This document shows positions 1 to 64,000 of a DNA stretch of 64,000 nucleotides, piece by piece. Positions within the stretch are counted from its first letter, which is position 1; every line of letters begins with the position of its first letter. The translations under genes were made by a program, and so were the position numbers. Source of the DNA: Vicinamibacterales bacterium (GTDB taxonomy: Bacteria; Acidobacteriota; Vicinamibacteria; Vicinamibacterales; UBA2999). The stretch is taken from assembly GCA_035293405.1 (NCBI GenBank), contig DATDOE010000113.1, positions 28,263-92,262 on the forward strand, written 5' to 3'. Below the pieces are notes generated by a model, which was given only the letters and a program-made list of their open reading frames with translations, was not told the origin of the DNA and did not search any database.

Positions 1-152
1 AGCCGACCGCATCCACGATTCCGGCACTCGTTGACGCCATTGCCGCGCACGTGGCCAGGGAGAAGGTGGCGAGCCCTTTGTGATCTGTGTGGCCTTTGTG
101 GCCAAGACTTTGTGAACTTCGTGGCCGAAGGGCTTCGTGGCAAGATCGGCGT

Positions 153-1151
153 ATGGCTGTCAGCACCCGCACAAAGCTGTCTCTCACCCGGCGCCCGAGG
201 CGGCTCCGCCGCACCGAAGCCATTCGGTCGCTCGTGCGCGAGACGCGACTCACACCCGACTGCTTCATCTACCCGCTGTTCGTCTGTGAAGGCCAGGGCG
301 TACGACGCGCTATCGGATCGATGCCTGGCGTGTATCAGCTGTCGGTGGACGAGGCGGTCAGGGAAGCGGCAGCGGCACAGGCCGACGGCGTGCCGGCCGT
401 GATCCTCTTCGGCCTTCCCGACGAGAAGGACCTGGAAGGCTCCGGCGCCGCCGATCCCGATGCGCCCGTGCAGTCGGCGGTCCGCGCGCTCAAGCGTGAG
501 GTCCGGGACCTCGTCGTGATGACCGATGTCTGCCTGTGCGAGTACACCTCCCACGGCCACTGCGGCATCGTCGACGGCGACGAGATCGTGAACGATGCCA
601 CGGTCGCCCAGCTCGCGCAGGCGGCGTTGTCTCATGCGGTCGCCGGCGCCGATTTCGTGGCACCGTCCGACATGATGGACGGGCGCGTCGCCGCGATCCG
701 CAAGACGCTCGACGACAAGGGCTTCGAGAACACCGGCATCCTGTCCTACGCGGCGAAGTACTGCTCGGGGTTCTACGGTCCGTTTCGTGAGGCTGCCGAC
801 TCGACGCCACAGTTCGGCGATCGGCGCAGCCACCAGATGGATCCGGCCAACGTCGAGGAAGCGCTGCGCGCGGTGGAGATCGACCTGGCGGAAGGCGCGG
901 ACATCGTGATGGTGAAACCGGCCCTCCCCTATCTCGACGTGCTGGCGAAGGTCAAAGAGCGCTTCGGTCAGCCAACCGCCGCGTATCACGTCAGCGGGGA
1001 ATACGCGATGCTCAAGGCCGCCGCCGAGCGCGGCTGGCTGGACGAGCCGCGGGTGATGATGGAGTCGCTGATCGGCATCAAGCGCGCCGGCGCCGACATG
1101 ATCGTCACCTACTATGCGCGAGAGGCTGCTCGTCTCCTCTCGCGCGTGTAA
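153..1151 (+). CDS. hemB: porphobilinogen synthase (delta-aminolevulinate dehydratase)
   Basis: ORF 87..1151. The ATG at 153 gives the N-terminus '[20 protein letters not shown]'. Cys-rich metal site '[14 protein letters not shown]' and '[12 protein letters not shown]' Lys context. hemL lies next door. Confidence 0.95.
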
Positions 1152-1241
1152 TTCAAAATGCGAAATGCAAAATGCAGGACGCGAGGGCCTTTGACTTGTC
1201 CGCCTGCCGTTTGTTTGCATTTTGAATTTTGAATTTTGAAT
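1151..1241. repeat. heptamer-array inverted repeat, ATGCAAA flavour (4+4 units)
   Basis: Left arm: attcaaa atgcgaa atgcaaa atgcagg (1151-1178). Right arm: tttgcat tttgaat tttgaat tttgaat (1214-1241). G+C-rich 35-nt spacer. Confidence 0.9.
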
Positions 1242-1254
1242 TGACTTCCCGTCC

Positions 1255-2550
1255 ATGAAGAGACCCGTTAACTCCCAGAAGCTCTTCGCCCGCGCGAGCC
1301 AGGTGCTCCCCGGCGGCGTCGACAGCCCGGTTCGCGCATTTCAGGCCGTCGGCGGCTCGCCGCTGTTCATCAAGCGCGCGTCGGGCGCGGTCATCGACGA
1401 CGTGGACGGCAACCGGTTCATCGACTATGTGATGTCGTGGGGGCCGCTGATTCATGGGCACGCGCCGCGCTCGCTGGTCCAGGCCATCGCGGGAGCCGCC
1501 CGCCGCGGCACCAGCTTCGGTGCACCATCGCCGCTCGAGCACGAGCTCGCCGAGCGCGTGCGTGCGCTGGTGCCATCGATGGAGCGCCTTCGCTTCGTCA
1601 GCTCCGGCACCGAAGCTGCGATGAGCGCGATCCGCGTCGCCCGCGCGTTCACGCGCCGCGACCTGATCGTGAAGTTCGAGGGCTGCTACCACGGACACGC
1701 GGATGCGTTCCTGGTGAAAGCAGGGTCAGGCGCGATGACGCTCGGTGTGCCCACCAGCCCCGGTGTTCCGGCGGCCGTCGCCGCGGGCACGCTGCTCGCG
1801 CGATACAACGACCTTCGTTCTGTCGACGCGCTGATCGGCGAGCAGGCGGCGGCGATCGCCGCGATCATCGTCGAGCCCATCGCGGGCAACATCGGCGTCG
1901 TGCCGCCGGCCGACGGATTCCTCGCCGGACTGCGCGAGCGGTGTACGCGCCACGGCATCCTGCTGATCTTCGACGAGGTCATCTCAGGATTCCGCGCATC
2001 CGCGGGAGGCGCCCAGGCGGTCTTCGACGTGCGGCCGGATCTGACCTGCCTCGGGAAGATCATCGGCGGCGGCCTGCCGGTGGGCGCGTATGGGGGCCGC
2101 GCCGCGATCATGGACATGATCGCGCCCGTCGGGCCGGTGTATCAGGCCGGAACGCTGTCGGGCAACCCGGTGGCGATGACCGCCGGCCTGTGGGCGCTCA
2201 GGCGCCTGGTCCCGAAGCTGTATAAGGATCTGGCGTCACGCGGATCGTTGCTGGCCGCCGGTCTGGCGGCGGCGGCGCGCGACGCCGGCGTGGCCGTACA
2301 GGTCAATGCCTTCGGATCGATCCTGACGCCATTCTTCACCGCCGCGCCGGTGCGCGACTACCAATCGGCGCTGGCCGCCAATACGACGGCCTACGCGACG
2401 TTCTTCAGAGGCATGCTGAAGCGGGGGGTCTATCCCCCGCCGTCACAGTTTGAGGCCTGGTTTCTCTCGGCCGCGCACACCGATGCGCACATCAAGAAGA
2501 CCATCGCTGCCGCGCGCGCGGCGATGAAGGACGTGGCCAAGGAAATCTAG
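1255..2550 (+). CDS. hemL: glutamate-1-semialdehyde 2,1-aminomutase
   Basis: 431-aa class III aminotransferase. Motifs 'FDEVISGFR' and 'LGKIIGGGLPVGAYGG'. Adjacent to hemB. Confidence 0.95.
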   Translation: MKRPVNSQKLFARASQVLPGGVDSPVRAFQAVGGSPLFIKRASGAVIDDVDGNRFIDYVMSWGPLIHGHAPRSLVQAIAGAARRGTSFGAPSPLEHELAERVRALVPSMERLRFVSSGTEAAMSAIRVARAFTRRDLIVKFEGCYHGHADAFLVKAGSGAMTLGVPTSPGVPAAVAAGTLLARYNDLRSVDALIGEQAAAIAAIIVEPIAGNIGVVPPADGFLAGLRERCTRHGILLIFDEVISGFRASAGGAQAVFDVRPDLTCLGKIIGGGLPVGAYGGRAAIMDMIAPVGPVYQAGTLSGNPVAMTAGLWALRRLVPKLYKDLASRGSLLAAGLAAAARDAGVAVQVNAFGSILTPFFTAAPVRDYQSALAANTTAYATFFRGMLKRGVYPPPSQFEAWFLSAAHTDAHIKKTIAAARAAMKDVAKEI

Positions 2551-2561
2551 CCACGCGCGTC

Positions 2562-2605
2562 AACTCCCAACTCCCAAAAAGCCAACTCCCAAATGAATCG
2601 GGAGT
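2562..2605. repeat. heptamer array, AACTCCC/GGGAGTT flavour (single arm + short hairpin)
   Basis: aactccc aactccc aaaaagcc aactccc, then ...gggagt. The reverse complement matches 17726-17756 at 30 of 31 nt. Confidence 0.9.
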
Positions 2606-3559
2606 CTACCGCGGTTGAATCTGTACCGGCGAGTCGAAGCGGACGCGCAGCACCGAACCCTGCGGCAGCTCGACTTCCTTGCCTTCCGTCGCGGCGATGG
2701 TGCCGCCGCCACCGATCAGGATCCCGGCGAGGGCGCCCTTGAAGCCGCCGAGGATGCCGCCGATGATCGCGCCGACGCCCGCTCCAGTGGCGGTGCGGCC
2801 GGCCTCTCCCTTGATGCCCTCGCCCTCGATCGCCTGCGTCACCGTGGCGCGGATCGGATACGCACGTCCGTTCACCGTGACCTGATCGAAGCTGATCGTC
2901 AGCTTCGAGGTGCGATTGGTCCGGGTGCCCGCCTCGACGCCGGTGACGATGCCGCGGAGCACTGCGCCAGCGGGGATGACCACGCGATTGCTGACACTGA
3001 CGTCCACGAGCGTCGTGGCCTCGAAGCGATCCTCGACCTGCGCGGTGCCCGAGTTGATGCTGTTCTGGAGGCGCGCGTCGAGCTCGGTACCGGTGGGGAT
3101 CTCCACGGTTCCAGACGCGGCCGTCGTGGTCGCCGGCCGTGATGGTGCCGGTGTCGATGTCGATGTCGATGCGGGTGGGCGCGACGCGGCAGCAGACGAC
3201 GACACTCCGGAAGCCGGCGTGTTCGAGCTCGTCGACTCGCCTCTCGCGCGGGAGCGCACATCGTCGATGCGGTCGCGGACGTCGGCATACTCACTACGAG
3301 CGAGGGTCCGCTCCTTCCGCAGCTTCACTTTCAGGTACACCACTTCGTCGCGCAGATCATCGAGCTCGGCCTGGAGCTGACTGGCGCGCGCCACATCGCG
3401 GCTCCGGAGCTGCGTCACATCACGATCCGCCAGGTAGACGTTGTCCTGGAGCCGTTGAACGTCGGCCTGGGTCACGGTCGTGCTCTGCTGCGCCGCCACA
3501 GGCGCGGCAAGACCGGCGATGACCACGCCCGCCAGCACGATGCGATGAATCACTTTCAT
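2606..3559 (-). CDS. secreted protein of unknown function with coiled-coil, S/T/P-rich linker and C-terminal glycine-zipper
   Basis: Signal-peptide-like N-terminus 'MKVIHRIVLAGVVIAGLAAPVAAQ'. Low-complexity 'PASTSTSTPAPSRPATTTA'. C-terminal 'GVGAIIGGILGGFKGALAGILIGGGG'. No family recognised. Confidence 0.6.
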   Translation of the reverse strand: MKVIHRIVLAGVVIAGLAAPVAAQQSTTVTQADVQRLQDNVYLADRDVTQLRSRDVARASQLQAELDDLRDEVVYLKVKLRKERTLARSEYADVRDRIDDVRSRARGESTSSNTPASGVSSSAAASRPPASTSTSTPAPSRPATTTAASGTVEIPTGTELDARLQNSINSGTAQVEDRFEATTLVDVSVSNRVVIPAGAVLRGIVTGVEAGTRTNRTSKLTISFDQVTVNGRAYPIRATVTQAIEGEGIKGEAGRTATGAGVGAIIGGILGGFKGALAGILIGGGGTIAATEGKEVELPQGSVLRVRFDSPVQIQPR

Positions 3560-3581
3560 AACTGTCTCCTCGCCTGAACTG

Positions 3582-4904
3582 CTAATTGCGCCACGGCATG
3601 AAGCGCTCGATCCAATTGACGCGGGTGAGGTCGTTGTAGATGACCGTCACCATCAACATCATCAACACGACAAAGCCGGCCAGGAGCATCTTCTCCTTGA
3701 CCTGCATGCTGAAGTCCCGCCGGGCGATGCCCTCGAGCGCCATGATGAGGATATGGCCGCCGTCGAGCACCGGCACGGGCATCAGGTTGAGGATGCCCAG
3801 GTTGATGCTGAGCATGGCCATCAGGGAGAGAAGCGAGATGAACCCTTCTTGCGCGGACTCGCCTGAGAGCTGGGCGATGCCCACCGGCCCCTGCAGCTGG
3901 CGCACCGAGGTCGCACCGGTGAACAGCCCGCCGAGCGTCCTGAAGATCAGCCCCGATGACTCGATGTTCTGCTCGACACTGAGCTTGAGAGCCTCGAGCG
4001 GACCCGGCTTGAACGACTTGGTCGGCTCCGAGATGTAGAAGCCCATCATGCCCCGCGCGCCGCGCTGTTCGGGCGTACCGGTCAGGGTCAGCTCCTGCTT
4101 CTCACGACTGATCTTCAACTGAATCGACTTGCCACCGTTGCGCGAAATCGCGTCGATGAGCTGCGCCCGGGTTGCCATGCGCTCGCCGTTCACGGCCAGG
4201 ACGATGTCCCCGGCCATCAGCCCGGCACGTTCCGCGTGATCGCCTGGAATGACCGAGGTGATAAACGGATTGGAATCGGGCAACACGCCGATCTCACTGC
4301 CCTCGTACTGACCCTGCGCCACCGGCCGCACAGTCGTGCTGATGGTCTTGCCGCCTCTGAGCACCGTGAGCTCGATGTCCCGATCGGGTCGGCGAATGCC
4401 GATGCCCAGCAGGAGATCCCGCCACGTGTTCACCTCGCGTCCGGCCACCGTGAGCACCCGGTCGCCTGGCACGAGCCCGACTTTTTCTGCCGGTGAGCCC
4501 GACACGATGGCTCCAATCACCGGAGGCCCGTCCCAGTACGCCGCCCTCTGCACTCCTTGCGCGAGAACGAACGCCAGCACGACGACGGCCAGGATGATAT
4601 TCATCGCCGGGCCGGCGAACAGAATCTGGAACCGCTGCCACTTGGTTTTCGAGAGGAACTCGTCGGGCTGCCCCGACCGTGGATCCTCGGGCGTCTCTCC
4701 GGCCATCTTGACGTAGCCGCCCAGCGGGATTGCGCTGATGCAGTACTCCGTGTCGCCGCGCTTGACCTTCAGGATCTTCGGCCCGAATCCGAGCGAAAAC
4801 GTGAGGACACGTACACCGTGACGCCGAGCCGCCAGGAAGTGCCCCAACTCATGAACGAAGATGAGGACGCCAAGAACGAAGAGGAACGCGAGGAGGGTCG
4901 TCAA
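3582..4904 (-). CDS. rseP: RIP (site-2) zinc metalloprotease RseP
   Basis: 'HELGHF' zinc motif in TM1, two PDZ-like segments and 'NLMPVPVLDGGH'. Sits in the conserved dxr-rseP neighbourhood. Confidence 0.93.
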   Translation of the reverse strand: MTTLLAFLFVLGVLIFVHELGHFLAARRHGVRVLTFSLGFGPKILKVKRGDTEYCISAIPLGGYVKMAGETPEDPRSGQPDEFLSKTKWQRFQILFAGPAMNIILAVVVLAFVLAQGVQRAAYWDGPPVIGAIVSGSPAEKVGLVPGDRVLTVAGREVNTWRDLLLGIGIRRPDRDIELTVLRGGKTISTTVRPVAQGQYEGSEIGVLPDSNPFITSVIPGDHAERAGLMAGDIVLAVNGERMATRAQLIDAISRNGGKSIQLKISREKQELTLTGTPEQRGARGMMGFYISEPTKSFKPGPLEALKLSVEQNIESSGLIFRTLGGLFTGATSVRQLQGPVGIAQLSGESAQEGFISLLSLMAMLSINLGILNLMPVPVLDGGHILIMALEGIARRDFSMQVKEKMLLAGFVVLMMLMVTVIYNDLTRVNWIERFMPWRN

Positions 4905-4914
4905 TACCAGAACC

Positions 4915-6084
4915 TCAGACTGTCAATTCTAACTCGCCGGCCATTGCGCGCGCGTAGGCTCGTCCCCACGCATCGATTCGCCGGACCACGTCTATCGTTG
5001 AGACGCCTTCAACGGTGTGCGCGTTCATCGAACGCTCGATCACGGCGGGAATCGATGTAAAGCCCAGTTTGCCGTCGAGAAAAGCGTCAACGGCCACTTC
5101 ATTGGCGGCGTTGAGCACGACGGCCAGCGAGCCTCCGGTCCGCAGCGCGCGGTAGGCCAGGCCAAGACAGGGGAAGCGATCGTGGTCGGGAGGATGGAAT
5201 TCGAGGCGTCCGGCTCTGTTCAGGTCGAGGGAGGGAAGCGAACCGTCCCATCGCTCTGGATAGGAACAGGCGTACTGAATCGGCAGCCGCATGTCGGTGA
5301 CCCCGAGCTGTGCGATCACCGACCCGTCGACGAGCTCCACCATCGAGTGGACGATCGACTGCGGGTGGATGACGACCTCAATCTGATCGGCCGTGACGCC
5401 GAACAGCCAGTGTGCCTCGATGACCTCGAGGCCCTTGTTCATCAGCGTCGCGGAGTCCACCGTGATCTTGCGGCCCATCTGCCAGGTCGGATGCCGGAGC
5501 GCCTGATCGGGACCGACCTGCTCGAGCGCTGCCGCTGTGAATTCTCGAAACGGGCCGCCAGATGCGGTGAGAATCAGCCGCCGGATCTCCGCACTCGTCC
5601 GGCCGTGCAGGCATTGGTGCACGGCATTGTGCTCGCTATCGACCGGGAGGATCGCGACGCCACGCCGGCGCGCGGCGTCGGTCACGAGCGCCCCCGCCAT
5701 CACGAGCACTTCCTTGTTGGCGAGCGCGATCGTCTTTCCGGCTTCAATCGCGGCGAGCACCGCCTCGAGACCGGCCGTACCGGCCGACGCGCAGATCACC
5801 ATGTCCACCGACGGGTGGGTAGCGACGGCGATCAGCCCCTCCGCGCCGCCGGTCATTTCGGCGCGGCTGTCGGCGCCGCACGCGGCGCGAAGGCGATCGA
5901 CGCCCTCGCTCGTGGCCATGGCGACGATCTCCGGCCGATACCGCCGCACCTGCTCCGCCAGCAGCGCCGCATTGTCACCGGCGGCGAGCGCGACGACCTC
6001 GAGCCGCGTCGGATGCGCCTCGACAACGGCCAGCGCACTGCGGCCGATCGATCCGGTCGAGCCGAGGATGGCCAGGCGCTTCAC
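4915..6084 (-). CDS. dxr: 1-deoxy-D-xylulose 5-phosphate reductoisomerase
   Basis: C-terminal 389 aa of ORF 4915..6750. The GTG at 6084..6082 gives 'VKRLAILGSTGSIGRS' and overlaps the cdsA stop as GTGA. The upstream part of the ORF is out-of-frame read-through over cdsA. Confidence 0.93.
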   Translation of the reverse strand: MKRLAILGSTGSIGRSALAVVEAHPTRLEVVALAAGDNAALLAEQVRRYRPEIVAMATSEGVDRLRAACGADSRAEMTGGAEGLIAVATHPSVDMVICASAGTAGLEAVLAAIEAGKTIALANKEVLVMAGALVTDAARRRGVAILPVDSEHNAVHQCLHGRTSAEIRRLILTASGGPFREFTAAALEQVGPDQALRHPTWQMGRKITVDSATLMNKGLEVIEAHWLFGVTADQIEVVIHPQSIVHSMVELVDGSVIAQLGVTDMRLPIQYACSYPERWDGSLPSLDLNRAGRLEFHPPDHDRFPCLGLAYRALRTGGSLAVVLNAANEVAVDAFLDGKLGFTSIPAVIERSMNAHTVEGVSTIDVVRRIDAWGRAYARAMAGELELTV

Positions 6085-6839
6085 GTCAGGTTTCGTACGT
6101 AGAGGTAGAAGGGCGCGGCCGCGAACAGGAGCGCATCGATCCGATCGAGCACGCCGCCGTGTCCGGGGATGAGCGCCGAGCTGTCTTTCACTCCGGCGGT
6201 TCGCTTGAGTCGCGATTCGAACAGATCGCCACAGATGCCCAGCCCGACGACCAGCACGCCGAGCGTGATCAGCGGGCCGAATCCGGCAAAGGGCAACACT
6301 CGCGCGCCAACAACGGTCATGAACGCGGTGCCGAAAATCACACCGCCAACTGCACCCTCGATCGTCTTCTTTGGACTGATTGCCGGAGCGAGCGGATGGC
6401 GGCCGAAGAGTCGCCCGGTGTAGTACTGCATGGAGTCGCTCACGGCGACCGTGCCGATCAGGAGCAGCGTCGCCGGCCAGTGCCACTGGCTGTGCACCGC
6501 GACCAGCATACCCAGCGGCATGCCAATGTAGACAGCGGCAAAGATGCCGGTGGAAGCCTGCTGGATCGTGTGGTTGGAGATCAAGACCTCGACCGCGACC
6601 CACAACAGGCCCATCGCGAACAGCACATAACTCGACGGCATCACGCCGCCGGACGCCATCCAGCAGAGGGCGACGACGAGCACCACGGCGCGGATCGGCG
6701 AGTCCGCGATCTCCAGGTACTCGCGCGCCGCCAGCGCCGCCACGACGCATGCCAGCACGCGCAGCGCCACGACTGGAAGGAAGAGAATGGCCGCCAGCGT
6801 CACGACAGCGAGGGCGACCCCGCTGATCACGCGCGTCAT
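6081..6839 (-). CDS. cdsA: phosphatidate cytidylyltransferase
   Basis: 252-aa polytopic membrane protein with the C-terminal CDS signature 'SRLKRTAGVKDSSALIPGHGGVLDRID'. Sits between uppS and dxr. Confidence 0.9.
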   Translation of the reverse strand: MTRVISGVALAVVTLAAILFLPVVALRVLACVVAALAAREYLEIADSPIRAVVLVVALCWMASGGVMPSSYVLFAMGLLWVAVEVLISNHTIQQASTGIFAAVYIGMPLGMLVAVHSQWHWPATLLLIGTVAVSDSMQYYTGRLFGRHPLAPAISPKKTIEGAVGGVIFGTAFMTVVGARVLPFAGFGPLITLGVLVVGLGICGDLFESRLKRTAGVKDSSALIPGHGGVLDRIDALLFAAAPFYLYVRNLT

Positions 6840-6882
6840 CCCTCGACTCCGCTCGGGATGACCCCGAGTGACAATCGAGGGG

Positions 6883-7671
6883 TCATTGCGCGCCGATGAC
6901 TGCCGGTGCGCCGATGCCGCCGTACCGCCGCTCGCGCTTCTGATAGGCGAGCACCGCTTCGATCAGGTGCCGGCGGCGGAAGTCCGGCCACAGCGTGTCG
7001 GTCACGTAGATCTCGGAGTACGCGATCTGCCAGAGCAGGTAGTTGCTGACCCGCATCTCGCCGCTCGTACGAATGAGCAGATCCGGATCCGGTTGGCCCG
7101 CCGTGTAGAGGAAGCTGGCGAAGCGCTGCTCGTCGAGATCCTCGGGACGGATGCCGGCCTCGATCGCGCGGCGTGCCGCATCCACGATCTCGGCGCGGCC
7201 GCCATAGTTGAGCGCGATGTTGAAGAGCATGCCGCGGCTCGCGCTGGTGCGCTCGATGGCGACGTTCAACTCGTCCTGAATATCAGGCGGCAGTTCCTCG
7301 ATGCGGCCGATCACGCGGAACCGGATGTCATTCCGCAGAAGGGTGTTCAACTCGGACCGCAGATAGCGCTTCAGCAGCCTCATCAGCGTGCCGACCTCGG
7401 TGGCCGGCCGCTTCCAGTTTTCGATGGAGAAGGCGTAAAGCGTCAGCACGCCAATGCCGAGGCGCGCGGCCGTCTCGACCGAGTCGCGCACGGCATCGAT
7501 GCCGGCCCGATGTCCCTCGACCCTGGGCAGGTGGCGCTGTGCCGCCCAGCGGCCGTTGCCGTCCATGATGATCGCGACGTGCGCCGGCAGCCGGTCGAAG
7601 TGAATCTCGCGGGCCAGCGTTTCATCGGCGTGCCCGGGCGGAATCCACGCCAGGAGATCCTCAAGCGGCAC
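6883..7671 (-). CDS. uppS: di-trans,poly-cis-undecaprenyl-diphosphate synthase
   Basis: 'HVAIIMDGNGRWA' and 'LLIRTSGEMRVSNYLLWQIAYSE' motifs of cis-prenyltransferases. Confidence 0.93.
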   Translation of the reverse strand: MPLEDLLAWIPPGHADETLAREIHFDRLPAHVAIIMDGNGRWAAQRHLPRVEGHRAGIDAVRDSVETAARLGIGVLTLYAFSIENWKRPATEVGTLMRLLKRYLRSELNTLLRNDIRFRVIGRIEELPPDIQDELNVAIERTSASRGMLFNIALNYGGRAEIVDAARRAIEAGIRPEDLDEQRFASFLYTAGQPDPDLLIRTSGEMRVSNYLLWQIAYSEIYVTDTLWPDFRRRHLIEAVLAYQKRERRYGGIGAPAVIGAQ

Positions 7672-7697
7672 GACTCAATCCCTCATTCGACAAGCAG

Positions 7698-8435
7698 TTA
7701 ATGATAATCCACACGGACCAGGAACAGGCCCTGCGGAGGCGCCGTCCTGCCCGCCTGCGCGCGCGTCGAACCCTGCAGCAGGGCGGCCATACCGTCTGCC
7801 TGGCGGAAGCCGCGCCCAACCTCGACGAGTGTGCCCACGACCGCCCGGACCATGTGACGCAGGAACCCGTCCCCCGTGATCTCATACGCGAGACGCCCGC
7901 CTCTATCGCGCAGCTCCGACTGGGTCATCGTCCGGACCGTCCCGCTGACGTGGCTGCCCGCGCTTTGAAACGCGGCGAAGTCGTGTGCACCGGTCAGAAC
8001 GGCGGCGGCCTGCCTCATCGCGTCCACATTCAGCCGCTCCGAAATATGCCAGACAAACGCCCGTTCGAACGGGTCGGCAATCACTCCATGCCGCAGCTCG
8101 TACCGGTAGGTCTTGGAGCGCGCGCTGAAGCGCGCATGGAAGTCCGCGGCCACTTCGTCCACAGCGAGGACGCGGATGTCGTCCGGCAACTGCGCGTTGA
8201 GCCCGCGAGCGAGCGTCACGACGTCGTGACCGCAATTCAGCTGGACGCTCGCCACCTGGCCAAGCGCGTGAACCCCCGCATCAGTTCGACCAGCGCCATG
8301 CACCGTCACCGTGCCGCCCTCGAAACGCGCGAGGGCTTCTTCGAGCAGCCCCTGCACGGACTCGCCATCGGCCTGACGCTGCCAGCCGACAAACCGCGTC
8401 CCGTCGTAGGCGAGGGTGATCTTGAGAGTGCGCAT
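7698..8435 (-). CDS. truA: tRNA pseudouridine(38-40) synthase
   Basis: 'LKITLAYDGTRFVGWQRQ' and the catalytic 'HGAGRTDAGVHA'. The ATG at 8435 is preferred over the TTG at 8444. Confidence 0.92.
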   Translation of the reverse strand: MRTLKITLAYDGTRFVGWQRQADGESVQGLLEEALARFEGGTVTVHGAGRTDAGVHALGQVASVQLNCGHDVVTLARGLNAQLPDDIRVLAVDEVAADFHARFSARSKTYRYELRHGVIADPFERAFVWHISERLNVDAMRQAAAVLTGAHDFAAFQSAGSHVSGTVRTMTQSELRDRGGRLAYEITGDGFLRHMVRAVVGTLVEVGRGFRQADGMAALLQGSTRAQAGRTAPPQGLFLVRVDYH

Positions 8436-8456
8436 CGTGATCAACGCTGATATCGC

Positions 8457-8523
8457 CGTAGGGGCCGGCTTCAGCCGGCCCGTCCACCGGTCCGCCTGAA
8501 GGCGCCTGAAGGCGGACCCTACG
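8457..8523. repeat. G+C-rich REP-like element bounded by CGTAGG/CCTACG
   Basis: cgtagg, then GGCCGGC-ttca-GCCGGCC, then GGTCCGCC-tgaaggcgcctgaa-GGCGGACC, then cctacg. Confidence 0.85.
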
Positions 8524-8580
8524 ACTCGCGTGAAGCCTGCTGGGCGCAGGGTGGGTCCTCTTCCATGGACCCGCCGGCGA

Positions 8581-9159
8581 TCACGTGCGCGAACCGGGTT
8601 TCACCACGGGCTGGCCCGCGGCGCACAGCGGGCACGACTCCGGCGGGTAGGTGGGCAGGGTCACCGTCGCGAGCGAGTGATACGGTACGTCGAGCGCCTG
8701 CTGCCCGCCACTGCGATCGATAATCGAGGCCGCGCCAATCACCTGCGCGCCCGCGGCACGAGCAACCTCGATGGTCTCGCGCGTCGACTTGCCCGTGGTC
8801 ACCACGTCCTCGACGACCAGCACCTTCTCGCCGGGCGCGAGTGAGAACCCGCGACGCAGCATCAGTGTCCCGTCCTGCCTCTCCGCGAAGATGGCGCGAA
8901 CACCCAGTGCCCGGCCGACCTCCTGACCGATGACGATGCCACCGAGTGCCGGCGACAGGACGACCTGGGCACCAAGGGCGCGCACGAGGTCCGCGATCTC
9001 TGCGCCACACGCCTCCGCATCCGCCGGGTGCTGCAGGACGAGGGCACACTGCATGAAGCCCGGGCTGTGCAGCCCGGAGGTCAGCCGGAAGTGCCCTTCG
9101 AGGAGGGCCCCGACGCGTCGGAAGCGATCGAGCACAGAATCCGCAGTAACTGAAGGCAT
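8581..9159 (-). CDS. pyrE: orotate phosphoribosyltransferase
   Basis: 192 aa. PRPP loop 'KVLVVEDVVTTGKST' and C-terminal 'CPLCAAGQPVVKPGSR', typical of the short PyrE type. Confidence 0.9.
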   Translation of the reverse strand: MPSVTADSVLDRFRRVGALLEGHFRLTSGLHSPGFMQCALVLQHPADAEACGAEIADLVRALGAQVVLSPALGGIVIGQEVGRALGVRAIFAERQDGTLMLRRGFSLAPGEKVLVVEDVVTTGKSTRETIEVARAAGAQVIGAASIIDRSGGQQALDVPYHSLATVTLPTYPPESCPLCAAGQPVVKPGSRT

Positions 9160-9256
9160 CTGGGCCGAGTATACCTTTTGCAGGTTGCGAACATCTGGCC
9201 TCGGCCATTCGTCATAGACAAGGCGTAACTGACCTTAAATATTGGAGTTCGGAGAG

Positions 9257-10930
9257 ATGCGTACGATTGTCATTCGGGCCGCCTGCCTCGTCGCCGCCGT
9301 CGCGGCCGCTTCTGGAACGCAGGTGTTCGTTTCCGCACAGGTCCTGTTCCCGGCAGGCGGTGGTATCCAGCAACAGGCCGCCAGAAGTCCTCAGGCTGCC
9401 GCGGCTCAACAGCCCGCAACCGCCGCGCCCCAGGTCAGGCGTCTGACCGCTGACGACGCGGTCAAGCTCGCCGTGGAAAACAACCTTGGCATTCAGATCT
9501 CGCGCTTTGATCCCCGGATCCAGGATTTGAACGTCCTGGGCGCCCGCGGGCTTTGGTCGCCGTCGTTCACCTCGACGTTGCAGACCAACAGCATCCAACG
9601 GCCGTCGGCCAACATCTTCACGGGAAGCCAGGAGACCAATTTCAAACAGGAGTCAGTCACCAGCAATTTCGGCCTGCAGCAGACGCTGCCCTGGGGCGGT
9701 GTGTACGATCTCGGGTGGGACAGCTCACGAACCGACAGCAACCAGGGCGGCAACACGTTCCGGCCGCAGCTCAATTCATCGTTGTCCTTGAACTACCAGC
9801 AGCCGCTGCTGCGTGGCTGGAGCATCGACAACATCCGTCAGCAGCTCCAGGTCAGTCTCAAGAATCGCGAGATCGCGGACGTCGGGCTTCGGCAGACGCT
9901 CGCGTCCACCACGCGCACAGTACGCAACTCGTATTGGAACCTGGCCTACGCCGTGGCCTCGCTGGCCGTGCAGCAGCAGTCGCTCGATCTGGCGCAGGAA
10001 TCGTTACGCAACACTCGCGCGCGCGTCGAGATCGGCACCACTCCCCCAATCGATATCGTCGAGGCCGAATCCGAAGTGGCGGCTCGTGAAGAAGCGGTCA
10101 TCGTCGCCCAGGCCAGCATCGCCACCGCGGAGGACACTCTCCGGGCACTCGTGTTCGACCCCGCGATGCCTGACTTCTGGACCATTCGCATCGAGCCGAC
10201 AGAGTTACCGCCGTTTCAGCCGACGATCGTCGATGTCGATGGCGCCGTTCGAAACGCGCTGGAGCGCAGGACCGATCTTCAGCAGACGGTGAAATCCATG
10301 GAAGCAACGGACGTGAACATCCGCTTCTTCCGGAACCAGACGCTGCCCGACGTGACCGCGAATCTCAACTACGGCCTGGCGGCGCTTGGCGGCACGCGGC
10401 TTCCGAGCTCCGGCGGATTCCCGGGCCTCCCGGTGGATCCGACATTGCCGACTGGTCCCCTGGAGAAGGGTTATCCGAGCGTGCTCCGCGACCTGCTGGG
10501 ACTCAACAGCCCGAGCTGGACGGCGTCCCTGAACATCACCTACCCGATTGGGGCCAGCCAGGCCGACGCCAACCTCGCGCGTGCGCGCTTGCAGCACAGT
10601 CAGGCACAGACACAGCTCAAGAATCAGCAGATGCAGGTGGGGACGCAAGTCCGTCTGCAAGCCCGCAACGTGACCACCAACCAACAACGTGTGCAAAGCA
10701 CTCGCGCCTCGAGAGGGCTCGCTGAGCGGCGGCTGGACGCCGAGCAGCGGAAGTTCCAGGCCGGCACGTCCACCAGCTTCCTGGTCTTCCAGGCGCAGCG
10801 CGATCTCTCCCAGGCCCGCAACAACGAGTTGAGGGCGATCCTCGATTACAACCAGTCGGTCGTCGATTTCGAGACCGTGCAGGAGATTCCGCTCGGAGGC
10901 GGCGGCGTCGCCACCGTCCCCACACAGTAA
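9257..10930 (+). CDS. TolC-family outer membrane efflux protein
   Basis: Signal peptide 'MRTIVIRAACLVAAVAAASG'. Two repeats of the OEP coiled-coil/beta pattern ('LTADDAVKLAVENNLG', 'AVRNALERRTDLQ'). The start at 9257 is chosen inside ORF 9242..10930. Confidence 0.85.
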   Translation: MRTIVIRAACLVAAVAAASGTQVFVSAQVLFPAGGGIQQQAARSPQAAAAQQPATAAPQVRRLTADDAVKLAVENNLGIQISRFDPRIQDLNVLGARGLWSPSFTSTLQTNSIQRPSANIFTGSQETNFKQESVTSNFGLQQTLPWGGVYDLGWDSSRTDSNQGGNTFRPQLNSSLSLNYQQPLLRGWSIDNIRQQLQVSLKNREIADVGLRQTLASTTRTVRNSYWNLAYAVASLAVQQQSLDLAQESLRNTRARVEIGTTPPIDIVEAESEVAAREEAVIVAQASIATAEDTLRALVFDPAMPDFWTIRIEPTELPPFQPTIVDVDGAVRNALERRTDLQQTVKSMEATDVNIRFFRNQTLPDVTANLNYGLAALGGTRLPSSGGFPGLPVDPTLPTGPLEKGYPSVLRDLLGLNSPSWTASLNITYPIGASQADANLARARLQHSQAQTQLKNQQMQVGTQVRLQARNVTTNQQRVQSTRASRGLAERRLDAEQRKFQAGTSTSFLVFQAQRDLSQARNNELRAILDYNQSVVDFETVQEIPLGGGGVATVPTQ

Positions 10931-10956
10931 GGAACCGCTCGGGTAAGATTCAGGCC

Positions 10957-11709
10957 GTGCCGCGCGTCACGGTCACCATCATCACGCTCAACGAAGCGGA
11001 CCACATCGCCGCCGCCATCGACAGCGCTTCCTGGGCCGACGAGATCGTCCTCGTCGACTCCGGGAGCAGCGACGATACTGTTGCCATTGCCCGCGGCAAA
11101 GGCGTTCGGATCGACACGCGCGCCTGGACCAGCTACGTCGATCAGAAGAACTTCGCCGCCGGCCTCGCCTCGAACGACTGGATCCTGTCCCTCGACGCCG
11201 ACGAGCGCATCACGCCACTACTGGCCGCGGAGGTCCGCTCCCTCCTGGGCACCGAACCTCAGTACCGTGGCTACCGTGTGCCTCGCGTCACCCACCACTT
11301 CGGACGATGGGTTCGCACAACGGACTTTTATCCGGACTACCAGACGCGGCTGTACGACCGGCGCGCGGGGCGGTGGAAAGGGCAATACGTGCACGAGTCG
11401 GTGTCGGTCGACGGCGAGACCGGCCGGCTCACCAACGAGCTCGAACACTATTCCTATCGCGACCTGCGCGATCACTTCGACCGCATCAATCACTACACGA
11501 CGCTCGCCGCGCGCCAGATGCACGAGAACGGCCGCCGCTCCGGGCCGCTCCACCTGCTGTTACACCCTCCCGCGGCCTTTCTGAGGAACTACGTACTGCG
11601 GCGCGGCTTTCTGGACGGCACCGCAGGGCTCACGCTCTCGATCGTGAACTCGTACGCCGTGTTCCTGAAGTTTGCGAAGCTTTGGGAGCTTCGCAAAACT
11701 CCCAATTGA
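10957..11709 (+). CDS. family 2 glycosyltransferase
   Basis: GTG start. 'VTVTIITLNEADHI', 'VLVDSGSSDDT' and 'ILSLDADE' (DxD) fit a GT-A fold. Confidence 0.85.
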   Translation: MPRVTVTIITLNEADHIAAAIDSASWADEIVLVDSGSSDDTVAIARGKGVRIDTRAWTSYVDQKNFAAGLASNDWILSLDADERITPLLAAEVRSLLGTEPQYRGYRVPRVTHHFGRWVRTTDFYPDYQTRLYDRRAGRWKGQYVHESVSVDGETGRLTNELEHYSYRDLRDHFDRINHYTTLAARQMHENGRRSGPLHLLLHPPAAFLRNYVLRRGFLDGTAGLTLSIVNSYAVFLKFAKLWELRKTPN

Positions 11710-11712
11710 AGG

Positions 11713-12819
11713 ATGTTCTCCCTCCACATCGACACCGCGCGTACCTGGCGTGGAGGCCAGAACCAGGTGATGCACACCGTCATGGGCCTGCGCGCGCTGA
11801 GGCAGCGGGCCGCCCTTGTCGCGCATCCAGAGGGAGAGCTTTTCCGCCGCATGTCGGAGGGCACCGATCTCATCCCGCTCGCCCCTCGCAACGAAATCGA
11901 CATCGCCGCGGCCTGGCGATTGTCACGTCTCCTCAAACGGCTGAAGCCCGACCTCCTCCACGCGCACGATCCGCATGCCGTCGCGATGGCCGCCACGGCG
12001 CTCTCCATCACGTCCCCCTCGCCGATGCCGGTGCTCGTCGCCTCGCGCCGCATCGAGTTCCGGATCGCCGTGAACTCGTTTTCACGATGGAAGTACGGGC
12101 AGGTGGACTGCTTCATCGCCATCAGCGAGGCGGTTCGTGACCGGCTGGTTGCCGACGGCATTCCCCGCTCCAAGACCACCGTCGTCAACGAAGGCGTCGA
12201 CGTCGAGCGCATCGTTCACCTCACGCCGGCGAACGTGCACGCGGCCTTCTTCCTGCCAACGCACGCACCGGTCGTCGGCAACGTCGGCGCGCTCGTCACG
12301 CAGAAGGGCCAGCATCACCTCATCGACGCGGCCGCGATCGTCGTCAAGCGGATCCCCGACGCGCGGTTCGTCATTCTCGGTGAGGGCGAGCTGCGCCCGC
12401 AGCTCGAAGAGCAGATCCGCCGCAAGCATCTCGAACGTCACGTGTTCCTGGCCGGCTTCCGCCCGGACGCGCTCGAGCTGATCAAGGGATTCGATCTGTT
12501 CGCGCTGAGCTCGCTGCACGAAGGCTTGTGCACGTCGCTGGTGGACGCGATGGCCGCTTCACGAGCCGCCGTCGCGACCGACGTCGGCGGCGTGCCCGAA
12601 GTCATGGTCGATGGCGAAACAGGATTCCTGGTGCCGGCCCGCAATCACGAGGCAATGGCCGAACGGATCGTGGACCTGCTCAAGGACGATGCCCTGCGTG
12701 CGCGGATGGGTGAGGCCGCGCTGCGCCGCGCGCGGGCGCGGTTCACCGTCGAGCGCATGGTGGCGGGCACGGCGGTGACGTATGAGGCGCTGATCTCAGC
12801 CAGGAGGCAGCTCGCGTAG
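11713..12819 (+). CDS. family 4 (GT-B) glycosyltransferase
   Basis: C-terminal 'SSLHEGLCTSLVDAMAASRAAVATDVGGVPEVMVDGETGFLV' (the E-x7-E region of GT4 enzymes). Confidence 0.85.
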   Translation: MFSLHIDTARTWRGGQNQVMHTVMGLRALRQRAALVAHPEGELFRRMSEGTDLIPLAPRNEIDIAAAWRLSRLLKRLKPDLLHAHDPHAVAMAATALSITSPSPMPVLVASRRIEFRIAVNSFSRWKYGQVDCFIAISEAVRDRLVADGIPRSKTTVVNEGVDVERIVHLTPANVHAAFFLPTHAPVVGNVGALVTQKGQHHLIDAAAIVVKRIPDARFVILGEGELRPQLEEQIRRKHLERHVFLAGFRPDALELIKGFDLFALSSLHEGLCTSLVDAMAASRAAVATDVGGVPEVMVDGETGFLVPARNHEAMAERIVDLLKDDALRARMGEAALRRARARFTVERMVAGTAVTYEALISARRQLA

Positions 12820-14067
12820 TCGCCGCTCGAGAAACCGGCGCTGCGGATCCTGCCTGGTGAGTCCGAGCGCACGGACGTACGACGCACGCGCGTCGGCCGT
12901 TCTTCCGAGCCGCCGGCACAGGTCCGCCCGCGCCGAGTGCGCCAGCTGGTAGTCTCCGAGGTCTCCGCGCGCCAGGATCGCATCGACCATCGCGAGGCCG
13001 GCCTCGGGTCCATCACGCATGGCCACTGCCGCCGCCCGGTTGAACTCCACCACGGGCGACGGATCCGCCCGCACGAGCACGTCGTAGAGACCGACGATCT
13101 GGGCCCAGTCGGTCGCGGCAGCGGTTGGGGCTTCGGCGTGGACGGCCGCGATCGCGGCCTGCAGCGTGTAGGGTCCGAACCGGTGTGTCGTGAGGGCGCG
13201 CTCGACCAGTCCACAGCCTTCGGCGATCTGATCGCGATTCCACAACGATCGATCCTGATCGTCGAGCAGGATCAATTCGCCCTGGTGCGTCGCGCGTGCG
13301 GTACGCCGCGACTCGTGGAGCAGCATCAGCGCCAGCAGGCCGATGACTTCGGCCTCCGACAACAGCTCGGCCAGTAAACGTCCCAGCCGGATCGCCTCGG
13401 CCGAGAGGTCGTGTCGAGTCAGTGACGCTCCAGACGAGGCCGAGTACCCCTCGTTGAACACCAGGTAGACGACCTGAAGCACCGAGTCGAGCCGGCCGGG
13501 CAGGTCGGAGCGCGAGGGCACTTGATAGGGAATCCGCGCGTCGCGGATCTTTGCCTTTGCACGCACAATCCGCTGGGCCACGGTGGGGGGCGCGCTGAGG
13601 AACGCGTGCGCGATCTCCTCGGTCGTGAGGCCGCACACTTCGCGCAGCGTGAGCGCGATCTGCGTGTCGGGTGTCAGGGCCGGATGGCAGCAAGTGAAGA
13701 TCAGCCGCAATCGATCGTCTTCCACGCCATCGTCGTCCCATTGCGTCGCGTCGCTGGTGGCCGTCTCGAGTTGCGCGGCGAGCTCCCCGAGGGCCGCGTC
13801 GAACCGGGCCCGCCGCCTCATGCCGTCGATGGCTTTGAAGCGGCCGGTCGAGACGAGCCAGGCCCGGGGATTCTCGGGTACACCGTCCCGTGGCCACCGC
13901 TCGACGGCCGCGATGAAGGCGTCGTGCAGCGCCTCCTCGGCGCGATCGAAGTCGCCGAGCAGGCGGATCAGCGTGGCGAGGACGCGACGCGACTCCGCCC
14001 GGTAGACGGCGTCAACCGTCTCTCGGGCGATGTCGCCTGTGTCGTCCCCGTCCCGTGATGGGCTCAC
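12796..14067 (-). CDS. ECF-type RNA polymerase sigma factor with long C-terminal extension
   Basis: Sigma region 2 ('AEEALHDAFIAAVERWP') and region 4 ('LTLREVCGLTTEEIAHAFLSAPPTVAQRIVRAK') are followed by about 230 aa of helical repeat. Paired with a YCII gene, as is usual for this sigma subgroup. Confidence 0.85.
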   Translation of the reverse strand: MSPSRDGDDTGDIARETVDAVYRAESRRVLATLIRLLGDFDRAEEALHDAFIAAVERWPRDGVPENPRAWLVSTGRFKAIDGMRRRARFDAALGELAAQLETATSDATQWDDDGVEDDRLRLIFTCCHPALTPDTQIALTLREVCGLTTEEIAHAFLSAPPTVAQRIVRAKAKIRDARIPYQVPSRSDLPGRLDSVLQVVYLVFNEGYSASSGASLTRHDLSAEAIRLGRLLAELLSEAEVIGLLALMLLHESRRTARATHQGELILLDDQDRSLWNRDQIAEGCGLVERALTTHRFGPYTLQAAIAAVHAEAPTAAATDWAQIVGLYDVLVRADPSPVVEFNRAAAVAMRDGPEAGLAMVDAILARGDLGDYQLAHSARADLCRRLGRTADARASYVRALGLTRQDPQRRFLERRLRELPPG

Positions 14068-14076
14068 GGTACCGGC

Positions 14077-14427
14077 TTAACCGAACACCTCGATTGGCCG
14101 CACTTCGACGCTGCCGGTGCGGGCCGACGGGATCTTCGAGGCCACTTGAATGGCGTCATTCAGGTCCCGGGCCTCAATGAGGTAGTACCCGCCCAGCTGT
14201 TCCTTGGTTTCCGCGAAGGGCCCGTCGGTCGTGGACAGCTTGCCGTTGCGCATCCGCACGGTCGTGGCCGTACTCACGGGCTTGAACGCTTCGCCGCCCA
14301 CGTAGTGGCCGCTCTTCTTGACGCCTTCGGTGAAGGCGAAATACTCGCCCATGAAGGCGTCGCCCTCCTCCTTGGACATCGTGGCCGCCTTCTTCTCGTC
14401 GTCATAAATCAGGCACAGATACTTCAT
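14077..14427 (-). CDS. YCII-related (DGPF) domain protein
   Basis: 116 aa. 'MKYLCLIY', 'TDGPFAETKEQLGGYYLIEA'. Confidence 0.85.
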   Translation of the reverse strand: MKYLCLIYDDEKKAATMSKEEGDAFMGEYFAFTEGVKKSGHYVGGEAFKPVSTATTVRMRNGKLSTTDGPFAETKEQLGGYYLIEARDLNDAIQVASKIPSARTGSVEVRPIEVFG

Positions 14428-14497
14428 GGCTCCTCCGAATCAGGGGTGAAAACTGCTTGAACAGCGGATAGTCGATCGGGGAGGCCCGAGATCGACA

Positions 14498-15373
14498 TCA
14501 CGTTTTGGCTCTGATTTTGTCGGCTTTGATTTTGGGGAAACACATTCCTCGTAGCGGGCACTGCGTGTCCCGCTGGGCCTTCCCGAACCCACAGGCGTTC
14601 ATCATGCCCACGTGGCAGAGGGCGAAGTCGTAGCGGACGGGGTCACGCGCATCCACGTCCCGCAGCGCGGCCGTAATCTCAGCGGCCATCTTCCATCCCG
14701 GGCTCGTGTAGCGGGTCAGCCGAAGGCAGCGACCCAGGCGAATCACATGTGTGTCCAGGGGGACGATCAGCCTGGATGGAGACACGCGCGTCCAGACGCC
14801 GAGATCGATTTCATCCTTTCTGACCATCCATCGCAGGAACAAATTGAGCCGCTTGCAGGCGCTGCCGGCCGAGGGCCTGGGAAAGAAGTACGACACGCCA
14901 CGCTGCTTTGGTACGTGGCGTCCGTACGCCGGCCGTAAATCGGTGGCGAGCGCGCGTGTGGAGAAGGCATCGAGGGCCGGGCCGACGTGCGACACGCCCG
15001 GATCATCACCCTCCAGGAAGAACGCTTCGATCGACCCGGATTCGCGCAGCATCCGGCGCAGCACCAACAGCAGGGCGACGAGATCGCGGCCGCGAATCCA
15101 GCGATGGACGAGCGGCGCGAGCCGGGCACCGTGACGTGCAGGATCGAAGCCGCGCACAAAGGCCGCCGGATGCGGGCCCATCACCTTCAGGAGCGCCTCG
15201 ATCGACTGCAGCACGCTGGCCACGCGGCCGAACGCCAGGCCGGCGGCGCAGAACCCGACGACCTCGCGATCGTCCGGCGCGGTGTACCGGCGAACGATGT
15301 GCACGGGGTCTGTCGCGGAGGTCACGTGGTCGAAGGACCTGTACAGACCTTCGAGTCGCTCGCCGGCGGTCAT
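14498..15373 (-). CDS. TIGR02757/DUF2400 family protein
   Basis: The ATG at 15373 gives 'MTAGERLEGLY'. Conserved 'SACKRLNLFLRWMVRKD' and 'VPLDTHV'. The rest of ORF 14498..15751 overlaps the upstream gene. Confidence 0.75.
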   Translation of the reverse strand: MTAGERLEGLYRSFDHVTSATDPVHIVRRYTAPDDREVVGFCAAGLAFGRVASVLQSIEALLKVMGPHPAAFVRGFDPARHGARLAPLVHRWIRGRDLVALLLVLRRMLRESGSIEAFFLEGDDPGVSHVGPALDAFSTRALATDLRPAYGRHVPKQRGVSYFFPRPSAGSACKRLNLFLRWMVRKDEIDLGVWTRVSPSRLIVPLDTHVIRLGRCLRLTRYTSPGWKMAAEITAALRDVDARDPVRYDFALCHVGMMNACGFGKAQRDTQCPLRGMCFPKIKADKIRAKT

Positions 15374-15384
15374 CACATCGATGA

Positions 15385-16470
15385 TTATCTGCCGGGCACG
15401 ACGCCGGCCAGCGCAACGAGGGCGAGCAGGCCGCCCACACCGGCCCAGAAGGCGGTCGCGCTCCAGAGATAGATGGGATACGGGTTCGCGGTGCTGACAT
15501 ACGAACGCGGGTCGCCGCCTACCCTGGCCGCCGTATTGGCGCGCTGTTCCGGCGGCCAGCGGGCACCGGACGGCGTCGAGTAGGTCGGGAACGCCAGCAC
15601 GGGGTCGAAGTAGTGCTCGAGGATCAGATTCTCCTTCCACGCGGTCCACGCGTCGCCCTCGTTGCGACGCTGGATGTGCCAGATCCCTTCCGCGAGGTAG
15701 TGATCCTCCATCGACACGCGCCGCAGCCCACGCGGCGGCTCGGCTCGCCACCTCACGGCCCGATCGACTGATGCGGCGGTCAGATCGTCCGCTGAATAGC
15801 GGGAGCGGAATGTCCCGAGGTCGGAGTCCCGTATTTCATGGCCGAGATGCACGGCATGAACGAACAGCGCCAGGGTGACGATGGTCATCGCGGCGAACAC
15901 GGCAAGCGCGCGCCGCCCGTTGCGATCCGGCAGCACGGTCGCACGCGCCGGAGGGTCGAGGCCAAGGCTGAACGTCAGGCCACACGCAATCGCGGCCCCG
16001 TTCAGCAGCACGTCGTGCAGCTCGCCCACGCGGGCCGGAATGAGCCACTGGAAGCCTTCATCGAGTATGCCGACGGTGATGCCGGCGAGAATCGGGAAGA
16101 CGAGCGCGGTGACGTCTCCTTGCGCGCGCCACGCCCGATAGAAGAGCCACGTCAGCACGCCGTACTCGACGAAGTGAAACCGCTCCACGACATCCACGTC
16201 GGCATTGCCGGTCGCGGTCAGGCCGGCGTAGATCACTCCGCCCCCCACAGCCGCAACCAGCGCACCGTACCGCAACAGCCGTCGCTCACGGATTCGCGCC
16301 AGCGCCGTCACCACCGCCGCGGCCACGGCAGCGATCACGATGCCGCCAACGATGTTGCGATACTGGCCGGGAAGAGCGGTCTGAATCGAGGCGCGGATCT
16401 GGCCGACGTACGGGGCGCCGAGGACGACCGTCAGCGATGCGAGGAGCGCGAGGAGCAACCGGGCGCGCAT
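15385..16470 (-). CDS. VanZ-like membrane protein with C-terminal extension
   Basis: 'ERFHFVEYGVLTWLF' and 'DEGFQWLIPARVGELHDVLLNGAAIACG' match the VanZ pattern. Several TM helices. Start taken at 'MRARLLLALL'. Confidence 0.65.
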   Translation of the reverse strand: MRARLLLALLASLTVVLGAPYVGQIRASIQTALPGQYRNIVGGIVIAAVAAAVVTALARIRERRLLRYGALVAAVGGGVIYAGLTATGNADVDVVERFHFVEYGVLTWLFYRAWRAQGDVTALVFPILAGITVGILDEGFQWLIPARVGELHDVLLNGAAIACGLTFSLGLDPPARATVLPDRNGRRALAVFAAMTIVTLALFVHAVHLGHEIRDSDLGTFRSRYSADDLTAASVDRAVRWRAEPPRGLRRVSMEDHYLAEGIWHIQRRNEGDAWTAWKENLILEHYFDPVLAFPTYSTPSGARWPPEQRANTAARVGGDPRSYVSTANPYPIYLWSATAFWAGVGGLLALVALAGVVPGR

Positions 16471-16471
16471 G

Positions 16472-16963
16472 TCATGCGCTGGGTGACGAGGCGGCGCGGT
16501 GGAGCGCATCGCCCGTGAGACGGCAGATCCGCCAGTCGTCCATCACCTGAGCACCCAGCCGCCGGTAGAACACGATGGCGGATTCGTTCCAGTCGAGGAC
16601 GCTCCATTCCATCCGGCCGCAGTGTCTCTGAACCGCGATCGCGGCCACGTGACCGAGCAACTGCCGGCCGACACCTTTGCCGCGCCAGTCCTGGACGACG
16701 AACAGATCCTCGAGGTAGAGACCGGGGCGGCCGAGGAACGTCGAGAAGTTGTGGAAGAAAAGCGCGAAGCCGACGGGCACCTTGCCGGCGTAGGCGAGCA
16801 CCACCTCGGCCGCCGGCTGCGGACCGAACAGGCTGACGCGAAGGTCCTCCTCGGTGGCGGTCACCTCGTGCGAGAGCTGCTCGTACTCGGCCAGGCCCTG
16901 GATCATCTGAAGGATGACCGCCACATCGCCTGCGTGCGCAGGAACGATTCGCACACTCTCCAT
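16472..16963 (-). CDS. GNAT family N-acetyltransferase
   Basis: 'LEDLFVVQDWRGKGVGRQLL' acetyl-CoA motif A. Start taken at 'MESVRIVPA'. Confidence 0.85.
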   Translation of the reverse strand: MESVRIVPAHAGDVAVILQMIQGLAEYEQLSHEVTATEEDLRVSLFGPQPAAEVVLAYAGKVPVGFALFFHNFSTFLGRPGLYLEDLFVVQDWRGKGVGRQLLGHVAAIAVQRHCGRMEWSVLDWNESAIVFYRRLGAQVMDDWRICRLTGDALHRAASSPSA

Positions 16964-17023
16964 TCGACTTTCCCCTCTCACGAGCCACGGAGGCACGAAG
17001 ACACGTTCGTGATCATGATCCTG

Positions 17024-17644
17024 CTAGAAGGTGTTGATGGGAACCCCTGCCTGGCACAACGGGCAGGCATCCGCCGGATGGTTCTCCGGTGCCTTGTACT
17101 CCGCCAGCGGAATGTTCGGCACGCCGACGTCGACGATCGCTTCCATGCGGTCGTAGATCTGCGCCGTCGCGATCACCGTTCCGCCGCCCTCGCGGACGAG
17201 CGCGGCGCATCGCACCAGCGTCTGACCCGTGTTGCGTACATCGTCAACGAGGAGGACGGTGCGTCCCTTGACCTGTGCCTGATAGAAGCGGCTCAGGACG
17301 GGCCCGCTGCCGGGATCGACGGCAAACGGCGCAAACAACGTCGGCTCACGCGTGATCTCGCGCTGGCTGTCGAGCAGCCCGGCGATCGTGTGCGCGAGCA
17401 GAGCGCCGCCGGTCACGGGTCCAGCCACGACCTCGGTCGCGTCGAGAATCGATCGCGGCAGCACGTCGAGCAGATCCTGTGCGAATCGCCAGATGGTCGA
17501 GGGATGCCTGAACAGCTGATGCGGATTCAGATAGACGCGCCCGTGGTAGCCATTGCCGAAGTCGAAATGCCCATTGAGCATCAGGACCGAGTGCTGCTGC
17601 AGGTCCCTCAGCGCCTTCTCGCGGATCTCGTCTCGTCGATTCAT
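17024..17644 (-). CDS. phosphoribosyltransferase-family protein (PyrE-like paralogue)
   Basis: PRPP loop 'TVLLVDDVRNTGQTL' and C-terminal 'CPLCQAGVP', as in the pyrE at 8581..9159. ATG at 17644 ('MNRRDEIREK'). Confidence 0.8.
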   Translation of the reverse strand: MNRRDEIREKALRDLQQHSVLMLNGHFDFGNGYHGRVYLNPHQLFRHPSTIWRFAQDLLDVLPRSILDATEVVAGPVTGGALLAHTIAGLLDSQREITREPTLFAPFAVDPGSGPVLSRFYQAQVKGRTVLLVDDVRNTGQTLVRCAALVREGGGTVIATAQIYDRMEAIVDVGVPNIPLAEYKAPENHPADACPLCQAGVPINTF

Positions 17645-17664
17645 GCTTTGGGTGCACTCATAAC

Positions 17665-17758
17665 AACTCCCAAATGCCCAACTCCCAACTCCCAACTCGG
17701 AATACCCAACTTCGTAGCGCCGATGTTTTGGGAGTTGGCTTTTTGGGAGTTGGTAGTT
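17665..17758. repeat. heptamer-array inverted repeat, GGGAGTT flavour
   Basis: The left arm has about 7 units of aactccc-like sequence (17665-17714). The right arm is 'gggagttggctttttgggagttggtagtt' (17730-17758). Confidence 0.9.
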
Positions 17759-17770
17759 GACAGCGTCATT

Positions 17771-19078
17771 TCAGAGCGCGATGTGGGCGTCAGGGTTCAC
17801 GAAGAGCGTGCGACCACCAACGATGGTCGCCGACACACCGCCACGCAGCTCCCAGCCGTCGAACGGCGTGTTCTTCGAACGCGAACGCAGGGAGGCCGCC
17901 TGGATACGCACGCGCAGGTCCGGGGCAATGACCGTGATGTCCGCCGGTGCTCCCTCAGACAGGGTCCCTCCGGGCACACGCAAGATCCGCGCGGGGTTCG
18001 TAGACATCAGCTCCACCAGCCTGGGCAGACGGATCAGGCCCGAGTGGACCAGCCGGTCGAGCGAGAGCGACACGGCTGTCTCCAGCCCGACGATCCCGAA
18101 CGGCGCGCGGTCGAACTCGACCTTCTTCTCGTCGTAGTGGTGCGGCGCGTGATCGGTGGCGATCGCATCGACCGCGCCGTCGGCGATGCCGGCCAGCATG
18201 GCGTCACGGTCGGCCGCCTCGCGCAGGGGAGGATTCATCTTCACGTTGGTGTCGTAGGGAATCGGCGCGCCCAGCGCCTCGTCGGTCAGCGTGAAGTGAT
18301 GCGGCGCCACCTCACAGGTCACCCGCACCCCGCTCTCCTTGCCCTTGCGCACGGCGCGCAGCGACGCGCGCGCGCTCATGTGCGCCACGTGAAAGGCCGA
18401 TCCGGTCAGCTCGGACAGCAGGACGCCGCGTTCCACGCCCAGCGCTTCGGCGGCCCCGGGCATACCGCGCAGCCCGAGCGACGCGGCGTGGAAACCCTCA
18501 TGGGCAACACCATCGGCCTTGAGCGACTGATCCTCGCAATGCTCGATGACGGGAATACCGAACATGCCCGCGTATTCGAGCGCGCGGCGCAGCAGCATCG
18601 CCGTCGCCACCGGATGCCCGTCGTCGGTAATCGCGACGCAGCCGGCATCCTTCAACTCGGCGATATCCGCGAGGAGCTCACCTCTGGATCCCTTCGACAC
18701 CGCACCAATCGGATACACGCGCGCGAGGCCGGCCTCGGCGGCCTTGGCCAGAATCAGCAACGTGACGTTGGCGTTGTCGTTGACCGGAGAGGTGTTGGGC
18801 ATGCACGCCACCGCCGTGAAACCACCGGCCACGGCCGACGCGGTCCCCGTGGCCACGGTTTCCTTGTGCTCCTGGCCAGGCTCGCGCAGGTGCACGTGCA
18901 TGTCGATGAAGCCCGGACAGATCACGAACCCGGCGGGAATCTCGACGACGGTCGCGCCGTTGACCGGCAGGTCACGGCCGACGCGAGCGATCCGATCGCC
19001 CTCGATCAGCACATCGTGGATGCCGTCGATCCCGTTGGCGGGATCGACCACTCGCCCGCCCTTAAGCAGCTTCTTCAT
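17771..19078 (-). CDS. pyrC: dihydroorotase
   Basis: '[13 protein letters not shown]' metal-binding HxH and 'ATDHAPH'. Overlaps the pyrB 3' end. Confidence 0.93.
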
Positions 19079-20042
19079 GTTCGGCTCCGCCCGCGAGGAG
19101 ATAGAGGACCGCCATCCGCACGGCGACGCCGTTGGCCACCTGGTCGAGAATCACCGAGTAAGGACCATCGGCCACTTCTGATGCGATCTCCACGCCGCGG
19201 TTCATCGGACCTGGGTGCATGATCATCACGTCCGGTTTCGCGAGACGCAGCCGCGCCTCGGTCATGCCGAACACACGAAAATACTCACGGAGCGACGGGA
19301 AGTACGCGCCTTCCATGCGCTCGAGCTGAATCCGCAACAGCATCACGACGTCCGCGCCGGCGACCGCCTCATCCACTGAGCTCGTCGGCGTGACGCCGAA
19401 GCGACGGATGTCGGTCGGGAAGAGCGTCGGCGGTCCACACACCCAGACATCGGCGCCCATCTTGGTCAGCAAATGAATGTTCGACCGGAGCACGCGGCTG
19501 TGCAGCAGGTCGCCGACAATGGCCACTTTCAGGCCGGCCAGCTGCTTCTTCCGCTCCCGGATCGTGAACGCGTCGAGCAGCGCCTGCGTCGGATGCTCGT
19601 GCATCCCGTCGCCGGCGTTGATGATGGCTGATCGGCAGATGCGCGAGAGCAGGTGACACGCACCCGAGGATGAGTGGCGCAACACGATCATGTCCGGGGA
19701 CATCGCCTCCAGATTGAGGGCCGTATCGGCCAGCGTCTCGCCCTTGACGACGCTCGAGGTGCCGATGGCGATGTTGAGCGTGTCGGCGCTGAGCCGCTTC
19801 TCGGCAATCTCGAACGAGGTGCGCGTGCGCGTGCTCGGCTCGTAGAACAGGTTGACGACCGTCTTGCCGCGCAAGGCCGGCACTTTCTTGATCGGCCGGG
19901 TCCCGACTTCCTTCATCGCCTCCGCCGTGTCGAGGATCAGGGCAATCTCGCCGGGCGTCAGGTCGGCGATGCCGAGCAGATCCTTGTGGCGCAGGGCCGT
20001 CACAGCCGGCTGCCGATCGATCTCAGTGCTGGCCGTCGTCAT
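19062..20042 (-). CDS. pyrB: aspartate carbamoyltransferase catalytic subunit
   Basis: '[13 protein letters not shown]', 'HPTQALLD', 'HPGPMNRG'. Confidence 0.95.
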
Positions 20043-20581
20043 GCGCTCCCTCCCTGCTCCACGATCACTTCGTCCTGGCCGTCGATCTCCAGCAAACGCA
20101 CCTGCACGCTCTGCTCGGGAGACGTCGGCAGGTTCTTGCCGACGTAGTCGGCCTTGATCGGCAGCTCCCGATGCCCGCGATCCACCAGCACGATGAGCTG
20201 GATGCCCTTCGGGCGGCCGAAGTCGATGAGCGCGTCGAGCGCGGCCCTCGTGGTTCGTCCCGTGTAGAGCACGTCATCCACGAGCAGAATCTTGCGGTTG
20301 TCGATGGAAAACTGAATCTCGGTCCGGCGCACCTGGGGCTGAAGGCCCACGGTGTGGCGCATCAGATCGTCGCGATACAGCGTGATGTCGAGCGCGCCCG
20401 TGGGCACGTCCTGACCGGTGATCTCGCGCAGCGCGCGGGCGAGACGCTTGGCGATCGGAACGCCGCGCGTGCGCACGCCGACCAGCGCGAGGTCGTCGAC
20501 GCCCTTGTTGCGCTCGACGATTTCGTGGGCGATGCGGGCCAGCGTACGGCCGATCCGATCCGCATCCATGACTACGGGCAT
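20039..20581 (-). CDS. pyrR: bifunctional pyrimidine operon regulator / uracil phosphoribosyltransferase
   Basis: 180 aa. '[21 protein letters not shown]'. First gene of pyrR-pyrB-pyrC, with an ATGA-type 4-nt overlap with pyrB. Confidence 0.93.
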
Positions 20582-20633
20582 GCGGACCTCTCGAGGGGGA
20601 TGTTGTGTGGGAAAACGCGTGTGGGCATGTTCA

Positions 20634-20667
20634 CCTCTTCGCGGCCTCGCGGGACCGCAGTTAAAGA
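20634..20667 (-). promoter_or_regulatory. PyrR-binding RNA leader motif
   Basis: The minus strand reads 'UCUUUAACUGCGGUCCCGCGAGGCCGCGAAGAGG'. This resembles the Bacillus-type binding loop (UUUAA ... GUCCAGAGAGGCU ... GAAGG as I remember it), with a GCGG/CCGC stem around 'UCCCGCGAGG'. Confidence 0.55.
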
Positions 20668-20675
20668 GTGAAGCG

Positions 20676-20684
20676 ATTATATCA
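20676..20684 (-). promoter_or_regulatory. extended -10 promoter element (TGATATAAT) for pyrR operon
   Basis: On the minus strand, 20684..20676 reads TGATATAAT, a perfect TGnTATAAT, about 95 nt upstream of the pyrR ATG and just upstream of the PyrR-binding motif. Confidence 0.6.
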
Positions 20685-20737
20685 GTTCAACAGGTTCGAT
20701 GGGTTCAACGGCTTCCAAAGGTTCAATCGGTTCCCAA
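20684..20737. repeat. six tandem imperfect 9-bp repeats (GGTTCAAYN)
   Basis: agttcaaca ggttcgatg ggttcaacg gcttccaaa ggttcaatc ggttcccaa. Followed by the hairpin CCAAGGGT-aggcga-ACCCTTGG (20734..20755). Confidence 0.85.
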
Positions 20738-21282
20738 GGGTAGGCGAACCCTTGGCGACTAACTCGAGAGTAATCCGATGGTGGGAACGTATCGGCCTCG
20801 CCGTCGATCGATTCCTCTGCGGCTCACCATCTTTTCATCAGCACTCACCTCGCGCCAATTACTTGAAAATGGCGCGGTTGCGGCGGTCCGATTAAATCGA
20901 TTTCCGTCGCAGGGACACCCTCAGGGAACAACAGCTGCTGCGGCCGCTGCTTCTGATTTAGAGACGCCTGCACACACAAGTCCGAGGCGCGAGGTCACAC
21001 CTTCTCAGCGAACGCCAACGATACCCTCTCACACCGAGTTCTTCGATCGAGTCGGCGTGATGGGTCGATCTGCGCAAGCGTCAGCTCCTCGCGGAGTTTA
21101 TCGCGCTACCGTTCAAAACTCGTCAGGTCGATGTCCTGCGCGTAGAGGAACAGTGACCTGTTCTGTCACGGAGCTGCGTTATTCTCTGTTCCTGAGTCGA
21201 TACATTGTCTTGGGGTGTCTCCCCAAGCCAATGCAATATCTTGTATCGAGGCGTCCAACCAGATTACCCTCAATCGATTTTC

Positions 21283-23406
21283 ATGGCTGTCTTGACCCAG
21301 GTCCCTTTTCCGTCGGCTTCTGCAAGGCCATTGACTGCGCACCGGCCTGGACGCTCCCTCGCCGGGGCCGTCCAGGCGCGACAGCAGCCGCTTGTTGAAG
21401 CCAGAGGACTGCTGGTGGATGCGTTGCGGGGCAGCCCGGAAAGTTCGGAAGCATTCGCTGCAATCTTCGCGGTCCGCTCGCCGAACCAATTCACCGACAC
21501 AAATCCAGACTCCATTCCCGAACGGGCAGCGTGGGCACTCGTGAATATGTACTTGCTCGGTGCTGATGCTGGAGCACTGATCTCGGATTCACTGCGCTCC
21601 GCCGAGGCGTGGTTCCTCGGATCTCGGGCGCAGTATCTTCCGTCACTAGCAGAGTGCGTCGATGTCCCAACCGATCGCGCTTGTGCGATGTTGCTGTCCG
21701 TCGTGACGATCGACCGCGAGTTCCGGGGACTTCTTCCGTACGTCCTGGAGCCGTTCGACTTCGCGCACCGTATGAGCGCAATGCGGTGCGCGGAATCAGG
21801 AAAGCAGCGTAGACAAAAGCGCTCGTCAGGTACTTTCTACACGCCTGGCGACGTAGCCACGAGCATCGCGCAGCACGCGGTCGGATCGGTCCTGACAGGC
21901 GGACGGGCGATCGATCCCGCGTGCGGAACCGGTGTCTTCTTGTTGGCGCTCTTGCGCGAGTTACGGAAGGGGGGCGATGCTCGCACGCCCTTCCAGATCT
22001 GCGGTAACAGCCTCTACGGGATCGACGTCTCGGACCTTGCCGTCGAGTCATGCGCGTTCGTCCTTGCGCATGAATGCCTTGACGAGATCGAGCACGTCGA
22101 CCCATGGGCAGTGTGGCAGACGATCCGCCTGAATCTGTGGGCGACCGACACGACACGGATTCGGTTATCGATCAATTCGCCCGATGGGACGGAGAGAGAA
22201 TGCGCCAGAAATGCTCTGTCGGCAAACAATTCAACTCCGGCAGGCTTCGTTGGAAAGAACGACACTGGGGCATCGCTCTGGCGAGAATCTGATCCCACGG
22301 ACCTCTGGAGCGTGTTTCCTGAAGCCGCGGGCGGATTCGAGGCGATCGTCGCTAATCCTCCTTACGTTCGAACCACATCTGAACCTGGCAACCTGTATAT
22401 TCGCTTCGTTGAGCAGATGATCAGGCTTGCGCGACCCGCGCGCAGCTTCATCGGAGCCGTTTTGCCGCTCTCTGTCGCGTTTTCTTCTGACGACGAGACG
22501 AGAAACCTCCGGCTGGCATTGACTCACGCTTCAGGCACTTGTCGTTTCGCTTTTTTTGACCGCGAGCCTCACGGCCTATTCGGGGAGGAAGTGAAGACTC
22601 GATCGGCAATTCTGTTCCGTCAGATCGAGCCGGGTGCTGGGCCCGCGGTTGTCCAAACGACTTCATTGCTACGACTCACAAGTCGATCGCGCGCCACGCT
22701 TCTTGAATGCCTGCCGGCTGTCAGCTTGGGACATCAAGACATTCGCGATGGCGTACCCAAACTCGGAAGCGACGTTGAAGTTGATGCATACAACCGGCTG
22801 ATCACCAGGCGGTTCCGGAACAGCGACCTCAGGTTCTCCGCGGCCCCCTTCACGTCTTGCCTTGGTGACCAGGGCGAGGATTGCATTTACGTGGGTCCGG
22901 TTGCTTACAACTTCATCAACGTCGTCAGACGCCTGGAGCTTGTCCCTCGTCCGGAGGGTACACCGACGAGTTCGAATTTCTTGAGATGCGAATTGACGGA
23001 TTCCGTGACCGCGGACGCCATTTTCGGGCTGTTCTCCAGTAGAGTTTCGTACTGGCTGTGGAATGTTCGCGGAGACGGATTCCACGTGTCCAAACGGTTC
23101 GTTGAAAACATCTCGACCTTCTGGGGCGATTTCCCCGCGAGCGCCCGGGCGACCTTGGCCGGAAAAGGCAAGGAACTATGGGCGGCTGTGTCCCGATCGC
23201 CGATCGTCAGCCGAAACGCGGGTGCATGGAGTGTCGCGTTTTCACCTTTGCCATATCAAACTCTCTTAACTGAGATCGACGCTATCGTATCGACGCACCT
23301 TGAGCTGCCGGAAGACTTCTCGGCTTTGCTGCGACGCGCTGCGGTAGAAAGAATCGTTGTGAATCCAGATGAAAAGAAGAGACGCGAACTTGTCGGCCAC
23401 GAGTAA
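21283..23406 (+). CDS. gamma-class N6-adenine DNA methyltransferase (Eco57I/TaqI-like) with long N- and C-terminal regions
   Basis: Motif X 'GTFYTPGDVA', motif I 'IDPACGTGVFLLALL' and motif IV 'IVANPPYVR', in gamma order. The start is uncertain: TTG 21205 or ATG 21283. Confidence 0.85.
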   Translation: MAVLTQVPFPSASARPLTAHRPGRSLAGAVQARQQPLVEARGLLVDALRGSPESSEAFAAIFAVRSPNQFTDTNPDSIPERAAWALVNMYLLGADAGALISDSLRSAEAWFLGSRAQYLPSLAECVDVPTDRACAMLLSVVTIDREFRGLLPYVLEPFDFAHRMSAMRCAESGKQRRQKRSSGTFYTPGDVATSIAQHAVGSVLTGGRAIDPACGTGVFLLALLRELRKGGDARTPFQICGNSLYGIDVSDLAVESCAFVLAHECLDEIEHVDPWAVWQTIRLNLWATDTTRIRLSINSPDGTERECARNALSANNSTPAGFVGKNDTGASLWRESDPTDLWSVFPEAAGGFEAIVANPPYVRTTSEPGNLYIRFVEQMIRLARPARSFIGAVLPLSVAFSSDDETRNLRLALTHASGTCRFAFFDREPHGLFGEEVKTRSAILFRQIEPGAGPAVVQTTSLLRLTSRSRATLLECLPAVSLGHQDIRDGVPKLGSDVEVDAYNRLITRRFRNSDLRFSAAPFTSCLGDQGEDCIYVGPVAYNFINVVRRLELVPRPEGTPTSSNFLRCELTDSVTADAIFGLFSSRVSYWLWNVRGDGFHVSKRFVENISTFWGDFPASARATLAGKGKELWAAVSRSPIVSRNAGAWSVAFSPLPYQTLLTEIDAIVSTHLELPEDFSALLRRAAVERIVVNPDEKKRRELVGHE

Positions 23407-23440
23407 TGCTGTGAAGAAACCCAAGGGGATGAAGGCTGAG

Positions 23441-24340
23441 ATGACGGACCCGATCCCCAAGGCGATCAAAGCGAAGAGCATCGTCTCCAAAGAGGAATGG
23501 CGAGAGTACACAAAGACCGTCTGGCATATCGCGAATGTCTCAGACCCTGATCACCCAGCCGTGTTTCCGGTTGAGATTCCGCACAGACTGATCAAGCTTT
23601 TTAGCTTTTATGGTGAGGTGGTCTTGGACCCGTTTGCGGGCGTGGGTACCACAGCTCGCGCCGCCATTCCCCTCGGCAGGAGAGTGGTGTGCGTTGACCA
23701 GAATCCGCAGTACATCAGCGCAATCAAGACGCGGTGTGCCGCGTTGAGTAACGGAAGGCCAGCCTCGGAGCTTCTGACTGCGGTGAGAGGCGACAGCAGA
23801 TCATTGTCAGCTCTCGCAGACAATTCCGTCGGGTTGGTTGTAACAAGTCCCCCGTATTGGGACAAGGCAGACTACGGCGACAGTCACTCGAACCTCGGCA
23901 GCATCGGGAACTATTCAGATTTCCTGGGCATGACGAAGCGAGTGTTCGCCGAATGCCTGCGAGTGCTGAGTCCTGGCCGGAAACTCTGCATCGTCACCGC
24001 CAACGTGAACCAGCATACGGATCACGGCCTGCTCACTTTCCCTTTGGCCGCGGATTTTCTTCTGCAGGCCCGAGAACTTGGGTTCGTTCTGATCAACGAA
24101 ATCATTTGGTCGAAAGATGGGACAGGTGGGAAATGGGGATCGTGGGGTTCGCAGCGGCCGATTTTTGGAAGCTACCCCTATCCGCCGAACTTCTTGTTCA
24201 AGAACGTGCATGAGTACGTATTGATTTTAGCCAAGCCGCCACAGAAACGAATCTCTGGCAAGAAGGTTCGGTCCTATTCAGACCTAATGACCTCTGTGAT
24301 CCCGCCTGTTGCTGAAAGGCATCGACGGCGAATGCAGTGA
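23441..24340 (+). CDS. N4/N6 DNA methyltransferase (PF01555-like) with permuted motif order
   Basis: 'HPAVFPVEIPHRLIKLFSFYGEVVLDPFAGVGTTARAA' (motifs X and I) lies N-terminal to 'LVVTSPPYW' (motif IV) and 'IIWSK'. The ATG at 23441 has 'GAAGG' 5 nt upstream. Alternative starts are 23429 and 23369. Confidence 0.85.
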   Translation: MTDPIPKAIKAKSIVSKEEWREYTKTVWHIANVSDPDHPAVFPVEIPHRLIKLFSFYGEVVLDPFAGVGTTARAAIPLGRRVVCVDQNPQYISAIKTRCAALSNGRPASELLTAVRGDSRSLSALADNSVGLVVTSPPYWDKADYGDSHSNLGSIGNYSDFLGMTKRVFAECLRVLSPGRKLCIVTANVNQHTDHGLLTFPLAADFLLQARELGFVLINEIIWSKDGTGGKWGSWGSQRPIFGSYPYPPNFLFKNVHEYVLILAKPPQKRISGKKVRSYSDLMTSVIPPVAERHRRRMQ

Positions 24341-25416
24341 GCTTCCACGTCCAGCCTGACCGGGTCAGATTTTTCGAAGTACTGTCCGTTGGCCTCGAAC
24401 AGGGACCGTGGACCGACTTTGCGATCGCAGTGGCGTGGGCTAGGGAAAACGCGGTCGCCTCAATGACTCCTGTGTTGAGTCAATTCCTTCAGGCCGGGGG
24501 CCGGTTCAAGATTACGGTTGGAATCGAATTGCTGGGCACGTCCCGCGAAGCCCTTGAAAGCCTTCTTGCCTTGGAGAGGTATGGCTTTGCAGAAACATTC
24601 ATCTACCATAATGAAGCGCCCGAGGAAACGTTTCACCCCAAGATCTACCTGTTAAGTGGACGCGGTCGAGCGAGACTCATCGTTGGTTCCAGTAACCTCA
24701 CCGGCGGTGGGCTGGCGACCAACGTAGAAGCTGCACTCGAACTGGAGTCACCGGTCGATGGACCAGCCATCGTAGAGGCCGTTCGCTGCCTCGCAGGGCT
24801 GCGAGATTTGCAAGATCCGAGAGTCAAACGTTTGGACGCGGCCTTTCTCGCTGAACTCGTTGCATCTGGGTACGTGATCTCCGAGGCCGAGATCAGGACG
24901 CGCCGGGCAACGCAAACACGCGCACGGGCGGCAAACGCGCGACCGCGGAACAGACTATTCGGCACGGTTCGTCGTGCGCGTCTCCCAGGCGCGAGGCGGC
25001 CGCAAGTGCAAGTCGTCGAGGCTGCCGTCTTGCTACTGCGACCTCGCCGAGCATCAGCGACCGCGCGTAGAACGCAGGTGCAGGTTCCCATTCGACTGAC
25101 TCGCACACCGTTCTTCACGGGTGTCGCGTCGGTCGTCAGCGCACATGACAACCGTAGGCATGGGCTACGGCGGGCGCGGGCTCGCGGCGGCCTCAACACT
25201 GTGAAGCTCGAACTGCCGGAGACTGACGCAATCGAGAATTTCGTCCTGCGTCTCACGAAACGTGGCGATCGAGTGACCTACGAAGCGTTTTCGACAGACT
25301 CGGAACTGGGGCGGCCGATCGCTGACGCGCTCCAGGCCGGACTGGAAACAGATCCACCGACAACAACTGCCACGATTCCGAACCTCGACCGCGCGACCCT
25401 GTATCGATTCGTCTGA
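24337..25416 (+). CDS. PLD-family (HKD) nuclease, putative BfiI/NgoFVII-like restriction endonuclease
   Basis: A single HKD-type motif 'FHPKIYLLSGRGRARLIVGSSNLTGGG' in the N-terminal half, an Arg-rich linker and a separate C-terminal domain. The GTG start overlaps the methyltransferase stop as GTGA. Confidence 0.75.
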   Translation: MSFHVQPDRVRFFEVLSVGLEQGPWTDFAIAVAWARENAVASMTPVLSQFLQAGGRFKITVGIELLGTSREALESLLALERYGFAETFIYHNEAPEETFHPKIYLLSGRGRARLIVGSSNLTGGGLATNVEAALELESPVDGPAIVEAVRCLAGLRDLQDPRVKRLDAAFLAELVASGYVISEAEIRTRRATQTRARAANARPRNRLFGTVRRARLPGARRPQVQVVEAAVLLLRPRRASATARRTQVQVPIRLTRTPFFTGVASVVSAHDNRRHGLRRARARGGLNTVKLELPETDAIENFVLRLTKRGDRVTYEAFSTDSELGRPIADALQAGLETDPPTTTATIPNLDRATLYRFV

Positions 25417-25490
25417 TTTCGAGAGTCCTGCCGACCTGCTGTGGGGCGCTGTCCACAGCCGGAACGGCGGAGTTACAAGCGGTCTTTCGT

Positions 25491-25997
25491 ATGGACTACG
25501 AGTTCCATGTTCAGGATCCGACGTCGCCAGACACGGTATACCTGTTTGAGGCGATCATCGATGCGGCACAACTCGCCACCGAGTTGCGTGGCATCTTCGC
25601 CTTCGCCAGCCAGTCGCGGCTATCGAAAGGGTTCTCGCCGCACAGGTTCCTGCGGCGGGTGGGCGGTGGCACCAGGTACACTTCAAGGTACATGTTCACC
25701 CAGCGCACGCGCGAGATCGGCGTCCGCATGGCGCTCGGTGCGCGGAACGCCGCGTTGAAGCGAATGTTGCTGAGTCAGATACTGCTGGTCACTGTCATCG
25801 GTGTGACTCTGGGTCTCGCCGGAGCGGCGCTGCTGACGCGGCTCATGGAAACGCTGTTGTTCGGCGTTGGCGCACTCGACGCAACGACCTACGTGACCGT
25901 CTCCGCGATCCTCGTCATCACGGCAGCGCTCGCAGCCTATCTGCCGGCCCGGCGCGTGACACGCATCGACTCGATGCAGGCGCTGCGCGCGGAGTAG
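25491..25997 (+). pseudogene. chimeric remnant: unrelated 5' segment fused to the last FtsX/MacB-type permease segment
   Basis: From about aa 75, 'QRTREIGVRMALGARNAALKRML...LFGVGALDATTY...PARRVTRIDSMQALRAE' is the typical C-terminus of a much longer FtsX-domain permease. The N-terminal 70 aa are unrelated. Confidence 0.7.
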
Positions 25998-26130
25998 GGC
26001 CCTCCGTGGGAAGCCCGATCCGTGGTGTTCTGCCGGTCGTACGTCTTCACTCATCACCAACGCGGTCAGCATCGAGTTACGCGCCAGCGCGGGTTGTTAC
26101 GCACTCTTCGAACCTTTCGAACTGTGAAAC

Positions 26131-27882
26131 CTATGGAACCCCATATGAGGGAATAAAGGTGATCGTGCGTTGTTCGTTGAATGCACGTGTGAAGAGATCG
26201 GTGCGTGCGAAGCCGTCGATGTCGCGGGCCACGGGAAGGCCAAGGAAATACAGGAGCGTGGGCGCCACGTCGACGACCGCGCCGCGCGCCTGCCGCGCCG
26301 GCGCCACGGCCGATCCGTAGGCGATGAGGAAACCGTCGGGCGCGCGCTCATGGGTGCCGGTGAACCGCTCATCGCCCACCGCGCGCTCGAGCAGTCGCTT
26401 GCCGAAGGTCAGCGGCTCCATGCCGAAGCCAGACACGACGAGCAGGAGGTCGTCTTCATCAAGCGTCGCCAGCGCGTCGCCGACGAGCGAATCGACGTAC
26501 GCGTAGTAGTCGTCCAGCACGCGCCCGAACTGTCGGCGCTCCTCGTCGGACACATCACCATAGGCATCGGGCATCGCATAGCGAAGGTAGTAGTGGCCAA
26601 CCGCGTCGAGCCCCGCATACCGCACGGCGAGCAGCCGTACGTGCTCGGCCGGGCCGAGCTGCTGGGCGAGCAGATGATGGAGATGGTCGGCCTCGACCGT
26701 CGAACCGCTTTCACCGGTGCGTGGCAGCAGCTCCAGACGAGCGCGACGCTGGCCAGGCGACTGCACCTGCTCCGCGGCCAGTACTGCACGTGCCACCTCG
26801 TCGAGCCTGGGCGGCGACACGGCCGGCAGCGCATCGAGGACGGCCATGCCGTCGGTCCGGCGATGGAACTGGTCGCTGACGATGAATCCTGCCGGCGAAT
26901 CCGCGGGATGCGTGAGCGGCAGGCCGATGAGACCCGTACGGACGCCGTACCGACTGGCGACACGCCACAACGGCATGGACGCGAGACTCGTGGACGAATA
27001 GGGCTCCTCGATCAGGAGGCCGACACGGATCAAGGCCTGTGAGAACAGGTAGTCGGGCAGCACCTCCAACGCGACATCGCCGTTGAAGGGCCGGTACCGC
27101 GCGGCGCCCCGAACGCCGTGCCGTGACGGCCACGTGCCGGTCATGACCGAGGCCCACACCGGCTCAGGCTGCGTCGGCCGCGTCGTGGCCAGGTGCATCG
27201 ATGCGCCGCGATCGAGCAAACGGCCGAAGTTTGGGAGGCGCCCGGCCGCGACCGCCGGGGAGATCACGTCGAGCGAGGCACCATCGAGGCAGAGGAGCAG
27301 CACGCGTGGTCCGTCAACGGGATCGGCGTCAGCCGGCGCCGCTGCCAGGGCTCTCGCCGGCGGGCGCGCAGCCGGCCCCCTCAACCACACGGGCACGACG
27401 ATCGACCCGATTGTCGCCAGGGTGAACAGGATCGCGACCGTCGCCCGGTGCCGCCGGCGCGCGGCCACCTGAGCGAACCCGAGCAGCAGAAAGACCAGCA
27501 TCGCCGCCGCGAACACCGTCGCCGCGTAGGTAATGGCTGGCATCGCGCGCGGATCGAGTGCGGTGCGCAACCCCGAGGCGTGGAGCCAGGTGACGACGGC
27601 CGCTGTGCCGCTCAGCACGGCCGCGCTCCACGTCAGAAGGCGCAGGCTGATCCAGCCAGGTGACGAGGGCTCGACGATCGCGATCTGACGCAGCACATAC
27701 AACGCATACGACACGACGGCGATGTGGAGGCCGTAAGACAGCATCGCCACCGTGAACACCGGACCAGCGGCATGCGTGGTCAACGCCACCGACGGATTCA
27801 GATGCAGCAGCAGAAGCGTGAGGTACACGGCAGCGAGCAGCCCCGCGAACACCGAGTTGCTGAGCATGCGGAGGTATCTCAT
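26131..27882 (-). CDS. membrane-anchored alkaline phosphatase/phosphodiesterase-superfamily protein
   Basis: About 5 N-terminal TM helices, then 'VLLLCLDGASLDV...TTRPTQPEPVWASVMTGTWPSRHGV' (AlkP-core metal/nucleophile region). Confidence 0.8.
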   Translation of the reverse strand: MRYLRMLSNSVFAGLLAAVYLTLLLLHLNPSVALTTHAAGPVFTVAMLSYGLHIAVVSYALYVLRQIAIVEPSSPGWISLRLLTWSAAVLSGTAAVVTWLHASGLRTALDPRAMPAITYAATVFAAAMLVFLLLGFAQVAARRRHRATVAILFTLATIGSIVVPVWLRGPAARPPARALAAAPADADPVDGPRVLLLCLDGASLDVISPAVAAGRLPNFGRLLDRGASMHLATTRPTQPEPVWASVMTGTWPSRHGVRGAARYRPFNGDVALEVLPDYLFSQALIRVGLLIEEPYSSTSLASMPLWRVASRYGVRTGLIGLPLTHPADSPAGFIVSDQFHRRTDGMAVLDALPAVSPPRLDEVARAVLAAEQVQSPGQRRARLELLPRTGESGSTVEADHLHHLLAQQLGPAEHVRLLAVRYAGLDAVGHYYLRYAMPDAYGDVSDEERRQFGRVLDDYYAYVDSLVGDALATLDEDDLLLVVSGFGMEPLTFGKRLLERAVGDERFTGTHERAPDGFLIAYGSAVAPARQARGAVVDVAPTLLYFLGLPVARDIDGFARTDLFTRAFNEQRTITFIPSYGVP

Positions 27883-27885
27883 GCT

Positions 27886-27966
27886 GGTTCTTGGTTCCTG
27901 GTTGGTGGTTCCTGGAAGATGGTTTGCGTATTTCCTCTACGAACCATGAACCACGAACCACGAACC
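27886..27966. repeat. heptamer-array inverted repeat, GGTTCST flavour
   Basis: Left: ggttctt ggttcct ggttggt ggttcct (27886-27913). Right: acgaacc atgaacc acgaacc acgaacc (27939-27966). Fills the divergent intergenic region. Confidence 0.9.
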
Positions 27967-27985
27967 AACAGGTATACTCACAAGA

Positions 27986-28795
27986 ATGCCCGTCGATGTC
28001 GAGGCAAAGGTCATTCGCAACACGCGCCTCTCCGCTGACTACAACGTCATCGCCCTCGCTGCTCCCGAGATTGCCGCCGCGGTTGCTCCTGGCCAATTCG
28101 TGATGGTCAAGCCGGGCCGCGGCAACGATCCGCTGCTGCGCCGCCCGTTCTCCGTGTTCGAGATCCTGCGCACCAACGGCGGCGTCGAGGGCCTGACACT
28201 GCTCAGCAAGCGCGTCGGCGTGACGACCCGCATGCTGCTTGACGCCGTCGAAGGCGACATCGTGTCCTGCCTGGGCCCATTGGGAAGACCGTTCGTGCCG
28301 GTCGATCCGCCAGAGGAGGCGTGGATAGTGGCGGGAGGCGTGGGGCTCGCTCCGTTTGCGACACTCGCCGAGGCGTTGCGCGAGCGCGGCACACCAACCA
28401 CCTTGTTCTATGGTGCACGGTCGGGACGCGAGCTCTTCTACCTCGATTGGTTTTCGTCCCGCGGTGTCCGGCTGGTACTGGCCACCGAGGATGGAAGCTC
28501 AGGTGAACGCGGGCGTATCACCGTGCCGCTCGAGCGCGCCCTGCAGCAGACAAAGGGCAGCGCCATGATCTACGCCTGCGGTCCTGAACCGATGCTCGAA
28601 GCCGTCGCGCACATCTCAGGCAAGTACGGCCGGCGATCGCAGGTCTCGGTCGAGCGCGTGATGGGATGCGGAATGGGCGGGTGCTATAGCTGCGTCATTC
28701 CGATGAAGGACACCGGGGGCGGCCATCACTACGTCCGTTCGTGCATCGCTGGCCCGGTCTTCAGCGGTACAGATCTGGTATGGGAACATGACTAA
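27986..28795 (+). CDS. pyrK: dihydroorotate dehydrogenase (NAD+) electron-transfer subunit
   Basis: FAD/NAD-binding fold ('RPFSV', 'GGVGLAPF') and a C-terminal 2Fe-2S Cys cluster 'CGMGGCYSCV...VRSCIAGPVF'. Confidence 0.92.
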   Translation: MPVDVEAKVIRNTRLSADYNVIALAAPEIAAAVAPGQFVMVKPGRGNDPLLRRPFSVFEILRTNGGVEGLTLLSKRVGVTTRMLLDAVEGDIVSCLGPLGRPFVPVDPPEEAWIVAGGVGLAPFATLAEALRERGTPTTLFYGARSGRELFYLDWFSSRGVRLVLATEDGSSGERGRITVPLERALQQTKGSAMIYACGPEPMLEAVAHISGKYGRRSQVSVERVMGCGMGGCYSCVIPMKDTGGGHHYVRSCIAGPVFSGTDLVWEHD

Positions 28796-28936
28796 ACTCC
28801 CAACTCCCAATCCCGCTTCGCGCGCGAGCCAACTCCCAAGAAAGACGCAAGAAGGACAATTGGGAATCGGGAATTGGGAGTTGGCCCGGGTTCGGGTTGG
28901 GAGTTGGGAGTTAGATGGGGTTGGGAGTTGGGAATT
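28795..28936. repeat. heptamer-array inverted repeat, GGGAGTT/GGGAATT flavour
   Basis: Left: aactccc aactccc aatcccg ... aactccc. The long right arm is gggaatc gggaatt gggagtt ... gggagtt gggagtt ... gggagtt gggaatt (28862-28936). Confidence 0.9.
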
Positions 28937-28939
28937 GAC

Positions 28940-29878
28940 ATGGATCTCTCGGTAGAGATCGGATCCCTCCGGCTGAATAATCCGCTGATCGCGGCGAGCG
29001 GCTGCTACGGATACGGCGTTGAATACGCAGAGGCCGTCGATCTGTCCTCGCTGGGCGCGATCGTCTCGAAGGGCCTGTTCCTCGAGCCTCGCGAAGGCCA
29101 CCCGCCCGAGCGCATCGTCGAAACGCCGTCGGGGATGCTCAATGCGATCGGCCTGCAAGGCATCGGTGTCCGGCGATACATCAGCGAGAAGCTGCCCGAG
29201 CTGCGCCGCCTCGGCGCGACCAACATCATCAACATCTGCGGCAGCACGCTCGACGAGTACGTGGAGCTGGCCAGGATCCTCTCCGATGAGGAGGGTGTGC
29301 ACGCGCTCGAGCTGAACATCTCGTGCCCCAACATCAAAGAGGGTGGCATCACGTTCGGCTGCAGTCTGCACGGCACCTTCGACGTGGTCAGTGCGGTGAA
29401 GAAGGTCACTCGACTGCCGGTGATTCCCAAGCTGACGCCGAACGTGACCGATGTGGCAGCCATCGCCAAGGCGGCCGAGGAGGCCGGCGCCGATGCGGTC
29501 TCGCTCGTCAACACGTTCCTGGCCATGGCGATCGACGTCGAAACGCGGCGGCCCAGGCTGTCCAACATCGTCGGCGGCCTGAGCGGCCCGGCGATCCGGC
29601 CCATTGCGGTGCGCATGGTGTACGAGTGCCGGCGCGCGGTGAAGATTCCAGTCATCGGCATGGGTGGCATCGCCTGTGCGACCGATGCGCTGGAGTTCAT
29701 GATTGCCGGCGCCGCCGCCGTGCAGGTGGGCACGGCCAACTTCGTTGACCCGTTTATCTGGTCCAAGCTGCTGGACGGCATCCACGACTACATGGAACGG
29801 CATCGCATCACCCGGCTCGCCGACCTGGTTGGTACGATTGACACCACTTCGCGTGACAAGCAGTGGGTAAGCTCCTAG
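28940..29878 (+). CDS. pyrD: dihydroorotate dehydrogenase 1B catalytic subunit
   Basis: The ATG at 28940 gives 'MDLSVEIGSLRLNNPLIAASGCYGYG'. 'LELNISCPN' and 'GGLSGPAIRPIA'. The upstream part of ORF 28874.. is translated repeat. Confidence 0.93.
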   Translation: MDLSVEIGSLRLNNPLIAASGCYGYGVEYAEAVDLSSLGAIVSKGLFLEPREGHPPERIVETPSGMLNAIGLQGIGVRRYISEKLPELRRLGATNIINICGSTLDEYVELARILSDEEGVHALELNISCPNIKEGGITFGCSLHGTFDVVSAVKKVTRLPVIPKLTPNVTDVAAIAKAAEEAGADAVSLVNTFLAMAIDVETRRPRLSNIVGGLSGPAIRPIAVRMVYECRRAVKIPVIGMGGIACATDALEFMIAGAAAVQVGTANFVDPFIWSKLLDGIHDYMERHRITRLADLVGTIDTTSRDKQWVSS

Positions 29879-30576
29879 TCGCGCTCGACGTCGACTCGGG
29901 CGCGCGGGCGCTGGAGCTGGCGACCGAGCTCCGCGGCATCGCCGGCGGGTTCAAGGTCGGCAGCCGGCTGTTCACGCTCGAAGGGCCGGCGCTCGTCAGA
30001 CGGCTCGTCGACGCGGGCGTCAGCGTCTTTCTGGATCTGAAGTATCACGACATCCCGAACACGGTGGCGCAGGCGGTGGACGCCGCCGTGAGCACCGGCG
30101 CCTGGATGGTCAACGTTCACGCATCGGGCGGCGTGCCGATGATGCAGGCCGCGGCGCGCGCGGGCGCCGAGGCCGCCGATCGATTGGGCCGGCCGCGGCC
30201 GATCGTGATCGCGGTAACCGTGCTGACGAGCATGGACGAACCCACGCTGAAGGATCTGGGTGTGCAGCGGCCGCTGCTCGATCAGGTCACGACACTCGCC
30301 CGAATGGCGCAGACCGCGGGACTTGACGGGGTTGTGGCGTCGCCGCAGGAAACCGCCGCAATCCGAGCGGCGTGCGGAGCTGACTTTGCGATCGTGACGC
30401 CCGGGATTCGCGGCGCATCCGCCGCCGCCGACAAGAATGACCAATCGCGGACGATGGGACCGGCTGAGGCCGTCCTGGCCGGCGCGACCTACATCGTCGT
30501 CGGCAGGCCGATTATCGCGGCCGCCAACCCGAAGGCGGCGGCCGCGTCGATTGCCGAGGAATTGGGGGCCGCCTGA
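29863..30576 (+). CDS. pyrF: orotidine 5'-phosphate decarboxylase
   Basis: GTG start. 'LLVALDV', 'VFLDLKYHDIPNTV', 'YIVVGRPI'. Overlaps pyrD by 16 nt. Confidence 0.92.
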   Translation: MGKLLVALDVDSGARALELATELRGIAGGFKVGSRLFTLEGPALVRRLVDAGVSVFLDLKYHDIPNTVAQAVDAAVSTGAWMVNVHASGGVPMMQAAARAGAEAADRLGRPRPIVIAVTVLTSMDEPTLKDLGVQRPLLDQVTTLARMAQTAGLDGVVASPQETAAIRAACGADFAIVTPGIRGASAAADKNDQSRTMGPAEAVLAGATYIVVGRPIIAAANPKAAAASIAEELGAA

Positions 30577-30590
30577 AGGCGGCCCCTACG
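30565..30590. repeat. REP-like hairpin (GGGGCCGCC-tgaa-GGCGGCCCC) + TACG
   Basis: 9-bp perfect stem. The pyrF stop codon TGA sits in the loop. Lies between convergent pyrF and pal. Confidence 0.85.
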
Positions 30591-30592
30591 TG

Positions 30593-31171
30593 TTACTTCG
30601 CGGTGATGATGAAGTGCCCGCGGCGGTTTCTCGCGTAGCACGCCTCGGTCATCTCGGTGCAGAGAGGGCTTTCTTCGCCCTTGCTGATCACCGACATGCG
30701 ATCGGCGGCGATGCCCAGCGTCACGAGGTAGTCCTTCACCACGTTTCCGCGCTTCTCGCCCAGAGCCAGGTTGTATTCGTTCGTGCCGCGAGCGTCCGCG
30801 TGTCCCTCGATGGTGACCCGCGTCGATGACCAGCGGCGGAGCCAGTCCGCGTTCTTCTGCAATCCGGCTCGCTGATCCTCACGGACGGCGGCCTGGTCGT
30901 AGTCGAACATCACGTCGCCCAGCGGCATTTCCGCGTTCAGCTGGTCGAGCGTTTTGCGCGCGAAGGTCTCCTCTTCCGTCAGCGGCTTCGGTGCCGCCGG
31001 TGGAGCAGGCGCGGGAGCGGGCGCTGGTGGAGGTGGAGGCGGCGGAGCAGGCGCCGCTGGAGGCGCTGGCGGAGGCGGTGGAGGCGGCGGGATCTTCTTG
31101 GCGCACGCCGACACCGTCAACACGACCAGTAACACGATCGCGATCAACCAGACGCACCGGCGCAGATTCAT
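30593..31171 (-). CDS. pal: peptidoglycan-associated lipoprotein (OmpA-family C-terminal domain)
   Basis: Lipobox-like 'LTVSAC', an approximately 45-aa Pro/Ala linker, and the OmpA_C region 'VTIEGHADARGTNEYNLALGEKRGNVVKDYL'. Confidence 0.85.
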   Translation of the reverse strand: MNLRRCVWLIAIVLLVVLTVSACAKKIPPPPPPPPAPPAAPAPPPPPPPAPAPAPAPPAAPKPLTEEETFARKTLDQLNAEMPLGDVMFDYDQAAVREDQRAGLQKNADWLRRWSSTRVTIEGHADARGTNEYNLALGEKRGNVVKDYLVTLGIAADRMSVISKGEESPLCTEMTEACYARNRRGHFIITAK

Positions 31172-31244
31172 CGGCACATTCTCCTGCATAGACTTGCCTT
31201 CCGGATACCGGGTCGAGCTTAGCGTCCGATCGATCCCGTGTCAA

Positions 31245-33551
31245 TCAAGGCGCGACAGGATGCACGCGGATCTCGAACAGCCTGAGACCAAGGCGACGGC
31301 GATCCGCAGTACCCTCGGCCTGTCCAGGCATGTAGATCCGATCCGTCTCGATCACGATCGCTCCGCCCCCGTTCCGTACCGCATCGGCGGGCACGGTGAC
31401 ACGTCTCTCGAAATCGGCGTCAGGGCGGAACTCGTCAACGACGCGGCTGTCGGCGCTGACCCGTACTATCGGCGGAACGTCGAAGTACTTCAGGGGCGAT
31501 TCACCACGAAGAGTCACGATCACCGCCTCCGGGGGGGACACCCGAAGCACGGATCGCCCGCTGGTCCAGCGCCACCGGACGCCGGTCACGTTGTCGTATT
31601 CCTCCTCGTGCCACCCTTCTCCGAAGCCGAAAATGAGCGTCCCGGCTGGCTGTATGTCGAACTGACGGATGGCGATCTGCGGCGTGGGACGAGCCGCCGG
31701 CTCGGCCCGCGCGGTGACCGTCAGTCGCGCGTACTCCTCGCTGCCTGGTGGAAGACCCGCCGCAAGATCGGCAAGGCGCAGGAAGCTCGCGCCCCCTGGC
31801 CCCGGGTCAACCTTCCAGGTCTCGATCGCCGTCCCGTCGATCGCAAGCTCGACGATGGCTGGAGGGTCACCGGCGGCGCTGAAATGGCGTCCGCCGATCA
31901 GCAGGTGCAGGGGACCGGATCGGCGCCGCACCCAGGCCTCGATGGGACGGCGATCGACGCCGGTTCCTGAGGCGTGGGCGATGCCGCCGGTTTCCGGGGT
32001 GAGTGCCCACCCCTCTCCCGCGAACCAGCCTGGCCGGTCGAAGCGGTACCAGTCCACGTCCGCAGGCCGCGTGCCGCTCAACTCGGGGCGGTCGACGACG
32101 CTCCAATGGAAGTGCGTCACGTCCCGGCGGCTTTGGGGATCGATCAGCGCAAGATCGGTTCGGCGGGGATCAGCCAGAAACCAGATCGGCGCACGGCCTC
32201 CGCCCCGCCAGTAGTCCACGAGCCCGAGCCACTCGTAGTTCCGGCGCGGCTCGACGACCCGTAGCGATCCGAGGTCAGCAGCCTGCAGCGGCCGGCGCAC
32301 GGCGTAATGAGAGTACACAGCGGCGGGCGGAGCCGCCGTCGCGGAGGTCCGCATCGCATCGATCGCGCGAAACGCGGGATGTGGTTCGCGTCCGTAGGCG
32401 ATGCCCACTGGCACCGCGAGCACGAGGGTGACGAGGACCACGAGACCGTTGATCACCGGCGACAACCGGCCCGCGAGTGACGTGGCACACACCGCGAGCC
32501 ACACCATCGCAGGCAGCGTCGGCACGGCGTATCTCGTGTGAATCGTTTCCTGAAACAGAAGATGGAACACCACGTACGGTGCAAACGCCAGCGTGATCAG
32601 CAGCGCCGCGCGCCGATGCCGAAGGAGCGCCACCACCGCGCCGGCCACTGCCAACCCACCCACGACAATACCCAACACACTCGCATCCCAGGGAAGGACG
32701 AAGGTGTCCCACAACGCAAACACCAGTCGGCGCGGGGTCGGGCTGGTCCACAGCATTCCTGCCCACGCGAAATCTTCGCCGGCCTGCGAACCCAACGCGC
32801 GCAGGTATCCATCCAGGCCACCTGACAGGACAAGCATGGGCACCACCCATGCGACTCCGCCGACAGCCAGAGCCGCCAACGGGCGCGACACCAGCCACCA
32901 CACACCGGCGCGCCGTTCCTCGATCAACGCCAGCACGAGCAGGGGCAGGGTCAGGCAGGCGGTCTGCACGCGAACGCCAGCGGCCAGGCCAGCCACGAGG
33001 GCTCCGGCGACAAGCGACGACCGCTTCGTCGAGCTCCGAAGGATCAGGGCCTGCGCCACCATCGCGATCGCGAGCCCGGGTATGTCGCTCATGGGCCGCG
33101 CGCCTGCGACCCAGAACAACGGGGCCGCTGCAAGGAGCACCGTGGCCCACATCGCCGTCGAACGGAAGCCGGTCATCTGCGCGGCGTCCGACGCGGGCCC
33201 TGCCCGATCGAGCGAGGAGAAAATAGAGAAGGCCGCGAGGAGCGCGATCCCGCCTCCGATCGCAGACCAGATCGCCAGCGCGACGGCTTCGACGCGAATC
33301 ATCCCGAGCGACGGCGCGAGTACCCCGACGACGGCTTTTGAGAGGCGTCCGAGCGCGATGTAGATCGGATATCCCGGCGGGTGCGGCTGATGGCTGGCGA
33401 CGTCGAAGTGGCGAAGACCGAGCGCGAAATTGATCGAGTCGATGTCTTCGAGCGATGGGGCGAGAAACGCGAGGTGCGCCGCGCAATACACAGCGGCGAT
33501 CCCGAGGACCAGGCTCGGGATGCCGGGCTCAGACCGCACGGAGGGGAACAC
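31245..33551 (-). CDS. polytopic ArnT/PMT-like (GT-C, DUF2723-type) glycosyltransferase with large C-terminal soluble domain
   Basis: 'LEDIDSINFALGLRHFDVASHQPHPPGYPIY' in the first loop, more than 10 TM segments, and about 330 aa of non-membrane C-terminus. The exact start is uncertain because it overlaps larE by 23 nt. Confidence 0.7.
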   Translation of the reverse strand: MFPSVRSEPGIPSLVLGIAAVYCAAHLAFLAPSLEDIDSINFALGLRHFDVASHQPHPPGYPIYIALGRLSKAVVGVLAPSLGMIRVEAVALAIWSAIGGGIALLAAFSIFSSLDRAGPASDAAQMTGFRSTAMWATVLLAAAPLFWVAGARPMSDIPGLAIAMVAQALILRSSTKRSSLVAGALVAGLAAGVRVQTACLTLPLLVLALIEERRAGVWWLVSRPLAALAVGGVAWVVPMLVLSGGLDGYLRALGSQAGEDFAWAGMLWTSPTPRRLVFALWDTFVLPWDASVLGIVVGGLAVAGAVVALLRHRRAALLITLAFAPYVVFHLLFQETIHTRYAVPTLPAMVWLAVCATSLAGRLSPVINGLVVLVTLVLAVPVGIAYGREPHPAFRAIDAMRTSATAAPPAAVYSHYAVRRPLQAADLGSLRVVEPRRNYEWLGLVDYWRGGGRAPIWFLADPRRTDLALIDPQSRRDVTHFHWSVVDRPELSGTRPADVDWYRFDRPGWFAGEGWALTPETGGIAHASGTGVDRRPIEAWVRRRSGPLHLLIGGRHFSAAGDPPAIVELAIDGTAIETWKVDPGPGGASFLRLADLAAGLPPGSEEYARLTVTARAEPAARPTPQIAIRQFDIQPAGTLIFGFGEGWHEEEYDNVTGVRWRWTSGRSVLRVSPPEAVIVTLRGESPLKYFDVPPIVRVSADSRVVDEFRPDADFERRVTVPADAVRNGGGAIVIETDRIYMPGQAEGTADRRRLGLRLFEIRVHPVAP

Positions 33552-34416
33552 CTTCGTTCAGGCTGCCCATCCGATACCCCTGTAAATCAATGGTGACGTG
33601 CTGGTACCCGATCGCGCGCAACTCGCGCACGATCTGCTCGCGGATCTCCGGTTCGAGCGCACGCGGCAACTCGTCACGGCCGATCTCGAGGCGGGCCAGC
33701 GCCGTCAGCGGCCCGTTCGAGCCAGATGTTCCCAGATCGTGGTGCCTGACACGGCACACGCGGAATCCGAGAGAGCGAACCGCATCTTCGGCCAGCTCGA
33801 TGATTCGCAACTTCTGCGGTGTCACTTCCGAATGGTAGGGAATGCGCGATGACAGGCACGCTGACGCCGGCTCGTCCCATGTAGGCAGCCCGGCCATGCG
33901 TGACAGCTCGCGGATTTCCTCTTTCGTCAGCCCGGTCTCATCGAGCGGACTGCGGACGCCGAACTCACGCGCCGCCTGCCGGCCGGGGCGATAGTCGCCT
34001 CGATCGTCGGCATTGCTGCCATCAGCAATCACCGCGAAGCCCCGTTCCTCTCCCAGCTTCGTGAGAACGGTATAGAGCTCGTGCTTGCAGTAGTAACAGC
34101 GGTTCGTCGGGTTGGCTCGATACTCGGTGCGATCGAGCTCCGACGTGTGAATGATTTCGTGTCGGAGGCCAAACTCGCGGGCGATGCGAAGCGCGAGCTG
34201 ACGATGATGATCCGGGTAGCTCGGGCTGTCCGCCGTCACGCAGAGAACGGCGGGACCGAGCACTGACGTCGCGGCCCATGCGAGGTACGCGCTGTCGGCG
34301 CCGCCGCTGAACGCCACCAGCAGCGAGTCGTAACCGCCGAGCACGCCCTGCAGCCGTCGCGCTTTTTCCTGCAGACCCGCCTCCACGCCGCCAGGCGGAG
34401 GCGTCGTCTCAATCAA
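33529..34416 (-). CDS. larE: PP-loop ATP-utilising enzyme, LarE-type (TIGR00268) sulfur transferase
   Basis: 'LVAFSGGADSAYLA' PP-loop and 'ASACLSSRIPY' conserved Cys region. The apparent TTG start overlaps the stop of the upstream ORF (TTGA). Confidence 0.8.
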   Translation of the reverse strand: MIETTPPPGGVEAGLQEKARRLQGVLGGYDSLLVAFSGGADSAYLAWAATSVLGPAVLCVTADSPSYPDHHRQLALRIAREFGLRHEIIHTSELDRTEYRANPTNRCYYCKHELYTVLTKLGEERGFAVIADGSNADDRGDYRPGRQAAREFGVRSPLDETGLTKEEIRELSRMAGLPTWDEPASACLSSRIPYHSEVTPQKLRIIELAEDAVRSLGFRVCRVRHHDLGTSGSNGPLTALARLEIGRDELPRALEPEIREQIVRELRAIGYQHVTIDLQGYRMGSLNEGVPLRAV

Positions 34417-34655
34417 TCGTCGAGGTCCTCCTCGTCCTCGACCTCATCCTCGTCATCGAGGTCGTCCTCGTCGTCTTCTTCCTCTTCGTCTTCGAGGTCA
34501 TCGTCATCGAGATCATCGTCGTCGCCGGCGACCTCGACTTCGTCGTTGCTAATCATGACCAGGCTTTTCCCGCACTCCGGACAGCTCAATGTATCCCCCT
34601 CCTCGAAGTCCTCGGTATCAATCTCGTCGAATTCGCACTCAGGGCAGGTCGCCAT
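34413..34655 (-). CDS. LysW-like zinc-ribbon protein with ~45-residue polyacidic tail
   Basis: The ATG at 34655 gives 'MATCPECEFDEIDTEDFEEGDTLSCPECGKSLV' (CxxC...CxxC), followed by an almost pure D/E tail ending 'DEEDLDD'. Translationally coupled to larE. Confidence 0.6.
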   Translation of the reverse strand: MATCPECEFDEIDTEDFEEGDTLSCPECGKSLVMISNDEVEVAGDDDDLDDDDLEDEEEEDDEDDLDDEDEVEDEEDLDD

Positions 34656-34821
34656 ACGGGCTCCATGCAGCGGATCGGCCGCGCTCGAACGTTCCGGGAA
34701 CCGAGCCGCCCCGCCAGCGGACCTGGCACTTCCCGGGCCAAGATTCGAATTATATCGAGCCCCCCCGGATTTGGGCAATGAACCCTACCGCCACTATCCG
34801 CCAGTTCCGATACAGATTTCG

Positions 34822-35544
34822 ATGACCGCCACTCCCAGGGTTGCCGCGAAGACGGTGCTCGTCGCTGACGACACCGCGTTCGTGCGAGACCGCTTCAAGG
34901 TGGCGATCGAGGGTGCGGGTCACAAGGCCGTGACCGTCCAGAACGGCCCAGAACTGCTCGTCCAGGTCCGGTTGACCAGGGCCGCGATCGACCTCATCGT
35001 ACTGGACCTTCGCCTGCCGCAAGGAAACGGCGTGGCTCTGCTGCGTGCGATCCGCAAGATCGACCAGGAGCATCCGCCGATCATGGTCTTCAGCGGAACG
35101 ATCGCCAGCGCGGATGAGGTTCGTGCGCTGGGCACTCTTGGCGTCCGCGGCTACGTGAACGAGTACATGTCGGTCCAGCACATCGTCCCGTCACTCGTGC
35201 CGCATCTCTTTCCCGACAACTCCAACCGGCGGTCGAGCCCGCGCGTGGTGCTGGGGATTCCGGTGGCCTATCGCTTCGGCAACACCATCGCCGCCGCGCT
35301 CACGCTCAACATCAGCCGCGGCGGCCTCGCCATTCGGACGACCAGTCCTCTGGCAGTCGGCACGGCGGTCAAGGTCCGCTTTCGTCTGCCTACCGGCAAG
35401 AGAGAGATCGATACCGAGGCGCTGATCGCCTGGACCGATCGCCGCGTGGGCATGGGACTCCAGTTCACCAAGCTGGCCGCGCCTGATCAGGCCACGATCG
35501 ACGACTACATCCAGGGCCACTTCTTCTCGAACCGGAAAGCGTAG
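34822..35544 (+). CDS. response-regulator receiver domain fused to PilZ domain
   Basis: REC region 'KTVLVADD...IDLIVLDLRLPQGNG'. PilZ region 'RRSSPRV...NISRGGLAI'. Confidence 0.85.
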   Translation: MTATPRVAAKTVLVADDTAFVRDRFKVAIEGAGHKAVTVQNGPELLVQVRLTRAAIDLIVLDLRLPQGNGVALLRAIRKIDQEHPPIMVFSGTIASADEVRALGTLGVRGYVNEYMSVQHIVPSLVPHLFPDNSNRRSSPRVVLGIPVAYRFGNTIAAALTLNISRGGLAIRTTSPLAVGTAVKVRFRLPTGKREIDTEALIAWTDRRVGMGLQFTKLAAPDQATIDDYIQGHFFSNRKA

Positions 35545-35626
35545 GCCCGTCCGCGGGCCGTAGGGCGGGTCTTGCTCGTCAGACCCGCCTGGCCAGCCGG
35601 GTCCACAGAACAGGACCCGGCCTACG
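35540..35626. repeat. composite REP-like element bounded by CGTAGG/CCTACG
   Basis: Contains GGGCGGGTCT-tgctcgtc-AGACCCGCC and CCGGGTCC-acagaaca-GGACCCGG. Confidence 0.85.
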
Positions 35627-35637
35627 CTCTCTGATTT

Positions 35638-37773
35638 CTAACGGGCGCGGAGCAGGCGCAGCGCATTCGCCACGACGATGACCGACGCGCCCGTATCGGC
35701 GAGGACAGCCATCCACAGCGTGGCCGAGCCGGTGATGGCCAGCACCAGAAACGCCGCCTTGAGCAGGAGTGAGACGACGACGTTCGTCTTGACGTTGCGG
35801 ACGGTGGCACGCGACAGGCGCAGCGCGTACGGGATCTTCAAGAGCTCGTCGGACATGAGCGCGACGTCGGCAGTCTCGAGCGCCGCGTCCGATCCGGCGG
35901 CGCCCATCGCCACGCCCACGTCGGCCGCCGCAAGCGCCGGCGCGTCGTTGACGCCGTCCCCGACCATCATCACGGCACCGTTCGGCCCACGCATCGCCAG
36001 GACGCGCGCGTGCTTCTGCTCCGGCAGCAACCCGGAATGGTGCTCGTCCAGAGAGAGCGCGGCCGCAACCGCACTCGCGCTCTCGGCGTGATCACCGGTG
36101 AGCATGGCGACATGCCGGACGCCGTGCGAACGCAGCAGCTCGATCGTTTCGGCCGCGGTCTCGCGAAGCGGATCGGCCACGGCGATTGCGCCGAGCAGCA
36201 CGCGATCGACAGCCACGAACACGAGCGAATGACCCGCGCGCCGAAGAGCGGCCCGATCGAGCTCCTGAGGAATCACGACACTGCGCGAGGCGAGAAGCGC
36301 CTCGTTGCCGATCACGACGGATCGACCATCCACGATCGCCTCGGCACCCATTCCCGGCGCCGAGATGAACGAGGTGACCGCCGGAATGTCGAGGCTCGCT
36401 CGACGGGCGTGGTCGGTGATCGCTCGGGCTATGGGATGCTCGGAGCGCGTCTCCGCGGCGGCGGCATAGCGCAGTACGTCCGCCGAAGACGCCGTGCCGA
36501 CGGGAATCACTTCGCTGACACGAGGCTCACCCCGCGTCAACGTTCCGGTCTTGTCGAACACCACCACACGCACCGCCGCCAGACGCTCCAGATGGGCGCC
36601 GCCTTTGATGAGCACACCGTTGCGGGCGGCGGCCGACAGCGCCGCCACGATGGACACCGGCGTCGAGATGACCAGCGCGCACGGGCACGAGATGACCAGC
36701 AGTACGAGGGACCGGTACAGCCAGGTCGGCACATCGCCACCGGCAACGAGCGGCGGGACGATGGCAACCAGTGCTGCCAATCCGATCACGGCCGGCGTGT
36801 AGATGCGCGCGAAGCGATCGACGAATGACTGCACCGGCGCACGTTTGGATTGTGCCGCCTCGACCAGGTGAATGATGCGCGCCAGGCGCGTGTCCGGGCC
36901 AATGCGCGACACCTGGAGCTCGAGTGCTCCCCGCCCGTTGATCGTGCCGGCGTAGACCTCGTCGCCAGGCTCTTTGTCGACGGGCAGCGATTCGCCGGTC
37001 ATCGGCGCTTCGTTCACGTCGCTGTGCCCAGCCACGATGCGCCCATCCAGCGGCACTTTGTCCCCTGGCCGGACGATGACGATGTCCCCCACGGCAATCG
37101 CCTCGACCGGCAACCGGACTTCCCGGCCGTCTCGCTTGACGATGGCATCACGAGGGGTGAGATCGACAAGCGCCCGAATCGCCTGTCGCGCACGCTCGAG
37201 GGTCCGCGCCTCGAGCCACTGCGCCAGCGCAAATAGAAAGACGACACTCGCGGCCTCGAGCCATTCGCCGAGGGCGAGGGCACCGGCGACGGCGATGACC
37301 ATCAGCACGTTGATGTCGACGGTCCCCGTCCGGAGGGCGGTAACCGCGCGGCGGGCGGGAAAGACGCCGCCGACGAGGGCACCGGCCACGAAGGACAGGG
37401 CCGCGGTCAGGGGGTGCGCGAGGGCACTGGAGACAAGACCCGCCGTCAGGGCGGCACCCGAGGCCACGGTCAGCCAGAGCCGGGCGCGCACGTCGGGGCC
37501 GGACGCGCGGGGTTCCTCATGCTCGAGCCACATGCGCATGCCGGTCTGCCCAACCGCGTCGACCATGGCGGCCGTGGTCAGCTTTGCCGCGTCATATTTC
37601 ACGTGCAGCCGCTGCCCGATGACGTCGGCGGCCACAGCTTCCATGCCGGTCAAAGGCTTCAACCGACGCTCCAGGATGACCACTTCCTCGTGGCAATCCA
37701 TGCCTTCCACGCGGAAGACGGCTTCCGCATGGAGCTCGCACGTCGGGCACGCGACCTTGGCTGGAGTGGCCAT
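35638..37773 (-). CDS. P1B-type heavy-metal (Zn/Cd/Pb-type) translocating ATPase
   Basis: N-terminal HMA-like 'FRVEGMDCHEEV', TM 'SCPCALV' (CPC), 'FDKTGTLT', 'MVGDGVNDAPAL'. Confidence 0.93.
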   Translation of the reverse strand: MATPAKVACPTCELHAEAVFRVEGMDCHEEVVILERRLKPLTGMEAVAADVIGQRLHVKYDAAKLTTAAMVDAVGQTGMRMWLEHEEPRASGPDVRARLWLTVASGAALTAGLVSSALAHPLTAALSFVAGALVGGVFPARRAVTALRTGTVDINVLMVIAVAGALALGEWLEAASVVFLFALAQWLEARTLERARQAIRALVDLTPRDAIVKRDGREVRLPVEAIAVGDIVIVRPGDKVPLDGRIVAGHSDVNEAPMTGESLPVDKEPGDEVYAGTINGRGALELQVSRIGPDTRLARIIHLVEAAQSKRAPVQSFVDRFARIYTPAVIGLAALVAIVPPLVAGGDVPTWLYRSLVLLVISCPCALVISTPVSIVAALSAAARNGVLIKGGAHLERLAAVRVVVFDKTGTLTRGEPRVSEVIPVGTASSADVLRYAAAAETRSEHPIARAITDHARRASLDIPAVTSFISAPGMGAEAIVDGRSVVIGNEALLASRSVVIPQELDRAALRRAGHSLVFVAVDRVLLGAIAVADPLRETAAETIELLRSHGVRHVAMLTGDHAESASAVAAALSLDEHHSGLLPEQKHARVLAMRGPNGAVMMVGDGVNDAPALAAADVGVAMGAAGSDAALETADVALMSDELLKIPYALRLSRATVRNVKTNVVVSLLLKAAFLVLAITGSATLWMAVLADTGASVIVVANALRLLRAR

Positions 37774-37783
37774 GACGGGCGGC

Positions 37784-38083
37784 TTACCGGCCGGCCTCCT
37801 GGACGTGCCTCAGGCCCTGGCGAAACAATGCCAGCACGTGCTTGTCGTCGAGGGCGTAGAAGATCATGCGCCCCTCTCGCCGGGCGCGGACGATGCGGGT
37901 GTTGCGCAGCAGGCGGAGTTGATGCGAAACCGCGGATTCGGTGACCGAGAGCTGACTCGCCAGATCACCGACACAGAGCTCGGACCGCGACAGGGCGTCG
38001 AGAATGCGGACGCGCGTCGGGTCACCGAGCACCCGGAAGATTTCGGTCAGGCCGTCGACGACGTGGGCGTCAAGTTGTGACAT
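37784..38083 (-). CDS. ArsR/SmtB-family metal-responsive repressor
   Basis: 99 aa. 'LGDPTRVRILDAL...ELCVGDLA...SAVSHQLRLLR'. Directly upstream of the ATPase. Confidence 0.9.
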   Translation of the reverse strand: MSQLDAHVVDGLTEIFRVLGDPTRVRILDALSRSELCVGDLASQLSVTESAVSHQLRLLRNTRIVRARREGRMIFYALDDKHVLALFRQGLRHVQEAGR

Positions 38084-38102
38084 ATGAACAACTGTTCATA
38101 TG
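38081..38102. promoter_or_regulatory. ArsR/SmtB-type operator (10-2-10 inverted repeat)
   Basis: 'CATATGAACA ac TGTTCATATG' has perfect 10-bp arms. The TGAACA/TGTTCA core is typical of SmtB/CzrA-type operators. It includes the repressor's own ATG. Confidence 0.7.
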
Positions 38103-38211
38103 TTAACACAATGACTTGCCGATCCCGGCAGCCTTCACGTACTATCGCCGGTTGTGCACCCAGAAGACGTGCCCGCTCTATTAATGACCCGTTAATGATG
38201 GAGGAACCGCG

Positions 38212-39183
38212 GTGATTGAAGTCCAGCATCTCACCAAGCGATACGGTCCGGTGACCGCCGTCGACGACGTCAGCTTCAAGGCTGAGCGCGGGGAGATTCT
38301 CGGGTTCCTCGGGCCCAACGGCGCCGGCAAGACCACCACGATGCGGGTGCTGACCGGCTACATGCCGCCGACCGACGGCAAGGCCATCGTCGCCGGCTAC
38401 GACGTGCTCGAACAGCCGATCGAGGCCAAGCGCCGCACCGGCTATCTGCCCGAGACGCCTCCGCTCTATCCCGACATGACCGTGATCGACTACCTGAGCT
38501 TCTGCGCCCGCATCAAGGGCGTGCCGCGCGCGGAGCGGACGGCGCGGGTGAAAGCCACGATGGAGCGGACGCGTATTGCCGATATGGCCAGGCGCCACTG
38601 CGGAAAGCTGTCCAAGGGGTACCGTCAACGAGTCGGGCTGGCGCAGGCCCTTCTGCACAACCCCGACGTCCTCATTCTCGACGAGCCGACGGCGGGGCTC
38701 GACCCGAAACAGATCATCGAGACCCGACGCCTGATCAAGGAGCTCGGCGGCGACCACACGGTCATCCTGAGCACGCACATCCTGCCCGAAGTCAGCCAGA
38801 CCTGCCATCGTGTGGTCATCATCAACAAAGGACACGTCGTGGCGGTCGATACTCCCGAGAATCTCACGGCGCGACTTGGAGGATCGGGAGCGCTCTATAT
38901 CGAGGTCGACAGCATGGGCGCCGATGCCGGCACGGTTCTCGGTGCCATTCCGGGTGTCACCAGCGTCGCTGTGTCGCAGGCCCGCGGCACCATCTCAGGG
39001 TACGAGGTGGCCGCTGAGGCGGGCCGCGACGTGCGCCGCGAGCTCGCGTCCACCGTGGTCGGCCGCGGCTGGGGCCTGCTCGAGCTGCGGCCCGTGCGTA
39101 TGAGTCTGGAAGAGATCTTCCTGACCTTGACCACCGAAGACGCTGCGGCCTCTGACGCCGCGGGGGAGGCCGCCCATGAATAA
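38212..39183 (+). CDS. ABC transporter ATP-binding protein (ABC-2/GldA-like)
   Basis: Walker A 'GPNGAGKTT', signature 'LSKGYRQRV', Walker B 'ILILDEPT'. GTG start preceded by GGAGGA. Confidence 0.9.
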   Translation: MIEVQHLTKRYGPVTAVDDVSFKAERGEILGFLGPNGAGKTTTMRVLTGYMPPTDGKAIVAGYDVLEQPIEAKRRTGYLPETPPLYPDMTVIDYLSFCARIKGVPRAERTARVKATMERTRIADMARRHCGKLSKGYRQRVGLAQALLHNPDVLILDEPTAGLDPKQIIETRRLIKELGGDHTVILSTHILPEVSQTCHRVVIINKGHVVAVDTPENLTARLGGSGALYIEVDSMGADAGTVLGAIPGVTSVAVSQARGTISGYEVAAEAGRDVRRELASTVVGRGWGLLELRPVRMSLEEIFLTLTTEDAAASDAAGEAAHE

Positions 39184-39946
39184 CATCCTCGCCATCGCGC
39201 AGAAAGAGTTGAAAGGGTACTTCGCGTCGCCGATCGCCTACGTGGTGATCGGCCTGTATGTCTTGCCGTTCGGCTTGATGTTCTATTCGATCGTCTCCTA
39301 CTTCGATCGACAGAGCATGCAGATGGCGAGCATGGGCGCGGGCGTGCCACCGGTCAACATCAACGAGCAGCTCATTCGTCCGGCATTCTTGAACGTCATG
39401 GTCATTTTCCTGTTCGTGCTGCCGATGATCACCATGCGGACCTACTCGGAGGAAAAGCGCTCGGGCACGATCGAGCTGCTGCTGACCTCCCCGCTCACGG
39501 ACTTCCAGATCATCATGGGCAAGTTCCTGGGCGCGATGGGTCTGTACACCGCGATGCTGGCCGTCACGCTCGTGCACGTCGGCCTGCTCTTCTGGGTGGG
39601 CAACCCGGAGTGGATTCCGATCGTCACCACCTATCTCGGCCTCCTGTTGATGGGCGGCTGCTTCATCTCGGTCGGCCTGCTCATCTCGAGTCTCACGAAA
39701 AACCAGATCGTGGCCGTCATGGGGACGTTCACCGTGTTCCTGATGCTGTGGGTGATCAACTGGATCGCCTCGTTCATGGGCCCGACGGCACAGGCGGTGC
39801 TGAACTACCTGTCGATCACCGATCACCTCGACGACTTCACCAGGGGCGTCATCGACACCAAGCACCTCGTCTACTACTTCAGCTTCATCGCCTTCGGCCT
39901 GTTCCTCACGGCCCGGTCGGTGGATACCGAAAGGTGGAGGGGCTGA
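39176..39946 (+). CDS. ABC-2 type permease (GldF-like)
   Basis: Six predicted TM helices and 'EEKRSGTIELLLTSPL'. 8-nt overlap with the ATPase gene. Confidence 0.85.
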   Translation: MNNILAIAQKELKGYFASPIAYVVIGLYVLPFGLMFYSIVSYFDRQSMQMASMGAGVPPVNINEQLIRPAFLNVMVIFLFVLPMITMRTYSEEKRSGTIELLLTSPLTDFQIIMGKFLGAMGLYTAMLAVTLVHVGLLFWVGNPEWIPIVTTYLGLLLMGGCFISVGLLISSLTKNQIVAVMGTFTVFLMLWVINWIASFMGPTAQAVLNYLSITDHLDDFTRGVIDTKHLVYYFSFIAFGLFLTARSVDTERWRG

Positions 39947-39948
39947 GT

Positions 39949-41526
39949 ATGGTGCAGCGGATTCTCGGCATCCTCAGTTGGGTCGGCGTCGCCCTGGTCT
40001 TCGGGGCGCTCGGGGTGAGGTTCGTCAAGCCGGAGTGGGATCAGTACGCGATCTATGCCGCCTGGGCAGGGCTCGCGCTCGTCCTGCTCTACACCATCGG
40101 ACAGTGGCGTGAGATCGTCGCCCACTTCCAGCGGCGGAACACCCGCTACGGCACGATCGCCAGCGTCAGCGTGATCGTCGTGCTCGGCATCGTGGTTGCC
40201 GCGAACTATCTGTCCGTGCGCCGCAACAAGCGGTGGGACCTGACGGAGAACAGGCAATACAGCCTTTCGGATCAGTCCACGAAGCTGTTGCAGGGCCTCC
40301 AGTCGCCGGTGAAGTTCATCGTCTTCGATCAGGATGTGAACTTCGACCGCTTCAGATCGCGGCTCGGCGCCTATCAATACGGCTCGGACAGAGTCGCGAT
40401 CGAGTACATCGACCCGGAGAAGGATCCCTCGAAGGCCGGCCCGTACAAGATCGAGGCGATCCCCACGATCGTGATCGAGTACATGGGCCGGACGCAGCGC
40501 TCGAACACGGACACCGAGCAGGATCTGACGAACGCGCTCATCAAACTGATCAATCCCCAGGAACGGAAGATCTACTTCCTCAGCGGGCATGGCGAGAAGG
40601 ATCCGGCCAACTCGGAGCGCACCGGCTACAGCGGGATCGCAGACGCGCTGAAGCAGGACAACTACCAGTTCGACAAGCTGGTGCTGGCGCAGACCAACGA
40701 GATTCCCAAGGACGCGAGCGTGCTCGTGATCGCCGGGCCGAAAACCGATCTGCTCGAATCGGAGGTGCCGATCCTCACGGAGTACCTGACGTCGCGCACG
40801 GGCAAGCTCCTCGTACTGCTGGACCCGACCGAAGACTTCAAGCCCGTGCCCATGCCGCGCATTATGGGACTGCTGAACGAATGGGGCATCAAAGCGACCG
40901 AGTCGGTGGTCGTCGATCTGAGCGGCCTCACACAGGTGGCCACGGTGCCCGTGGCGGGTCCACCGTACCCGGAGCACGCGATCACCAGGAACTTCGCGCT
41001 CTTCACGATGTTCCCGATGGCGCGTGCCATAACCGCGGAAACGGCCCCTCAGAAGCGGTCCGGTCAGACGTTCCTGCAGACGGCGCAGCGTAGCTGGGGG
41101 GAGATGTCGCTCGACGCACTCGCGAAGAGCCAGGCCACGCCTGAACCGGAGAAGGGCGACGTCCCTGGACCGGTGTCGATTGGCGTCGCCACGGCGGTGC
41201 CGGCGCCCACACCGGAGCCCGCGGCCAGCACGCAGAAGCCGGCGGACGAGGCGCCGAAGCCCGAAACACGTGTCGCGGCCATCGGCGACTCCGACTTCGC
41301 CGCCAACAACTACCTCGGCGTCCAGGGCAACCGCGATCTGTTCATGAACACGATGAACTGGCTGGCGCAGCAGGAAAACCTGATCGCCATCCGGCCACGC
41401 GACGCCTCCGACCGGCGGCTCACGCTCACTGCGAACAAGACTGCCGCCATCTTCTGGATGTCCATCTTCATCATCCCGGCGGCCGTCCTCAGTGCCGGCG
41501 CCTACACCTGGTGGCGGAGGCGATAG
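39949..41526 (+). CDS. GldG-like ABC-transporter auxiliary protein
   Basis: The ATG at 39949 gives 'MVQRILGILSWVG'. 'RWDLTENRQYSLSDQS' and a C-terminal TM. Follows the ABC-2 permease. Confidence 0.8.
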   Translation: MVQRILGILSWVGVALVFGALGVRFVKPEWDQYAIYAAWAGLALVLLYTIGQWREIVAHFQRRNTRYGTIASVSVIVVLGIVVAANYLSVRRNKRWDLTENRQYSLSDQSTKLLQGLQSPVKFIVFDQDVNFDRFRSRLGAYQYGSDRVAIEYIDPEKDPSKAGPYKIEAIPTIVIEYMGRTQRSNTDTEQDLTNALIKLINPQERKIYFLSGHGEKDPANSERTGYSGIADALKQDNYQFDKLVLAQTNEIPKDASVLVIAGPKTDLLESEVPILTEYLTSRTGKLLVLLDPTEDFKPVPMPRIMGLLNEWGIKATESVVVDLSGLTQVATVPVAGPPYPEHAITRNFALFTMFPMARAITAETAPQKRSGQTFLQTAQRSWGEMSLDALAKSQATPEPEKGDVPGPVSIGVATAVPAPTPEPAASTQKPADEAPKPETRVAAIGDSDFAANNYLGVQGNRDLFMNTMNWLAQQENLIAIRPRDASDRRLTLTANKTAAIFWMSIFIIPAAVLSAGAYTWWRRR

Positions 41527-41528
41527 CC

Positions 41529-42848
41529 ATGCGCGGGCTGTGGTCCACTCTCGGCATGGTCGTCGTGCTGGCCGGCCTGGTCGGCTACATCTACTTCGTC
41601 GATTCGAAAGGCGAACCAGGTACGCCCGAGGCCAAGGAGAAGGTTTTCGGCGGCACTCTCTCGACGACCGACATCGAAGAGGTGCAGATCACGCTGGCGA
41701 GCGGCGAGAACAGCCGTCTCCAGAAGATCGACGGCACCTGGCGACTCGTGGCGCCCTCTCCGGCGCCCGCCGACGAGAGCGAGTTGACGTCGATCACGAG
41801 CGGGCTCGCGTCCCTCGAGATGCAGCGCGTGGTCGCCGAGAACGCGAGCGACATGAAGCAGTACGGTCTCGACCCGCCCCGCGTCGACGTGTCCTTCAGG
41901 AGCAAAGGGCAGAAAGAGCTGCGACGAATCGCACTCGGCACGAAGACGCCGACCAGCGGAGACATGTACGCGCGCATTCCCGATCAGCAACGTGTGTTCC
42001 TGGTCTCGTCCTTCCTCGATACGACCCTCAACAAGACGCCGTTCGCGCTGCGCGACAAGACGATCCTGAAATTCGATCGCGAGAAGGTCGATGGCCTCGA
42101 GCTCGCTGCCGGGTCGACGGTCATTCAGCTGGCCAAGCGCGGGCAGGACTGGACGATCGTCAAACCGTTTGCCGCACGCGCGGAGTATGCGGCCGTCGAA
42201 GGCTCGCTCGAGCGACTCGGCTCCGCGCAGATGGTCGGGATCGTCGAGCCAGAAGCCACCGACCTCGCGAAGTACGGGCTGGACAAGCCTGCCGTGACGA
42301 TGACTGTGGCGACGGGCAGCTCGCGCGCGTCGTTGACGCTCGGCAAGACCGACAATGCGCTGGTATTCGCGAAGGACTCGTCGCGACCGATGGTGTTCAC
42401 CGTCGCGCCGACGCTGCGAGAGGACGTCTTCAAGCTGGGCTCGGAGTTCCGCCGCAAGGATCTGTTCGACGGGCGTTCGTTTACGGCCAATCGCGTCGAG
42501 CTCCGGCGCGGCAGTGAAACGATCGTGCTGGACAAGAGCAAGGGCAAGGACGGGAAAGACGTCTGGCGCAACGGGGCCGGCAAGGATGTCGAGGCCATGA
42601 AGGCCGACGACCTGCTGACGAAGCTGACCGGCCTTCGCGCCTCGTCATTCGAAGACCAGCCGCACGCATCGCTCAAGATGCCCGCGCTCGTCGTCACTCT
42701 GCGGTTCAACGACAACCGGATGGAGACGGTGACCTTCGGCCGTGCGGGAACCGATGCGTTCGCCAGCCGCGCGGACGAAACCGGATCGGCGACGATCGAA
42801 GGACCCGGGCTCGACGAGGCGATGAAGGCACTCGATGCCGTAAAGTAA
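41529..42848 (+). CDS. DUF4340-like protein
   Basis: N-terminal TM 'LWSTLGMVVVLAGLVGYIYF' followed by repeated beta-rich modules. This is the position normally held by DUF4340 after GldG-like genes. Confidence 0.7.
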   Translation: MRGLWSTLGMVVVLAGLVGYIYFVDSKGEPGTPEAKEKVFGGTLSTTDIEEVQITLASGENSRLQKIDGTWRLVAPSPAPADESELTSITSGLASLEMQRVVAENASDMKQYGLDPPRVDVSFRSKGQKELRRIALGTKTPTSGDMYARIPDQQRVFLVSSFLDTTLNKTPFALRDKTILKFDREKVDGLELAAGSTVIQLAKRGQDWTIVKPFAARAEYAAVEGSLERLGSAQMVGIVEPEATDLAKYGLDKPAVTMTVATGSSRASLTLGKTDNALVFAKDSSRPMVFTVAPTLREDVFKLGSEFRRKDLFDGRSFTANRVELRRGSETIVLDKSKGKDGKDVWRNGAGKDVEAMKADDLLTKLTGLRASSFEDQPHASLKMPALVVTLRFNDNRMETVTFGRAGTDAFASRADETGSATIEGPGLDEAMKALDAVK

Positions 42849-42946
42849 TGCAAGATTCAAAATGCAAAATGCAAAACGTCAACGTGCAGGCGTCGCGTCG
42901 CCGCGATGGCATGCCGTGTTTGCATTTTGCATTTTGCATTTCGCAT
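42848..42946. repeat. heptamer-array inverted repeat, ATGCAAA flavour (4+4 units)
   Basis: Left: atgcaag attcaaa atgcaaa atgcaaa (42848-42875). Right: tttgcat x3, then ttcgcat (42919-42946). 43-nt G+C-rich spacer. Confidence 0.9.
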
Positions 42947-44403
42947 TACTGAGTTGCGCTAAGGGACCTCCGCGCGTTCCCTCTCCCTCGGCGCGCGGGC
43001 CTTCAGAAGCACGCGCGGATCCTGTCACGCAACTTCAGCGACACATCCTGAGCGCAACGCGAATGGCGGGCGTGACCCGCGCCGCGTGGGGCATCGTGGT
43101 GCAGTCGCTCGATCGGAACGAGCGGCTCTTCGAGTTGAATCCACGAACGCTGCTGGTGCCGGCGTCGTCGGCCAAGCTCGTGGGCGTGGCAACCGCGGCC
43201 GAGGCGGTCGGATGGGACTACCGCTACGTGACGACACTCCTGGCCGCGGGCCCGGTCACAGACGGTGTCCTTCATGGAGATCTCATTGCCGTCGGCTCTG
43301 GCGATCCGTCGATCGGTGGACGGGGCGGTGACGATCTCTCCAGTTGGGTTGAGGCGCTCAGGTCGGCGGGCATCCAGAGGATCGAGGGCCGCATCATCGG
43401 CGACGACGATGCGCTCGAGGAGCCACGACCGCAGCTCTCGTGGGCATGGGACGACCTGGGGTACACGACTGGGGTGCTGTTCGGGGCGCTGAACGTTGCC
43501 GAGAACCGCACGGTGGCTACGATTGCACCCGGCGCGTCCGAGGGCACGCCGGCGACACTCCTCGCGGAGGCGCGGGCGGCCTATCGCGGATTGACGAGTC
43601 GCGTGCTGACCGGCCCGCGAGGCTCGACGCAACTCCTGTGGCCGGAACAGCGGCCCGGCGAGCCGGCCCTCACACTGGCGGGCTCGATCCCGACTGGCGC
43701 CCCGCCGGCTCAGATCGATATCTCGGTCGGCAATCCCACACTCTGGTTTGCGAGCGTGTTGCGGGACCGGCTCGTCCGCGATGGCATCGTGGTCACGGGC
43801 GACGCCTTTGACATCGATGATGTCGCGCCAACACCGGATCGTGCGAGCGCGACGGTGCTCTTCACGCACCGCTCACGCCCGCTGTCGGAGATCGTGCGAG
43901 CCCTGCTCAAGGACAGCATCAACCTGTACGGCGAGGCTGTCATGCGGCTCAATGCCCCACGCGACACGCTCGCGACCAACGATGCCGCGCTCGAGGGCCT
44001 GGGGAAACGGCTGGAATCGTGGGGCATTCCAACCGACAGCATCCAACTCGTCGATGGGTCCGGCCTGTCCCGCCGCGATGCGATCTCTCCGGACGCGCTT
44101 CTGCTGGTGCTTCGGCGGATGCACGATCCCACCGGCAAGTCGCCTTTCATGACCGGCCTGCCGATCGCCGGCGTTGACGGTTCGCTCAGCGGGCGGATGA
44201 ACGGCACGCCCGCGGACGCCAACGTCCGCGCGAAAACCGGCACCATGTCCAATATCCGCTCCCTCGCCGGCTACGCGACAACACGCGACGGGGAGCGGCT
44301 GGCGTTCGTGATCATGGTGAACAATTTCGAGGGGACCGGGCCCAGCGCCAACACCGCAATCGATGCGATCGCCGTGCGCCTTGCCTCATTTAGTCGAGAG
44401 TAG
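42862..44403 (+). CDS. dacB: D-alanyl-D-alanine carboxypeptidase/endopeptidase (PBP4, S13)
   Basis: 'LVPASSAKL' (SxxK), 'DGSGLSR' (SxN-like), 'KTGTM' (KTG). The N-terminus is encoded by the heptamer repeat. An alternative GTG start is at 42916. Confidence 0.85.
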   Translation: MQNAKRQRAGVASPRWHAVFAFCILHFALLSCAKGPPRVPSPSARGPSEARADPVTQLQRHILSATRMAGVTRAAWGIVVQSLDRNERLFELNPRTLLVPASSAKLVGVATAAEAVGWDYRYVTTLLAAGPVTDGVLHGDLIAVGSGDPSIGGRGGDDLSSWVEALRSAGIQRIEGRIIGDDDALEEPRPQLSWAWDDLGYTTGVLFGALNVAENRTVATIAPGASEGTPATLLAEARAAYRGLTSRVLTGPRGSTQLLWPEQRPGEPALTLAGSIPTGAPPAQIDISVGNPTLWFASVLRDRLVRDGIVVTGDAFDIDDVAPTPDRASATVLFTHRSRPLSEIVRALLKDSINLYGEAVMRLNAPRDTLATNDAALEGLGKRLESWGIPTDSIQLVDGSGLSRRDAISPDALLLVLRRMHDPTGKSPFMTGLPIAGVDGSLSGRMNGTPADANVRAKTGTMSNIRSLAGYATTRDGERLAFVIMVNNFEGTGPSANTAIDAIAVRLASFSRE

Positions 44404-44425
44404 CCACGGAGACGATCGGCCAAGG

Positions 44426-44451
44426 CGTACGGAGTGTCCGGCCCGCCTACG
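44426..44451. repeat. REP-like element fragment (CGTAC..GTGTCCGGC..CGCCTACG)
   Basis: Resembles the reverse complement of 44997-45021 ('cgtaggcgggaagccggacactacg'). Confidence 0.6.
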
Positions 44452-44470
44452 CCGAAGGCTCCGGCGAGGA

Positions 44471-44890
44471 CTAGAGTGGCGTCCGAAAATGGTAGGCGTT
44501 GATGGTCAGACCCTCGCGAAAGTAGAAACGATGCGTCTGCTCGCGTTGCACGCCTGAATCGAGATGGAGCTCCCGACAGTCCCTGGCCTTCGCTGCGCGC
44601 TTCAACCAGTCCAACACGGCCTTTCCATGACCCTGTGAACGGAAGGCCTCGTCTGTATTGAGATCGTCGACGTAGAGGGTCCGGCCAGCGTAGAGCGTCT
44701 CCATGAACCGATAGCCGGCAACCGCCCGAACCGTCTCCCCCTCGAAGGCGGCCGCCAGATGATAGCCGTCGGTGCGCATCATCCGTCGCACGGTGTCCAG
44801 ATACGCGTCGGCCGGGATGCCGGGGCGCAGCTGGCGCATGACGTCTCGCGTCGCCAGAATCTCTTCGTCGGTGGTGATCGTACGAACCAC
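44471..44890 (-). CDS. GNAT family N-acetyltransferase
   Basis: 139 aa. 'VDDLNTDEAFRSQGHGKAVLDWL'. Confidence 0.8.
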   Translation of the reverse strand: MVRTITTDEEILATRDVMRQLRPGIPADAYLDTVRRMMRTDGYHLAAAFEGETVRAVAGYRFMETLYAGRTLYVDDLNTDEAFRSQGHGKAVLDWLKRAAKARDCRELHLDSGVQREQTHRFYFREGLTINAYHFRTPL

Positions 44891-44904
44891 GTTGGCTCCC
44901 TCTG

Positions 44905-45022
44905 GTCCGGCCGAAGCCGGAGCGACGTACTCGTCTGGTCCGGCTGCCGCCTTCGCGCGCGAAGCGCGCTACGGCGAGCCTCGCCGTAGCCTTTGGCGTA
45001 GGCGGGAAGCCGGACACTACGT
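44905..45022. repeat. cluster of REP-like hairpins
   Basis: TCCGGC-cgaa-GCCGGA, GCGCGC-gaa-GCGCGC, CTACGGCGAG-cc-TCGCCGTAG, and cgtaggcgggaagccggacactacg. Confidence 0.75.
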
Positions 45023-46213
45023 ACTGAGACTGCGCTCGATGTACGAGCGCGCGGCCGCGAGAATCTCGTTCGAATCGCCTGTCAGTCCTGCACCCTGCGC
45101 CAGATCGGCTTTCCCTCCTCCGCGTCCGCCGTAGCGCGAGAGGAGCTGTTGCAGCACGGCGTTCGCATTGATCGCGGCGTCAGCCGAACGAGCAATGACC
45201 ACCGCCATCGGCGGAGCCGACGAGAAGAGCGCCGCGGCGACCTTCTCCTGAGCAGTCATCGCGGTGGCAACCGCCTTCAACCCCGGCGCATCCCACCCGT
45301 CGAGCACGTGCGCCACCAGACGAATCCCTTCGACCTCTGGCGCTTCAGAGAGCAGGCGCGAGGCCTCGTGCACCGCGAGTGACGCCTGCATCCGGCTGAT
45401 CGTCTTGCGGGCCTGCTTGAAGTCGGCCTGCAGACGGTCAACGGCGGCCGGTAGTTCGTGCGGCAGTACCGACAGCGATCGCACGCTGCCCGCCACCGCA
45501 TCGCGGTAAGTGCGGAAGGCGCGAATGGCCCGGCCACCACAGACGAATGTCAGCCGCGAGCCGCCTTTGAAACGCTCGGCTCCGATCACGACAATCGTGC
45601 CGATCTCGCCGGTTCTCGCGACGTGCGTGCCGCCGCACGCGGACAGGTCGAAATCGCTGACCTCGATCAACCGCAGCGGTCCCTGACGAACCGGTTCTTT
45701 CCGCAACGGCAGCTGCGCGGCTTCCTCCGGCGACGCAAAGCGAATCGTCACCGGCCGGTCCTCCCACACAACTCGGTTCGCCTCATCGACGCACCGCTCG
45801 AGATCGGCCGGTGACACATCGCGTGCGAGATCGATCGTCGCGGTTTCGGCCCCCATGTGAAAGCTCATCGTGCGGTTGTCGAGCAGACGATCAAAGGCTG
45901 CCGACAATATGTGCTGCCCGGTGTGCTGCTGCATGTGATCGAATCGTCTTGTCCAATCGACCTCTCCGTGCAGCCGGGAGCCCTCTGGAATCGGCGCGCT
46001 CACGACGTGCCAGATCTCATCGTCCCGATCGATGGTCTCGAGGACGTCGTACGGACCGAGGCGTCCGGTGTCGAAGGGCTGCCCACCCGACGTCGGGTAA
46101 AACGCCGTGCGATCGAGCAGCACGGCTGGCCGGCCCTCGTCCTGGACGAGGCGGGTCACCACTGCGTCAAAGGCGCGGCAGGCCGGCTCGAGGTAGTAGA
46201 TGCGATCGGTCAT
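45017..46213 (-). CDS. alaX: alanyl-tRNA editing protein (AlaX-L type: editing domain + DHHA1)
   Basis: The ATG at 46213 gives '[10 protein letters not shown]'. '[10 protein letters not shown]', 'CGGTHV' and C-terminal '[15 protein letters not shown]'. The start overlaps the queC stop (ATGA). Confidence 0.85.
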
Positions 46214-46908
46214 GGATGTCGCGCGGGATCGACGATGCCGACTTCGGCGAAGCCAGCCGCGCGCAGGACGCAGCTGTCGCAGCGGCCACATGCCGCTCCG
46301 CCGGGCCCTGGATCGTAGCAACTGTGTGTCAGGCCGTAGTCGAGACCGAGATCGATGCCGCGCTTGATGATGTCGGCCTTGGTCATCATCTGCAGCGGCG
46401 CGTGAATCCGAAACCGTTCGCCCTGCACGCCTCTAGCCGTCGCCAGTGAGGCCAGCTCCTCGAAGGCCCGAATGAACTCCGGCCGGCAGTCCGGGTATCC
46501 CGAGTAATCCAGCGCGTTCACGCCGATGACGATGTCGTGAGCGCCGAGCACCTCGGCCCAGCCGAGTGCCAGCGCCAGGAAGATGGTGTTTCTGGCAGGA
46601 ACGTACGTCGACGGGATCTCCGAGTCCCGAGTCCCGAGTCCCGAGTCCCGAGCCATGGGCCGGTCCTTCGGCACCGGCGCGTCCGTCGTCAGAGAAGAGC
46701 CGCCAAACGCCGACAGGTCGACGTCGAGCTCGATGTGCCGCGCGGTGCCCAGCCGCTTCGCAAGGACACGGGCGGCCTCGATTTCAGCCGCATGCCGTTG
46801 CCCATAGCGGATGGTCAGGGCGAAGAGACGGAATCCCTCCTCGCGCACGATGGCCGCGGCCGTGTAGGAATCGAGCCCTCCGCTCAATAGGACCACTGCG
46901 TCAGACAT
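46210..46908 (-). CDS. queC: 7-cyano-7-deazaguanine synthase
   Basis: PP-loop 'VLLSGGLDS', '[10 protein letters not shown]', and the Zn site '[21 protein letters not shown]'. Contains an in-frame heptamer array. Confidence 0.92.
46621..46648. repeat. four perfect tandem heptamers (CGAGTCC) inside queC coding sequence
   Basis: cgagtcc x4 followed by cgagcca. It is translated in frame as '[12 protein letters not shown]'. Confidence 0.9.
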
Positions 46909-46981
46909 ACGGATTGGTGACTAGAGATTATGGACTATCGATTGGTTGGCGATTGCTGACGTGTGATCGGCGGTTGCTGGG

Positions 46982-47623
46982 TCAGACACCGCGTGCGGTG
47001 GGACTCCAGATGTACTTGTGGAGTTGGAGCTGCACGCGCACGGGAAGGCTGTCGGCCAGGACCCACTCGGACAGGGTCTTCGGATCGAGTACGCCGTGCA
47101 CCGGAGAGAAGTGGATGGCGGCTGCCCGGCCAGGCAGCTCGTGTCGGGTGATCACGTCGCGGGCGAAGTCGTAGTCGGTGCGATCCGCGATGACGAACTT
47201 GACCTCGTCGTGCGGCCGGAGCCGGCTCAGGTTGTCCCAGTCGTTGTGTGCGACCTCTCCGCTGCCTGGACACTTGACGTCGAGGATGGTCACCACGTCC
47301 GCGGGCACGCGCGCGGTGCTGCGATGCCCTCCGGTTTCGAGCAGCACGGTCTTGCCGCGCTCGAGCAGCCCGTGCATCAGCGGATAGACGTCCTCCTGCA
47401 GGAGCGGTTCACCGCCCGTGACCTCGACCAGGGGACAGCCGAACCGATCGACCTCACCGAGCACCTCCTCGAGCGACCGCTTGCTGCCCTCGTGAAACGC
47501 GTACGGGGTATCACACCAGGTGCAGCGCAGATCGCAGGCGGTCAACCGCACGAACACGCACGGCCGGCCCGCGTAGGTCGACTCTCCCTGCACTGAGTAG
47601 AAGATCTCGTTGATGGTGATCAT
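46982..47623 (-). CDS. queE: 7-carboxy-7-deazaguanine synthase (radical SAM)
   Basis: The ATG at 47623 gives 'MITINEIFYSVQGESTYAGRPCVFVRLTACDLRCTWCDT'. The rest of the 520-aa ORF is antisense to the DUF72 gene. Confidence 0.92.
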   Translation of the reverse strand: MITINEIFYSVQGESTYAGRPCVFVRLTACDLRCTWCDTPYAFHEGSKRSLEEVLGEVDRFGCPLVEVTGGEPLLQEDVYPLMHGLLERGKTVLLETGGHRSTARVPADVVTILDVKCPGSGEVAHNDWDNLSRLRPHDEVKFVIADRTDYDFARDVITRHELPGRAAAIHFSPVHGVLDPKTLSEWVLADSLPVRVQLQLHKYIWSPTARGV

Positions 47624-47626
47624 TTC

Positions 47627-47709
47627 CGGGATTCGGGATCCGGGACTCGGGATCCGGCGGATTCGGTCGTTCACATTTCGAATCCCGAATCCCGAATCCC
47701 GAGTCCCGG
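47627..47709. repeat. heptamer-array inverted repeat, CGGGATT flavour
   Basis: Left: cgggatt cgggatc cgggact cgggatc cggcggatt cgg. Right: cgaatcc x3, then cgagtcc (47679-47706). Loop of about 12 nt. Confidence 0.9.
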
Positions 47710-47722
47710 CTATTGTACCGGC

Positions 47723-48703
47723 GTGGGCCTTCACATCGGCACGTCCGGGTGGAACTACCCGTCCGGCAAGGGCACATGGAACGGCCTCTTCTACCCGGCC
47801 ACCCGCTCCAAGCGGGCTGGGACCGCCGACTTCGACGAATTGCGCTTCTACGCCGAGCACTTCCGCACAGTGGAAGTGAACTCGACTTTCTACGGTCAGC
47901 CACGGCCTGAGGTGTCGCGCACGTGGGTCGAACGCACGCCTCCGGGATTCGAGCTCTCGCTGAAGCTCTATCAGAAATTCTCCCACCCGAAGATGTTCCG
48001 GGAGACCGCGCTGAAGCGGGCGCCAGGATCGGAGGGACCCCTGCTCGACCTGCTCGCCGAGGTCACACAGAGCGATATCGACGAGTTCCGCGCCGGCATC
48101 GAGCCGCTGGCATCGTCGGGCCGGCTCGGCGCGCTGCTCGCGCAGTTTCCCGCCAGCTTCAAGGACAGCCCGGCGTCCCGCGATTACCTCGCGCAACTCC
48201 TGCGCGCGTTCGGCGACTACCCGACCGCCGTGGAGCTGCGGCACAAGAGCTGGAGCGATGCCATCGGCGACACGCTGGCGATGCTGAACGCCTTCGGCAC
48301 GGCCTGGGTCCAGATCGACGAGCCGAAGTTTCGTTTCTCGATTCGGCAGAACTATCTGCCCAACGTGACCGGCTTCTACTACATGCGCCTCCACGGCCGG
48401 AACGCAGCGCAGTGGTGGCGGCACGACGCGAGTGAAGACCGCTACAACTATCTCTATTCGGGACGGGAGTTGAAGGAGTTCTCCGACATTGCCGGGGCCG
48501 CGAAGGCGCTCGTGAAGAAATCGTATCTCTACACGAACAACCACTTCGCCGCGAAGTCAGTGGTGAACGCCGTGATGATCAAAGCGCAGCTCGGAGAACC
48601 GATTGAAGGGGAGTATCCGCCCGAGCTCGTCGAACGCTATCCGGATATCGCCGACCTCGTGACTACTTCGCCGCGGTCTCCTTCACGGTTGCCCGTCGAA
48701 TGA
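47723..48703 (+). CDS. DUF72 (YecE/UPF0759) family protein
   Basis: GTG start. 'IGTSGWNYPSGKGTWNGLFYP', 'FRTVEVNSTFY'. Confidence 0.85.
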   Translation: MGLHIGTSGWNYPSGKGTWNGLFYPATRSKRAGTADFDELRFYAEHFRTVEVNSTFYGQPRPEVSRTWVERTPPGFELSLKLYQKFSHPKMFRETALKRAPGSEGPLLDLLAEVTQSDIDEFRAGIEPLASSGRLGALLAQFPASFKDSPASRDYLAQLLRAFGDYPTAVELRHKSWSDAIGDTLAMLNAFGTAWVQIDEPKFRFSIRQNYLPNVTGFYYMRLHGRNAAQWWRHDASEDRYNYLYSGRELKEFSDIAGAAKALVKKSYLYTNNHFAAKSVVNAVMIKAQLGEPIEGEYPPELVERYPDIADLVTTSPRSPSRLPVE

Positions 48704-49307
48704 CGTCGTTGATGCGCAGCTTCTCGACCACGTCCATCCCGGAGATCACCTGGCCGAGGACGGTGTAGCGGCTATTGAGCTGCGGCTGCGGTGAGAGCAC
48801 CACGTAGATCTGACTGTCTGCGGTCTTGGGATCGTTGGCCCAGGCCGCGGCCACAGCGCCGGTCTTGTGCGGACGCTTCGGATTGACTTCGGACACGCCG
48901 ATCACGCGGCCACTGCCGCCTGTTCCCCAATCCGCCTTCTTCGTCATGTCGCGCGTCTGCGGATCGCCAAACTGCACAACGAACCCCGGTTCGAAGCGAT
49001 GAACGCGAAGGCCGTTATAGAAGTTTCTCTTCACGAGCGCGAGGATCTGCGCCACGGTCTTCGGCGCTTCGTTCGGATACGTTTCGATCTCGAACGTACC
49101 CTTGACGGTCTCGAACACGATGACCGGGCCCGCGCCGGGAGACCGCCTCGGTGCCGTGGCGGCAGGAGCCGCCGGAGCCGGCTTCGGCGGCACGGTTCCT
49201 CTTGCACGCTGGCCCGTCCCGGTTTGCCCGGCCGATGCCCCCGAAGCCACAGTCGCCATCTCGAGCGCCATCACGAACGTCGTCACCAGAGCCCACTGAA
49301 CCCTCAT
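48663..49307 (-). CDS. secreted cyclophilin-type peptidyl-prolyl isomerase
   Basis: Signal peptide 'MRVQWALVTTFVMALEMATVASGASA'. 'VHRFEPGFVVQFGDP'. The start overlaps the nth stop (ATGA). Confidence 0.88.
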   Translation of the reverse strand: MRVQWALVTTFVMALEMATVASGASAGQTGTGQRARGTVPPKPAPAAPAATAPRRSPGAGPVIVFETVKGTFEIETYPNEAPKTVAQILALVKRNFYNGLRVHRFEPGFVVQFGDPQTRDMTKKADWGTGGSGRVIGVSEVNPKRPHKTGAVAAAWANDPKTADSQIYVVLSPQPQLNSRYTVLGQVISGMDVVEKLRINDVIRRATVKETAAK

Positions 49308-49978
49308 CGCGCCCTCCCGGGAACTCCAATTCTTCGACAATCATCGGCGATGACGCAATCCCCGCAGCGCGGATAGACCGGTCGGCACACGTTCTGTCCC
49401 CACGTGACGAGGTACAGATTGATGTATGGCCACCAGCGCCGATCGGTTGACTGGTACAGCGCCTGCTCGGTCTCGTCCGGCTCTCTGGTCCGGACCCATC
49501 CGAGCCGGTTCGAAATCCGGTGCACATGCGTGTCCACGCAGATGTTCTGAAGGCTCTTGAACGCGAGGATCAGCACGAGATTGGCCGTCTTGCGCCCCAC
49601 GCCCGGCAGCGTCACCAACTCCTCCATCGTCGATGGCACCCGTCCTCTGAAGCGCTCAACGAGCATCTGGCAGCAGGCTTGGACGTGCTCGGCCTTGTTG
49701 CGATAGAAGCTGACCGGATAGATCAGCTTTTCGATCTCCCGGACCGACAGGCGGGCCATCGTGCGCGGCGTCCGGGCGCGCTTGAACAGCCGGGTCGAGG
49801 CCGCGTGCGTGGTGGCATCCTGAGTCCGGGCCGACAGCAGCGTAGCAATGAGGATCTGGAACGGGTCTTCTGCTTGCGATTCCGAGATCTTCTCGACCGC
49901 GGGAAGCTCCATGCCGGTAATGGCCTGCGCCAGCTGGCGCATGACCTTCTCGACCTTCTGGTGACCGGGCTGCCTCAT
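49304..49978 (-). CDS. nth: endonuclease III
   Basis: HhH-GPD 'LPGVGRKTANLVL', 'VDTHVHRISNRLG', and the 4Fe-4S cluster 'CRPVYPRCGDCVIADDC'. Confidence 0.92.
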   Translation of the reverse strand: MRQPGHQKVEKVMRQLAQAITGMELPAVEKISESQAEDPFQILIATLLSARTQDATTHAASTRLFKRARTPRTMARLSVREIEKLIYPVSFYRNKAEHVQACCQMLVERFRGRVPSTMEELVTLPGVGRKTANLVLILAFKSLQNICVDTHVHRISNRLGWVRTREPDETEQALYQSTDRRWWPYINLYLVTWGQNVCRPVYPRCGDCVIADDCRRIGVPGRAR

Positions 49979-50008
49979 AGTGCTATCCGCAGCCTGATGC
50001 TAGCATTC

Positions 50009-50029
50009 CGGGATTCGGGATTCGGGATT
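50009..50029. repeat. three tandem heptamers (CGGGATT), single arm
   Basis: cgggatt cgggatt cgggatt, between nth and the M28 peptidase gene. Confidence 0.85.
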
Positions 50030-50043
50030 CGCCAGAGCGAAAC

Positions 50044-51426
50044 ATGAAAAAGGCATCCGCCTTACTGCTCCTTGCAGTCGTCACGTGTCCGCTCGGCGCC
50101 CGGGCGCAGTCGACGGTCCGACCCGATGCGGACCCTCGGGTCGAGGCGCTCGTGGCGAGCGTCTCCGAGGAGCGACTGGCGAAGATCGTGGAAACGCTGG
50201 CAGGGTTTCGCACCCGGAACACGCTGTCGGACACGACCTCGCCCACGCGCGGCATCGGCGCCGCGCGCCAATGGATCTTCAACGAGCTCTCGGCGTCGAG
50301 CCCGAAGCTTCAGGTCAGCTTCGAGACGTTCCATCTGGCGCAACAGGGCCGCATCACGCGCCCCGTCGAGCTGCGCAACGTCATCGCCGTGCTTCCGGGC
50401 CGGAGCCCGCGCCGGATCTACATCACGGCTCACTACGACACGGTGAACATCGGATCGGGTGGCCAGATCGGAGCGAATACACGGGCGCCAGGCACGACGA
50501 CGCCGCCCGACGTGCAGCTCCGTGCGGACCAGGACTACAACGTGGATGCTCCAGGCGCCAACGACAACGGCAGCGGCTCGGCACTGACGATCGAGCTGGC
50601 CCGGGTGTTTGCGGCCAGCGGCCTGGATTTCGACGCCACGATCGTCTTCGCGCTGTGGGCAGGAGAAGAACAAGGGCTGGTCGGGTCGCGCGCGCACGCT
50701 GCCGCGCTCGTCAAGAACAAGACCCCGGTCGATGCGGACTTCAACAACGACATCGTCGGCAACTCACGCGGAGGCAACGGCGTCGTGGACGCCGAGTCCG
50801 TACGGCTCTACTCCGAAGGGCCCGAGGATTCGCTGTCGCGCTCGCTGGCGCGATACACCGCGCGTGTGGCAGCGCTCTATGTGCCTTCGCATCACGTCCG
50901 GCTCCTGGCACGGCCGGATCGATTCAGCCGCGGCAGCGACCACAGCGGGTTCACGCAGCATGGCTTCCCTGCCGTCGCATTCCGTGAGTCCAACGAGAAC
51001 TTCAGCAAGCAGCACGAAGCCACCGATACGGTGGATGGCGTGGACTTCCGGTATCTGGCGCAGAACACGCGCGTGAATGCAGCCGGCGTCGCCTCGCTCG
51101 CCCTCGCGCCGGCGGCGCCAGTGGTGGTGGCCGGCGAGCGTGCCCTGGCCACGATCGGCAGGCAGCCGTCCGGCTACGACGCCAATCTCAGATGGACACG
51201 CGCGGCCGGTGCCGTCGCCTATCGCATCTACTGGCGAACAGCCTGGACCAACGACTGGGAGCACACGCAGCTGGTCGGCGACGTGACTCAGTTCGTTCTC
51301 GCCGGCGTGTCCATCGACGACTTCGTGTTCGGTGTGGCCACCGTGGGGCCCGACGGTCACGAAAGCCTCGTCAGCGCATACGTCGTGGCCGTGCGGCGTG
51401 ATCCCGAGGTCAAGCTCTTACCGTAA
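50044..51426 (+). CDS. M28-family metallopeptidase with C-terminal beta-sandwich domain
   Basis: Signal peptide. 'ITAHYDTV', 'GANDNGSGSALTIELARVF', 'FALWAGEEQGLVGS'. Confidence 0.85.
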   Translation: MKKASALLLLAVVTCPLGARAQSTVRPDADPRVEALVASVSEERLAKIVETLAGFRTRNTLSDTTSPTRGIGAARQWIFNELSASSPKLQVSFETFHLAQQGRITRPVELRNVIAVLPGRSPRRIYITAHYDTVNIGSGGQIGANTRAPGTTTPPDVQLRADQDYNVDAPGANDNGSGSALTIELARVFAASGLDFDATIVFALWAGEEQGLVGSRAHAAALVKNKTPVDADFNNDIVGNSRGGNGVVDAESVRLYSEGPEDSLSRSLARYTARVAALYVPSHHVRLLARPDRFSRGSDHSGFTQHGFPAVAFRESNENFSKQHEATDTVDGVDFRYLAQNTRVNAAGVASLALAPAAPVVVAGERALATIGRQPSGYDANLRWTRAAGAVAYRIYWRTAWTNDWEHTQLVGDVTQFVLAGVSIDDFVFGVATVGPDGHESLVSAYVVAVRRDPEVKLLP

Positions 51427-51644
51427 CGGTCACTCCGGATCCCGGTGCACCGTCTCCATCGAAAACGCCGGTAGACACACCGCGATGTATTCTGCGCCGC
51501 CCAGAGGCGTGCTGTAGCGCACCCATTCTCCAGCCGCGGTCAACTACTGCCTGACCGGCGACCTGCGTATTCCTCGATGCGCTTCGGAGGCGTACCCGCA
51601 GCCTGAACAATGGTCGGAGTTTGAATAAGTCGGGGCATTCTTCT

Positions 51645-51722
51645 GGTTCCTGGTTCGTGGTTCGTGGTTGAAAAGTCGGGAGTTGGGAGTTGGGAGTTGG
51701 CTCGGAGATCGAGTTGGGAGTT
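51645..51722. repeat. two adjacent heptamer arrays of different flavour (GGTTCGT then GGGAGTT)
   Basis: ggttcct ggttcgt ggttcgt ggttgaa, then gggagtt x3, ggctcggagatcga, gttgggagtt. Confidence 0.9.
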
Positions 51723-51724
51723 GA

Positions 51725-52108
51725 TCAGTGCACTCCAGCGCGACGCGGTGCCGCGACGATCGTGCCGGCCGCGTGGCCCCGTGACAGGTGCATCCGGCCC
51801 CAGCGCCACAACGACTCGAACACATTGCTGAGGGTGCGGCCGTACGGCGTGAGCTGATACCGCACGCCCAGGTGGGCTGGCGTCAGCTCCCGGCGGGCGA
51901 TCAAGTCATCCGCAATCATCTGACGAAGCTGCTCGCGCAGGACTTTCGTCGTCACGCTCGGCATGGCGCGGCGCAGGTCACCAAAACCGTGCGGGCGGCT
52001 CGCGAGGCGCTGATAGATCATCGGCTTCCATCGCCCGTCGATGACCGCGATTGCGGTGTACAGCGGGCACCCGGCGCGCTCGTCGTAGCTGTCTCGTGGC
52101 TTGCGCAT
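51725..52108 (-). CDS. HxlR-family winged-helix transcriptional regulator
   Basis: The ATG at 52108. 'CPLYTAIAVIDGRWKPMIYQRL' and 'FGDLRRAMPSVTTKVLREQLRQM'. Divergent from a VOC gene. Confidence 0.85.
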   Translation of the reverse strand: MRKPRDSYDERAGCPLYTAIAVIDGRWKPMIYQRLASRPHGFGDLRRAMPSVTTKVLREQLRQMIADDLIARRELTPAHLGVRYQLTPYGRTLSNVFESLWRWGRMHLSRGHAAGTIVAAPRRAGVH

Positions 52109-52183
52109 GATCTGACCCTCGGCGGGCAGGGTACTTCGAAGTGCCGTCTTGCCGGCGCCATGGCGGCCGACTACAGTGCGGCA

Positions 52184-52564
52184 ATGGCTCAATTGTTTCG
52201 AGTGATTCTACCGGTCGGCAACATCGAGCGCGCCAGGGACTTCTACGGCGCCCTGCTCGAGGCAAAGGGAGTGCAGGTGTCGCCGGGACGCCACTATTTC
52301 GGGTGCGGAGGCGTCATCCTCGCCTGCTTCGATCCGCGTGCCGATGGCGACCCGTGGGACGCCAAGCCCAATCCGGGCCACGTCTACTTCGCGGTGCCCG
52401 ATCTCGAAGGCGCGCTGCGGCGCGCCGAGACCGCTGGAGCAGAGATTTCGAAGCCCATCGAAACTCAACCCTGGGGCGAGCGCAGCTTCTACTGCGCCGA
52501 TCCGTTCGGCAACAAGATCTGTTTCGTCGACGACAAGACGCTCTTCACGGCCGGACTGATTTAG
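52184..52564 (+). CDS. VOC/glyoxalase-family protein
   Basis: 'FRVILPVGNIERARDFY...HVYFAVPDLE...PWGERSFYCADPFGNKICF'. An alternative ATG is at 52160. Confidence 0.8.
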   Translation: MAQLFRVILPVGNIERARDFYGALLEAKGVQVSPGRHYFGCGGVILACFDPRADGDPWDAKPNPGHVYFAVPDLEGALRRAETAGAEISKPIETQPWGERSFYCADPFGNKICFVDDKTLFTAGLI

Positions 52565-52570
52565 GCTCTC

Positions 52571-52673
52571 GGCTTTGGGCCTTGGGGAGTTGGCGAAGCC
52601 GCGCCGAAGCGCGCTGGACTCATGCGCGAAGGCGGGGGAGTTGGCTAGGAGATCTGGTTGGGAGTTGGGAGTT
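52571..52673. repeat. heptamer arrays, GGGAGTT flavour, flanking a G+C-rich hairpin
   Basis: 'ggctttg ggccttg gggagtt ggcgaag', then GCGCGC-cgaa-GCGCGC, then 'gggagttggctaggagatctggttgggagttgggagtt'. About 30 nt are shared with 51692-51722. Confidence 0.85.
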
Positions 52674-53618
52674 TCAGGCGATGGGCGTGAGCGGGGGCTC
52701 GCCCGACAGTACGGCCACGACGTTCTGCACCGCGAGTTGAATCATCGTTGTTCGCGTCTCGATCGCGGAGCTGCCGAGATGCGGCGAGAGCACGACGTTC
52801 TCCAGCGAGAGCAAACCCTTCTGAATCTCCGGCTCACGTTCGTACACGTCGAGCGCGGCGCCGGCGAGGATGCGGTTCTCGAGCGCCCAGACGAGGGCGG
52901 CCTCGTCGACGATTGGACCGCGGGCGGCGCTGATCAAATACGCGCTCCGCTTCATCCTCATGAGCGTCGTCTGGTTGATGAGATGTTTCGTCTCGGGTGT
53001 CAGCGGACAGTGGAGTGACACGACGTCCGATGTCGACAGCAGCCGATCGAGCGGCATGAACTCGCCGGCGACACCCGATTGCGCGCTGCGCCCGGTATAG
53101 GCCAGCCGCATCCCGAAGGCTGGCGCCCGAGCCGCGACGGCCTTGCCGATCCGCCCAAGCCCGACGATCCCGAGCTGCTTGCCGCGGAGATCGCTCCCCA
53201 GCATGAAGTCGAGGGTAAATCCCTTCCACTGACCTCGGCGCACGAGGCGATCGCCCTCGACGATGCGACGCGTGATGCCCAGGATCAGCGCCCACGTGAG
53301 GTCGGCCGTCGACTCTGTCAACACGTCCGGCGTGTTGGTGACGACGACTCCGCGCTCGCGAGCCGCGGGAACGTCGATGTTGTTGTAGCCAACGGCGATC
53401 GTGGAGATCACCCTGAGATCGGTCCCGGCGTCGAGGACGGCACGATCAATCGCGTCGGTGACCACGGACACGAGCCCCTGTTTTCCCACGATGCGTTTCA
53501 ACAGCTCGTCATGCGGGAGATCGCCGCGATCGTAGAGCTCGACGTCGCAGGCAGCCTCGAGGCGAGTGAGCGCGGACGAAGGGATTCGGCGGGTGACCAG
53601 GACTAGGGGTTTAGACAC
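52674..53618 (-). CDS. D-isomer-specific 2-hydroxyacid dehydrogenase (glyoxylate/hydroxypyruvate reductase-like)
   Basis: GTG start. NAD fold 'LGIVGLGRIGKAVA', with catalytic-region signatures 'ISAARG' and 'SPHLGS'. Confidence 0.88.
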   Translation of the reverse strand: MSKPLVLVTRRIPSSALTRLEAACDVELYDRGDLPHDELLKRIVGKQGLVSVVTDAIDRAVLDAGTDLRVISTIAVGYNNIDVPAARERGVVVTNTPDVLTESTADLTWALILGITRRIVEGDRLVRRGQWKGFTLDFMLGSDLRGKQLGIVGLGRIGKAVAARAPAFGMRLAYTGRSAQSGVAGEFMPLDRLLSTSDVVSLHCPLTPETKHLINQTTLMRMKRSAYLISAARGPIVDEAALVWALENRILAGAALDVYEREPEIQKGLLSLENVVLSPHLGSSAIETRTTMIQLAVQNVVAVLSGEPPLTPIA

Positions 53619-53622
53619 ACCA

Positions 53623-53657
53623 ACTTTCTACTTTACACTTCGCACTTTGCACTTGTT
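53623..53657. repeat. five tandem heptamers (ACTTNNN), single arm
   Basis: actttct actttac acttcgc actttgc acttgtt. Fills the gap between the small Cys protein gene and the dehydrogenase gene. Confidence 0.85.
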
Positions 53658-53879
53658 CTAGTGTCCAAGCGATTTGCAGTATCCGCAGTGATTGCACGTC
53701 ACGGCGGGCTCGATGATGCACAGGCCCTCGCCCTCGGCGCCAGCGGGCACTGAGAACGTCGAGTGGCTCGCATGCATGCGCGCGGACGCGACGGGGGTCG
53801 TGGAGGGCTCGCTGAACCGCCCCGCGCCCTGCCGGGCGATGACATCTCGCACGAGCGCGCGCAGTTCCTGTTCCGTCAT
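53658..53879 (-). CDS. small BMC-associated protein: N-terminal amphipathic helix + C-terminal 4-Cys motif
   Basis: 73 aa. 'MTEQELRALVRDVIARQ' is followed by a linker and 'CIIEPAVTCNHCGYCKSLGH'. ATGA overlap with the upstream BMC-P gene. Confidence 0.55.
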   Translation of the reverse strand: MTEQELRALVRDVIARQGAGRFSEPSTTPVASARMHASHSTFSVPAGAEGEGLCIIEPAVTCNHCGYCKSLGH

Positions 53880-54148
53880 TCGACTGTGTCCACCTGATCG
53901 ACGATGCCGATGATGGCGGCATCCACCGGCGCCGCTTTCCGCCCGAGCGCCTCGCCGGCGGCGCGGCCTTCGATGACGACCAGCACCTTCTCGTCGATTC
54001 CGGCGCCGACGGAGTCAACTGCCAGCAGCACGGTGCCCCTCGGGGCGTCGTCCAGGCCGATCGGCTGGACGAGCAGCAGCTTCGCGCCTTCGAACTTGGC
54101 GTGCTTCTGTGTCGAGACGACGGTGCCGACAACGCGTGCGAGTTGCAT
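53876..54148 (-). CDS. BMC-P (EutN/CcmL pentamer) shell vertex protein, paralogue 3
   Basis: 'MQLARVVGTVVSTQKHAKFEGAKLLLVQP...AVDSVGAG...VDAAIIGIVD'. Confidence 0.9.
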   Translation of the reverse strand: MQLARVVGTVVSTQKHAKFEGAKLLLVQPIGLDDAPRGTVLLAVDSVGAGIDEKVLVVIEGRAAGEALGRKAAPVDAAIIGIVDQVDTVE

Positions 54149-54156
54149 GGTCCTCT

Positions 54157-54205
54157 GGGCCGCCTAAAGGCGGCCCCTACGTGACGACTGAAGGCGGCTC
54201 CTACG
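54157..54205. repeat. REP-like hairpin + half copy inside BMC operon
   Basis: GGGCCGCC-taaa-GGCGGCCC ctacg, then tgaaggcggctcctacg. Confidence 0.85.
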
Positions 54206-54467
54206 CGACATCGATCTCGTCGACGATGCCGACGATGCCGGCGTCGGTTGGCACTTCCGTCGGGTAGAACGGAAACGAGGCTTCCTTGCCGCGCACGAAA
54301 AACACCGTTTCACCCACACCCGCTCCAACCGCGTCGACGGCGACCAGCGTTCGGCCGACGGCGCGGCCGTCAGGCGCCAGCGGCTGCAGCACCATCAGCT
54401 TGAGGCCGTGCAGATTGTCGTCCTTGATGGTGACGACGACGTCGCCGATGACCCTGGCCAGTTGCAC
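54201..54467 (-). CDS. BMC-P (EutN/CcmL) shell vertex protein, paralogue 2
   Basis: The GTG at 54467 gives 'VQLARVIGDVVVTIKDDNLHGLKLMVLQP...AVDAVGAG...DAGIVGIVD'. Confidence 0.85.
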   Translation of the reverse strand: MQLARVIGDVVVTIKDDNLHGLKLMVLQPLAPDGRAVGRTLVAVDAVGAGVGETVFFVRGKEASFPFYPTEVPTDAGIVGIVDEIDVA

Positions 54468-54471
54468 GAGA

Positions 54472-54747
54472 TCAGTCGCCCGCGGCGACCTCCACGTGGT
54501 CGACGATCCCGACAATGGCGGCATCGACCGGACAATCTTTCAGACCCGACGCCATGCGCGCCGAGCTGCCACTCACAATCAACACGGTCTCGCCAACGCC
54601 GGCGTCGACGGTGTCGATGGCCACGAGATAGTTGCCTTCGGCCTTGCCGTGGGGATCCATGGGGCGGGCGACGAGCAGCTTGCTGCTGACCAGACGCGGG
54701 TCCTTCCGCGTAGCGACAACCGTCCCGACGATGCGGGCCAGGATCAT
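54472..54747 (-). CDS. BMC-P (EutN/CcmL) shell vertex protein, paralogue 1
   Basis: 'MILARIVGTVVATRKDPRLVSSKLLVARP...AIDTVDAG...VDAAIVGIVD'. Confidence 0.9.
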   Translation of the reverse strand: MILARIVGTVVATRKDPRLVSSKLLVARPMDPHGKAEGNYLVAIDTVDAGVGETVLIVSGSSARMASGLKDCPVDAAIVGIVDHVEVAAGD

Positions 54748-54762
54748 GCGGGGTACGACAGG

Positions 54763-55059
54763 TTATGCCTTTATGCCGGCGGTAGACTTGCCAATCGGGA
54801 GCGCGTCCTCGAGGTTGGCATGAGGCCGTGGGATGACGTGCACGGACACCAGCTCGCCCACGCGGCGAGCCGCCGCCGCGCCAGCATCAGTGGCGGCCTT
54901 GACCGCGGCCACGTCGCCACGGACGATCGCCGTCACGTACCCGGCGCCGATCTTCTCCCAGCCGACCAGCGTGACCTTCGCGGCTTTGACCATGGCGTCG
55001 GCCGCTTCGATCATCGCGACCAGGCCCTTGGTCTCCACCATTCCGAGCGCCTCTCCCAT
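54763..55059 (-). CDS. BMC-H (PduA/CcmK-type hexamer) shell protein
   Basis: '[54 protein letters not shown]'. Confidence 0.92.
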
Positions 55060-55078
55060 TCGCTGTCTCCACTAACAC

Positions 55079-55151
55079 GGCGGGTCCACAAACCAGGACC
55101 CGCCCTACGTAACTTGCGTTCGTAGGCCGGGTCTTGTTCTTCAGACCCGGC
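55079..55151. repeat. pair of REP-like hairpins inside BMC operon
   Basis: GGCGGGTCC-acaaacca-GGACCCGCC ctacg ... cgtag GCCGGGTCT-tgttcttc-AGACCCGGC. These are the same two hairpin types as 35540-35626, in swapped order. Confidence 0.85.
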
Positions 55152-55157
55152 GGGTCC

Positions 55158-56018
55158 TCAATCCCGAAGGTTCTTCACGGCGTCGGTGATGAGCGCCGTG
55201 AGCTCGCCGTATGTTAGCCGAATTTCCCCGTCTCTGCTCGCCTGTCGCAGCGCACTCGAGACGTCGGGCACCAGCCGCGCGGTGCTCGACTCCGGCGCTT
55301 CGAGCACCTGGCACAGCACCTGATCGTCGGACGCCGGATCAGAGGGATCGGCACAGAGCGGCGCCGGCGACGCGATGCCGTACATGCCGCGAAGCCCCTG
55401 CAATCGCCCCACTTCCTCACGCGAAATCAGGTTCTCGCCTCCGAGCAGCCGGGCCACGAGACTGATTTTGGCGAAGTGCTCGATCGTTTCCATCTTGTAG
55501 TACGCCGACATGACCGTTCGGCAGCAGGTCACCGCGCCATGGTTGGCGAGCAGCAGACCGTCATGCGCCTTGATGTACTTGCGGACGGCGGCGGGCAGTT
55601 CGGCCGTGGACGGCGTGCCGTATTCCGCGATCGGGATGCTGCCGAGCGTGGTGACAACCTCGGCGAGCACGGCTCTCGTGAGCGGAATCCCGGCCACCGC
55701 GAACCCGGTGGCGTTCGGCGGATGCGCATGGACGACGGCGTTGACGTCCGGCCGATTGCTGTAGATCTCGAGGTGCATCGGCAGTTCGGAGGACGGATCC
55801 CGATCGCCCGACACCTTCTTCCCCTGGTAGTCCACGACGACCATCATGTCGGGCGTCATGAACCCCTTGGACACGCTCTTCGGCGTGGTCAGGATCCGCG
55901 TGTCGTCGAGCCGCGCGCTGATGTTGCCGTCATTGGAGGCGACGAACCCGCGCGCGTACATGCGCCGCCCGGCTTCGACGATCTCGGCACGCGTCTGCTC
56001 TTCGAGGCGTGTGCTCAT
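55158..56018 (-). CDS. class II (FucA/RhaD-type) aldolase with ~70-aa C-terminal extension
   Basis: The ATG at 56018 gives 'MSTRLEEQ'. 'SNDGNISAR' and 'VHAHPPNATGFA' (Zn His). The extension ends 'EIRLTYGELTALITDAVKNLRD'. Confidence 0.88.
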   Translation of the reverse strand: MSTRLEEQTRAEIVEAGRRMYARGFVASNDGNISARLDDTRILTTPKSVSKGFMTPDMMVVVDYQGKKVSGDRDPSSELPMHLEIYSNRPDVNAVVHAHPPNATGFAVAGIPLTRAVLAEVVTTLGSIPIAEYGTPSTAELPAAVRKYIKAHDGLLLANHGAVTCCRTVMSAYYKMETIEHFAKISLVARLLGGENLISREEVGRLQGLRGMYGIASPAPLCADPSDPASDDQVLCQVLEAPESSTARLVPDVSSALRQASRDGEIRLTYGELTALITDAVKNLRD

Positions 56019-56269
56019 CAACGGTTCTTTCGAAACTGATCCCGGCACCGATCCGAACAGAAATAGTGGGTAACGCTGCCGGCGCGCAGTCCGAGGGATT
56101 CGTGCGGGGACACCCAGGTGCCACAGACCGGATCGCGCACGAGCTTCACGGCCGCTTTCGACCGCTTGCTCGGCAGCCCGCCAAACGATTCGATGATCCC
56201 GTCAACGAGTCGCCAGAACGCCCATGCGACCATGAGCAGCAGCAGCGCAATGAGGACGAGCCGTGTCAC
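56018..56269 (-). CDS. membrane-anchored YHS/TRASH-domain protein
   Basis: GTG start overlapping the upstream stop (GTGA). TM 'LVLIALLLLMVAWAFW'. 'DPVCGTWVSPHE...HYFCSDRCRDQF'. Confidence 0.7.
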   Translation of the reverse strand: MTRLVLIALLLLMVAWAFWRLVDGIIESFGGLPSKRSKAAVKLVRDPVCGTWVSPHESLGLRAGSVTHYFCSDRCRDQFRKNR

Positions 56270-56889
56270 TGATTGCTCGTCGCGGCGCCACCACCGGCGT
56301 GAGCCGCCGCGATCCCTTCAAGCGCGCGTCGCGCCGCCTGGCCTTCGGGACTGTCAGGCGCGAGCGTCACCACCTTCTCCCACTCAGCCGCGGCGGCACG
56401 CAGGTCCTGCTTCCCGAAGGCGAGGACGATCCCTTTGTTCAGCAGCGTCTTCGTGTGATTCGGGCTGATCGCCAGCGAGTGCTCGAACTGCTTGAGCGCC
56501 TCGTCGGCTTTGTTGCTGTAGTACAGGCTCACCCCAAGATCGGTACTGGCGTCGGCGTTCTTCGGGTCGATCTGAACCGCCCGCGTGTACCACTGAATCG
56601 CGTCATCCCACTGCTCGGCATCGAAGTAGGTGTTGCCGAGCTGAATGACGGCGTCGAGGTTCTTCGGGTCGCTCTTGAGGATCGTCGTCAGCGCCTGCAC
56701 GCGGCCCTGGTCGAGCGCGGGCGCCTGTCGTGCGGTGTTACCGGCACCGGCGGCCTGTCCGTCGGTCGCAGCGGCCTGCGCAGCGGGTGCCGGGGCCTGG
56801 CGGCGAGCCTGCTGGGTGCCGATCACCCAGCCCAGGATCACGCCGAAACACATACCGGCGATGACGTACGCGATGGAGTCTGATTTCAT
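56266..56889 (-). CDS. membrane-anchored TPR-repeat protein
   Basis: N-terminal TM 'IAYVIAGMCFGVILGWVIG', an Ala/Gln-rich linker, and 3-4 TPR units ('LGNTYFDAEQWDDAIQWYTRAVQIDPKN'). Confidence 0.75.
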   Translation of the reverse strand: MKSDSIAYVIAGMCFGVILGWVIGTQQARRQAPAPAAQAAATDGQAAGAGNTARQAPALDQGRVQALTTILKSDPKNLDAVIQLGNTYFDAEQWDDAIQWYTRAVQIDPKNADASTDLGVSLYYSNKADEALKQFEHSLAISPNHTKTLLNKGIVLAFGKQDLRAAAAEWEKVVTLAPDSPEGQAARRALEGIAAAHAGGGAATSNQ

Positions 56890-56905
56890 CCCTGAAAACC
56901 CGATC

Positions 56906-57646
56906 TTAGTTCACCCCCAGGACATCCAGGTAGTCACGGACGCTGCGATCGAGGCCCACAAACAGCGCGTGGCTGACCAGCGCATGACCGATCGACACCT
57001 CGTCCAGGTAGGGAAGGTCACGGAACATGACGAGATTCTCGAGGTCGAGGTCGTGGCCCGCGTTGACACCGAGGCCAAGCGATTTCGCCAGCGTCGCCGA
57101 GCGCCCGTAGTTGGCAAAGGAGTCGCGGGCCCGGGTCTCGCCGCGTTCGAAGGCTCGGGCGAACGGCTCCGTGTAGAGCTCCACTCTGTCGGCGCCGATC
57201 GCGGCGGCCCAGCGAATCGCGTCGTCTTCGGGGTCCACGAACAGGCTGACGCGGATACCACCGGCGCGCAGGCCGTGGACCGCATGCTCGAGCCCGTCGT
57301 GCGGGACATAGGGAGACCAGCCGGCCTGGCTGGTAATCTCTCCCACCCGCACCGGGACGAGCGTGCATTGGGTGGGTTTCACCTCACGAACGAGCGCGAG
57401 CAGGTCCGGTCGCGGATCGCCCTCGATGTTGAACTCGACGCGGCTGCCCAGCGTTCGCAGCCACACCGCGACATCCCGTACGTCAGCGGCCGTAATGTGG
57501 CGCTCATCAGCGCGAGGATGCACGGTGATCCCTGGCGCGCCGGCGGCGACACACACCCGCACGGCGTCGAGCACCGACGGAATCCTGCCGCCTCGCGAGT
57601 TGCGAACGGTCGCGATCTTGTTGACGTTGACGGAGAGGCGGACCAT
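56906..57646 (-). CDS. pdxJ: pyridoxine 5'-phosphate synthase
   Basis: The ATG at 57646 gives 'MVRLSVNVNKIATVRNSRGG'. 'ITVHPRADERHI' and 'EVSIGHALV'. Confidence 0.92.
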   Translation of the reverse strand: MVRLSVNVNKIATVRNSRGGRIPSVLDAVRVCVAAGAPGITVHPRADERHITAADVRDVAVWLRTLGSRVEFNIEGDPRPDLLALVREVKPTQCTLVPVRVGEITSQAGWSPYVPHDGLEHAVHGLRAGGIRVSLFVDPEDDAIRWAAAIGADRVELYTEPFARAFERGETRARDSFANYGRSATLAKSLGLGVNAGHDLDLENLVMFRDLPYLDEVSIGHALVSHALFVGLDRSVRDYLDVLGVN

Positions 57647-57657
57647 GAACCTCTGAA

Positions 57658-57783
57658 ATTCAAAATGCAAAATGCAAAATGCAAACATCACGTCGTCGGC
57701 AGCAACGAGGCACAAGCGGATCGCTTGTCACACAAATGCTGCGAATGACTTTCTGTTTGAATTTTGAATTTTGCATTTTGAAT
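57658..57783. repeat. heptamer-array inverted repeat, ATGCAAA flavour (4+4 units)
   Basis: Left: attcaaa, then atgcaaa x3 (57658-57685). Right: tttgaat tttgaat tttgcat tttgaat (57756-57783). The 70-nt spacer holds its own hairpin, ACAAGCG-gat-CGCTTGT. Confidence 0.9.
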
Positions 57784-59144
57784 TACCCCATGGTCTCTTT
57801 GACCGCGTCGATAATCTCCTGGCCCCATCGTCGAATCTCGCCTTCGTCCTGGCCTTCGAGCATCACCCGGAGCAGAGGCTCGGTGCCGGAGTAGCGAACC
57901 AGCAGTCGTCCGCTCCCCGCCAGCCGCGCCTCGACCGATGACATCACGGCGGCGACTCTGGGGATGGTCTGGAGATCGACCTTCTGCGGCACGCGCAGGT
58001 TCATCAGTACCTGCGGGTAGGTCGTGAGGTCCGACGCCAGGTCGGCGAGCTCGCGGCCGGTCGCAGCCATGGTCCTCAGGACGTTCAGAGAGGTGGCCAG
58101 ACCGTCGCCGGTGAACAGGTAGTCCGAGAAGATGATGTGTCCCGATTGCTCGCCGCCGAGCGAGAGATCGCGGCGCATCATTTCTTCCATCACGTACTTG
58201 TCGCCGACGGACGTACGAAGCATTGCGATACCGGCCTTGTGCAGCGCGAGCTCCAGGCCGATGTTGCTCATGACCGTGGCCACGATGGCGTTGCCCTTCA
58301 GTCGTCCCTCGGCCTTCATGCGCAAGGCGCACATGAGCATCACGGCATCGCCGTCCACGACCGCGCCGTTCGCGTCGATGAAGATCGCGCGATCGCCATC
58401 TCCGTCGAACGCCACGCCGAGCGGGTACCGACCCTCGACGACAACTTTCGAGAGCAGCGTGGGATCGGTCGAGCCACAGCCCAGGTTGATGTTCCGGCCG
58501 TCCGGCTGACTCCCGATGTGATGCACGTCGAACCCGAGATCCTGGAACAGTCGCGGCGCCACCGTGGTGGTGGCGCCGTTGGCGCAGTCCACGGCGATGC
58601 GCATGCTGGCGGTCCGTGCGCCCTGGGGCAGGATCTCGCGCAAGTGTCCGATGTACTCGGACCGCAGATCGACTTGCTCGACCGCATCCGCGTCGCCGGC
58701 GGCAACGCTCCACGACCCGTCAGCGACGATCGCTTCGACACGCTGCTCGAGGGTTTCGGTGAACTTTTCGCCGGCGCCCGAGAACACTTTGATGCCGTTG
58801 TCCTCGAACGGATTGTGTGACGCCGAGAGGACCACGCCAGCCGTATAGCCCATGCGCGGTGTGAGGTAGGCGACGGCGGGCGTCGGAATGATCCCGGCGC
58901 TCGTGAGCGTTCCGCCCTGGCTCCGGATTCCAACGGCCAACTCGCGCTCGATCCACGTGCCGGACTCGCGCGTGTCACGGCCGGCCAGAAGCCTGATGAC
59001 GGGACGTGCACCGTCTCCTGAAGGCACCTCGTCATGCCGCAGCACGCGCACGAGCGCGGCGCCAAGCCGCCGGATGGTTGGAACATCCAGCGGAGGGTCT
59101 CCCGCCCTGCCGCGCACTCCGTCCGTGCCGAACAACCGCGCCAT
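57783..59144 (-). CDS. glmM: phosphoglucosamine mutase
   Basis: 'LFGTDGVRG', 'GVVLSASHNPFEDNGIK', 'AFDGDGDR', 'GGEQSGH'. Confidence 0.95.
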   Translation of the reverse strand: MARLFGTDGVRGRAGDPPLDVPTIRRLGAALVRVLRHDEVPSGDGARPVIRLLAGRDTRESGTWIERELAVGIRSQGGTLTSAGIIPTPAVAYLTPRMGYTAGVVLSASHNPFEDNGIKVFSGAGEKFTETLEQRVEAIVADGSWSVAAGDADAVEQVDLRSEYIGHLREILPQGARTASMRIAVDCANGATTTVAPRLFQDLGFDVHHIGSQPDGRNINLGCGSTDPTLLSKVVVEGRYPLGVAFDGDGDRAIFIDANGAVVDGDAVMLMCALRMKAEGRLKGNAIVATVMSNIGLELALHKAGIAMLRTSVGDKYVMEEMMRRDLSLGGEQSGHIIFSDYLFTGDGLATSLNVLRTMAATGRELADLASDLTTYPQVLMNLRVPQKVDLQTIPRVAAVMSSVEARLAGSGRLLVRYSGTEPLLRVMLEGQDEGEIRRWGQEIIDAVKETMG

Positions 59145-59153
59145 CTCTCGATT

Positions 59154-59801
59154 CTACTGGGCGCGGACGATGGCGACGCTGACCCGCACGGTCTGCTGGC
59201 CACGAAGTCGGACTGTCGGGTCGGCGACGCCGACGGTGACCGTCTCGGTGACGGTGCTGGTGGCCCCCGCCACCGACACCGCCTCGGTCACGGCCTTGGT
59301 GAGCCCCTTGAGCGCGCTGGCCGGACCGGCAATCTCCACGCGGGCCGGATCGGCCGTCACTTTCCCCACGACGAAGCCGTCCGCGGGCCGACCTTCCACC
59401 TCCGGCTCCACCGGCACGGACTTCGCCGACGACAACTCGAACAGCAGGGACAACGACGTCGGCGTCACTTGTACGACCTCGACGCCAAATGGTGCACGCA
59501 CTTCCGTTCCGGTCAGGTGAAACAGTCGCGTCCCGGTGCGGGCTTGCCGGACATCCAGCACGGCGACCAGCTCGCCGGCGGCAATGCGACTGAGCGCGCC
59601 GGAGGAGCCTCTCACGCGCACATCAACAACGGTGGGCGGCTCGCCCACCAGTTCGAGCTGGGTCGGGATGTTGGTGAACTCCAGCGGGATACGAAGCGCC
59701 CGTTCCACCGTCTGCTCACCGGACACGATCAGCCAGAGCAGCGCCGCCAATATCACCGACACGATCTTGAGGCCGGGATGACGAAGGAGCCGGACGGCCA
59801 T
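59154..59801 (-). CDS. cdaR: YbbR-domain protein (CdaR-like regulator of diadenylate cyclase)
   Basis: N-terminal TM followed by YbbR-like repeats. Sits between cdaA and glmM. Confidence 0.8.
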   Translation of the reverse strand: MAVRLLRHPGLKIVSVILAALLWLIVSGEQTVERALRIPLEFTNIPTQLELVGEPPTVVDVRVRGSSGALSRIAAGELVAVLDVRQARTGTRLFHLTGTEVRAPFGVEVVQVTPTSLSLLFELSSAKSVPVEPEVEGRPADGFVVGKVTADPARVEIAGPASALKGLTKAVTEAVSVAGATSTVTETVTVGVADPTVRLRGQQTVRVSVAIVRAQ

Positions 59802-60619
59802 CAGGCAACCGAGCTCCGCGCCTCGGGTCGCCGCGTCTGTGCCCGTCCTCGTACGCCGAGCAGCGCTTGCAGCCGCACCTGGAGCGCGCTGGCGTCGAGC
59901 CCCCGCTCCAGGTCGCCCCCAATCGCCAGCGAGATCGATCCGGTCTCCTCTGACACGACGATCGCCACCGCGTCGTTCTCTTCCGTCAGTCCGAGCGCGG
60001 CACGATGCCGCGTACCCAGATCGCGGCTCACGCGCGGGCTCACGGACAAGGGAAGAAAGCAGGCCGCGGCGGCGATGCGGTCACCCTGCACGATGACGGC
60101 GCCGTCATGGAGAGGCGAGCCGGTGTGAAAAATGCTGGCCAGCAGGTCGTAGGTCACCATCGCATCGAGCGGTATCCCACCCTCGATATAGTTGCGAAGC
60201 CCGATCTGCCGCTCGATCGCGATGATCGCGCCGATGCGGCGCGCGGACAGCGTGGTGGCGGCGATGACCAGCTCCTCGAGGGTCTCATCGTCGCTCGACG
60301 CCCGCTCGAAGTACTTGAAGAACTGTGCGCGGCCGAAGTGCGCCAGGGCGCGGCGGATGTCAGCCTGAAACAGCACGATGATCGCAAACACGACGTAGGT
60401 CGCGAGGTTGCGGATCACCCAGTTGACCGTCTCCAACCCGAGCCACTGCGAGACGAAGAAGAGTCCGATCAGGAAGCCGCCGCTGAGCGCCATCTGCATC
60501 GCGCGTGTGCCGCGGATGAGGAGCAGCAGCTCGTAGACGAGAATCGAGACGAGCGCGATGTCGAGCAGGTCCCACCACGACACCGCGGGCCGACGCAGCA
60601 GTTCCGAGAGGTATTCCAT
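59801..60619 (-). CDS. cdaA: diadenylate cyclase
   Basis: Three N-terminal TM helices. DAC domain 'GAIIAIER', 'PLHDGAVIV', 'GTRHRAALGLTEE'. Confidence 0.9.
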   Translation of the reverse strand: MEYLSELLRRPAVSWWDLLDIALVSILVYELLLLIRGTRAMQMALSGGFLIGLFFVSQWLGLETVNWVIRNLATYVVFAIIVLFQADIRRALAHFGRAQFFKYFERASSDDETLEELVIAATTLSARRIGAIIAIERQIGLRNYIEGGIPLDAMVTYDLLASIFHTGSPLHDGAVIVQGDRIAAAACFLPLSVSPRVSRDLGTRHRAALGLTEENDAVAIVVSEETGSISLAIGGDLERGLDASALQVRLQALLGVRGRAQTRRPEARSSVA

Positions 60620-60628
60620 GCAGCGGGC

Positions 60629-61510
60629 TCACTCGACCGATGCGCGATGATACTTCCGAATCTCATCGGCGACGCGCACGACCTCCGCCATCTCCCGGAC
60701 GGCGTGCACGCGGACGATATGAGCGCCGGACAGGACCGCCGCCGTGACGGCAGCCGTGGTCGGCCAGTCTCGCGCGGCAGCCTGTACGTCGCGGCGCGCG
60801 AGAGGGCGGGTCAGGAAAGTTTTTCGCGACGGCCCGACGACCACAGGGCGTCCAAGCTCGCTGAACTGCTGAAGGCGCGCGAGGACCTCGAAGCTGTGGG
60901 GCGCCTCCTTGGCGAACCCGAGCCCAGGGTCGACGAGCATGAGCTCCTTGGCGATACCGGCGCCGCCGGCAAATGCCATGCTCTCGCGGAGCTCGTCGAG
61001 CACTTCATCCACCACCTCCGAGTAGACCGCCTGCCGATACATGTCGCGCGAGCGTCCACGGGTGTGCATCAGCACGATCGGGACGCCGTGCCTGGCGACG
61101 ACCGCCGCGAGGTCCGGCTCGTATCTGAGGCCGCTGACGTCGTTGACGAGCGACGCGCCAGACTTGAGCGCGGCGTCGGCCGTGGAGGCTTTGTAGGTGT
61201 CGATGGATATTGGCACCTGCACACGCGCGGCCAGTGCTTCAATCACCGGCAGCACACGGCGGAGCTCTTCAGCCGCGGGGGTCGGCTGCGCTCCGGGCCT
61301 GGTTGACTCGCCGCCGATGTCGAGCAGATCGGCGCCCTCGTCCACCATCCTCACCCCGGCATCGATCGCCTGCCGCGCATCGAGCAGCTCGCCGCCGTCG
61401 GAGAACGAGTCGGGCGTGACGTTGATGATCCCCATCACCAACGTGCGATCTCCCAACGCGAGCGACCGGCCGCCAGGGAGCGACAGGACAAAGCGACGAC
61501 GGGGGAACAC
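60629..61510 (-). CDS. folP: dihydropteroate synthase
   Basis: GTG start. 'MGIINVTPDSFSDGG', 'DIGGESTRPG', 'VNDVSG'. Confidence 0.92.
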   Translation of the reverse strand: MFPRRRFVLSLPGGRSLALGDRTLVMGIINVTPDSFSDGGELLDARQAIDAGVRMVDEGADLLDIGGESTRPGAQPTPAAEELRRVLPVIEALAARVQVPISIDTYKASTADAALKSGASLVNDVSGLRYEPDLAAVVARHGVPIVLMHTRGRSRDMYRQAVYSEVVDEVLDELRESMAFAGGAGIAKELMLVDPGLGFAKEAPHSFEVLARLQQFSELGRPVVVGPSRKTFLTRPLARRDVQAAARDWPTTAAVTAAVLSGAHIVRVHAVREMAEVVRVADEIRKYHRASVE

Positions 61511-61528
61511 GAAGGAACACTACACCAA

Positions 61529-61632
61529 GTGCAAAGTGCAAAGTGGAAAGTGCAAAGTCCGTGAAAAGTCAAAAGTGCGAAGCAAGTGAGTACTTCTCAC
61601 TTACTTCGCACTTCACACTTCGTACTTCAAAC
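61529..61632. repeat. heptamer-array inverted repeat, GTGCAAA/TTCGCAC flavour
   Basis: Left: gtgcaaa gtgcaaa gtggaaa gtgcaaa (gtcc) gtgaaaa gtcaaaa gtgcgaa gcaagtgag. Loop: tact. Right: tctcac ttac ttcgcac ttcacac ttcgtac ttcaaac. Confidence 0.9.
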
Positions 61633-63564
<1,932 letters not shown>

Positions 63565-63608
63565 CCCAGTCGTTTCCGGGAAAAAACCGGGCCTGCTTTA
63601 CAAGAGTA

Positions 63609-64000
63609 TCACTTCGTCGACGGTCCCTGCTCTAGTAAGACCAGTTTTCCGCGCCGAAGTTCCGCGCGTCCTCCGGGGAGGTCGGCACCCCCCGACAGCC
63701 CCGCTGCTACCCCGAGCGCGGCCTCCACATGGTCGAGGCCGATTTCCCGGTCAGTGGCCAGCATCCGGAGGGCTTTCAACAGAATGCGGCGCTGAATGGG
63801 CGCCGGCTCGTCGTCGAGAGCCGCGGCATCGATCTCGAGCCCATGTGCACACGGCCGCACCAGCGCCTCGAACCGGCTCTTGCTCAACTCGTCCAGCCAC
63901 TGACCGTCCTCGCGCACAAGCCCGGCCGCGCGGGCAATGGCAGAACTCGTATCGGCACCAGCGGCCAGGTTCAGCTCAGGCAAAACGCGGTGACGGATCC
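63609..64000 (-). CDS. tilS: probable tRNA(Ile)-lysidine synthase, C-terminal part (5' end outside window)
   Basis: The reading frame is open to the window edge. The helical substrate-binding-like region 'PAPIQRRILLKALRML' and the position upstream of ftsH fit tilS. The N-terminal PP-loop is not visible. Confidence 0.55.
   Translation of the reverse strand, partial: IRHRVLPELNLAAGADTSSAIARAAGLVREDGQWLDELSKSRFEALVRPCAHGLEIDAAALDDEPAPIQRRILLKALRMLATDREIGLDHVEAALGVAAGLSGGADLPGGRAELRRGKLVLLEQGPSTK

Follow-up and report, generated by a model that had tools for sequence, protein, structure and literature searches.

The 73-aa protein encoded at positions 53658 to 53879 of the window (the whole stretch of 64,000 nucleotides that was analysed) is almost certainly the product of a real gene of the ACI family of small microcompartment (BMC) proteins. 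The earlier note on this DNA had proposed an N-terminal helix like an encapsulation peptide (EP), joined by a linker to a Cys motif at the C-terminus, and this architecture was borne out. It is likely that the protein is targeted to the BMC, and to the same degree likely that its C-terminal Cys knot binds a metal. We tentatively favour the reading in which this lumen-targeted, metal-stabilised knot acts as an adaptor between shell and cargo.

Identification of the gene and its family

The gene and the parts of its product are as follows.

53658..53879, minus strand: gene of the small EP + Cys-knot protein (73 aa; stop codon 53658-53660), called from ORF translation, homologues, locus position and codon bias
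53823..53879, minus strand: EP-type helix, residues 1-19 (MTEQELRALVRDVIARQGA), predicted from the AF2 helix at 3-19 and the conserved residue pattern
53775..53822, minus strand: variable Pro/Ala/Ser-rich linker, residues 20-35, diverse in length and sequence among relatives, with AF2 pLDDT <50 at residues 22-29
53763..53774, minus strand: H-A-S-H motif, residues 36-39, of which H-x-S is conserved phylum-wide as 'HPS'
53661..53720, minus strand: Cys knot CIIEPAVTCNHCGYCKSLGH, residues 54-73 to the C-terminus, delimited by invariant residues, AF2 and a local MDR resemblance

The translation of the 73-residue ORF matched exactly the residues previously quoted for it. The Cys spacing had to be corrected from C-x8-C to C54-x7-C62-x2-C65-x2-C68, because C54 and C62 enclose just seven residues, IIEPAVT. 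The described overlap with the last BMC-P gene was found as an ATGA at 53876-53879, shared by the ATG of the small gene and the TGA of the EutN/CcmL-family gene (53876..54148). Among 64 loci, an overlap of the small gene's start with the BMC-P3 stop occurs in 51 and takes the ATGA form in 42; translational coupling of the small gene to the gene of the third pentamer is the usual state.

No Pfam or NCBIfam model matched the 73-aa protein (E<=0.01), and Pfam scans of a long form (f31) and of an f56 form of the small protein also gave no match. Relatives were nonetheless numerous, with 1,434 at E<=0.01 in a set of 5.8 billion proteins, forming 217 cluster representatives at 50% identity. Nucleotide differences from 69 orthologues were ~3 times commoner at codon position 3 than at position 1 or 2, a pattern by which the gene is judged to be under purifying selection. 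The earlier note had proposed a check of conservation and synteny, and had named a non-conserved ORF or non-conserved Cys residues as grounds for abandoning its proposal. Conservation was found for the ORF, for where it stands in the locus and for the Cys residues alike, and therefore none of the testable grounds for refutation applies.

[quoted passage not shown] The 73-aa protein belongs to this family and is not new as a discovery: its gene lies in an ACI main locus, and its product is very short, with a predicted N-terminal EP and conserved C-terminal Cys. Size, N-terminal EP, C-terminal Cys and restriction to Acidobacteria are all alike, and the locus is of the same type as described in 2021, with an aldolase bearing a C-terminal EP, BMC-H, a BMC-P triplet, a hydroxyacid dehydrogenase and an AldDH satellite with its own BMC-H. 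The published 'three' Cys are C54, C62 and C68; four are conserved in Vicinamibacterales, and C65 is Ser in some lineages. The fourth Cys, the invariant E57 and G72 and the fixed position of the C-terminus refine the 2021 description. A limited literature search found no later work on ACI BMCs.

Gene neighbourhood and distribution

The genes that surround the small gene are listed below in the direction of transcription.

56266..56889, minus strand: TPR protein of 207 aa, with a hydrophobic segment at its N-terminus (TPR families); its stop overlaps the YHS gene start
56018..56269, minus strand: 83-aa membrane-anchored YHS/TRASH-like protein, C-x22-C-x3-C (PF04945 weak, below cut-off; ORF coordinates)
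55158..56018, minus strand: class II aldolase, extended at the C-terminus, where the extension ends in an EP (…GELTALITDAVKNLRD) (PF00596, E 6.4e-51), fitting the ACI description
54763..55059, minus strand: BMC-H hexamer shell protein (PF00936, E 2.8e-30)
54472..54747, minus strand: BMC-P1 (PF03319, E 6.8e-32)
54201..54524, minus strand: BMC-P2 (PF03319, E 3e-26), start codon uncertain, Pfam match from residue 21
53876..54148, minus strand: BMC-P3, EutN/CcmL pentamer (PF03319, E 2.8e-29); its stop overlaps the small gene start
52674..53618, minus strand: D-2-hydroxyacid dehydrogenase, glyoxylate-reductase-like, without EP (PF02826 + PF00389; NF009714 E 1.2e-99, below the family cut-off)

The stop of the YHS/TRASH-like gene overlaps the aldolase start, and the gene stands upstream in nearly all loci; the TPR gene upstream of the aldolase is also conserved in other Acidobacteriota classes. 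The dehydrogenase gene starts 39 nt downstream of the small gene and adjoins it in most Vicinamibacterales loci. Elsewhere in the genome there is a satellite locus of BMC-H and a 588-aa AldDH that has an EP as well as a tail domain. The BMC-H genes of the genome are of the single-domain kind only, and no PduT-type BMC-T, RnfC_N/PduS-type or PduL gene was found in it. The earlier note had suggested redox relay or cofactor recycling as a function; with these three absent, no partner for such a role is visible among the genes of this genome.

The order aldolase, BMC-H, three BMC-P and small gene is kept in 80 genomic loci and in other Acidobacteriota classes. By label, nearly all of the 80 loci belong to Acidobacteriota or Vicinamibacterales; three (L028, L046 and L057) carry other labels, but their gene order is no different and mis-binning is probable. 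To judge from the sequences collected, the family appears to be restricted to Acidobacteriota. In a genome-by-genome scan of 401 sampled genomes of the phylum, BMC-P triplets were found in 208, and at least 90 of these encode the small protein: the broad profile A3 had matches in 90 of the 208 genomes with BMC-P and in none of the 193 without (90/401 in total). The A3 matches lie <1 kb downstream of BMC-P genes, and the small gene is always positioned directly after the BMC-P triplet.

This strict co-occurrence with BMC-P genes, together with the translational coupling to one of them, argues against the idea that the gene encodes a RiPP-like Cys-rich precursor (leader plus core, e.g. SCIFF) that merely sits in the operon and is not a BMC component. 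In its small size, its conserved N-terminal helix and the strong conservation of its Cys-rich C-terminus the protein does resemble such a precursor, but no radical-SAM or other maturase is encoded in or near the operon, where the neighbours are shell genes, aldolase, dehydrogenase and HxlR, and the only rSAM gene in the 64-kb window is queE, ~6 kb off. We regard a RiPP precursor as hardly credible.

Loci without the small gene

Seven genomes of the order have no small gene anywhere in the genome. Four gene-less loci were inspected, of which three have an otherwise complete operon, dehydrogenase included, and one (L091) is also without an adjacent dehydrogenase. Because the gene is gone from some Vicinamibacterales lineages whose locus is otherwise retained, the small protein is accessory and not core. 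The loss shows that the gene is dispensable and is silent on mechanism.

These loci bear on a possible role of the protein as an EP supplied in trans, in which the knot would bind the downstream 2-hydroxyacid dehydrogenase and the helix would bring that enzyme into the shell. The dehydrogenase carries no EP of any kind and its gene is the usual neighbour, as described above; yet lineages without the small gene keep the dehydrogenase, which has gained no EP there. Other arrangements point the same way: the small gene closes the aldolase-shell operon in an f40 locus (L100) with no dehydrogenase beside it, the dehydrogenase lies on the opposite strand in f31, and four Vicinamibacterales loci (L076-L078 and L083) have the small gene and no adjacent dehydrogenase. 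On these comparative locus data we reject the dehydrogenase adaptor as the main reading and consider it very unlikely.

In the four gene-less loci BMC-P3 has diverged further than would be predicted from the aldolase, P1 and P2 (mean identity 59% against 75%, z -0.2 to -6.3), in a weak test with n=4 and phylogenetically clustered loci. A link between the small protein and BMC-P3 is thus possible on these comparisons.

The ~50-aa tail of the satellite AldDH was considered as a relative of the knot and rejected, since it has no Cys motif and no Pfam match and its presence is uncoupled from that of the small gene. The tail occurs in most genomes of the order, including five sampled genomes without the small gene, and is missing from a few that have it.

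The N-terminal helix

AF2 predicted a helix at residues 3-19, with pLDDT ~93 over the first 10 residues. R7 and R11 of this helix are invariant, and L6, L9, V10, V13 and I14 form a conserved hydrophobic pattern (i, i+3, i+4, i+7, i+8). The same five residues coincide with the hydrophobic positions of Salmonella PduP, MNTSELETLIRTILSEQL. Within the operon, the helix resembles the C-terminal EP 'ELTALITDAV' of the aldolase, the two sharing the pattern 'EL.AL[VI].D.[VI]'. The Eisenberg hydrophobic moment of the helix (0.31) was not higher than the mean of shuffled sequences (0.33), and it is the residue pattern, together with the helix predicted by AF2, that supports the EP call, not the moment.

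The earlier note had likened this N-terminus to those of PduP and PduD. EPs of such metabolosome cargo (Fan et al. 2010; Kinney et al. 2012; Aussignargues et al. 2015) likewise consist of a ~17-residue terminal helix followed by a poorly conserved, flexible linker. Metabolosome EPs carry enzymes, whereas the 'cargo' here would be a knot of ~38 residues, its targeting being a prediction and the helix having a moment not above that of shuffles.

The Cys knot

In an alignment of 65 sequences from across the phylum, C54, E57, C62, C68 and G72 never vary; P58, H64 and C65, as well as H36 and S38 of the upstream motif, are at least 90% conserved; in other classes the upstream motif reads 'HPSxxxF'. 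All four Cys are 98-99% conserved among 344 distinct family sequences. The end of the protein is fixed, lying five residues past the last Cys and finishing in G-[H/F/Y]. The consensus of the knot, with H-x-S ahead of it, is C-x-[IF]-E-P-x3-C-x-H-[C/S]-G-x-C-x-S-x-G-[H/F]-COOH. H39, H64 and H73 do not hold phylum-wide, a C-terminal Phe and Q, N or G in place of H64 being found in other classes. Relatives in these classes have added amphipathic or coiled helices, while the knot is constant.

Modelled from an alignment of Vicinamibacterales only, the knot had a pLDDT of 56-61, which is not confident; with the phylum-wide alignment, residues 51-70 reached 84-85, a moderately confident knot. In the AF2 model a beta-bridge 53-61 would set C54 beside C62, and a short helix is predicted at 67-70. 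Foldseek searches of the PDB with both AF2 models gave no structural match.

The motif was compared with known metal sites. A zinc ribbon or rubredoxin has two CxxC knuckles; here there is one CxxCG[YF] knuckle (C62-C65), and the other Cys are single, at -8 and +3. The sole PDB resemblance is to the structural Zn(Cys)4 lobe of MDR (sorbitol-dehydrogenase-type) alcohol dehydrogenases (PDB 5vm2, 1e3j), where 'IEPGVPCGHCRYC(K)' of the lobe matches 'IEPAVTCNHCGYCK' locally. The two have in common three Cys spaced x2/x2, a beta-strand ending in E-P before them and an aromatic residue ahead of the third Cys. This match is not significant (whole-sequence E 0.007-0.05, domain E ~0.15). The fourth ligand of the MDR lobe lies 7 residues downstream, whereas that of the small protein lies 7 residues upstream (retro order) and its chain ends 5 residues on; there is no ADH_N domain. 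Since homology to MDR proteins does not extend beyond the 15 residues of the local match, the likeness is one of analogy and not of family membership. What the analogy does show is that one Zn can be held by a motif of this kind.

A different metal centre is envisaged if the product is an encapsulated Fe-S mini-protein that serves as a lumenal electron carrier or redox centre, with a [4Fe-4S] cluster where four Cys are present and a [3Fe-4S] cluster where Cys65 is Ser. The sequence C-x2-C-G-x-C is in ferredoxin register with a remote fourth Cys, and the one variable Cys is the central one of CxxCxxC, being Ser in L088, L089, L097-L099 and L119. It is at this central position that 3Fe and 4Fe ferredoxins vary, as in D. 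gigas FdII and P. furiosus Fd, and a 16-residue maquette, C-x3-C-x2-C-x2-C, binds a 4Fe-4S cluster. Occasional PduS/PduT satellites are reported in ACI genomes by Sutter et al., who propose that metal binding matters in this locus (PMC8217296). The small protein shares with the Fe-S sites of ferredoxins (CxxCxxC(xxxCP)), PduS, the PduT pore cluster and the C-terminal Cys tail of PduK its C-x2-C-G-x-C, the remote fourth Cys, the variable central Cys and the BMC context. Unlike these, it is far smaller and stands outside any shell protein or flavoprotein. CxxCxxC is present, but the downstream xxxCP that supplies the fourth Cys of 4Fe-4S ferredoxins is absent, there is no match to Fer4 of Pfam, and a PDB profile search returned no ferredoxin at E<=10. 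A domain of ~38 aa would leave the cluster exposed, and is smaller than any known natural ferredoxin. Cultured Vicinamibacterales are aerobes, which also counts against an Fe-S centre. The genome, without PduT-type BMC-T, RnfC_N/PduS or other lumenal redox enzyme, has nothing to use such a carrier, and the enzyme set of lineages that lost the small gene is unchanged. An Fe-S carrier is a serious alternative, though we hold it to be less likely than the adaptor. As to the metal centre of the knot, we are marginally more inclined to a structural Zn-type site than to an Fe-S cubane.

It is improbable, in our estimate, that the Cys/His tail is a lumenal metal buffer or metallochaperone that stores Zn2+/Fe2+ or passes it to the encapsulated class II aldolase, perhaps with the TRASH/YHS protein. 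Up to eight potential ligands (the four Cys, H36, H39, H64 and H73) lie within 38 residues in Vicinamibacterales, the aldolase encoded in the operon is metal-dependent, the TRASH-like C-x22-C-x3-C protein is translationally coupled upstream, and the 2021 survey considered metal binding possibly important for the locus (PMC8217296). Three of these His (H39, H64, H73) are not conserved across the phylum, however, and a rigid, invariant knot with a fixed end looks structural and not exchangeable. The TRASH and TPR genes may be just conserved neighbours, and lineages without the small gene retain the aldolase.

Another proposal is that the Cys form a thiol/disulfide switch, in which reversible disulfides would tune EP-mediated condensation of the cargo core, as proposed for the SSUL modules of CcmM. 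Redox-sensitive Cys pairs are established in carboxysome scaffolds, and the predicted bridge 53-61 places C54 and C62 at two hairpin ends in the AF2 model. The four-Cys arrangement C-x7-C-x2-C-x2-C, with its conserved Gly and with His, Glu and Ser alongside, is in contrast typical of a metal site, and no computed result supports the switch. We rate it as quite improbable.

A proposed metal-stabilised adaptor

In the favoured reading, the helix would bring the small protein up against the inside of the shell or draw it into the cargo core that EPs mediate, and the knot would fold round one Cys-ligated metal centre (C54, C62 and C68, plus C65). The knot would be a second docking end, making the protein a small bivalent adaptor or cross-linker of cargo core to shell. 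Docking may be at the pentamer that is co-made with the small protein, by a logic like that of CcmN in beta-carboxysomes. CcmN, an adaptor with a C-terminal EP, is a working analogy: like it, the product here would be small, non-enzymatic and encoded with shell genes, with an EP at one end and a second interaction module at the other. The two are unrelated in sequence and fold, and the partner of CcmN is CcmM.

A structural role is supported by the resemblance, not significant, to the structural Zn(Cys)4 lobe, by the negative ferredoxin and Fer4 searches and the lack of BMC-T/PduT, RnfC_N/PduS and PduL in the genome, and by the extra helices around a constant knot in relatives from other classes. 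The position of the small gene at the end of the L100 operon, with no dehydrogenase beside it, points the same way. Against an adaptor stands C-x2-C-G-x-C with a variable central Cys, which is a hallmark of 4Fe/3Fe ferredoxins too, and so on this point the Fe-S alternative is favoured. On balance, a structural adaptor rather than a redox cofactor is our provisional choice, which we hold at a little under even odds.

A broader idea concerns the Planctomycetes. The AldDh of MIC3 is described as having a C-terminal ~40-aa domain with four Cys after a long flexible linker, and MIC3 has a BMC-P triplet too, besides an aldolase described as one of the closest in similarity to that of ACI (Sutter et al. 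2021, Supplementary Data 2; PMC8217296). The ACI text of that survey groups the MIC3 AldDh with the ACI AldDh, while the MIC3 entry gives it as closest to EUT3 (PMC8217296). By its published description, the MIC3 domain may be likened to the knot. A word-based search for long proteins with the knot motif of the window, using a crafted AldDH + knot query, gave 17 candidates, none at E<=10, short-motif matches being invisible to this method. It is conceivable, if distinctly unlikely, that the knot is a new metal-stabilised shell-docking domain, a second 'encapsulation tag' that binds a BMC-P of the triplet and is tethered to an EP in ACI, as a free adaptor, and to AldDH in the EP-less MIC3. If true, such a domain would for the first time explain in functional terms why the BMC-P triplet is conserved.

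A large share of soil Acidobacteria have ACI microcompartments. Among the products of the shell operon, the small protein alone is constant and yet neither shell protein nor enzyme, and knowledge of whether it carries Zn or an Fe-S cluster and of what it binds would therefore give cheap and direct access to the construction of this organelle or to its redox handling.

The operon and its ACI assignment

The small gene is the penultimate member of a minus-strand operon with the following genes:

56266-56889 (-), TPR protein with an N-terminal hydrophobic segment
56018-56269 (-), membrane-anchored YHS/TRASH-like protein, 83 aa, C-x22-C-x3-C
55158-56018 (-), class II aldolase with a C-terminal extension closing in a helix like an encapsulation peptide (EP) (…GELTALITDAVKNLRD)
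54763-55059 (-), BMC-H, single copy in the operon
54472-54747, 54201-54524 and 53876-54148 (-), three EutN/CcmL pentamer (BMC-P) genes, P1, P2 and P3
53658-53879 (-), small gene, 73 aa
52674-53618 (-), D-2-hydroxyacid dehydrogenase without a terminal extension

Stop and start codons overlap at three junctions (TPR/YHS, YHS/aldolase and BMC-P3/small gene). The last overlap, reported in the earlier note, was verified as a common ATGA at 53876-53879, and translation of ORF 53658..53879 (-) returned the protein quoted there, MTEQELRALVRDVIARQGAGRFSEPSTTPVASARMHASHSTFSVPAGAEGEGLCIIEPAVTCNHCGYCKSLGH. The four C-terminal cysteines are present as described, but seven residues, not eight, part the first two, so the motif reads C54-x7-C62-x2-C65-x2-C68, and four further residues lead to a C-terminal His. 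The observation was thus confirmed with a one-residue correction; its interpretation is partly supported. The intergenic gap at 53619-53657 is filled by short tandem ACTTNNN-like units, and repeats also occupy the gap between BMC-P3 and the small gene in two other loci ((TTCGTAAA)n in L037, (GACT)n in L047).

The ACI type of microcompartment (BMC), exclusive to Acidobacteria, was defined by Sutter et al. 2021 (PMC8217296); its main locus encodes an aldolase (PF00596) bearing a C-terminal EP, together with a hydroxyacid dehydrogenase and three proteins that lack known homologues (PMC8217296, Supplementary Data 2). Because the window locus agrees with this description on every feature, the small protein is a member of a catalogued, uncharacterised ACI family, already known since 2021. 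A literature search of limited reach found no later work on it.

Two further single-domain BMC-H genes lie elsewhere in the window's genome (G000). One adjoins a 588-aa aldehyde dehydrogenase (AldDH) in a satellite locus (L085:8606-10693, G000:C122); the enzyme carries an EP (SAQTLATRIDTFLASRG), a linker and a terminal domain of ~50 aa ('FICEDDVRAALRAGRKLLVGERTIITPAARDLG…'). No Pfam model covers this domain, which occurs in 50 of 61 genomes of the order. The other stands alone, away from other BMC genes, directly after a 389-aa DinB_2-domain protein (L084:7098-8606, G000:C133). Genome-wide, G000 contains no BMC-T, RnfC_N/PduS-type gene or PduL-type phosphotransacylase (PF06130).

Conservation and distribution of the small gene

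The small ORF is a real gene. At E<=0.01, 1,434 relatives, none of them named, were found among 5.8 billion proteins, and a set of 1.84 billion contained 217 representatives at the 50% identity level. Differences at codon position 3 were ~3 times commoner than at position 1 or 2 in two conserved segments compared with 69 orthologues. Of the 80 loci retrieved from the genome collection, nearly all carry an Acidobacteriota label and most are Vicinamibacterales; in almost all the order was GlmM, PdxJ, TPR, YHS, aldolase, BMC-H, three BMC-P, small gene, dehydrogenase. The conservation and synteny check proposed earlier was therefore borne out: homologues are numerous, and gene order and cysteines are kept. 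In nearly all 80 loci the TPR and 83-aa YHS/TRASH-like genes (56018-56889, -) precede the aldolase; other classes also have an upstream TPR homologue (L088, L089, L097-L099). Like the TPR protein, the YHS/TRASH-like protein has a hydrophobic segment at its N-terminus; both may be membrane-anchored ACI parts, not bystanders.

The small gene is coupled to BMC-P3, its start overlapping the BMC-P3 stop in 51 of 64 loci (as ATGA in 42 of the 51), and is confined to BMC-P-bearing genomes. A broadened profile matched 90 of 401 sampled Acidobacteriota genomes; all 90 belong to the 208 that carry BMC-P genes, and the 193 lacking them gave no match. Wherever both coordinate sets are listed, the small gene is <1 kb downstream of the BMC-P genes.

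In seven genomes belonging to the window's order, the BMC-P triplet occurs without any small-gene match genome-wide. Four of these loci were fetched (L091-L094, from G073, G110, G258 and G367; families f4 and f11). The dehydrogenase, or in one case an unrelated gene, follows 50-120 nt past BMC-P3; three loci are otherwise complete, and in L091 the adjacent dehydrogenase is missing as well. Since the other operon genes are retained, the small protein is a losable accessory, dispensable in some lineages. BMC-P3 in the four is more diverged from the window copy than the identities of aldolase, P1 and P2 predict, with a mean identity of 59% versus 75% where the small gene is present and the aldolase similarly diverged (z -0.2 to -6.3; n=4, phylogenetically clustered), and this divergence weakly hints at a functional link between small protein and BMC-P3.

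An adaptor for the dehydrogenase, one of several minor alternatives, is disfavoured because the dehydrogenase has gained no EP in the four small-less loci and because in L100 (f40) the small gene closes the operon with no dehydrogenase nearby. In one genome (L074:8700-11300), TPR, YHS, BMC-H, small gene and dehydrogenase occur without intervening aldolase and BMC-P genes, a pared-down or rearranged ACI locus.

Sequence and predicted structure of the small protein

The protein consists of helix, linker and cysteine knot, with invariant residues. An alignment of 344 distinct sequences, anchored at the C-terminus, gave conservation of 99% for C65 and C68; 98% for C54, C62 and G72; 97% for E57 and P58; 96% for H73; 95% for V60 and G66; 94% for I56 and S70; and 93% for H64. 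The C-terminus is always exactly five residues past the last Cys.

A profile built from Vicinamibacterales sequences matched 30 of 37 genomes in the order, with weak matches in other classes; regions fetched from these contained diverged homologues, again directly after the third BMC-P gene, such as …KLCSIEKNKPCDHCGMCKTLGF, …ACTFEPSKPCDHCSMCNSRGF, …CVMEPDKPCVQSGMCRTLGH and …ACCGSGRCKTLGF. In the resulting 65-sequence cross-class alignment C54, E57, C62, C68 and G72 never vary, and conservation is at least 90% for H36 and S38 (an 'H-x-S' or 'HPS' motif), P58, H64 and C65. Ser can take the place of just one Cys, C65 in the middle of CxxCxxC, and the terminal residue is Phe outside the Vicinamibacterales form. 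From these homologues and their alignment, the catalogue's 'three conserved cysteines' are C54, C62 and C68, the extra His residues of the Vicinamibacterales form are not universal ligands, and the architecture surrounding the knot is plastic. Some homologues have a second amphipathic helix just ahead of the knot, and some an additional coiled helix. The 69-70-aa forms of g92 in f40 (L102, L108-L110) lack the N-terminal EP-type helix and retain only 'HSS…F', an amphipathic helix (IAEAIADSIFG), which may be their targeting element, and the knot. The f31 homologue (L097-L099; ~180 aa) has an extra conserved domain of ~90 aa between helix and knot (…LPQLSRLAYLQAGDPLVDRVL…GRPVYLDRPAVE…YPPRVRE.F.RWF…), without a Pfam match, and the knot ACSGSGRC or ACCGSGRC.

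AlphaFold2 with a 48-sequence alignment confidently predicted a helix at 3-19 (the first ten residues score pLDDT ~93), followed by a disordered linker and then a tail with little defined structure. The helix is hydrophobic at 6, 9, 10, 13 and 14, has invariant R7 and R11, and resembles the aldolase C-terminal EP of the same operon (ELRALVRDVI versus ELTALITDAV in the aldolase) as well as the PduP EP. The hydrophobic moment was no higher than in shuffled sequences, so the putative EP, proposed as such in the earlier note, is called from residue pattern, position, linker and the catalogue annotation rather than from this measure.

With the 65-sequence alignment, pLDDT at residues 51-70 rose to 84-85. 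In this model a beta-bridge (53/61) sets C54 beside C62 and a short helix (67-70) starts at about C68, a predicted geometry as expected for a small knot closed by a single metal centre. Foldseek gave no structural match for either model. A PDB-wide profile search (E<=10) returned no ferredoxin; the sole match for the knot region was to sorbitol-dehydrogenase-type MDR enzymes (5vm2 'DRVNIEPGVPCGHCRYC', 1e3j), at their structural-zinc lobe. This match is not significant and the ligand order is reversed, the distal Cys being upstream in the small protein and downstream in the MDR enzymes; the lobe does illustrate how a lone structural Zn can be bound by CxxCxxC together with one distal Cys.

Proposed role

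We tentatively favour, at somewhat less than an even chance, a bivalent adaptor between cargo core and shell with a metal-stabilised docking knot. The helix would carry the protein to the inner face of the shell or into the cargo core, and the knot would hold one metal through C54, C62 and C68 plus C65. Sequence cannot separate Zn from an Fe-S cubane. Zn, or a structural role, is favoured by the MDR resemblance, the tiny size, the fixed C-terminus, the association with shell rather than enzyme genes and the absence of a redox partner from the genome; cultured relatives also live aerobically. An Fe-S redox module, the chief rival and in our view the less likely reading, would fit the C-x2-C-G-x-C register, the variability of the central Cys as in 3Fe/4Fe ferredoxins and the frequency of Fe-S elements in BMCs; no Fe-S shell partner or PduS was found genome-wide in G000. 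Lesser candidates are a metal buffer serving the class II aldolase, a disulfide switch and a RiPP-like peptide.

Planctomycetes MIC3 loci combine a BMC-P triplet with 'no detectable encapsulation peptides'; the supplement's ACI text puts the ACI AldDh together with that of MIC3 and names the HO/MIC3 aldolases as most similar to the ACI aldolase, but its MIC3 entry places the MIC3 AldDh closest to EUT3 (PMC8217296). The MIC3 AldDh has a C-terminal four-Cys domain of ~40 aa. If this domain and the ACI knot are homologous, the knot would by itself qualify as a tethered docking module. A word-based search, of a kind that does not report short-motif matches, found no long proteins with the window's motif. 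The comparative details of the small-protein family sharpen the targets for experiments.
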